From the IMG/VR virus record IMGVR_UViG_3300026184_000250, positions 1-9,244 of that record: a stretch of 9,244 nucleotides of DNA; one strand, given 5' to 3'. Below are positions 1 to 9,244 of the stretch, one piece after another; positions within the stretch are counted from its first letter, which is position 1, and each line of letters opens with the position of its first letter. The translations under genes and the position numbers were made by a program. The notes beneath the pieces are model-generated. The model worked only from the letters and a program-made list of their open reading frames with translations, searched no databases and had not been told where the DNA came from.

Positions 1-385
1 TAGACTGCATATTTCTAGATGCAGCATCAAACTCAGCCTGAGCCTCAGCAGTTACAGCTTCCTTAATTTCCTGCCTTTTTCCTGAAGGCATTAAAGCCTC
101 TATTATATAAGCAATAGGACTCATCTTTAATCCAAATCTGAGGAAGCCTTCGGGAACTATAGATGCTAATAGAGGCTGATTAAGTTTAGTTTCAGCAGTT
201 TGTAGTCTAGCAAAAGCCTTCTGGTAGCCCAATCCGAATTGCTCAAACTCCTTAGCGAAGCCAGCATAGTACTCTGGAGTTTCTGTAGGAGCAGGAAGGA
301 TAGGAGCCTCTCCACTAGTGTCTGTTACTAGTGATTCTCCTATTTCTCTAGAAGTCAACTTATGCGCACCTTTTATTTCTGGCAT
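1..385 (-). CDS. Gene downstream of portal, runs off the window edge; probable virion/structural protein (MPEIKGAHKLTSREIGESLVTDTSGEAPILPAPTETPEYYAG...)
   Basis: Not in the ORF track. ATG at 385 lies 1 nt after the portal TAA (387-389), preceded by AGAAGGA. The frame is open for 128 codons to the edge. Function is inferred from position only. Confidence 0.8.
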   Translation of the reverse strand, partial: MPEIKGAHKLTSREIGESLVTDTSGEAPILPAPTETPEYYAGFAKEFEQFGLGYQKAFARLQTAETKLNQPLLASIVPEGFLRFGLKMSPIAYIIEALMPSGKRQEIKEAVTAEAQAEFDAASRNMQS

Positions 386-386
386 A

Positions 387-2156
387 TTATCCTTCTATCT
401 CACCAGCTGACAGTTGTCTTCCAGCAGGAGTTCTTGGAGTTGCTTCGGGTCTTCCCATACCAGCAACCTTAGTAGTAGGCTGCTCAGGAGCCATAGCCCC
501 TGCTAACTGCTGTAGAGCCATATCCGCCATCATCTCATATAGATTAGCAGCTTCCATATCCTTAGCCTTATCTCTCAGATACGCTGCTTGTTCTCTATAG
601 TACTGAATCAGAGCTATCATACTATTACTAGGATGTGCCTCGGCCTGGTCAGCTCTTCTTTGTGCTCTCTCCTGTAGCGGGTCTCCAATATCAGGAAATA
701 ACTTTCTAGATACATAGCTATAACTCAACGCAAACTCTGGGTCTAGCATATGAGCAGTAGTAGCCCTTTGGATTAGGTCTCCAGGTATCTCTATCTCATA
801 CTCAGCAGATACTACGCTATAGTCTGGAAGCTTATCAGGATATTTCCAGCCATAAGGTTTGATACCTCTATCTCTTATATCTGCTAAATCATCATTGTCT
901 ATATCAGATAGTGCATCTATTATAGCCTGATGAAAAGGCTTCATTACTTGATTTGCTGAGGCAGCTATCTGGCTCATAACATAAGCAGTTATCTGTCCAG
1001 CTACAGCTCCATGCATAGCCCAACTAACTCCTCCTCTTTGCATCATAGCTTCTAGGTCAAGCTGGGTACTTCTCAATTCTAATGGTATAGGAGGAGTAGC
1101 CAAAAAGTCTACAGAATCATCAGGCCCTCCTCTGAATATAGCCCCACGCTTAAATACATCCTCAGGCTTTACTATAGCATGACCACTTCTACTACGCTCA
1201 AAGATTCTAGGTTGAGCAGTATCACGCAGAAGTTGTAGTGAGAATGTCCACCATCTATTCCAGGTCTTATAGATATTCTCATTAGTAGCTATAATAGACT
1301 GACCCAGCTCAGCCTTCCATCTATCTCCAGCCACTTTCTGAGTCTGTAGCTTTATTGTAGATGAGTATGTTGGTAGGTAGCCTTCTGTCAAAGTTCCCAT
1401 ATCAGGCAGACCACCTACAGGAGATATATAAATAGGAATCTTCTTAAATCTTGTAGGCTCAAACTTTACCAGACTATCGCCTATGACTATAGCGTTCCAT
1501 GCTATAGCAGTAAAGGGAAAATTGTCTGCTATCTCCATCCACCAATAGTCGTAAACTACTACATTGCGGCCTACAGTAGCCTGCCATTGAGGATAGGGAC
1601 TAGATAATTTCCAGTCATTACGCTTAGCCAGATTAACAGCTTGTTTAGCTGTAGTAGCGTAAATATGAGCTACTTCATCTAATCCTAGCATATTATCCCA
1701 CATAGGAAAAACCTCAGCAGGATTAAGAGGCTCCTTATAAGTTCTACTACCATCATCAGAGTTCATGCTGAGCATAGCATACCATCCAGTAGCAAGCATG
1801 AAGCCTATGAAGGTTCTCAATATGCCTCGCCTAGGATTTGACCTACGAAATGTATTATCAGCATCCTTCCAACTGATATTAAAGTACCTATTAACCTGAG
1901 ATACTGCACTTGCTACATTAAGGTCAGACATATCATAGTCTCTGACTCTATGAGGTATCTTGGTATCTAGAAGATGTAGTGTAAGATTATATAGTGCTCT
2001 GGGGTCATTACCCACAAAGGATTCCATCTTCTCCTGCTTAAGCTCGTCTATCATCTCTATAAGTCTATACCACCGCTTCATAGCCTCATTGCGAGGATTC
2101 CAGAAGGTCTTAAGCTCATTACAACGAGATACCACTTCATTTACATTTTGTTTCAT
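387..2156 (-). CDS. Phage portal (head-tail connector) protein, 589 aa
   Basis: Size, position two genes downstream of TerL, and portal-like layout (N-terminal helices, NDPRALYN, LNPAEVFP, KIPIYISP, helical stem, low-complexity Pro/Ala C-tail). ATGA overlap with the upstream gene. Confidence 0.8.
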   Translation of the reverse strand: MKQNVNEVVSRCNELKTFWNPRNEAMKRWYRLIEMIDELKQEKMESFVGNDPRALYNLTLHLLDTKIPHRVRDYDMSDLNVASAVSQVNRYFNISWKDADNTFRRSNPRRGILRTFIGFMLATGWYAMLSMNSDDGSRTYKEPLNPAEVFPMWDNMLGLDEVAHIYATTAKQAVNLAKRNDWKLSSPYPQWQATVGRNVVVYDYWWMEIADNFPFTAIAWNAIVIGDSLVKFEPTRFKKIPIYISPVGGLPDMGTLTEGYLPTYSSTIKLQTQKVAGDRWKAELGQSIIATNENIYKTWNRWWTFSLQLLRDTAQPRIFERSRSGHAIVKPEDVFKRGAIFRGGPDDSVDFLATPPIPLELRSTQLDLEAMMQRGGVSWAMHGAVAGQITAYVMSQIAASANQVMKPFHQAIIDALSDIDNDDLADIRDRGIKPYGWKYPDKLPDYSVVSAEYEIEIPGDLIQRATTAHMLDPEFALSYSYVSRKLFPDIGDPLQERAQRRADQAEAHPSNSMIALIQYYREQAAYLRDKAKDMEAANLYEMMADMALQQLAGAMAPEQPTTKVAGMGRPEATPRTPAGRQLSAGEIEG

Positions 2157-2416
2157 ACTATTACTCCAAGTACTAATGATACTGCTCCTGCTACAGAGAA
2201 TATAAAGGTAGCAAATCCTACTACTGTTCCAGCAGAGTAGTAGTGATGCTCCTTCCTAATACTCTCAACAAGCTTATCTGTTGGTTCATACCTGCTCTGC
2301 CAAGGACAGTAACCATCAGCTATTCCCTCTATAAGAGCATGAACCTCATTAGGAGTGCTTAAGAACTCAGGAAGCTTAAGTCCACCTAGAAACGCCTTAA
2401 TACTAGAAAACTTCAT
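2153..2416 (-). CDS. Small membrane protein, 87 aa, with a C-terminal hydrophobic segment
   Basis: Start reassigned from 2476 to ATG 2416, which forms an ATGA overlap with the upstream stop. C-terminus VVGFATFIFSVAGAVSLVLGVIV is a probable TM helix. Its own stop overlaps the portal ATG. Confidence 0.75.
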   Translation of the reverse strand: MKFSSIKAFLGGLKLPEFLSTPNEVHALIEGIADGYCPWQSRYEPTDKLVESIRKEHHYYSAGTVVGFATFIFSVAGAVSLVLGVIV

Positions 2417-2979
2417 ATTATTACTACTGCTCCTTCTAGCACATAGAATGGGAGGTCTTTGTCCTCCCAGTACCATATCTGGTCATTCTGTGGCTCTAGT
2501 AGCATAATGTCCCTATTTGGAAAAACAGCCAAGTTGTAAGCATGACCAGCTTGATAATCTAGTACTACTCCAACCTGATTTATACCATACTGGTCAGCAT
2601 GAGCCTTAAAGCTAATAGCAAAGTTACCGCACATAAAGGACTTACGATACTCAAACTGGTCAACCCAATCCCAAGCTACAAACTTTATAAATCCTTCTTT
2701 GTTAGTTAGCCTAAACTCAGGGCCTAGGGGCAGACGGATAACATTAGCTTTGAAGTCAGCTAGTACAGTCTGAACCCACTCAGTGTCCTTCTCCACAACA
2801 TACTCAAGCTCTGGTGGAGGAGGATGAGATAGCAAGCTCTCTAAGTATTCAACTCTGATATTAGCGTCATTCAAATCACCTGCTAGAGTATCTTTCTCTG
2901 TATAACACTTAGCAAGCTCACGATTACAGTTCTCGCTACATCCTAGAAAGCTGCATATGAATCCTTTTAATCCTTCCAT
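2413..2979 (-). CDS. Papain/transglutaminase-like cysteine protease (MOA Agglutinin_C-like domain) with N-terminal coiled coil, 188 aa
   Basis: Start reassigned to ATG 2979 (AAAGGAG 8 nt upstream, just after the TerL stop). Motifs FMCGNFA, GHAYN and LEPQND give a putative triad C117-H146-E162, matching the xCxxFA / HAYN / EPQ pattern of MOA-type domains. Confidence 0.7.
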   Translation of the reverse strand: MEGLKGFICSFLGCSENCNRELAKCYTEKDTLAGDLNDANIRVEYLESLLSHPPPPELEYVVEKDTEWVQTVLADFKANVIRLPLGPEFRLTNKEGFIKFVAWDWVDQFEYRKSFMCGNFAISFKAHADQYGINQVGVVLDYQAGHAYNLAVFPNRDIMLLEPQNDQIWYWEDKDLPFYVLEGAVVII

Positions 2980-2995
2980 ACTTCTATCTCCTTTC

Positions 2996-4678
2996 CTACC
3001 ATTCATCAGGCCATCCAGCCGAGCCTGCATAACCTCTCTGTACTGACTGAGCATTTCTGCATACTATAGCAATAGCACCAGCGTCGTGATGGTCATCTGC
3101 ACCTACCACTAAGATTCCACTCTTGCTCATAGGATTTCTACGGATATTCTTACACTGGCTCCAGAATCGTATGTCCTGACAGTCTATATGTTCAAGGTGT
3201 CTACTAACCTCAGTAACCATATAAGGCTTAGTGGATAGATTAGTCTGCCAGCCTATTGCTTTTACAAGCTTACCAGTTCTTACATCCTCCCTATAGTATA
3301 GGTCAGGATAATCTCTAAGATGACTAACTATATCTAGATTATCTTCTGGAGCTATTACCGCATTATTGTAGTAATGTGCTACTTCCTTCATCAGCAGAGC
3401 CATTTCCCACTCATCATAAAAGCCTGCTAGTGTAGCACAATGCTGCATAACTGGAGGAATTTCCTTATCATCCTTACTTTTATAGCCCTCAAGAAAGTGC
3501 CATACATGACCTACTGACTCAGACGTTTTCCCTTTGCCTGGGTCTATAGATACTATATAACCTAAACTATCTTCTCTGTCACACCAGATATCTAATGTAG
3601 CAGATATAGTATCTTTAGTTCTTGAGTCAGTAGCTACTATATTCTTCTGGCTTTTAGCGGGTATACAGTAGTGTATCTTATCAACTATAACATCAGAGCT
3701 GTAAGCTTGGTCTCCTGCTACCAGAAAGCAATTCTCATCATCCTCAGGAAATTCCTGCTCAAATAGAAGAACAGTATCGCCACTTCTTCTAAGGCTAGCT
3801 ATCTCAGCTTTCTTATACCTTCTCCATCTAAGCTTAGCCATAGCATCCTGTTCAGACATATCATAGATGTCCATGAGAACCTGCATTAACAGTACTTCAT
3901 CTGACTGGATATTAGATAGTGGGTCTTTATTGTCTTCATCTAGGCAGAATGGGTCTTCAGCATACATAATATACTCTGGTTGAATATACCAAGGATAGAA
4001 GTGGTGCCTATAGACTGATTTGGCTACAGAAGTTCCTTCCTTAGCTGCTCTATACATCTCACAGAAATCATTATCTTCTCCATTAGGAGTAGATAATACT
4101 CTTATTTTAGTTCCAGGCTTAGCAGGAACTCTCTGAGCAGCTGATGCAAACACCAATTCATGCGTTCCTTCAAACCAGAATCCGTACTCATCTAGTAGTA
4201 GATTATGTATTGGCTCTCCCCTACCAATAGTATAGCTCCTAGAGCTAAAAATATACATGATAGAGTAGAATGGATGCTTAGTATCCTTAGTTACCCATGT
4301 TAACTCCTCAGCGCTTTTATGCTCAAGCTTAGGAATAGTAGGAATCCTTCTTTCCAGAAACTGATGAAACCGCTTGGCTTTGATGATAAGACGCTTAGCA
4401 TTGGTCTCATCATAGCTAATAATAACTGATACAGTTCCACTAAGAGTTATATTATCAAGATAGAAATCAGCTAGATGAAGGGATGTTGCCCCTACAGATG
4501 CTGGCTTAACATAGATATCTCTAAATGTAGAAGTCTGAAGCATATCTAGCTGAATAGGATTAAGGATGAACGGAACTAATCTTCGTTCCTTATCCTCTAT
4601 CTGGAGTAAGGACTCCATAGTGAGCCGTCTATCTGAGAATAAAGCTTCAGCAGCTTCATCCTGCGATATAGTCTGCAT
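2996..4678 (-). CDS. terL: Terminase large subunit, 560 aa
   Basis: Adenine-binding LNPIQ, deviant P-loop VKPASVGATS, Walker B LLLDEYGFW preceded by GRG, motif III STPNG, FEQEFPE linker, and RNase H-like acidic residues (SIDPGKG, APEDN, ADDHHD). SD AGGAG 5 nt before ATG. Confidence 0.93.
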   Translation of the reverse strand: MQTISQDEAAEALFSDRRLTMESLLQIEDKERRLVPFILNPIQLDMLQTSTFRDIYVKPASVGATSLHLADFYLDNITLSGTVSVIISYDETNAKRLIIKAKRFHQFLERRIPTIPKLEHKSAEELTWVTKDTKHPFYSIMYIFSSRSYTIGRGEPIHNLLLDEYGFWFEGTHELVFASAAQRVPAKPGTKIRVLSTPNGEDNDFCEMYRAAKEGTSVAKSVYRHHFYPWYIQPEYIMYAEDPFCLDEDNKDPLSNIQSDEVLLMQVLMDIYDMSEQDAMAKLRWRRYKKAEIASLRRSGDTVLLFEQEFPEDDENCFLVAGDQAYSSDVIVDKIHYCIPAKSQKNIVATDSRTKDTISATLDIWCDREDSLGYIVSIDPGKGKTSESVGHVWHFLEGYKSKDDKEIPPVMQHCATLAGFYDEWEMALLMKEVAHYYNNAVIAPEDNLDIVSHLRDYPDLYYREDVRTGKLVKAIGWQTNLSTKPYMVTEVSRHLEHIDCQDIRFWSQCKNIRRNPMSKSGILVVGADDHHDAGAIAIVCRNAQSVQRGYAGSAGWPDEW

Positions 4679-4690
4679 ATAAGCTCCTAC

Positions 4691-4795
4691 TTACCTTTTC
4701 TGAGGTTTCCCTATAGGCCCTTTACCTCCTCCTCTTCCTAGTCCTATTCCTGCTCCCTTACTCCTAATTCTACTTCCAGGACATCTTCTAGCCAT
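4691..4795 (-). CDS. Unannotated 34-aa basic Gly-rich peptide MARRCPGSRIRSKGAGIGLGRGGGKGPIGKPQKR
   Basis: Fills the gap between the holin-like gene and TerL. GGGAGG lies just upstream of ATG 4795, the start overlaps the upstream stop by 8 nt, and the TAA abuts the TerL SD. Confidence 0.75.
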   Translation of the reverse strand: MARRCPGSRIRSKGAGIGLGRGGGKGPIGKPQKR

Positions 4796-5057
4796 GACTC
4801 CTCCCATTCATTCTTTGTAAAGTTGTTACTAACTCTTGCAAAGCCTTAGTATTCTCCTCTCTAGTATTCTGCTCGCTCTCAATCATACCTGCCAACTGTT
4901 TCCTATCTTCCCTAAGTCTATTCTCATGCCCAGAGCATATATCCGCTATCCTTCTTTCACTAGATTCTCTATCTCTCCTATACATCAGAAAGATTATGCC
5001 AGCTAGGATAGCTACAGCTCCCCCATTGGCTAGTGCTTCGATGATAGCTTGCTCCAT
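4788..5057 (-). CDS. BhlA/UviB-like holin candidate, 89 aa
   Basis: Single N-terminal TM segment (GGAVAILAGIIFLMY) followed by RRD and a charged coiled coil, the BhlA/UviB architecture. TAATG overlap with the upstream gene. Confidence 0.6.
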   Translation of the reverse strand: MEQAIIEALANGGAVAILAGIIFLMYRRDRESSERRIADICSGHENRLREDRKQLAGMIESEQNTREENTKALQELVTTLQRMNGRSHG

Positions 5058-5239
5058 TATCTTTTTCTTAGCTTAAGTGTCACTGGAGTTCTAGAAGCAG
5101 GCTTGCTAGTACTCTGCCTCTTTCTAGTCTCCCTGCCTACACTTCTAGGTTCTTTCCTTCCAATACGACTAGCTTGAGCTCTTCTGATATTTCGTCTAGA
5201 TGCTTGAGCCTGCTTAGCTGTCCTTGCTCTTCTCACCAT
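5057..5239 (-). CDS. Small very basic Arg-rich protein, 60 aa; possible nucleic-acid-binding core protein
   Basis: 22 of 60 residues are R/K, with an internal AQASR duplication. It overlaps both neighbours in the operon. Function is inferred. Confidence 0.65.
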   Translation of the reverse strand: MVRRARTAKQAQASRRNIRRAQASRIGRKEPRSVGRETRKRQSTSKPASRTPVTLKLRKR

Positions 5240-5774
5240 CGGAAGTTACTCTTATCCTATCAGTCCTAGTTATCTCAACACTCCTAAGCTTATCCTGATT
5301 ATTGGTTATAAACTCAGAAAAGTTCCACCCATCACTGCTAATACCTCTCATAGCCTGCTCAAGGATTTGTAGCTGTTGAGGTGTGTATGCAGTACGGAGT
5401 TTTAGGAGATATTCATGCTCCTGTCTAGTCATTATCTCCTCTTCTATAGATTTCCTGAGGATTCTATAATCTTTCTCAAGAACTAGCTTGAAGTTGCGAA
5501 AGAAGTCTAGCTCTATATATTCCTTGCTGAGCTCCTTCCTTATTTCGGGTATCCTTAGTTCAAGCTGGCTAAATGCAGTATCCCTACGTTGCTCATCTAG
5601 CCAGGTCATATCTAGACCCAGCATATATAGAGCTTCTTCGATAGTAATTCCACATGCTAGATAGCCAAAGTATTTAGCTCTATTATCATCTCTACGCCAG
5701 GGAAGGAGAGTCTGAGCTATAGCAACTTCAGATGGAGTATCTGAGTTAGGAGGCACAGTGGTAGGTTCTATCAT
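5214..5774 (-). CDS. Terminase small subunit candidate (N-terminal HTH), 186 aa
   Basis: First gene of the packaging operon. HTH-like segment CGITIEEALYMLGLDMTWLDEQRRDTAF is followed by helices. The ORF-track start at 5792 falls inside the promoter spacer, so ATG 5774 is preferred. Confidence 0.6.
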   Translation of the reverse strand: MIEPTTVPPNSDTPSEVAIAQTLLPWRRDDNRAKYFGYLACGITIEEALYMLGLDMTWLDEQRRDTAFSQLELRIPEIRKELSKEYIELDFFRNFKLVLEKDYRILRKSIEEEIMTRQEHEYLLKLRTAYTPQQLQILEQAMRGISSDGWNFSEFITNNQDKLRSVEITRTDRIRVTSDGEKSKDS

Positions 5775-5782
5775 ATCAGTAT

Positions 5783-5811
5783 AGTATAACATTGTGTACT
5801 AGTGTTGTCAA
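5783..5811 (-). promoter_or_regulatory. Sigma70/sigmaA promoter for the packaging operon, leaderless or nearly so
   Basis: TTGACA (5811-5806), 17-nt spacer, TGn-TATACT (5788-5783). ATG follows 8 nt later with no SD. Confidence 0.8.
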
Positions 5812-5858
5812 GGATACAAATACATATTATTATTTATTGTCATTAGTGAATAAGATGG

Positions 5859-5887
5859 TTGACAACTATATCCTGATATGATATAAT
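5859..5887 (+). promoter_or_regulatory. Consensus sigma70/sigmaA promoter, leaderless
   Basis: TTGACA (5859-5864), 17-nt spacer, TGn-TATAAT (5882-5887). ATG 5894 is 6 nt downstream. Confidence 0.88.
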
Positions 5888-5893
5888 ATGGTT

Positions 5894-6088
5894 ATGAAGT
5901 GTGAGATATGTGGAAGAAGTAATCTAACTGCTAGAGAGCTAGCAGTACATAGAAAGCTTTTCCATAATGAACAGCCTCAGCAGATTAGTCCTATGTCTGC
6001 TAAGGTATGTCCTGACTGTGGAGCTGCACTAGTTCTTCAGGAAGGTTGTGAGTATTGTAGCATATGTGGATACAGTAAATGTGGATAA
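5894..6088 (+). CDS. 64-aa double zinc-finger protein (C2H2 plus NrdJ-tail-like Zn ribbon)
   Basis: CEIC-x12-H-x4-H, then CPDCGAALVLQEGCEYCSICGYSKCG. Start placed at the expected transcription start. Confidence 0.8.
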   Translation: MKCEICGRSNLTARELAVHRKLFHNEQPQQISPMSAKVCPDCGAALVLQEGCEYCSICGYSKCG

Positions 6089-6153
6089 GATGATAAGTAT
6101 AAAAGAAATATAATTATAATTCCGTATCAGATAGAACTAGGAACATTGAGCAA

Positions 6154-6336
6154 ATGTTAGCTAAGTTAATATGCAAGTTATTCAAGCATAGATGGCTCTT
6201 TGAAATAGGAGTAATAGACCCGCCCAGTAAGAGCATCTGTCATATACCTAGTAGTGAAATTAAACTCATATTCTGTACTAGGTGTGGAAAGATTATATAT
6301 GATAGAGAGGAGATACTAAAATTGACATCTGGCTAA
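6154..6336 (+). CDS. DUF1660-like small phage Zn-binding protein, 60 aa
   Basis: LICKLFKHRW...CTRCG pattern typical of DUF1660-like prophage proteins. Confidence 0.65.
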   Translation: MLAKLICKLFKHRWLFEIGVIDPPSKSICHIPSSEIKLIFCTRCGKIIYDREEILKLTSG

Positions 6337-6791
6337 CTGTCTGTCGTAAAACTGTTCCTAAGTGTGCTTACTGCGGAGAACCTATACACTTGGGGGAGAT
6401 AATGGTAGCTGGCAGGATATGGAAGACTAGAGATGGAAAGGTAAGGAGATTTGTAAAGAACTTAAGATGGCACGGACAGAAGATAGTAAACCCAGAAGAG
6501 CCTCCAATATGCTGCTGGCTAGAAGCAGGTCTAGAGTATCTACGAACTCACCCAAAAGAAGAGACAAGAGGAAGAAAGCAGCTTCAGCTAACAAAAGCAC
6601 AAAAAATAGAAAGGTCAAAGATATCAAGACAAAGGGCAAGGTTAGTCCAAAAACTAAAGACACTAATGGAAGTTCCCCTAGCAAATCAGGAGCAAAAGGA
6701 TATAAACGATATAATAAAGATAGGAAGCCAGATAGAACAGTTGAAAGAGAGGATAATACCACTAGGAGGACTGCCTCCGAACTGGGAATAG
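6321..6791 (+). CDS. Zn-finger plus coiled-coil protein, about 156 aa, probable ATT start
   Basis: The frame is open from 6306. GAGGAG (6307-6312) lies 8 nt before ATT 6321. The extension beyond TTG 6390 supplies RKTVPKCAYCGEPIHLGE, completing a CxxC...WH...C Zn site. Confidence 0.65.
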   Translation: MDIWLTVCRKTVPKCAYCGEPIHLGEIMVAGRIWKTRDGKVRRFVKNLRWHGQKIVNPEEPPICCWLEAGLEYLRTHPKEETRGRKQLQLTKAQKIERSKISRQRARLVQKLKTLMEVPLANQEQKDINDIIKIGSQIEQLKERIIPLGGLPPNWE

Positions 6792-7135
6792 AATGGATAG
6801 GAGATTATTGCCCAGACAATAAACCCCATAACTTAATATGTATATATGAGTTGCATGGCGGAAGCTTATTTAGGTGTAGTAATTGTAGAAAGTATATATG
6901 GCTTCCTACATTTATTAAGGATGCTGCTAAGCTCGATAGTCTCATTGACAGCTATGGAACTACTACTGGGTATTGCAAGTATCTTGATACTAATAGAAGT
7001 GCTAAGATGCTAGTAGCTAAGCTGCAAGACCTATGGTATGCTAGAGCTAAGATTAAGGATGATAGGAAGTTTACTAAATTGGTAGTTAGAACTATGGAAG
7101 ACAGCGAGTATGATAGGAGGAACAATGGCACTTAA
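6782..7135 (+). CDS. Hypothetical Zn-binding protein, about 117 aa, start uncertain
   Basis: The C-terminal part of ORF 6467..7135 looks coding (CPDNKPH...CSNC). AGGAGG 6764-6769 precedes in-frame CTG 6782 and ATA 6788, which overlap the upstream stop. Confidence 0.55.
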   Translation: MGIEWIGDYCPDNKPHNLICIYELHGGSLFRCSNCRKYIWLPTFIKDAAKLDSLIDSYGTTTGYCKYLDTNRSAKMLVAKLQDLWYARAKIKDDRKFTKLVVRTMEDSEYDRRNNGT

Positions 7136-7583
7136 AGAAACCGTTACTAAGGAAGAAGTACTAAAATTTGGAAGCGTAGCAAAGACTCTAGTGGCAAGAC
7201 ATAACGTAACTTCACCTATGAGACTAGTTATTATAGCTTCTACCGAGAATCCAGATAGCAGCCATACTGTTCTATTTGATTTTGAGGAGGAGCCTGCTCA
7301 GGAATTAGCACCGAAGCAACCTCGCAGGCCAGTCCCTATACCACCTGAGCCAAGAATAGCAGTAGTAAAAATCCCTAGAGGTGTAAATGCTAAGGCTCTG
7401 GAAGGATTCATCAATCAGCTTGCCAATACTATAAAAGGCCAGGTGTTTGTTGTACCTATAAACTTTGAAGTGCTGCTGGGCAATACTGCTAAAGAAGAGG
7501 TGGAGAAGATACATAACCAGATACACAAGATGCTTGATATAAATCCAGAATCAGATGAGCCACCAGGGATAGCTGGTAAGTAG
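7125..7583 (+). CDS. Hypothetical protein, 152 aa, two domains with a Pro-rich linker
   Basis: AGGAGG 7115-7120 precedes ATG 7125, which overlaps the upstream stop. Confidence 0.8.
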   Translation: MALKETVTKEEVLKFGSVAKTLVARHNVTSPMRLVIIASTENPDSSHTVLFDFEEEPAQELAPKQPRRPVPIPPEPRIAVVKIPRGVNAKALEGFINQLANTIKGQVFVVPINFEVLLGNTAKEEVEKIHNQIHKMLDINPESDEPPGIAGK

Positions 7584-7752
7584 CAATTTTACAAATCCAA
7601 ATTCTGCGAAGAGACATAGTTATAAAGTATCCTCACCAAAGTTGCCTGACCGTATGGGTGGTGTTCTTTCATTTAGGACATAACCATATGGGAGCAATAT
7701 CCTTAGGAATAAATCATACAAGAACAGGCTTATCAAAACATACCGAGCAAGG

Positions 7753-7766
7753 CGAACATATGTTCT
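7753..7766. promoter_or_regulatory. LexA/DinR SOS box 1
   Basis: CGAACATATGTTCT is a perfect GAAC-N4-GTTC palindrome 1 nt upstream of a -35 hexamer. Confidence 0.8.
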
Positions 7767-7767
7767 A

Positions 7768-7796
7768 TTGACAAACGGTTCTCGATATGGTATGAT
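7768..7796 (+). promoter_or_regulatory. Sigma70/sigmaA promoter
   Basis: TTGACA (7768-7773), 17-nt spacer, TGn-TATGAT (7791-7796), followed by SD AAAGGAGGT 7802-7810. Confidence 0.85.
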
Positions 7797-7815
7797 ATAC
7801 CAAAGGAGGTGTGCC

Positions 7816-7989
7816 ATGACAGGGCAGGAACTAAATACCGAGTGGTGTCGCCGAATGGACATCACAACTAAAAGCATGATACAATGCCGAGAACAGGGTG
7901 CTGTATCACAAGAGTACCTCGATGGGTTCATTGAGGCAGTTAAAACGAGCATGAACCTATTGGAGGCAATCCTCACCGAGCAGCAATAG
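7816..7989 (+). CDS. 57-aa acidic helical hypothetical protein flanked by SOS boxes
   Basis: AAAGGAGGT lies 5 nt before ATG 7816. The ORF-track start at 7768 is the TTG of the -35 hexamer. Confidence 0.75.
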   Translation: MTGQELNTEWCRRMDITTKSMIQCREQGAVSQEYLDGFIEAVKTSMNLLEAILTEQQ

Positions 7990-7996
7990 GATGATT

Positions 7997-8023
7997 AGAA
8001 CATATGTTCCGAGCAAAGGTTCT
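7997..8023. promoter_or_regulatory. LexA/DinR SOS box 2 plus an adjacent degenerate box
   Basis: AGAACATATGTTCC (7997-8010) has the same 12-bp core as box 1. CGAGC-AAAG-GTTCT (8010-8023) has one mismatch. Confidence 0.72.
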
Positions 8024-8056
8024 GTTAATTTCCTAGAACATTATGTCAACTATCCC

Positions 8057-8085
8057 TTGACAACTCAAACCGAGTATGGTACAAT
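8057..8085 (+). promoter_or_regulatory. Sigma70/sigmaA promoter
   Basis: TTGACA (8057-8062), 17-nt spacer, TGn-TACAAT (8080-8085). Confidence 0.85.
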
Positions 8086-8093
8086 CTGATTAC

Positions 8094-8163
8094 ATGATGG
8101 AATCACAGACCATCATTGGTACTGGTAAAGTGGCAACAGTACCGGCACCTTAACAATTAAATA
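8094..8163 (+). promoter_or_regulatory. Structured 5' leader: two hairpins plus a boxA-like motif
   Basis: Stems ATGATGG/CCATCAT (8094-8116) and GGTACTG/CAGTACC (8118-8143), then GCACCTTAACA (8145-8155), 9/11 identical to rrn boxA GCTCTTTAACA. Confidence 0.55.
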
Positions 8164-8180
8164 AAGAAACGGGAGGTACA

Positions 8181-8750
8181 ATGGCAAACGGAAAACAGAA
8201 GCAAGCACAAGCCGAACCACAGGATTCAGTTGCACAGGAGACAGTCACTGAGGAACAGCCATCACAAGAGCAACTCAAATCCCAACTCCAGCAGGCATTG
8301 GCTGAGAACGACTGGAAGGCCGTAACCAAGATAAGCCGCCAGATAGACCAGATAGCCAAACAACAGGAAAAGGTTGAACTGGATGCCAAGCGGCAGGCAT
8401 TGGTGGCAGTGGAGAATCTCGTAAAGGAAAGTATCATGCGAGTAATAACTCCACTTTATGACGCTGGAGAACTTGACAAGGCAGATGGTATCTGGCTATC
8501 CTGGGACTTTGGTGAGCAAGTCCCAACTGTTCGACTGACATTCAGGGCAACAAGGACACCTAAGGCAGGTGGTGGCGGTACAGGCAAGAAGTTCGATGTT
8601 AGCACCGACTCATTGCTGGAGAAGTATGGAGGTGAGATATTCGACTCTGAGACAGGCCAGACCTTCAGGGAAGCATACAACTCCAATACTGACAAGAACT
8701 TCAGGTATGGCCTAAGGACGAAGTTGCTCAAGAAGGACGGTATCATATAG
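8181..8750 (+). CDS. 189-aa protein with coiled-coil N-terminus, basic Gly-rich linker and small C-terminal domain; putative DNA-binding protein
   Basis: SD GGGAGGT, with its own promoter and terminator. Function is inferred from architecture only. Confidence 0.85.
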   Translation: MANGKQKQAQAEPQDSVAQETVTEEQPSQEQLKSQLQQALAENDWKAVTKISRQIDQIAKQQEKVELDAKRQALVAVENLVKESIMRVITPLYDAGELDKADGIWLSWDFGEQVPTVRLTFRATRTPKAGGGGTGKKFDVSTDSLLEKYGGEIFDSETGQTFREAYNSNTDKNFRYGLRTKLLKKDGII

Positions 8751-8776
8751 TACCAGACCAGAACCAATAAGAATAT

Positions 8777-8808
8777 GGACTGCAAGTTGCCAGCAGTCCT
8801 TTTCTTTT
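8777..8808 (+). terminator. Intrinsic (Rho-independent) terminator
   Basis: GGACTGC-9 nt loop-GCAGTCC followed by TTTTCTTTT, 26 nt after the stop at 8750. Confidence 0.85.
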
Positions 8809-8850
8809 GCTCAGAATAGACAAGAAGAGGCAGAAGTAAGTATAGTTACT

Positions 8851-8867
8851 TGTTGCATGATGCAACA
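8851..8867. repeat. Perfect palindrome TGTTGCAT-G-ATGCAACA, operator-like
   Basis: 8-bp arms with a 1-nt centre. The right half recurs (GATGCAACAGA) at 8904-8914. Confidence 0.6.
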
Positions 8868-8918
8868 GACCAGTCCATAATTCGGATAAGTTCAGGTGAT
8901 ACGGATGCAACAGAAAGA

Positions 8919-8948
8919 TTGACATGAGATAGGGTAGTATGATATAAT
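8919..8948 (+). promoter_or_regulatory. Sigma70/sigmaA promoter, leaderless
   Basis: TTGACA (8919-8924), 18-nt spacer, TGn-TATAAT (8943-8948). ATG 8955 is 6 nt downstream. Confidence 0.82.
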
Positions 8949-8954
8949 GGTAAT

Positions 8955-9119
8955 ATGAAAGTGAAGATATGCGACTGGGATATAGGAATTAGTAGACAGT
9001 ATGCTTATATCTACATTGGGAGTAAAAGGCCTTGGCTAGATAATAACATACAGTTTGGGCAGGATTTATTTATAGTATTCTTAGGATTTATGCTATACAT
9101 AGCAGTATCATGGAGATAA
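8955..9119 (+). CDS. 54-aa small protein with a hydrophobic C-terminus (MKVKICDWDIGISRQYAYIYIG...LFIVFLGFMLYIAVSWR)
   Basis: Below the ORF-track cutoff. The ATG sits at the expected transcription start and the stop is followed by the next SD. Confidence 0.65.
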   Translation: MKVKICDWDIGISRQYAYIYIGSKRPWLDNNIQFGQDLFIVFLGFMLYIAVSWR

Positions 9120-9144
9120 CTTATAAGGAGGAAATGGATAAAGA

Positions 9145-9244
9145 ATGAGAGTTGCTCTATCAGTTACCAAAGTATTTGAAGTAGAAGATATGACACTAAC
9201 TGAGCTGAGACGAAGGGTAGAGGCTGGTGATGAAGGGGGGATAG
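9145..9244 (+). CDS. Hypothetical protein, runs off the window edge (MRVALSVTKVFEVEDMTLTELRRRVEAG...)
   Basis: AAGGAGG at 9125-9131 upstream; the frame is open to the edge. Confidence 0.55.
   Translation, partial: MRVALSVTKVFEVEDMTLTELRRRVEAGDEGGI

What the first reader, a model, noticed from the sequence alone, without database searches (positions are those of the whole stretch)
2153..5057. Candidate non-muralytic lysis module: holin-like and membrane genes plus a papain-fold protease inside the packaging operon
Seen: a BhlA-like TM protein (4788-5057), a Cys-His-Glu protease (2413-2979) and a coupled TM protein (2153-2416) surround TerL. No amidase, muramidase or M23 gene is in the window. 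Known: the MOA C-terminal domain is a papain-like protease, BhlA/UviB proteins are holin-like, and Dehalococcoidia (Chloroflexota) lack peptidoglycan but use GAAC-N4-GTTC LexA boxes. Inference: the protease may replace an endolysin by cutting an S-layer or other proteinaceous envelope. An alternative is a non-canonical head-maturation protease.
Basis: partly seen in the sequence, partly recalled or inferred. Interest (0 to 1): 0.75.

Follow-up and report, generated by a model that had tools for sequence, protein, structure and literature searches.

The report
Candidate cysteine-peptidase lysis cassette of a phage
An uncultured bacteriophage carries, inside its DNA-packaging operon, a cysteine peptidase of the mushroom-lectin (MOA) type coupled to a small membrane protein; this pair travels as a cassette in many related phages and is probably their cell-lysis enzyme, though what it cuts has not been tested.

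Summary
Gene 2413-2979(-) encodes a 188-aa protein with a long N-terminal helix and a papain-fold domain. A profile of its family matches the MOA and PSL C-terminal protease domain, with Cys117, His146 and Glu162 in the catalytic columns. These residues are 99% conserved across 150 diverse representatives of a family of more than 1,600 clusters. Its stop overlaps the start of an 87-aa protein with a C-terminal membrane helix (2153-2416), whose stop overlaps the putative portal start.

In all 16 distinct related loci the same small gene follows the peptidase gene. In most, a 2-TM holin-like gene precedes it. The cassette sits in at least three genome contexts, which is how lysis cassettes behave and head proteases do not. 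No classical lysin domain was found in the window or in about 150 kb of related phage DNA.

"Non-muralytic" is not supported. One homolog is fused to an Amidase_2 wall hydrolase, and sigma-70 promoters indicate a bacterial host. It is not excluded either, because homologs occur in an archaeal virus and in a probable halophile virus.

BhlA family membership is not supported, and a Dehalococcoidia host is untested. I read this as a candidate new lysin domain within a known kind of system.

The parts
2413..2979 (-). 188-aa MOA/PSL-type papain-fold cysteine peptidase. It has an N-terminal long helix (about residues 16-49), a Pro-rich linker and a catalytic domain with Cys117, His146 and Glu162. 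Candidate lytic enzyme.
2153..2416 (-). 87-aa protein with a helical N-terminal domain (invariant E..H and HYY motifs) and a C-terminal transmembrane helix. Its start overlaps the peptidase stop and its stop overlaps the putative portal start (ATGA at both ends). It is the conserved partner of the peptidase.
4788..5057 (-). 89-aa protein with an N-terminal TM helix and a charged helical tail. Its architecture is BhlA-like, but family membership was not shown. It is the only other holin candidate in the window. In relatives it always lies next to TerL or the portal gene.
2996..4678 (-). Large terminase subunit (context). Its 3' end overlaps the peptidase start.
387..2156 (-). 589-aa putative portal protein (context), assigned by size and position only. 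It has no family hit itself. Proteins at the same position in relatives are 588-594 aa.
   Evidence: inference
1..383 (-). N-terminus of a giant ORF that runs off the window. It is homologous to the 1,966-aa gene after the portal gene in L005 and is at least 870 aa in L010.
5057..5239 (-). 60-aa very basic protein between the 192-aa ORF and the BhlA-like gene (context; function unknown).
5214..5792 (-). 192-aa first gene of the leftward operon. Its position suggests a small terminase subunit, but it has no family hit.
   Evidence: inference
5783..5811 (-). Sigma-70-type promoter (TTGACA-17-TATACT with TG) at the head of the leftward operon that contains the cassette.

Best explanation
Genes 2413-2979 and 2153-2416 form a lysis-type cassette of a bacteriophage. 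The 4788-5057 gene is a possible holin.

The cassette is transcribed with the packaging genes from the sigma-70 promoter at 5811-5783 and is translationally coupled to the portal gene. The 188-aa protein has no signal sequence, so it is made in the cytoplasm. Small membrane proteins then give it access to the cell envelope: the tail-anchored partner in all relatives, a 2-TM holin-like protein in most relatives, and perhaps the N-terminal-TM protein in this phage. The Cys117-His146-Glu162 centre then cuts peptide bonds of the envelope.

The most likely substrate is the peptide part of peptidoglycan. That would make the enzyme itself the endolysin, working like a CHAP or NlpC/P60 domain, rather than a replacement for a wall enzyme in a wall-less host.

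Shown: gene order and coupling, fold and triad, conserved linkage, cassette mobility, and a bacterial type of host.
Inferred: timing, export route, lytic role and substrate.
For: 1. Fold and triad: the family profile hits MOA at E=2.8e-5 with C/H/E aligned. The model's top PDB hit is PSL. C, H and E are each 99% conserved in 150 representatives that share at most 50% identity. PF18021 and PF18022 are classed as papain-like in PMC10318531.
2. Linkage: in all 16 distinct loci of the close clade, the tail-anchored gene follows the peptidase gene. In 13 it follows within about 10 bp or overlaps it; in L006, L024 and one L023 copy, 1-2 small genes intervene. Eleven loci have the 2-TM family upstream, and L006, L022 and L024 have a different multi-TM protein there.
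3. Mobility: the cassette lies between TerL and the portal gene (window, L001, L005, L008). It lies just upstream of the small terminase, the position of the lambda lysis genes (L003, L006, L014, L017, L019, L021). It also lies between head and tail-fibre genes (L020, L022, L023, L025).
4. Wall link: P0080 is Amidase_2 (41.7 bits, cut-off 26) plus this domain (29 bits, cut-off 27.1). It occurs on two contigs, followed by a 63-aa 2-TM protein. P0147 has an SLT-like N-terminus, which is weak (E=0.004).
5. A few members (P0180, P0201) have Gly/Ala-rich N-terminal hydrophobic segments like those of signal-arrest-release endolysins.
6. No classical lysin domain was found in any window ORF, in about 30 kb of a 40-kb relative, in about 28 kb of a 42-kb relative, or in 43 large ORFs from six more loci.
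7. Bacterial host: the window has two 12/12 and three 11/12 sigma-70 promoters with extended -10 elements in intergenic positions, and L008 has three 12/12. Shine-Dalgarno motifs are enriched upstream of starts.
Against: - No activity data exist.
- The Amidase_2 fusion is a single cluster. Two targeted searches found no further fusions.
- There is no profile or fold match to CHAP or NlpC/P60.
- The window lineage lacks the 2-TM gene, and none of the small membrane proteins hits any holin family.
- More distant family members sit among nucleotide-metabolism or replication genes without membrane partners.
- Homologs occur in viruses of hosts without peptidoglycan: Pyrobaculum filamentous virus 1 and a probable halophile virus. 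The domain therefore cannot be peptidoglycan-specific everywhere.
- In the window's subclade, the Asp before the catalytic Cys (95% conserved; equivalent to MOA Asp214) is Met or Arg.
- No related genome was read end to end, so a classical lysin could lie in an unread part.
Confidence: 0.5

Rival explanations
1. The same cassette is a lysis module, but the peptidase cuts an S-layer or other envelope protein because the host lacks peptidoglycan (or the peptidase acts in addition to wall hydrolysis).
For: - MOA itself is a protease of proteins, activated by Ca2+/Mn2+ (PMC8244254).
- The best viral structural match is a protein of Pyrobaculum filamentous virus 1, an archaeal virus (E=1.9e-11, TM 0.66-0.73).
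- P0201 lies on a contig whose four ORFs are all strongly acidic, which is halophile-like, and it carries an N-terminal hydrophobic segment.
- No classical lysin was found in related phage DNA.
- Both hits in the genome collection are in archaeal MAGs.
Against: - The window and its 69%-identical relative L008 have perfect sigma-70 promoters and Shine-Dalgarno sites, so the archaeal binning is probably spurious.
- Nothing shows that the bacterial host lacks peptidoglycan. GAAC-N4-GTTC boxes are not specific to Dehalococcoidia (my own knowledge).
- A family member is fused to a peptidoglycan amidase.
Confidence: 0.2
2. A membrane-associated protease with a non-lytic role. It might process a phage or host protein at the membrane (for example the giant protein or the portal), take part in host takeover, or exclude superinfecting phages.
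For: - Distant members lie among early, nucleotide-metabolism or replication genes without membrane partners.
- In the window the gene is translationally coupled to the portal gene, and a giant ORF follows.
- Weak similarity to the Gln_amidase 'papain fold toxin' family in 15 of 24 members (best E=0.0015) leaves room for a non-proteolytic chemistry.
- The small membrane proteins match no holin family.
Against: - The cassette moves independently of the portal, giant-protein and head genes.
- It often occupies the classical lysis position upstream of the small terminase.
- There are no PADLOC matches.
- The amidase fusion points to the cell wall.
Confidence: 0.2
3. A non-canonical head-maturation (prohead) protease.
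For: In the window it lies between TerL and the portal gene, inside the packaging/head operon.
Against: - In other phages the same cassette lies upstream of the small terminase, or after the capsid and connector genes next to tail-fibre genes.
- It is always paired with membrane proteins.
- It has no similarity to known prohead protease families.
- Some members have N-terminal membrane or export segments.
Confidence: 0.05

Closest known systems
C-terminal papain-like protease domain of the fungal chimerolectins MOA (Marasmius oreades agglutinin, PDB 2iho/3ef2) and PSL (PDB 3phz); Pfam PF18021 and PF18022
   Same: - Same fold by profile and by model.
- Cys-His-Glu align with MOA Cys215/His257/Glu274, and the EPQ motif is shared (PMC8244254).
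   Different: - There is no ricin-B lectin domain. A long N-terminal helix takes its place, and in some relatives that helix is a separate ORF.
- It is encoded by a virus and paired with membrane proteins.
- MOA's oxyanion-hole Trp208 is not aligned.
- The Asp next to the Cys is Met in the window protein.
- Metal dependence is unknown.
Cysteine-peptidase endolysin domains (CHAP, NlpC/P60) in holin-endolysin cassettes, including two-domain lysins such as staphylococcal CHAP + amidase enzymes (my own knowledge)
   Same: - A papain-superfamily Cys-His enzyme next to small membrane proteins, on a mobile cassette that is sometimes upstream of the terminase genes.
- One homolog is fused to Amidase_2, as in two-domain lysins.
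   Different: - No sequence or fold match to CHAP or NlpC/P60.
- No recognised wall-binding domain.
- The partner is a tail-anchored protein of unknown role.
- Activity on peptidoglycan is untested.
Pseudomurein endoisopeptidases PeiW/PeiP of methanogen viruses (my own knowledge)
   Same: A virus-encoded cysteine peptidase that serves as the lytic enzyme by cutting the peptide links of a cell wall.
   Different: No homology was tested or seen here, the host here is bacterial, and the substrate is unknown.
BhlA/UviB holin-like proteins (Pfam PF10960; phrog_2429)
   Same: The 4788-5057 product shares their size and architecture: an N-terminal TM helix followed by a charged helical tail. It has one weak PHROG hit.
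   Different: - No Pfam hit, and none of six orthologs hits the PHROG.
- In every relative it lies next to TerL or the portal gene, not next to the enzyme.
'Agglutinin C-terminal domain-containing protein' of Pyrobaculum filamentous virus 1 (UniProt A0A140F3M5)
   Same: The closest viral structure model: 167 aa, 28% identity, TM 0.66-0.73, E=1.9e-11.
   Different: It belongs to an archaeal filamentous virus. Its function is unknown, and its genome context could not be read here.

Membership tests
MOA/PSL-type papain-like peptidase domain (PF18021/PF18022) | Profile match to the family | tested here: met
   The window protein alone is below the cut-off (14 bits against 26.8). The profile of 24 homologs hits MOA at E=2.8e-5. 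23 of 24 homologs hit PF18021 and 17 of 24 hit PF18022. Relatives such as P0080 exceed the gathering score.
MOA/PSL-type papain-like peptidase domain (PF18021/PF18022) | Catalytic Cys-His plus a Glu that orients the His | tested here: met
   C117, H146 and E162 are invariant in 24 homologs and 99% conserved in 150 representatives. They align with MOA Cys215/His257/Glu274 (PMC8244254).
MOA/PSL-type papain-like peptidase domain (PF18021/PF18022) | Fold | tested here: met
   AlphaFold model with pLDDT 80. PSL 3phz is the only PDB match at E<=0.001. BFVD's top hit is annotated as an Agglutinin C-terminal domain protein.
MOA/PSL-type papain-like peptidase domain (PF18021/PF18022) | N-terminal ricin-B lectin domain (chimerolectin architecture) | tested here: not met
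   The protein is only 188 aa, its N-terminus is a long helix, and no lectin domain was found.
MOA/PSL-type papain-like peptidase domain (PF18021/PF18022) | Ca2+/Mn2+-dependent activation | not testable with these tools
   The Asp preceding the Cys (95% conserved in the family) is Met in the window protein. Any consequence for metal binding is unknown.
Holin-endolysin lysis cassette | Enzyme gene adjacent to small membrane-protein gene(s), conserved across relatives | tested here: met
   The tail-anchored gene is present in 16 of 16 distinct loci. A 2-TM or multi-TM gene lies upstream in 14 of 16, but not in the window lineage.
Holin-endolysin lysis cassette | Enzyme carries a recognised wall-degrading domain | tested here: inconclusive
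   The enzyme itself has no lysin family hit. One homolog is fused to Amidase_2 and one to a weak SLT-like region.
Holin-endolysin lysis cassette | Membrane protein belongs to a known holin family | tested here: not met
   41 small membrane proteins scanned. No holin family was hit in Pfam or PHROGs at E<=0.01.
Holin-endolysin lysis cassette | Causes lysis; degrades the wall | not testable with these tools
   This needs expression and enzymology.
BhlA/UviB holin-like family | Profile match | tested here: not met
   No Pfam hit at E<=1 for the window copy. None of 7 copies hits at E<=0.01. phrog_2429 is hit by 1 of 7 copies at E=1.6e-3.
BhlA/UviB holin-like family | Architecture: roughly 70-90 aa, N-terminal TM helix, charged helical C-terminal part | tested here: met
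CHAP / NlpC-P60 peptidoglycan peptidases | Profile or fold match | tested here: not met
   No Pfam hit in 24 members. The best NlpC/P60 structure, 4xcm, scores E=0.87.
Prohead maturation protease | Fixed position in the head module and similarity to known prohead protease families | tested here: not met
   There are no family hits, and the cassette changes position relative to the head genes.

The most novel reading that the evidence does not exclude
The viral MOA-like peptidases are a widespread, undescribed class of virus egress enzymes that cut proteinaceous envelope layers (S-layers or other wall proteins). They would be used by viruses of both bacteria and archaea. In the window phage the peptidase, delivered by its tail-anchored partner, would open a protein envelope instead of, or in addition to, peptidoglycan.
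Probability: 0.2. Interest if true: 0.85.

Novelty: new variant of a known kind. Interest (0 to 1): 0.55.

Why it matters
If the peptidase is the lytic enzyme, it adds a new catalytic domain to the known set of phage lysins. The family is large, with more than 1,600 clusters at 50% identity, and almost entirely uncultured. It also has a new type of membrane partner.

The function of the domain in viruses has apparently not been described. The paper searches here found no account of it in phages. tblastn with three family members found nothing in about 50,000 deposited phage genomes.

Homologs also occur in an archaeal virus and a probable halophile virus, so the family offers a direct test of how viruses breach protein-only envelopes. 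That question is still largely open for tailed archaeal viruses (my own knowledge). The practical interest is in new lysins against sediment or marine bacteria.

Tried and rejected
- DNA and protein searches of deposited phage genomes with the window, the peptidase, the putative portal protein, a marine homolog and the amidase fusion found nothing except distant TerL hits.
- The Pyrobaculum filamentous virus 1 genome is not in the annotated collection.
- An archaeal host, suggested by both genome-collection hits, was rejected for the window lineage. The reasons are the perfect sigma-70 promoters in the window and in L008, and the Shine-Dalgarno enrichment that extends to L009 and L029.
- A lipoprotein or spanin reading of the peptidase N-terminus (FLGC) was rejected, because the Cys is not conserved among homologs.
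- A unimolecular-spanin reading of the tail-anchored protein was rejected: it has no signal or lipobox, and its conserved Cys lies mid-domain.
- Defence-system membership was rejected: no PADLOC hit.
- Two searches for further wall-hydrolase fusions found none.
- The model of the tail-anchored protein (pLDDT 85) matched no solved structure.
- The context of members with a signal-arrest-release-like N-terminus was uninformative, because the contigs are short.
- Triad distances in the model could not be measured, because no coordinates were available.
Full report
**What is in the window**

The left two-thirds of the window is one minus-strand operon. In order it holds:

- a 192-aa ORF (5214-5792);
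- a 60-aa very basic ORF (5057-5239);
- an 89-aa protein with an N-terminal TM helix (4788-5057);
- TerL (2996-4678; phrog_2, E=3.5e-13);
- a 188-aa protein (2413-2979);
- an 87-aa protein with a C-terminal TM helix (2153-2416);
- a 589-aa putative portal protein, assigned by size and position (387-2156);
- the start of a giant ORF that runs off the window (1-383).

The 188-aa gene starts at ATG 2979, behind GGAAAGGAG. Its stop overlaps the next start as ATGA, and that gene's stop overlaps the portal start in the same way. The hydrophobic segments are at residues 5-23 of the 89-aa protein and 69-87 of the 87-aa protein.

**The enzyme**

On its own, the 188-aa protein gives only a sub-threshold Pfam hit to Agglutinin_C (E=0.07). 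It has 53 close relatives in metagenomes. Sixteen columns are invariant in an alignment of 24 of them, including C117, H146 and E162.

- The profile of that alignment hits MOA (2iho) at E=2.8e-5. The DC..F, HAYN and EPQ motifs lie on MOA's Cys215, His257 and Glu274-Pro-Gln276. The roles of those residues are taken from PMC8244254.
- 23 of the 24 members hit PF18021, 17 hit PF18022, and 15 hit the Gln_amidase papain-fold family weakly. PMC10318531 classes PF18021 and PF18022 as papain-like.
- The AlphaFold model (pLDDT 80) has a long N-terminal helix followed by an alpha/beta domain. PSL (3phz) is the only significant PDB match. CHAP and NlpC/P60 structures do not match.
- An exhaustive profile search found 1,618 clusters at E<=0.001. 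In the best 150, Cys, His and Glu are each 99% conserved.
- In four clusters a selfish element sits exactly at the catalytic Cys. P0142 has the hallmarks of an intein: it begins with Cys and ends with His-Asn, and the catalytic Cys is the next residue. P0070, P0127 and P0163 carry LAGLIDADG/HTH inserts at the same site. This is typical of sites under strong functional constraint.

**Conserved cassette**

I fetched 38 related loci and searched their ORFs with HMMs built from the small proteins.

- In all 16 distinct loci of the close clade, the tail-anchored gene follows the peptidase gene. In 13 it follows within about 10 bp or overlaps it. In L006, L024 and one L023 copy, one or two small genes intervene. 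Its invariant residues are E24, H26, G31, H58-Y59-Y60, G63 and G67.
- Eleven loci also have a 2-TM protein with a charged C-terminus immediately upstream. L006, L022 and L024 have an unrelated multi-TM protein there instead. The window lineage (window, L008) has neither.
- In L006, L020 and L021 the N-terminal helix of the peptidase is a separate small ORF.

The cassette occupies at least three contexts:

- between TerL and the portal gene (window, L001, L005, L008);
- just upstream of the small terminase (L003, L006, L014, L017, L019, L021);
- between head genes and a tail-fibre gene (L020, L022, L023, L025).

A mobile enzyme-plus-membrane-protein cassette with interchangeable membrane partners is what lysis cassettes look like. 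A prohead protease would stay with the head genes and would not need membrane partners.

**The BhlA-like gene**

This gene behaves differently. It always lies next to TerL or the portal gene (upstream of TerL in the window, L001, L005 and L008; between TerL and the portal gene in L014 and L017). It is never next to the enzyme. Only the window copy touches phrog_2429 (E=1.6e-3). Pfam Holin_BhlA is not hit, and the six orthologs hit nothing. I keep it as the only other holin candidate in the window, but membership of the BhlA family is not shown.

**What the enzyme cuts**

Evidence for a wall substrate:

- P0080 combines Amidase_2 (41.7 bits, cut-off 26) with this domain (29 bits, cut-off 27.1). 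It occurs on two contigs from two samples and is followed by a 63-aa 2-TM protein.
- P0080 is preceded by a ~90-aa protein whose family also accompanies the cassette in L003, L006, L021 and L024.
- P0147 has an SLT-like N-terminus (GES...YGLYQI; weak, E=0.004).
- P0180 and P0201 have Gly/Ala-rich N-terminal hydrophobic segments like those of signal-arrest-release endolysins.
- No classical lysin domain was found in any window ORF, in about 30 kb of the 40-kb contig behind L026/L043 (Pfam and PHROGs), in about 28 kb of the 42-kb contig behind L013/L042 plus L001, or in 43 large ORFs of six other loci.

Evidence against a purely peptidoglycan role:

- The amidase fusion is a single cluster, and two further searches found no more.
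- The best viral structural match is a protein of Pyrobaculum filamentous virus 1, an archaeal virus. A Klosneuvirus protein also matches.
- P0201 lies on a contig whose ORFs are all strongly acidic, with 48% G+C. That points to a salt-in halophile, possibly an archaeon.
- More distant members sit among thymidylate synthase, ribonucleotide reductase and replication genes, without membrane partners.

**Host**

Both hits in the genome collection are in archaeal MAGs, yet the window carries bacterial signals.

- Two 12/12 and three 11/12 sigma-70 promoters, all with an extended -10 TG, lie in intergenic positions.
- Some are followed by strong Shine-Dalgarno sites (for example AAAGGAGG before ATG 7817). 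Others are followed by start codons about 7 nt after the -10 element, which would give leaderless or near-leaderless transcripts (ATG 5894, ATG 8955, ATG 5774 on the minus strand).
- L008, the 69%-identical relative binned as 'uncultured archaeon', has three 12/12 promoters.
- Shine-Dalgarno motifs are enriched 2- to 6-fold upstream of ORF starts in all the loci tested, including the Nitrosopelagicus-binned L009.

I conclude that the window phage infects a bacterium and that the archaeal bin assignments are unreliable.

The two identical GAACATATGTTC palindromes are real (7754 and 7998; 0.07 expected by chance), and one abuts a -35 box. That motif is the LexA box of many peptidoglycan-bearing phyla as well as Dehalococcoidia (my own knowledge), and it could equally be a phage repressor site. 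It says nothing about the cell wall.

**Verdict**

The interpretation as a lysis module is reasonable and is now backed by conserved, mobile linkage.

The most economical reading is that the peptidase is itself the lysin, a new catalytic domain in a known kind of system. 'Non-muralytic in a wall-less Dehalococcoidia host' remains a minority possibility (about 0.2). Other non-lytic membrane-associated roles take about 0.2, and a head protease about 0.05.

Nothing here tests activity. The decisive steps are enzymology (wild type versus C117A), co-expression lysis assays in laboratory strains, host identification and complete genomes.

Noticed in passing
window 7754-7765 and 7998-8009: Two identical perfect palindromes, GAACATATGTTC (14-nt inverted arms including the flanks). 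The first abuts the -35 box of the promoter at 7768-7796. They could be LexA (Cheo-type) boxes or phage repressor operators. None of the close relatives fetched has such a box.
   Followed up: partly
window 5859-5887(+), 8919-8948(+), 5811-5783(-), 7768-7796(+), 8057-8085(+): Five near-perfect sigma-70 promoters with an extended -10 TG. Three are followed by an ATG about 7-9 nt after the -10 element (5894, 8955, 5774 on the minus strand), which suggests leaderless or near-leaderless transcripts. The annotated starts at 5888 and 5792 may therefore be too far upstream.
   Followed up: partly
window 1-383(-); L005 12607-18504; L021 14744-20440; L010 7900-10502: In this phage group a giant ORF follows the portal gene directly (1,966 aa in L005, at least 1,899 aa in L021). 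It has no Pfam domain at E<=0.001. In L001 the same region is split into ORFs of 914, 554 and 590 aa.
   Followed up: partly
P0142, P0070, P0127, P0163 (family members from metagenomes): An intein (P0142: begins with Cys, ends with HN, next residue is the catalytic Cys) and LAGLIDADG/HTH inserts sit exactly at the codon of the catalytic Cys of the peptidase domain.
   Followed up: partly
window 4788-5057; L014 3701-3928; L017 4014-4235; L021 12633-12896: A small single-TM coiled-coil protein always accompanies TerL and the portal gene. It lies upstream of TerL in the window and between TerL and the portal gene in L014 and L017. In L021 an unrelated protein with a C-terminal TM helix takes that place. 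Why a membrane protein is conserved in the packaging module is unexplained.
   Followed up: no
L039 968-1240; L003 9456-9728; L006 4008-4268; L024 3758-4000; L021 8111-8389: A family of ~80-90-aa soluble proteins (V.V.W.DA ... VGF ... IP.GCI) accompanies both the cassette and the Amidase_2-peptidase fusion gene. Its function is unknown, and it is absent from the window.
   Followed up: partly
L008 (CAYUTF010000085.1) and L009 (CAYVWD010000055.1): The only two hits among 185,579 species genomes are contigs binned into archaeal MAGs ('uncultured archaeon' and Ca. Nitrosopelagicus). L008 has three perfect sigma-70 promoters and L009 uses Shine-Dalgarno sites heavily, so both look like mis-binned bacteriophage contigs.
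   Followed up: partly
BFVD A0A140F3M5 (Pyrobaculum filamentous virus 1), A0A1V0SJY7 (Klosneuvirus): Structural homologs of the peptidase exist in a hyperthermophilic archaeal virus and in a giant virus, so the domain is spread across viruses of all three domains of life.
   Followed up: no
L045 1586-2167 (P0201): This homolog has a Gly/Ala-rich N-terminal hydrophobic segment. It lies on a 2.5-kb contig whose four ORFs are all strongly acidic (for example 74 D/E against 15 K/R), with 48% G+C. It is probably a virus of a salt-in halophile.
   Followed up: partly
window 2626-2634 (residues 116-118 of the peptidase): In the subclade that sits between TerL and the portal gene, the D-C-E around the catalytic Cys (D is 95% conserved in the family and equals MOA Asp214) is M/R-C-G. 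This may alter metal dependence or specificity.
   Followed up: no
window 5057-5239; L001 7912-8124: A 60-70-aa extremely basic protein (K/R-rich) is conserved in the packaging operon upstream of TerL, before the BhlA-like gene in the window and after it in L001. It has no family match.
   Followed up: no

What the first reader, a model, noticed from the sequence alone, without database searches (positions are those of the whole stretch)
5894..6088. Stand-alone class II RNR (NrdJ) C-terminal Zn ribbon fused to a C2H2 finger
Seen: CPDCG-x5-QEGC-x2-C-x2-CGYSKCG at the C-terminus and a classical C2H2 finger at the N-terminus. Known: CPxCG...EGCxxCxxCGYSKC is the typical tail of many B12-dependent NrdJ enzymes, whose terminal cysteines shuttle reducing equivalents. 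Inference: a mimic or modulator of host NrdJ or thioredoxin, or a redox-sensing DNA binder, expressed first from a consensus promoter.
Basis: partly seen in the sequence, partly recalled or inferred. Interest (0 to 1): 0.6.

Follow-up and report, generated by a model that had tools for sequence, protein, structure and literature searches.

The report
Free-standing NrdJ redox finger in phage
A soil phage encodes a 64-residue protein made of a C2H2 zinc finger plus a detached copy of the six-cysteine zinc finger that normally ends B12-dependent ribonucleotide reductases, although complete relatives of this phage encode no reductase, so it most likely acts on the host enzyme's electron supply.

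Summary
ORF 5894-6088 (+) encodes 64 aa: an N-terminal C-x2-C-x12-H-x4-H finger, a floppy linker, and a C-terminal C-x2-C-x9-C-x2-C-x2-C-x4-C-G module.

The tail is specifically NrdJ-like. It matches NCBIfam PRK08665 at E 1e-8 over the last 39 profile positions, while generic zinc ribbons score E 0.004 or worse. Every scanned cellular locus that was not cut by a contig end carries the motif at the very end of an open frame, mostly 750-1800 aa.

The protein belongs to a conserved family of small proteins (28 clusters at E<=1e-10). Members sit in ~42-44 kb phages. Four near-complete relatives carry the gene, and no RNR catalytic domain was found in them (both profiles in three, the NrdJ profile only in the fourth). 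No thioredoxin was found either. Four other near-complete relatives lack the gene.

Other phages hold the tail with other N-termini, or hold the whole cysteine-rich domain alone.

Here the gene follows a perfect sigma-70 promoter as a probable leaderless mRNA.

Best reading (inferred): a trans-acting copy of NrdJ's redox finger that plugs into the host class II RNR redox relay. Whether it boosts or blocks the enzyme is unknown. The host is also unknown. This is a new variant of a known module.

The parts
5859..5887 (+). Sigma-70-type promoter: TTGACA (5859-5864), 17-nt spacer, TG extension (5879-5880), TATAAT (5882-5887)
   Evidence: 12 of 12 hexamer matches plus TG; the same -35 and -10 boxes with a different spacer in relatives L144/L007, and a similar arrangement in L146.
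5894..6088 (+). CDS of the 64-aa C2H2 + NrdJ-tail protein, stop included. ATG 5894 lies 6 nt after the -10 box with no Shine-Dalgarno sequence, so the mRNA is probably leaderless.
   Evidence: Most of the 15 aligned homologues start at the equivalent MKC. The database copy P0002 is 64 aa.
5894..5965 (+). N-terminal C2H2 finger, residues 1-24 (C3, C6, H19, H24)
   Evidence: Pattern read directly from the sequence. C3, C6, R8, E15, L16 and H19 are invariant and H24 nearly so. Helix 13-23 at pLDDT ~86. Weak matches to SALL4 fingers.
5966..6007 (+). Variable Q-rich linker, residues 25-38
   Evidence: Linker length varies from 5 to 25 residues across the family. pLDDT is 65-68.
6008..6085 (+). NrdJ-type six-cysteine zinc finger, residues 39-64. 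By analogy with S. nassauensis NrdJd, the predicted Zn ligands are C39, C42, C55 and C58, and the predicted redox pair is C52 + C63.
   Evidence: profile matches. (same conserved positions as 79 cellular NrdJ tails). (beta ribbon, pLDDT ~86). Cysteine roles are taken from PMC5704485 by alignment and were not tested here.
5783..5811 (-). Divergent promoter for the leftward operon that holds the large-terminase gene (TTGACA-17 nt-TATACT with TG). The next in-frame ATG at 5774 lies 8 nt after its -10 box.
   Evidence: 11 of 12 plus TG. ORF 5214..5792. This part is context for the regulatory region shared with the finding.

Best explanation
The gene encodes a soluble, trans-acting copy of the terminal redox zinc finger of class II ribonucleotide reductase (NrdJ), tethered by a flexible linker to a small C2H2 finger.

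In NrdJ this finger binds one Zn with four cysteines. That holds the other two cysteines together as a dithiol/disulfide pair, which carries electrons from a still unidentified reductant into the active site. It can also do so in trans: between subunits, or as the separate NrdJb chain.

No RNR or thioredoxin was found in the near-complete relatives that carry the gene. So the protein, made from the first early transcript, most likely plugs into the host's NrdJ redox relay. It would be reduced by the host reductant and then deliver electrons to, or compete for, the NrdJ active site.

My preferred direction is an extra diffusible electron shuttle that raises dNTP supply. The C2H2 finger would serve as a lineage-specific scaffold or docking module.

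Shown: homology, architecture, conservation pattern, genomic context, promoter. Inferred: Zn binding, redox activity, the target and the direction of the effect.
For: 1. The match is specific to the NrdJ C-terminus. In the cellular-genome scan, 449 of 600 pattern stretches were confirmed as relatives. In the 79 loci scanned, the motif always sits at the very end of an open frame. Most frames are 750-1800 aa, four uncut ones are 127-512 aa, and the rest are cut by contig ends.

2. The same positions are conserved in the phage family and in 79 cellular NrdJ tails. These include non-ligand residues (E, G before Cys3; G-[YF]-S-[KE] before the last Cys) and the end of the chain 0-1 residues after the last Cys. 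All six cysteines are invariant in 15 homologues. The tail pattern is kept in 137 of 138 short database hits. Two of those cysteines are not needed for Zn binding, so a redox role is probably retained.

3. There is precedent for action in trans: the NrdJb subunit (PMC4520616) and inter-subunit electron transfer (PMC5704485).

4. Four near-complete relatives carry the gene (G001, G002, G004, G007). The NrdJ profile NF006417 found only the small tail ORF in all four. The barrel model PF02867 was blank in the three tested, G001, G002 and G004. No thioredoxin was found in any of the four. G002 does encode dCMP deaminase, MazG and a family A DNA polymerase.

5. Detached copies recur in other phages. 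One tail with a different N-terminus sits next to a DNA ligase. Another is a 75-aa form (L152). The whole CRD stands alone in complete 205-kb and 76-kb phages without any RNR barrel.

6. Co-fold test with a phage NrdJ core (P0013, residues 1-650): median ipSAE 0.37 (runs 0.37, 0.50, 0.35), best of 3 controls 0.00, verdict 'weak support'. The mark was reached by 51 of 78 solved complexes and 2 of 108 mismatched pairs. At 0.60 or under, it was reached by only 5 of those 78 solved complexes and by all 4 mismatches that passed (of 180). The runs agree in at least 63% of contacts, and partner pLDDT is at least 60.
Against: - The host is unknown, so it is not shown that it has a finger-bearing NrdJ. 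The one MAG that holds a related viral contig has a monomeric-type NrdJ with a simple C-x4-C end, although that binning may be wrong.
- The protein lacks the IscU-like/TSCPD domain that precedes the finger in long NrdJ tails and in NrdJb.
- In vitro mixing of a CRD-less NrdJd with a separately expressed CRD gave no activity (PMC5704485). That CRD did aggregate.
- The gene is accessory. Four of eight near-complete relatives lack it.
- The co-fold support is weak, and it used a proxy NrdJ from another phage.
- No expression data were found.
- The direction of the effect (boost or block) rests on argument only.
Confidence: 0.4

Rival explanations
1. Decoy or inhibitor. The free finger competes with the host NrdJ's own tail for the active site, or soaks up the host reductant. 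This would shut down host dNTP synthesis or divert reducing power, in the manner of small early phage proteins that block host enzymes.
For: The homology and conservation evidence is the same as for the main explanation. The gene is first behind a consensus promoter, a typical place for host take-over genes. From my own knowledge, C-terminal peptide mimics are classic inhibitors of class I RNR. The co-fold support is weak.
Against: No RNR was found in the relatives that carry the gene, so blocking the host enzyme would cut the phage's own dNTP supply unless it lives on degraded host DNA. A pure blocker would not need both redox cysteines, yet all six are invariant. A tethered cis tail is hard to out-compete.
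Confidence: 0.15
2. Early regulator or adaptor unrelated to RNR. The two zinc modules bind DNA, RNA or a host protein such as RNA polymerase, and the NrdJ-derived ribbon has been co-opted merely as a stable zinc knuckle.
For: The gene lies beside the divergent promoter region. The N-terminal module looks like DNA-binding C2H2 fingers. The ribbon superposes on TFS/RPC10-type ribbons. Atlas neighbours are C2H2 and 'transcriptional regulator' clusters at a score of ~0.90, which is a lead only.
Against: Net charge across 35 family members runs from -6 to +4 with no conserved basic surface. In several relatives the gene sits behind other genes with its own Shine-Dalgarno sequence, not at the promoter. 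A co-opted structural ribbon would be free to lose the two non-ligand cysteines and the strict chain end after the last Cys, yet both are kept. Other lineages keep the tail but swap the N-terminus.
Confidence: 0.25
3. General thiol-disulfide carrier aimed at another client. It would capture a host thioredoxin-like protein as a substrate mimic, for example to serve the phage's family A DNA polymerase, or it would sense the redox state of the cell.
For: The module is the part of NrdJ that a reductant must recognise (PMC5704485). The phages encode a family A polymerase and no thioredoxin. From my own knowledge, T7 polymerase recruits host thioredoxin.
Against: There is no direct evidence. Thioredoxins and glutaredoxin did not reduce the S. 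nassauensis finger. The finger's only documented client is the NrdJ active site.
Confidence: 0.1
4. Dead remnant of a captured nrdJ 3' end, or a chance cysteine-rich ORF.
For: Many short database hits are evidently 3' fragments of nrdJ genes.
Against: Full-length homologues at 48-69% identity keep 18 invariant columns in both modules and a variable linker. The gene has its own consensus promoter or Shine-Dalgarno sequence. It occurs in complete genomes in which no nrdJ was found. Profile E-values are 1e-8 to 1e-11.
Confidence: 0.03

Closest known systems
C-terminal zinc finger of the cysteine-rich domain (CRD) of class II RNR, e.g. Stackebrandtia nassauensis NrdJd (Loderer et al. 2017, PMC5704485; Burnim et al. 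2022, PMC9669993)
   Same: Six cysteines in the same order and nearly the same spacing (C-x2-C-x9-C-x2-C-x2-C-x4 or x5-C). The same conserved non-ligand residues. The same position at the extreme C-terminus. A significant profile match.
   Different: It is not attached to any RNR catalytic barrel, and no RNR was found in the relatives' genomes. It is preceded by a C2H2 finger instead of the IscU-like/TSCPD domain or the barrel. It is phage-encoded and 64 aa in all.
NrdJb, the separate CRD subunit of the split class II RNR of Pseudomonas aeruginosa (Crona et al. 2015, PMC4520616)
   Same: The redox finger is on a polypeptide separate from the catalytic chain, which shows the module can work in trans.
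   Different: NrdJb carries the IscU-like domain plus the finger and pairs with NrdJa in a (NrdJa-NrdJb)2 enzyme (PMC4520616, PMC9669993). Here there is no IscU-like/TSCPD domain and no nrdJa was found in the phage group. True NrdJb-like stand-alone CRDs do occur in other phages (L153, L157).
Phage-encoded redoxins that feed RNR (T4 NrdC thioredoxin, NrdH-type glutaredoxin-like proteins). This comparison rests on my own knowledge.
   Same: Small phage-encoded thiol-disulfide proteins thought to keep ribonucleotide reduction running during infection.
   Different: The fold is unrelated (thioredoxin fold versus zinc ribbon). Those proteins usually accompany a phage RNR. They reduce the RNR tail, whereas this protein is itself a copy of the tail.
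Generic zinc ribbons (TFS/TFIIS, RPC10, TFIIB) and classical C2H2 fingers
   Same: The overall knuckle/ribbon fold (7oqy_Y, rmsd 1.1 A over 28 residues) and the C2H2 pattern.
   Different: All scores are below family thresholds. These ribbons lack the two extra cysteines and the conserved EGC...CG[YF]S[KE]C signature.

Membership tests
NrdJ CRD zinc-finger module | Array of six cysteines, C-x2-C-x9-C-x2-C-x2-C-x4/5-C | tested here: met
   Read directly from the sequence. The spacing equals that of 79 cellular NrdJ tails. S. nassauensis has x5 in the last gap.
NrdJ CRD zinc-finger module | Significant profile match to the extreme C-terminus of B12-dependent RNR | tested here: met
   NF006417 positions 721-759 of 759, E 1e-8 and 7e-11. 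phrog_23565, E 3.4e-7.
NrdJ CRD zinc-finger module | Lies at the very end of the chain (0-3 residues after the last Cys) | tested here: met
   C63-G64-stop. The same holds in 15 homologues and in cellular tails.
NrdJ CRD zinc-finger module | One Zn bound by four Cys, plus a redox-active pair that reduces the active site | not testable with these tools
   Only inferred by alignment to the mutational data of PMC5704485. The AF2 model shows a ribbon, but no coordinates were available to measure Cys distances.
Class II RNR (NrdJ) enzyme | Ten-stranded RNR barrel with catalytic cysteines and a B12 site | tested here: not met
   Absent from the protein and from the window. NF006417 found only the small tail ORF in near-complete relatives G001, G002, G004 and G007. 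PF02867 was blank in G001, G002 and G004. The controls matched in 12-13 of 14 known genomes.
NrdJb (split RNR subunit) | IscU-like / TSCPD domain preceding the finger | tested here: not met
   No PF12637 match even at E<=10. The same model hits the stand-alone CRDs L153 and L157 at 1e-18 to 1e-21.
NrdJb (split RNR subunit) | Paired with an nrdJa catalytic gene | tested here: not met
   No nrdJa in the window or in the near-complete relatives tested.
Classical C2H2 zinc finger | C-x2-4-C-x12-H-x3-5-H with a beta-beta-alpha fold | tested here: inconclusive
   The pattern is exact and conserved, and a helix is predicted at 13-23. Pfam zf-C2H2 and zf-C2H2_4 score E 1.1 and 0.13, below their cut-offs. 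PDB profile hits to SALL4 fingers are at E ~1e-3.
MqsA/YgiT-type zinc finger antitoxin | CxxCG...CxxCG finger followed by an HTH domain | tested here: not met
   PF15731 at E 0.008 and TIGR03830 at E 0.007, far below their cut-offs. The 64-aa chain has no room for an HTH.

The most novel reading that the evidence does not exclude
Detached NrdJ redox fingers are a previously unrecognised class of viral (and perhaps cellular) mini-proteins that act on class II RNR in trans. The C2H2-fused family seen here, other short forms, and whole CRDs in RNR-less phages would all belong to it. They could be diffusible electron shuttles or natural inhibitors. Because they are small and naturally free-standing, they could serve as bait to trap the long-sought physiological reductant of finger-bearing NrdJ enzymes.
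Probability: 0.3. Interest if true: 0.8.

Novelty: new variant of a known kind. Interest (0 to 1): 0.6.

Why it matters
Most class II RNRs end in this six-cysteine finger. Its native electron donor is still unknown, because thioredoxins and glutaredoxin failed in vitro (PMC5704485). The isolated CRD aggregates when expressed, which has blocked biochemistry.

Nature appears to have made a minimal, free-standing version here: 64 aa, conserved across many phages, and found in genomes where no RNR was detected. If it exchanges electrons with host NrdJ, it would be a new kind of viral auxiliary metabolic protein, a copy of an enzyme's own redox arm rather than a redoxin. It would also be a ready-made tool for trapping the reductant and for dissecting tail-to-active-site transfer. 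If it instead blocks the enzyme, it would be a natural protein inhibitor of class II RNR.

Either way, it shows that zinc-finger tails of RNR circulate as independent genes.

Tried and rejected
- **Close phage relatives.** Megablast of the whole window against GenBank phages found nothing. tblastn with the 589-aa ORF found nothing. The large terminase finds only ~25% identical terminases of assorted bacterial podophages. There is no cultured relative and no host hint.
- **Fold search.** Foldseek of the AF2 model against the PDB gave no hit at E<=0.001, only generic ribbons and C2H2 arrays. No NrdJ finger has been solved.
- **Word search with P0011** for other short tails produced only 4 candidates. 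The exhaustive search was therefore used once.
- **ESM Atlas look-alikes** were generic C2H2 clusters at 0.90, which is a lead only.
- **Host hunt.**
  - No tRNA genes in the relatives.
  - One related viral contig (L007) is binned in an archaeal MAG, G017. That MAG has ribosomal protein S8e, an actin homologue and a monomeric-type NrdJ without the finger.
  - A whole 43.8-kb relative is contig 1 of another MAG of the same phylum. That MAG gave no NrdJ-profile match at all, so this relative also lacks the small gene.
  - There are no further cases in 153 other genomes of G017's order or in 301 genomes of a bacterial phylum.
  - Against an archaeal host: the -35 and -10 boxes are conserved while the spacer differs, and the phages encode a family A polymerase.
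  - I treat the binning as unproven and the host as unknown.
- **Sequencing runs.** One DNA run (soil metagenome, probably the source) and no RNA run were found.
- **TSCPD.** I first assumed that the name-giving motif of the Pfam TSCPD domain is the CPDCG of the finger. This is wrong: the S-C-P-D-A-I-type motif lies upstream in the IscU-like domain.
- **Frameshift idea.** I considered that ORF 6390-6791 and ORF 6467-7135 are one frameshifted gene. I rejected it because both frames are conserved separately.

Full report
**What the window is.**
The 9244-base window is a whole IMG/VR viral contig, estimated about 21% complete. It comes from a soil metagenome.

A leftward block holds a large terminase (2996-4678, phrog_2 at E 3.5e-13). 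It also holds unannotated ORFs that are probably structural or packaging genes. A rightward block of small early-type genes starts at the finding.

The two blocks are separated by a 95-nt region with two divergent near-consensus sigma-70 promoters.

**The observation.**
ORF 5894-6088 (+) encodes 64 aa. It has three parts:
- an N-terminal C3-x2-C6-x12-H19-x4-H24 finger;
- a 14-residue linker;
- a C-terminal CPDCG-x5-QEGC-x2-C-x2-CGYSKCG module that ends one residue before the stop.

The promoter at 5859-5887 is TTGACA, a 17-nt spacer that ends in a TG extension, then TATAAT, scoring 12 of 12. ATG 5894 follows the -10 box by 6 nt, and there is no Shine-Dalgarno sequence. The transcript is therefore probably leaderless, and the in-frame ATG at 5888 is unlikely to be used.

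Relatives L144/L007 keep both hexamers and the ATG distance while the spacer differs. That is the signature of selection on a sigma-70 promoter. L146 has a similar arrangement. In other relatives the gene sits behind another gene and has its own AGGAG-type ribosome-binding site.

**Is the tail really NrdJ-like?**
Yes, on three lines of evidence.
- The best family match is NCBIfam NF006417 (vitamin B12-dependent RNR). The last 39 residues align to profile positions 721-759 of 759 at E 1e-8, or 7e-11 against the window alone.
- PHROG 23565 'ribonucleotide reductase' matches at E 3.4e-7.
- Generic ribbons (TFS4, Zn_Ribbon_1, TFIIB) reach only E 0.004 or worse.

A scan of 185,579 species genomes for the CPDCG-type pattern gave 449 confirmed stretches. 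The 80 best loci were kept, and 79 of them were scanned. In every one the motif is the very end of an open frame. Most of those frames are 750-1800 aa, the size of NrdJ with or without inteins. Four uncut frames are shorter (127-512 aa), and the rest are cut by contig ends. The genomes are Gemmatimonadota, Omnitrophota, Planctomycetia, Thermoplasmatales and others.

The closest tails share 17-18 of 25 residues and come from Omnitrophota and Planctomycetia.

Position by position, the phage family and the cellular tails conserve the same residues:
- all six Cys;
- P-D after Cys1 and G after Cys2;
- L at +4;
- E-G before Cys3;
- G-[YF]-S-[KE] before Cys6;
- then G or the chain end.

Positions 1-8 of the cellular set are biased by the search pattern. 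Positions 12-25 are not.

Loderer et al. (PMC5704485) showed for S. nassauensis NrdJd that Cys920, 923, 936 and 939 hold a Zn. Cys933 and 945 are the likely redox pair that re-reduces the active site. All six are needed for turnover with TCEP, transfer can occur between subunits, and thioredoxins and glutaredoxin are not the donor.

By alignment, the phage protein's Zn ligands are C39, C42, C55 and C58, and the redox pair is C52 + C63.

**The family.**
A word search found ten stand-alone homologues of 56-86 aa. Viral-contig scans added more.

Fifteen full-length members at 48-69% identity keep 18 invariant columns, split between the two zinc modules. Their linkers differ in length and sequence.

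I used the exhaustive profile search once, because the family scans left the function open and the word search was blind to other lengths. It returned 2600 hits at E<=0.001 and 28 at E<=1e-10.

Among the best 150 rows:
- about 20-30 are C2H2 + tail proteins of 56-99 aa;
- 20 carry the S-C-x-D-A-I-type motif of the IscU-like/TSCPD domain, so they are nrdJ 3' fragments or NrdJb-like;
- about 100 are short proteins with unrelated N-termini.

Part of that last group is clearly mis-called 3' ends of nrdJ genes, for example those with Gemmatimonadota-like linkers. I therefore do not count them as independent genes. At least some are genuine: a 47-aa example lies between parA-like and blaI-like genes.

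Of the 138 short hits, 137 keep the full six-Cys pattern.

**Genomic context.**
The terminase retrieves 42 related viral contigs, including eight near-complete genomes of 42-44.5 kb, several with terminal repeats.
- Four of them (G001, G002, G004, G007) carry the gene. Four (G003, G005, G006, G008) do not, so it is accessory.
- The NrdJ profile found only the small tail ORF in the four carriers and nothing in the other four.
- The barrel model PF02867 was blank in G001, G002 and G004. Its controls matched in 12 of 14 known genomes.
- No thioredoxin was found in the four carriers.
- G002 encodes a family A DNA polymerase with exonuclease, dCMP deaminase, MazG, AAA_25 and AAA_24 ATPases, a DNA methylase and HNH. 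This is a T7-like lytic style with dNTP-pool genes but no reductase.

**Detached fingers elsewhere.**
- P0011/P0012 carry the same tail on a different, non-C2H2 N-terminus. They lie directly after a DNA ligase gene in a replication/recombination module of another phage type.
- L152 encodes a 75-aa form with yet another N-terminus.
- L153 (157 aa) and L157 (175 aa) are whole CRDs, TSCPD plus finger. They sit in complete 205-kb and 76-kb phages that also lack any RNR barrel.

In a sample of viral contigs with EGCxxCxxCGYSKC, 39 of 52 tails belong to ORFs of at least 450 aa, which are true phage NrdJ genes. A few are minis and several are CRD-only.

The split NrdJa/NrdJb enzyme of Pseudomonas shows that a CRD on its own chain works in trans (PMC4520616). 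Burnim et al. describe the CRD as an IscU-like domain plus zinc finger (PMC9669993). I found no paper describing detached fingers in phages. Those full-text searches cover open-access papers only.

**Structure and binding tests.**
AlphaFold2 with the 15-sequence alignment gives mean pLDDT 79.7. It predicts a helix at 13-23 in the N-finger, a low-confidence linker, and a three-stranded ribbon at 38-64. The pTM of 0.35 fits two beads on a string.

The co-fold test paired the protein with a phage NrdJ (P0013 from L003) whose own finger had been cut off. That finger also ends in CGYSKCG.
- Median ipSAE was 0.37 (runs 0.37, 0.50, 0.35) against 0.00 for the best of three controls. The verdict was 'weak support'.
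- The mark was reached by 51 of 78 solved complexes and 2 of 108 mismatched pairs.
- At 0.60 or under, it was reached by only 5 of those 78 solved complexes and by all 4 mismatches that passed (of 180).
- The runs agree in at least 63% of contacts, and the partner's pLDDT is at least 60.

I count this as a small nudge, not a demonstration.

**Interpretation.**
Three features are kept in every detached copy, while the N-terminal partner is swapped between lineages:
- the two cysteines that Zn binding does not need;
- the neighbouring non-ligand residues;
- the free chain end.

This argues that the finger still does what it does in NrdJ, namely dithiol-disulfide exchange with the NrdJ active site and with its reductant.

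No RNR or redoxin was found in the phages that carry the gene, so the partners must be the host's. I therefore favour a trans-acting redox finger that plugs into the host class II RNR relay (confidence 0.4 for the relay as target). Within that, I lean towards a diffusible shuttle that adds reducing flux at the onset of infection. A decoy or inhibitor is the second option.

The main rival is an RNR-unrelated zinc-finger regulator or adaptor (0.25). The variable near-neutral charge, the variable gene position and the retained redox cysteines speak against it, but nothing excludes it.

**Caveats.**
- The host is unknown. Two related viral contigs are binned in archaeal MAGs of one phylum. One of those MAGs has a monomeric-type NrdJ without the finger. 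The sigma-70 promoters and the family A polymerase point to a bacterium, and binning of free viral contigs is unreliable.
- No expression data exist.
- All biochemical roles are inferred.

**Verdict.**
This is a new variant of a known module: the NrdJ CRD zinc finger, here detached, minimal, fused to a C2H2 finger, and carried by phages in which no RNR was found. It is of moderate to high interest because it offers a natural, small, free-standing handle on an unsolved step of class II RNR chemistry.

Noticed in passing
window 6390-6791 (+) and 6467-7135 (+): Two ORFs (133 aa and 222 aa) overlap out of frame by about 325 nt. Both are conserved by tblastn in 12 related phages (46-66% and 29-52% identity). 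The second frame stays open from its first residues. This is a candidate conserved overprinted gene pair. The overlapped half of the 222-aa protein is basic and low-complexity.
   Followed up: partly
window 5772-5811 (-) and 5859-5896 (+): Both divergent promoters are followed by an ATG 6-8 nt after the -10 box (5774 on the minus strand, 5894 on the plus strand). This suggests that both early and late operons start with leaderless mRNAs. The annotated start at 5792 of the leftward ORF lies inside its own promoter spacer.
   Followed up: partly
window 6154-6336 (+): The next gene encodes a 60-aa protein with a C-x12-C-x2-C arrangement. It scores just under threshold for DUF1660 'prophage protein' (21.1 vs 21.4 bits) and matches phrog_2670. 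A related gene sits upstream of the finger gene in relative L145.
   Followed up: no
L153:3674-4144 (+) and L157:3653-4177 (+): Complete 205-kb and 76-kb phages with terminal repeats encode a whole stand-alone NrdJ cysteine-rich domain (TSCPD plus six-Cys finger, 157 and 175 aa). Neither genome has an RNR barrel. These are NrdJb-like genes without an nrdJa.
   Followed up: partly
L139:8268-8510 (+), L141:4497-4757 (+): An 80-86 aa protein with the same finger but a non-C2H2 N-terminus lies directly after a DNA ligase gene and before a PD-(D/E)XK nuclease, in a different phage-like replication module. The contigs are labelled Ignavibacteria MAG.
   Followed up: partly
L162:1814-3340 (-) in genome G017; G270 contig C1: The MAG that holds viral contig L007 is archaeal (ribosomal protein S8e). 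It encodes a 508-aa actin-family protein (Pfam Actin, E 2e-70) fused to C-terminal zinc ribbons. A second MAG of the same phylum has a whole 43.8-kb relative of this phage as its contig 1. Whether this is mis-binning or a real archaeal host was not resolved.
   Followed up: partly
proteins P0082 and P0007/P0010/P0023: P0082 (102 aa) carries two NrdJ-type fingers in tandem. Three C2H2 + tail members have C-x2-C-x1-C instead of C-x2-C-x2-C in the second half of the finger.
   Followed up: no
genome G002 (L164:16956-17930), about 35,958-36,928 of the 41.9-kb relative: A stretch of about 1 kb after the 617-aa ORF has no ORF of 50 aa or more in my crude ORF call of the complete relative. It was not examined for RNA genes or repeats.
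   Followed up: no

What the first reader, a model, noticed from the sequence alone, without database searches (positions are those of the whole stretch)
7753..8808. Host-LexA-wired two-gene switch: SOS boxes, a 57-aa peptide and a silencer-like protein
Seen: the identical core GAACATATGTTC occurs twice, bracketing the 57-aa gene, each upstream of a consensus promoter. There is a degenerate box (8010-8023) and extra AGAAC/GTTCT half-sites (7663, 7721, 7778, 8035). No CI-like gene is in the window. Known: GAAC-N4-GTTC is the LexA box of Bacillota, Actinomycetota and Chloroflexota; tectivirus GIL01 maintains lysogeny with host LexA plus the small co-repressor gp7; coliphage 186 uses the LexA-controlled antirepressor Tum. 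Inference: a lysis/dormancy or damage-sensing switch in which host LexA gates an uncharacterised antirepressor or LexA modulator and a DNA-binding effector.
Basis: partly seen in the sequence, partly recalled or inferred. Interest (0 to 1): 0.75.

Follow-up and report, generated by a model that had tools for sequence, protein, structure and literature searches.

The report
LexA-type operator pair in uncultured phage

Summary
GAACATATGTTC occurs exactly twice (7754-7765, 7998-8009; 0 of 200 shuffles give any copy). Each copy lies upstream of a near-consensus sigma-70 promoter. Across 39 distinct relatives, perfect GAAC-N4-GTTC is 56-fold denser in the 800 nt upstream of the 189-aa homologue than elsewhere, so these are real operators.

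- Family-wide, the site is a 16-bp dyad, TAG[A/C]ACA-nn-TGT[T/G]CTA. C replaces the LexA-critical A in 38% of half-sites.
- A second dyad class (TAGTAC-N4-GTACTA) sits beside it at 14-bp pitch in several relatives.
- The 57-aa gene has no homologue anywhere and resembles neither GIL01 gp7 nor any solved structure.
- The 189-aa protein is a conserved orphan family with no silencer or DNA-binding match.
- A complete relative (43.9 kb) carries DNA polymerase A and no integrase or repressor, so it looks virulent.
- The host is unknown.

Best reading (about 0.4): a host LexA-type repressor gates an early-gene cassette. Main rival (about 0.35): an unidentified phage-encoded or other host regulator. 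The conserved output gene also has a structured RNA leader.

The parts
7587..7665 (+). Conserved non-coding block at the start of the intergenic region: TTTTACAAATCC..TCT, TAGTTATAA, CAAAGTTGCCTGACCGTATGGGTGG. Function unknown.
   Evidence: Seen in most relatives. GACCGTA is 13.8-fold enriched upstream of the 189-aa homologues.
7754..7765 (.). Box 1, class I dyad GAACATATGTTC. With flanks it reads GCGAACATATGTTCTA, which matches 13 of 14 positions of CGAACATATGTTCG. It ends 2 bp before the -35, so its centre is about -43.5 if the transcript starts about 7 nt after the -10 (inferred).
   Evidence: L015 has the same box and -35 junction, 23 identical bases.
7768..7796 (+). Promoter P57: TTGACA-17-TATGAT with an extended TG.
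7816..7989 (+). 57-aa ORF with a GGAGG ribosome-binding site at 7805-7809. It is a lineage-specific orphan in a variable slot, predicted as a three-helix bundle.
7998..8009 (.). Box 2, class I dyad GAACATATGTTC, centred about -88 from the inferred P189 start. It occupies an orthologous position in seven aligned phages.
   Evidence: In alignment A5 the columns AG-ACA-ATG are invariant.
8011..8022 (.). Box 2b, GAGCAAAGGTTC (one mismatch), 13 bp centre to centre from box 2. The orthologous site in L015 is a perfect GAACAAAGGTTC.
8035..8048 (.). AGAACATTATGTCA, a box-like element with one extra central base, 8 bp before the -35. Conserved in L015, L021 and L008, and repeated twice in L018.
8057..8085 (+). 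Promoter P189: TTGACA-17-TACAAT with an extended TG. The -35 is invariant in seven relatives.
8094..8156 (+). Structured 5' leader. Hairpin 1 is 8094-8116. Hairpin 2 is 8117-8144 with the apical motif AGTGGCAAC (8129-8137). GCACCTTAACAA follows at 8145-8156.
   Evidence: Fold energy -20.3 kcal/mol, z = -2.4. The motif occurs 28 times, in 27 of 39 relatives, always inside a hairpin whose stem sequence differs. No Rfam match.
8181..8750 (+). 189-aa ORF with GGGAGG at 8171-8176. It is the conserved output gene. The model shows a disordered N-terminus, a long helix (residues 29-94), a beta hairpin, a Gly-rich basic loop and a small helical C-terminal domain with invariant D171, K172, N173, R175 and R179.
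8777..8808 (+). Intrinsic terminator: GGACTGC, a 9-nt loop, GCAGTCC, then TTTTCTTTT. It makes the 189-aa gene a single-gene unit.

Best explanation
The two palindromes are operators for a dimeric sequence-specific repressor. They belong to an operator array that this family of uncultured ~44-kb phages keeps upstream of a conserved single-gene unit (the 189-aa gene).

In this phage both operators carry the A/A version of the dyad, which is identical to the Gram-positive/Chloroflexota-type SOS box. The most likely binder is therefore the host's LexA, or a LexA-family winged-helix protein of the host.

Proposed mechanism (inferred):
- In an undamaged cell, a dimer on box 1 (centre about -43.5, abutting the -35) blocks RNA polymerase at P57.
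- Dimers on box 2, box 2b and the box-like element (about -88, -75 and -50) dampen P189.
- After DNA damage the repressor is cleaved. P57 then fires, and since I saw no terminator before P189, its transcript probably reads through and adds to 189-aa expression.

The 57-aa ORF is exchangeable cargo in this slot, not a conserved part of the circuit. The 189-aa gene has a second, RNA-level control through its conserved leader hairpin. This is an early-gene cassette of a virulent-looking phage, not a lysogeny switch.

Shown: the sites, the promoters, their conservation and their geometry. Inferred: who binds, and the direction of regulation.
For: - The core appears twice exactly, with 0.00 copies expected by chance. 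Box 1 with its flanks matches 13 of 14 positions of CGAACATATGTTCG. CGAACN4GTTCG is quoted as the B. subtilis consensus in PMC3091678; the central ATAT is from my own knowledge.
- Perfect GAAC-N4-GTTC occurs 15 times in 31.2 kb upstream of the homologues against 5 times in 585 kb elsewhere. That is 56-fold, and 12 of 39 relatives have one.
- Box 2 occupies an orthologous, invariant position in seven phages whose 189-aa proteins are 49-63% identical to the window's.
- The motif stays the same while the phage proteins diverge to 31% identity, and its distribution is patchy. No phage gene cluster tracks it. This fits a conserved host factor better than a fast-evolving phage protein.
- The half-site variants seen (GAAC, GTAC) are the ones known for LexA of Gram-positives and cyanobacteria. 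GCAC matches the Fibrobacter LexA box as I remember it (unverified).
- The promoters are bacterial sigma-70 type with strong GGAGG sites.
- Precedent exists: GIL01 promoters are run by host LexA.
Against: - Family-wide, the second base of the half-site is C in 36 of 94 half-sites. The dyad classes (AA 15, AC 28, CC 4) fit free mixing of A and C. Clostridial LexA sites instead vary at GTTC to GTTT, and as I recall B. subtilis LexA needs GAAC.
- The flanks T(-2) and A(-1) are strongly conserved, giving a 16-bp site.
- Up to 5 dyads per region (6 counting one-mismatch boxes), direct AGAACA half-site arrays, and a second dyad class at 14-bp pitch are unusual for SOS boxes.
- Box 2 lies well upstream of its promoter.
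- The phage looks virulent, and I found no precedent for LexA control of early genes in a virulent phage.
- The host is unknown. The only two genome hits are MAGs titled 'uncultured archaeon', and archaea have no LexA.
Confidence: 0.4

Rival explanations
1. The dyads are operators (and the half-sites iteron-like sites) for one or two regulators that are not host LexA. Candidates are an unrecognised phage-encoded DNA-binding protein among the conserved early proteins (133 aa, Cys-rich ~111 aa, 157 aa, 192 aa, 189 aa) or another host transcription factor. On this reading the identity with the LexA consensus in this phage arises because both of its sites carry the A variant of an A/C-tolerant half-site.
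For: - A and C are used almost freely at the LexA-critical base, including four GCAC..GTGC dyads at syntenic places.
- There are two sharply separated dyad classes. Class I has 47 dyads, class II has 20, and only 4 are mixed. This implies two specificities.
- Class I and class II dyads sit at a fixed 14-bp pitch.
- Arrays reach 5 dyads (6 counting one-mismatch boxes), and direct AGAACA repeats are present.
- The promoter-proximal dyad sits at about -43.5 whatever its class. GIL01 gp6, a phage LexA-domain homologue, binds at that same position, to GaCACAnnTGTGaC.
- Box-negative relatives carry other repeats in the same region.
Against: - No gene cluster co-occurs with the boxes.
- The putative recognition helix of the 189-aa protein is the same in box-positive and box-negative phages.
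- No HTH or LexA_DNA_bind hit is on record for the called genes of a complete relative or of the other fetched loci, apart from one HTH_23/HTH_28 gene in L011.
- No relative of gp6 was found among 2,982 ORFs.
- A chance match of a 6-bp half-site to the LexA half-site is about 1 in 4,096.
Confidence: 0.35
2. Dual control as in GIL01. Host LexA binds the class I dyads, and a second factor (a LexA paralogue or a phage winged-helix protein) binds the class II or degenerate dyads next to them.
For: Class I and class II dyads are adjacent in L018, L031, L032, L033, L035 and L043. GIL01 P3 combines LexA boxes with a gp6 site. lexA duplications with diverged motifs are documented.
Against: The window itself has no class II dyad. 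No gp6 or gp7 relative was found.
Confidence: 0.15
3. The repeat-rich region is a replication origin or another DNA-level element, and the palindromes are structural features rather than transcriptional operators.
For: Many kinds of repeats fill the same region in all relatives: AGAACA arrays, CTGCAAC and TGAGTGAGCAT repeats.
Against: The proximal dyad keeps a fixed junction with the -35 in several lineages. Box 2 is aligned with the P189 promoter in seven phages. No initiator gene was recognised.
Confidence: 0.07
4. Chance repeat with no function.
For: None beyond the small size of the motif.
Against: 0 of 200 shuffles give even one exact copy. Enrichment is 56-fold and the position is conserved in relatives.
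Confidence: 0.01

Closest known systems
Tectivirus GIL01 regulation by host LexA with gp7 (co-repressor) and gp6 (LexA-domain activator)
   Same: GAAC-type boxes are paired with weaker neighbouring sites at sigma-A promoters. A small phage gene sits in the regulated unit. One dyad is centred near -43.5, as the gp6 site is.
   Different: No relative of gp6 or gp7. The boxes lie upstream of the promoters, not downstream of the start site or of the -35. The genome type differs: ~44 kb, terminase and DNA pol A, with no sign of lysogeny.
Chromosomal SOS boxes of Bacillota (CGAACN4GTTCG) and cyanobacteria (AGTACWNWTGTACT)
   Same: The window's boxes equal the Bacillota core. The class II dyads of relatives resemble the cyanobacterial box.
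   Different: Family-wide A/C ambiguity at a critical base, conserved TA flanks, tandem arrays at 14-bp pitch, and direct half-site arrays.
LexA-controlled antirepressors of temperate phages (coliphage 186 Tum type)
   Same: A small gene lies behind a LexA-type box.
   Different: There is no CI-type repressor for it to act on. The 57-aa product has no family match and is not conserved.
H-NS / Lsr2 / Rok / MvaT xenogeneic silencers
   Same: The predicted layout of the 189-aa protein is a long N-terminal helix, a flexible Gly-rich basic loop and a small C-terminal domain.
   Different: No sequence, profile or fold similarity.
Phage phi29 early promoters wired to host Spo0A (from my own knowledge, not checked here)
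   Same: A virulent phage whose early promoters would carry binding sites for a host global regulator.
   Different: Different regulator and motif. The comparison is only an analogy for why a lytic phage might read host state.

Membership tests
Gram-positive-type LexA (SOS) box | Dyad GAAC-N4-GTTC with an AT-rich centre | tested here: met
   Two exact GAACATATGTTC copies. Box 1 with its flanks matches 13 of 14 positions of CGAACATATGTTCG.
Gram-positive-type LexA (SOS) box | Placed so that the bound dimer interferes with RNA polymerase | tested here: inconclusive
   Box 1 ends 2 bp before the -35. Box 2 is 48 bp upstream of the -35 of P189.
Gram-positive-type LexA (SOS) box | GAAC/GTTC kept at orthologous sites | tested here: not met
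   36 of 94 half-sites are GCAC and 4 dyads are GCAC..GTGC. The window's own sites are perfect.
Gram-positive-type LexA (SOS) box | The host encodes a LexA that recognises this motif | not testable with these tools
   Host unknown. The only genome hits are two MAGs titled 'uncultured archaeon'. The promoters are bacterial in type.
Gram-positive-type LexA (SOS) box | LexA binding and induction by DNA damage | not testable with these tools
   Needs EMSA and reporter assays.
GIL01-type LexA/gp7/gp6 switch | A small protein homologous to gp7 | tested here: not met
   No BLASTP alignment at E <= 100. No phmmer hit below E = 0.39 among 2,982 ORFs. No PDB fold match.
GIL01-type LexA/gp7/gp6 switch | A phage LexA-domain homologue (gp6) | tested here: not met
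   Best phmmer E = 1.2. No LexA_DNA_bind family on record for any called gene.
GIL01-type LexA/gp7/gp6 switch | Temperate life cycle maintained by LexA | tested here: inconclusive
   A complete relative has no integrase, repressor or partition gene recognisable by Pfam. The window's own genome is incomplete.
LexA-controlled antirepressor (186 Tum type) | A cognate CI-type repressor and a related antirepressor | tested here: not met
   No CI-like gene in the window or in the complete relative. The 57-aa product has no family hit.
Xenogeneic silencers (H-NS, Lsr2, Rok, MvaT) | Sequence or profile membership | tested here: not met
   No such Pfam or NCBIfam hit for the protein or for 35 diverse family members.
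Xenogeneic silencers (H-NS, Lsr2, Rok, MvaT) | The DNA-binding domain fold | tested here: not met
   Foldseek against PDB and BFVD gave nothing at E <= 0.001. The profile search of PDB gave only weak HSP90 noise.
Xenogeneic silencers (H-NS, Lsr2, Rok, MvaT) | An oligomerising helix, a flexible linker and a small basic domain | tested here: inconclusive
   The AF2 model has this layout (pLDDT 76, pTM 0.36). The layout alone is not specific to silencers.

The most novel reading that the evidence does not exclude
A family of virulent, DNA-pol-A phages from sediments reads the host's DNA-damage state through arrays of LexA-family operators of two specificities (GAAC/GCAC and GTAC/GGAC). That is, through two LexA paralogues, or through LexA plus an unrecognised partner. 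The arrays time an abundant, novel nucleic-acid-binding protein that also regulates itself through a conserved RNA leader hairpin.
Probability: 0.2. Interest if true: 0.7.

Novelty: new variant of a known kind. Interest (0 to 1): 0.45.

Why it matters
If host LexA is the binder, this would be a lytic-type phage that couples early genes to the host SOS state. That link is so far documented mainly for temperate phages. It would also point to a Gram-positive-type or Chloroflexota-type host for a phage family that has no cultured relative.

The family-wide logo gives a ready-made natural mutational series for the half-site (A, C, T or G at one position, in two classes). Independently of LexA, the work defines three things:
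- a conserved orphan protein family (about 205 clusters at 50% identity);
- a covarying RNA leader;
- a precise set of operators that can be tested with simple EMSA and reporter assays.

If the binder turns out to be a phage protein, the finding is an ordinary operator system whose match to LexA is coincidental.

Tried and rejected
- **Near relatives among cultured phages.** None by DNA, nor by the 189-aa or the 589-aa protein. The terminase gave only 21-31% identity.
- **L004.** It is 100% identical to the window over the region, so it adds no information.
- **Family libraries.** Pfam, PHROGs and NCBIfam on the window's ORFs gave nothing above their thresholds.
- **The 189-aa protein.** No PDB profile, Foldseek PDB or Foldseek BFVD match. 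A profile search of 1.84 billion representatives found only same-sized family members, and a sample of 35 diverse ones had no Pfam domain.
- **The 57-aa product.** No homologue, no fold match, not gp7.
- **The 189-aa protein as the box binder.** Rejected as the leading candidate, because its C-terminal helix does not vary with box presence.
- **Gene presence versus box presence across 39 loci.** No convincing partner. The best P value was 0.003, for a shadow ORF inside the terminase gene.
- **Other searches.** Rfam on the window gave no hit. tRNA scans for host clues found one tRNA-Ile in a distant relative. RNAalifold on a MAFFT alignment of the leader failed because of indels, so I replaced it with per-sequence folding.
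- **Literature.** I could not confirm the Fibrobacter LexA box, so that point stays as memory only. I found no paper on LexA boxes at the early promoters of virulent phages.
- **An extra perfect box in L032.** It lies inside a coding region and is probably incidental.
- **Not used.** The metagenome scan: a 16-mer would return mostly chance hits.
Full report
**What the window is.** The window is the whole contig IMGVR_UViG_3300026184_000250.
- The minus strand carries a large terminase (2996-4678). Its best matches to annotated terminases are 21-31% identical, E = 3e-17.
- Next to it is a 589-aa gene that I take to be the portal from size and position only. It has no family match.
- From 5888 onward the plus strand carries small genes of unknown function.
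- G+C is about 41%.
- No cultured phage is close.

**The observation.** GAACATATGTTC occurs at 7754-7765 and 7998-8009 and nowhere else, even at up to two mismatches. None of 200 dinucleotide shuffles contains a single exact copy.
- Box 1 is followed after two bases by TTGACA-17-TATGAT (7768-7796).
- Box 2 is followed by a one-mismatch box (8011-8022), then a box-like AGAACATTATGTCA (8035-8048), then TTGACA-17-TACAAT (8057-8085).
- The 57-aa ORF (7816-7989) and the 189-aa ORF (8181-8750) both have strong GGAGG sites.
- A hairpin followed by a T-run at 8777-8808 ends the second unit.

So the description is correct, with one change. Only box 1 touches its promoter. If transcription starts about 7 nt after the -10 (inferred), box 1 is centred near -43.5. 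Box 2, box 2b and the box-like element are then centred near -88, -75 and -50.

**Relatives.** The 189-aa protein defines an orphan family.
- It has 67 close metagenomic homologues, and about 205 clusters at 50% identity among 1.84 billion representatives. All are 110-260 aa and none is named.
- I collected 39 distinct loci. L004 is identical to the window and adds nothing.

**Conservation of the boxes.** The boxes cluster upstream of the 189-aa homologue in many relatives.
- Perfect GAAC-N4-GTTC occurs 15 times in the 31.2 kb made up of the 800 nt upstream of each homologue. It occurs 5 times in the other 585 kb. That is 56-fold, and 12 of 39 phages have at least one.
- Box 2 is orthologous in seven aligned phages, with AG-ACA-ATG and the -35 invariant.
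- The box 1 / -35 junction is identical over 23 bases in L015, although the gene behind it there is unrelated.

These are functional operators, not a chance repeat.

**What the site looks like across the family.** Here the LexA reading weakens.
- The commonest form is TAGAACATATGTGCTA. The second base of the half-site is A in 58 and C in 36 of 94 half-sites.
- The dyads split AA 15, AC 28, CC 4. That is close to free mixing.
- T at -2 and A at -1 are strongly conserved, which gives a 16-bp dyad.
- Widening the pattern to GNAC-N4-GTNC gives 71 sites upstream (2.0 per kb) against 0.115 per kb elsewhere.
- It also reveals a second class, TAG[T/G]AC[C/T]-nn-[A/G]GTAC[C/T]A, with 20 dyads. This class almost never mixes with class I inside one dyad: 4 mixed against 67 pure.
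- The two classes lie side by side at 14-bp pitch in L018, L031, L032, L033 and L035, and both also occur, further apart, in L043. L036, L039, L045 and L047 have class II only.
- The promoter-proximal dyad keeps the CTA-TTGACA junction whatever its class.
- Some relatives have up to 5 dyads (6 counting one-mismatch boxes) and direct arrays of AGAACA half-sites.
- Box-negative relatives carry other repeats in the same place.

**Comparison with known LexA sites.**
- CGAACN4GTTCG (B. subtilis) and AGTACWNWTGTACT (cyanobacteria) are quoted in PMC3091678.
- Clostridial sites vary as GAAC-N4-GTTT, not GTGC (PMC4234289).
- LexA motifs differ among phyla but are stable within them, and lexA duplications go with motif divergence (PMC8565304).
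- Class I (A form) therefore equals the Gram-positive box, and class II resembles the cyanobacterial one.
- I recall a Fibrobacter LexA box of the GCAC-N4-GTGC type, but I could not verify it.
- GIL01 gp6, a phage homologue of the LexA DNA-binding domain, binds GaCACAnnTGTGaC centred at -43.5 (PMC6182141).

The dyads thus look like targets of LexA-family winged-helix domains in general. That does not say whether the protein is host LexA.

**Who could bind.**
- No phage gene cluster follows the distribution of the boxes.
- The most conserved helix of the 189-aa protein (TDKNWRYAIRQKLLK) is the same in box-positive and box-negative phages, so this protein is unlikely to be the specific binder.
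- None of the 2,982 ORFs from the relatives resembles GIL01 gp6 or gp7.
- No LexA_DNA_bind domain is on record for the called genes. The only HTH hit is an HTH_23/HTH_28 gene in L011.
- The motif is unchanged while the phage proteins diverge to 31% identity, and its distribution is patchy. This fits a conserved host factor somewhat better than a phage protein.

On balance I place host LexA, or a LexA-like host protein, first at about 0.4. A non-LexA regulator is second at about 0.35. Dual control gets 0.15, an origin-type element 0.07, and chance 0.01.

**The two genes.**
- *The 57-aa product.* It has no homologue sharing even three 5-residue words among 5.8 billion proteins and no family hit. 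A confident three-helix model (pLDDT 86.5) has no PDB match. There is no alignment to gp7. L015 has an unrelated 67-aa gene in this slot, L002 an unrelated 42-aa ORF, and L005 nothing. It is exchangeable cargo under the regulated promoter.
- *The 189-aa protein.* It models as a disordered N-terminus, a long helix, a beta hairpin, a Gly-rich basic loop and a small helical domain (pLDDT 76). Nothing similar is in PDB or BFVD, and there are no Pfam hits across the family. The invariant basic residues suggest nucleic-acid binding, but that is inference. 'Silencer-like' is not supported.

**Life style.** A complete relative was tiled by L008, L058 and L059. It is 43,945 bp, and its 189-aa homologue is 53-55% identical to the window's.
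- It has the same divergent layout as the window.
- The plus-strand block runs through AAA_25, AAA_24, a helix-hairpin-helix (HhH) domain protein, a methyltransferase, a dCMP deaminase and DNA polymerase A.
- The other strand is a structural block that includes a 2088-aa protein.
- No integrase, repressor or partition gene is recognisable.

A lysogeny or dormancy switch is therefore unlikely. If LexA is involved, it gates early accessory genes of a lytic-type phage. I found no paper describing that.

**Host.** The host is unknown.
- The five near-consensus TTGACA-17-TATAAT promoters with an extended TG, together with the GGAGG sites, point to a bacterium with Gram-positive-like expression signals.
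- The only two genome-collection hits are contigs in MAGs titled 'uncultured archaeon'. I regard this as a probable binning artefact, but it is the main external fact that could overturn the LexA reading.

**A second layer of control.** The leader of the 189-aa gene forms two hairpins. The second hairpin carries AG[TC]GG[CT]AAC at its tip. This motif occurs 28 times, in 27 of 39 relatives, always inside a hairpin whose stem sequence differs. GCACYTTAACAA often follows it. It has no Rfam match. It is more widely conserved than the boxes, and it suggests post-transcriptional, possibly autogenous, control.

**Verdict.** I class it as a new variant of a known kind, with interest 0.45.

Noticed in passing
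window 8094-8156; relatives as listed: The leader of the 189-aa gene is structured. A hairpin at 8117-8144 carries the apical motif AGTGGCAAC, followed by GCACCTTAACAA. The motif AG[TC]GG[CT]AAC occurs 28 times, in 27 of 39 relatives, always in a hairpin with a different stem sequence. In some relatives the stem contains a GGAGGTG. No Rfam match.
   Followed up: partly
window 7587-7665: A conserved non-coding block (TTTTACAAATCC..TCT, TAGTTATAA, CAAAGTTGCCTGACCGTATGGGTGG) is shared by most relatives. GACCGTA is 13.8-fold enriched upstream of the homologues. It may be a promoter of another class plus a conserved transcript start.
   Followed up: no
L018, L031, L032, L033, L035, L036, L039, L043, L045, L047 (positions): A second dyad class, TAGTAC-N4-GTACTA, resembles the cyanobacterial LexA box. 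It sits next to class I dyads at 14-bp pitch in several relatives and replaces them in others. It is absent from the window.
   Followed up: partly
window 5783-5811 (-), 5859-5887 (+), 8919-8948 (+): Three consensus promoters end 1 to 7 nt before the first or second ATG of their ORFs (5792/5774 on the minus strand, 5888/5894, 8955). This suggests leaderless mRNAs. The two box-associated promoters, by contrast, have leaders with GGAGG sites.
   Followed up: no
window 6390-6791 and 6467-7135: Two overlapping ORFs in different frames both form conserved BLAST clusters. The basic N-terminal part of the 222-aa ORF is probably a frame shadow. The real second gene, which is Cys-rich, probably starts near 6800.
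   Followed up: no
L017 and L018 (genome contigs): The only genome-collection hits are contigs of two MAGs titled 'uncultured archaeon' from different studies. One of the contigs is a 43.8-kb, apparently complete phage genome.
   Followed up: no
L011 1-4132; L014 1-2970; L059 1-223: A giant gene of 2024-2320 codons lies next to the portal-like gene and has no Pfam hit. The family also carries DNA pol A, dCMP deaminase, an N6/N4 methyltransferase, a LAGLIDADG endonuclease and, in L006 and L007, a pyrimidine-dimer glycosylase.
   Followed up: no
L008 9534-9600, L020, L021, L024; L014, L030, L042: L008, L020, L021 and L024 have direct arrays of AGAACA half-sites spaced about 12-15 bp apart. L014, L030 and L042 have unrelated repeat families (CTGCAAC, TGAGTGAGCAT) in the same intergenic region.
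   Followed up: no
L008 4890 and L015 5061: GAACATATGTGC occurs at about the same place inside the terminase gene of two relatives. It is probably there because of the coding sequence. The window has no copy.
   Followed up: no
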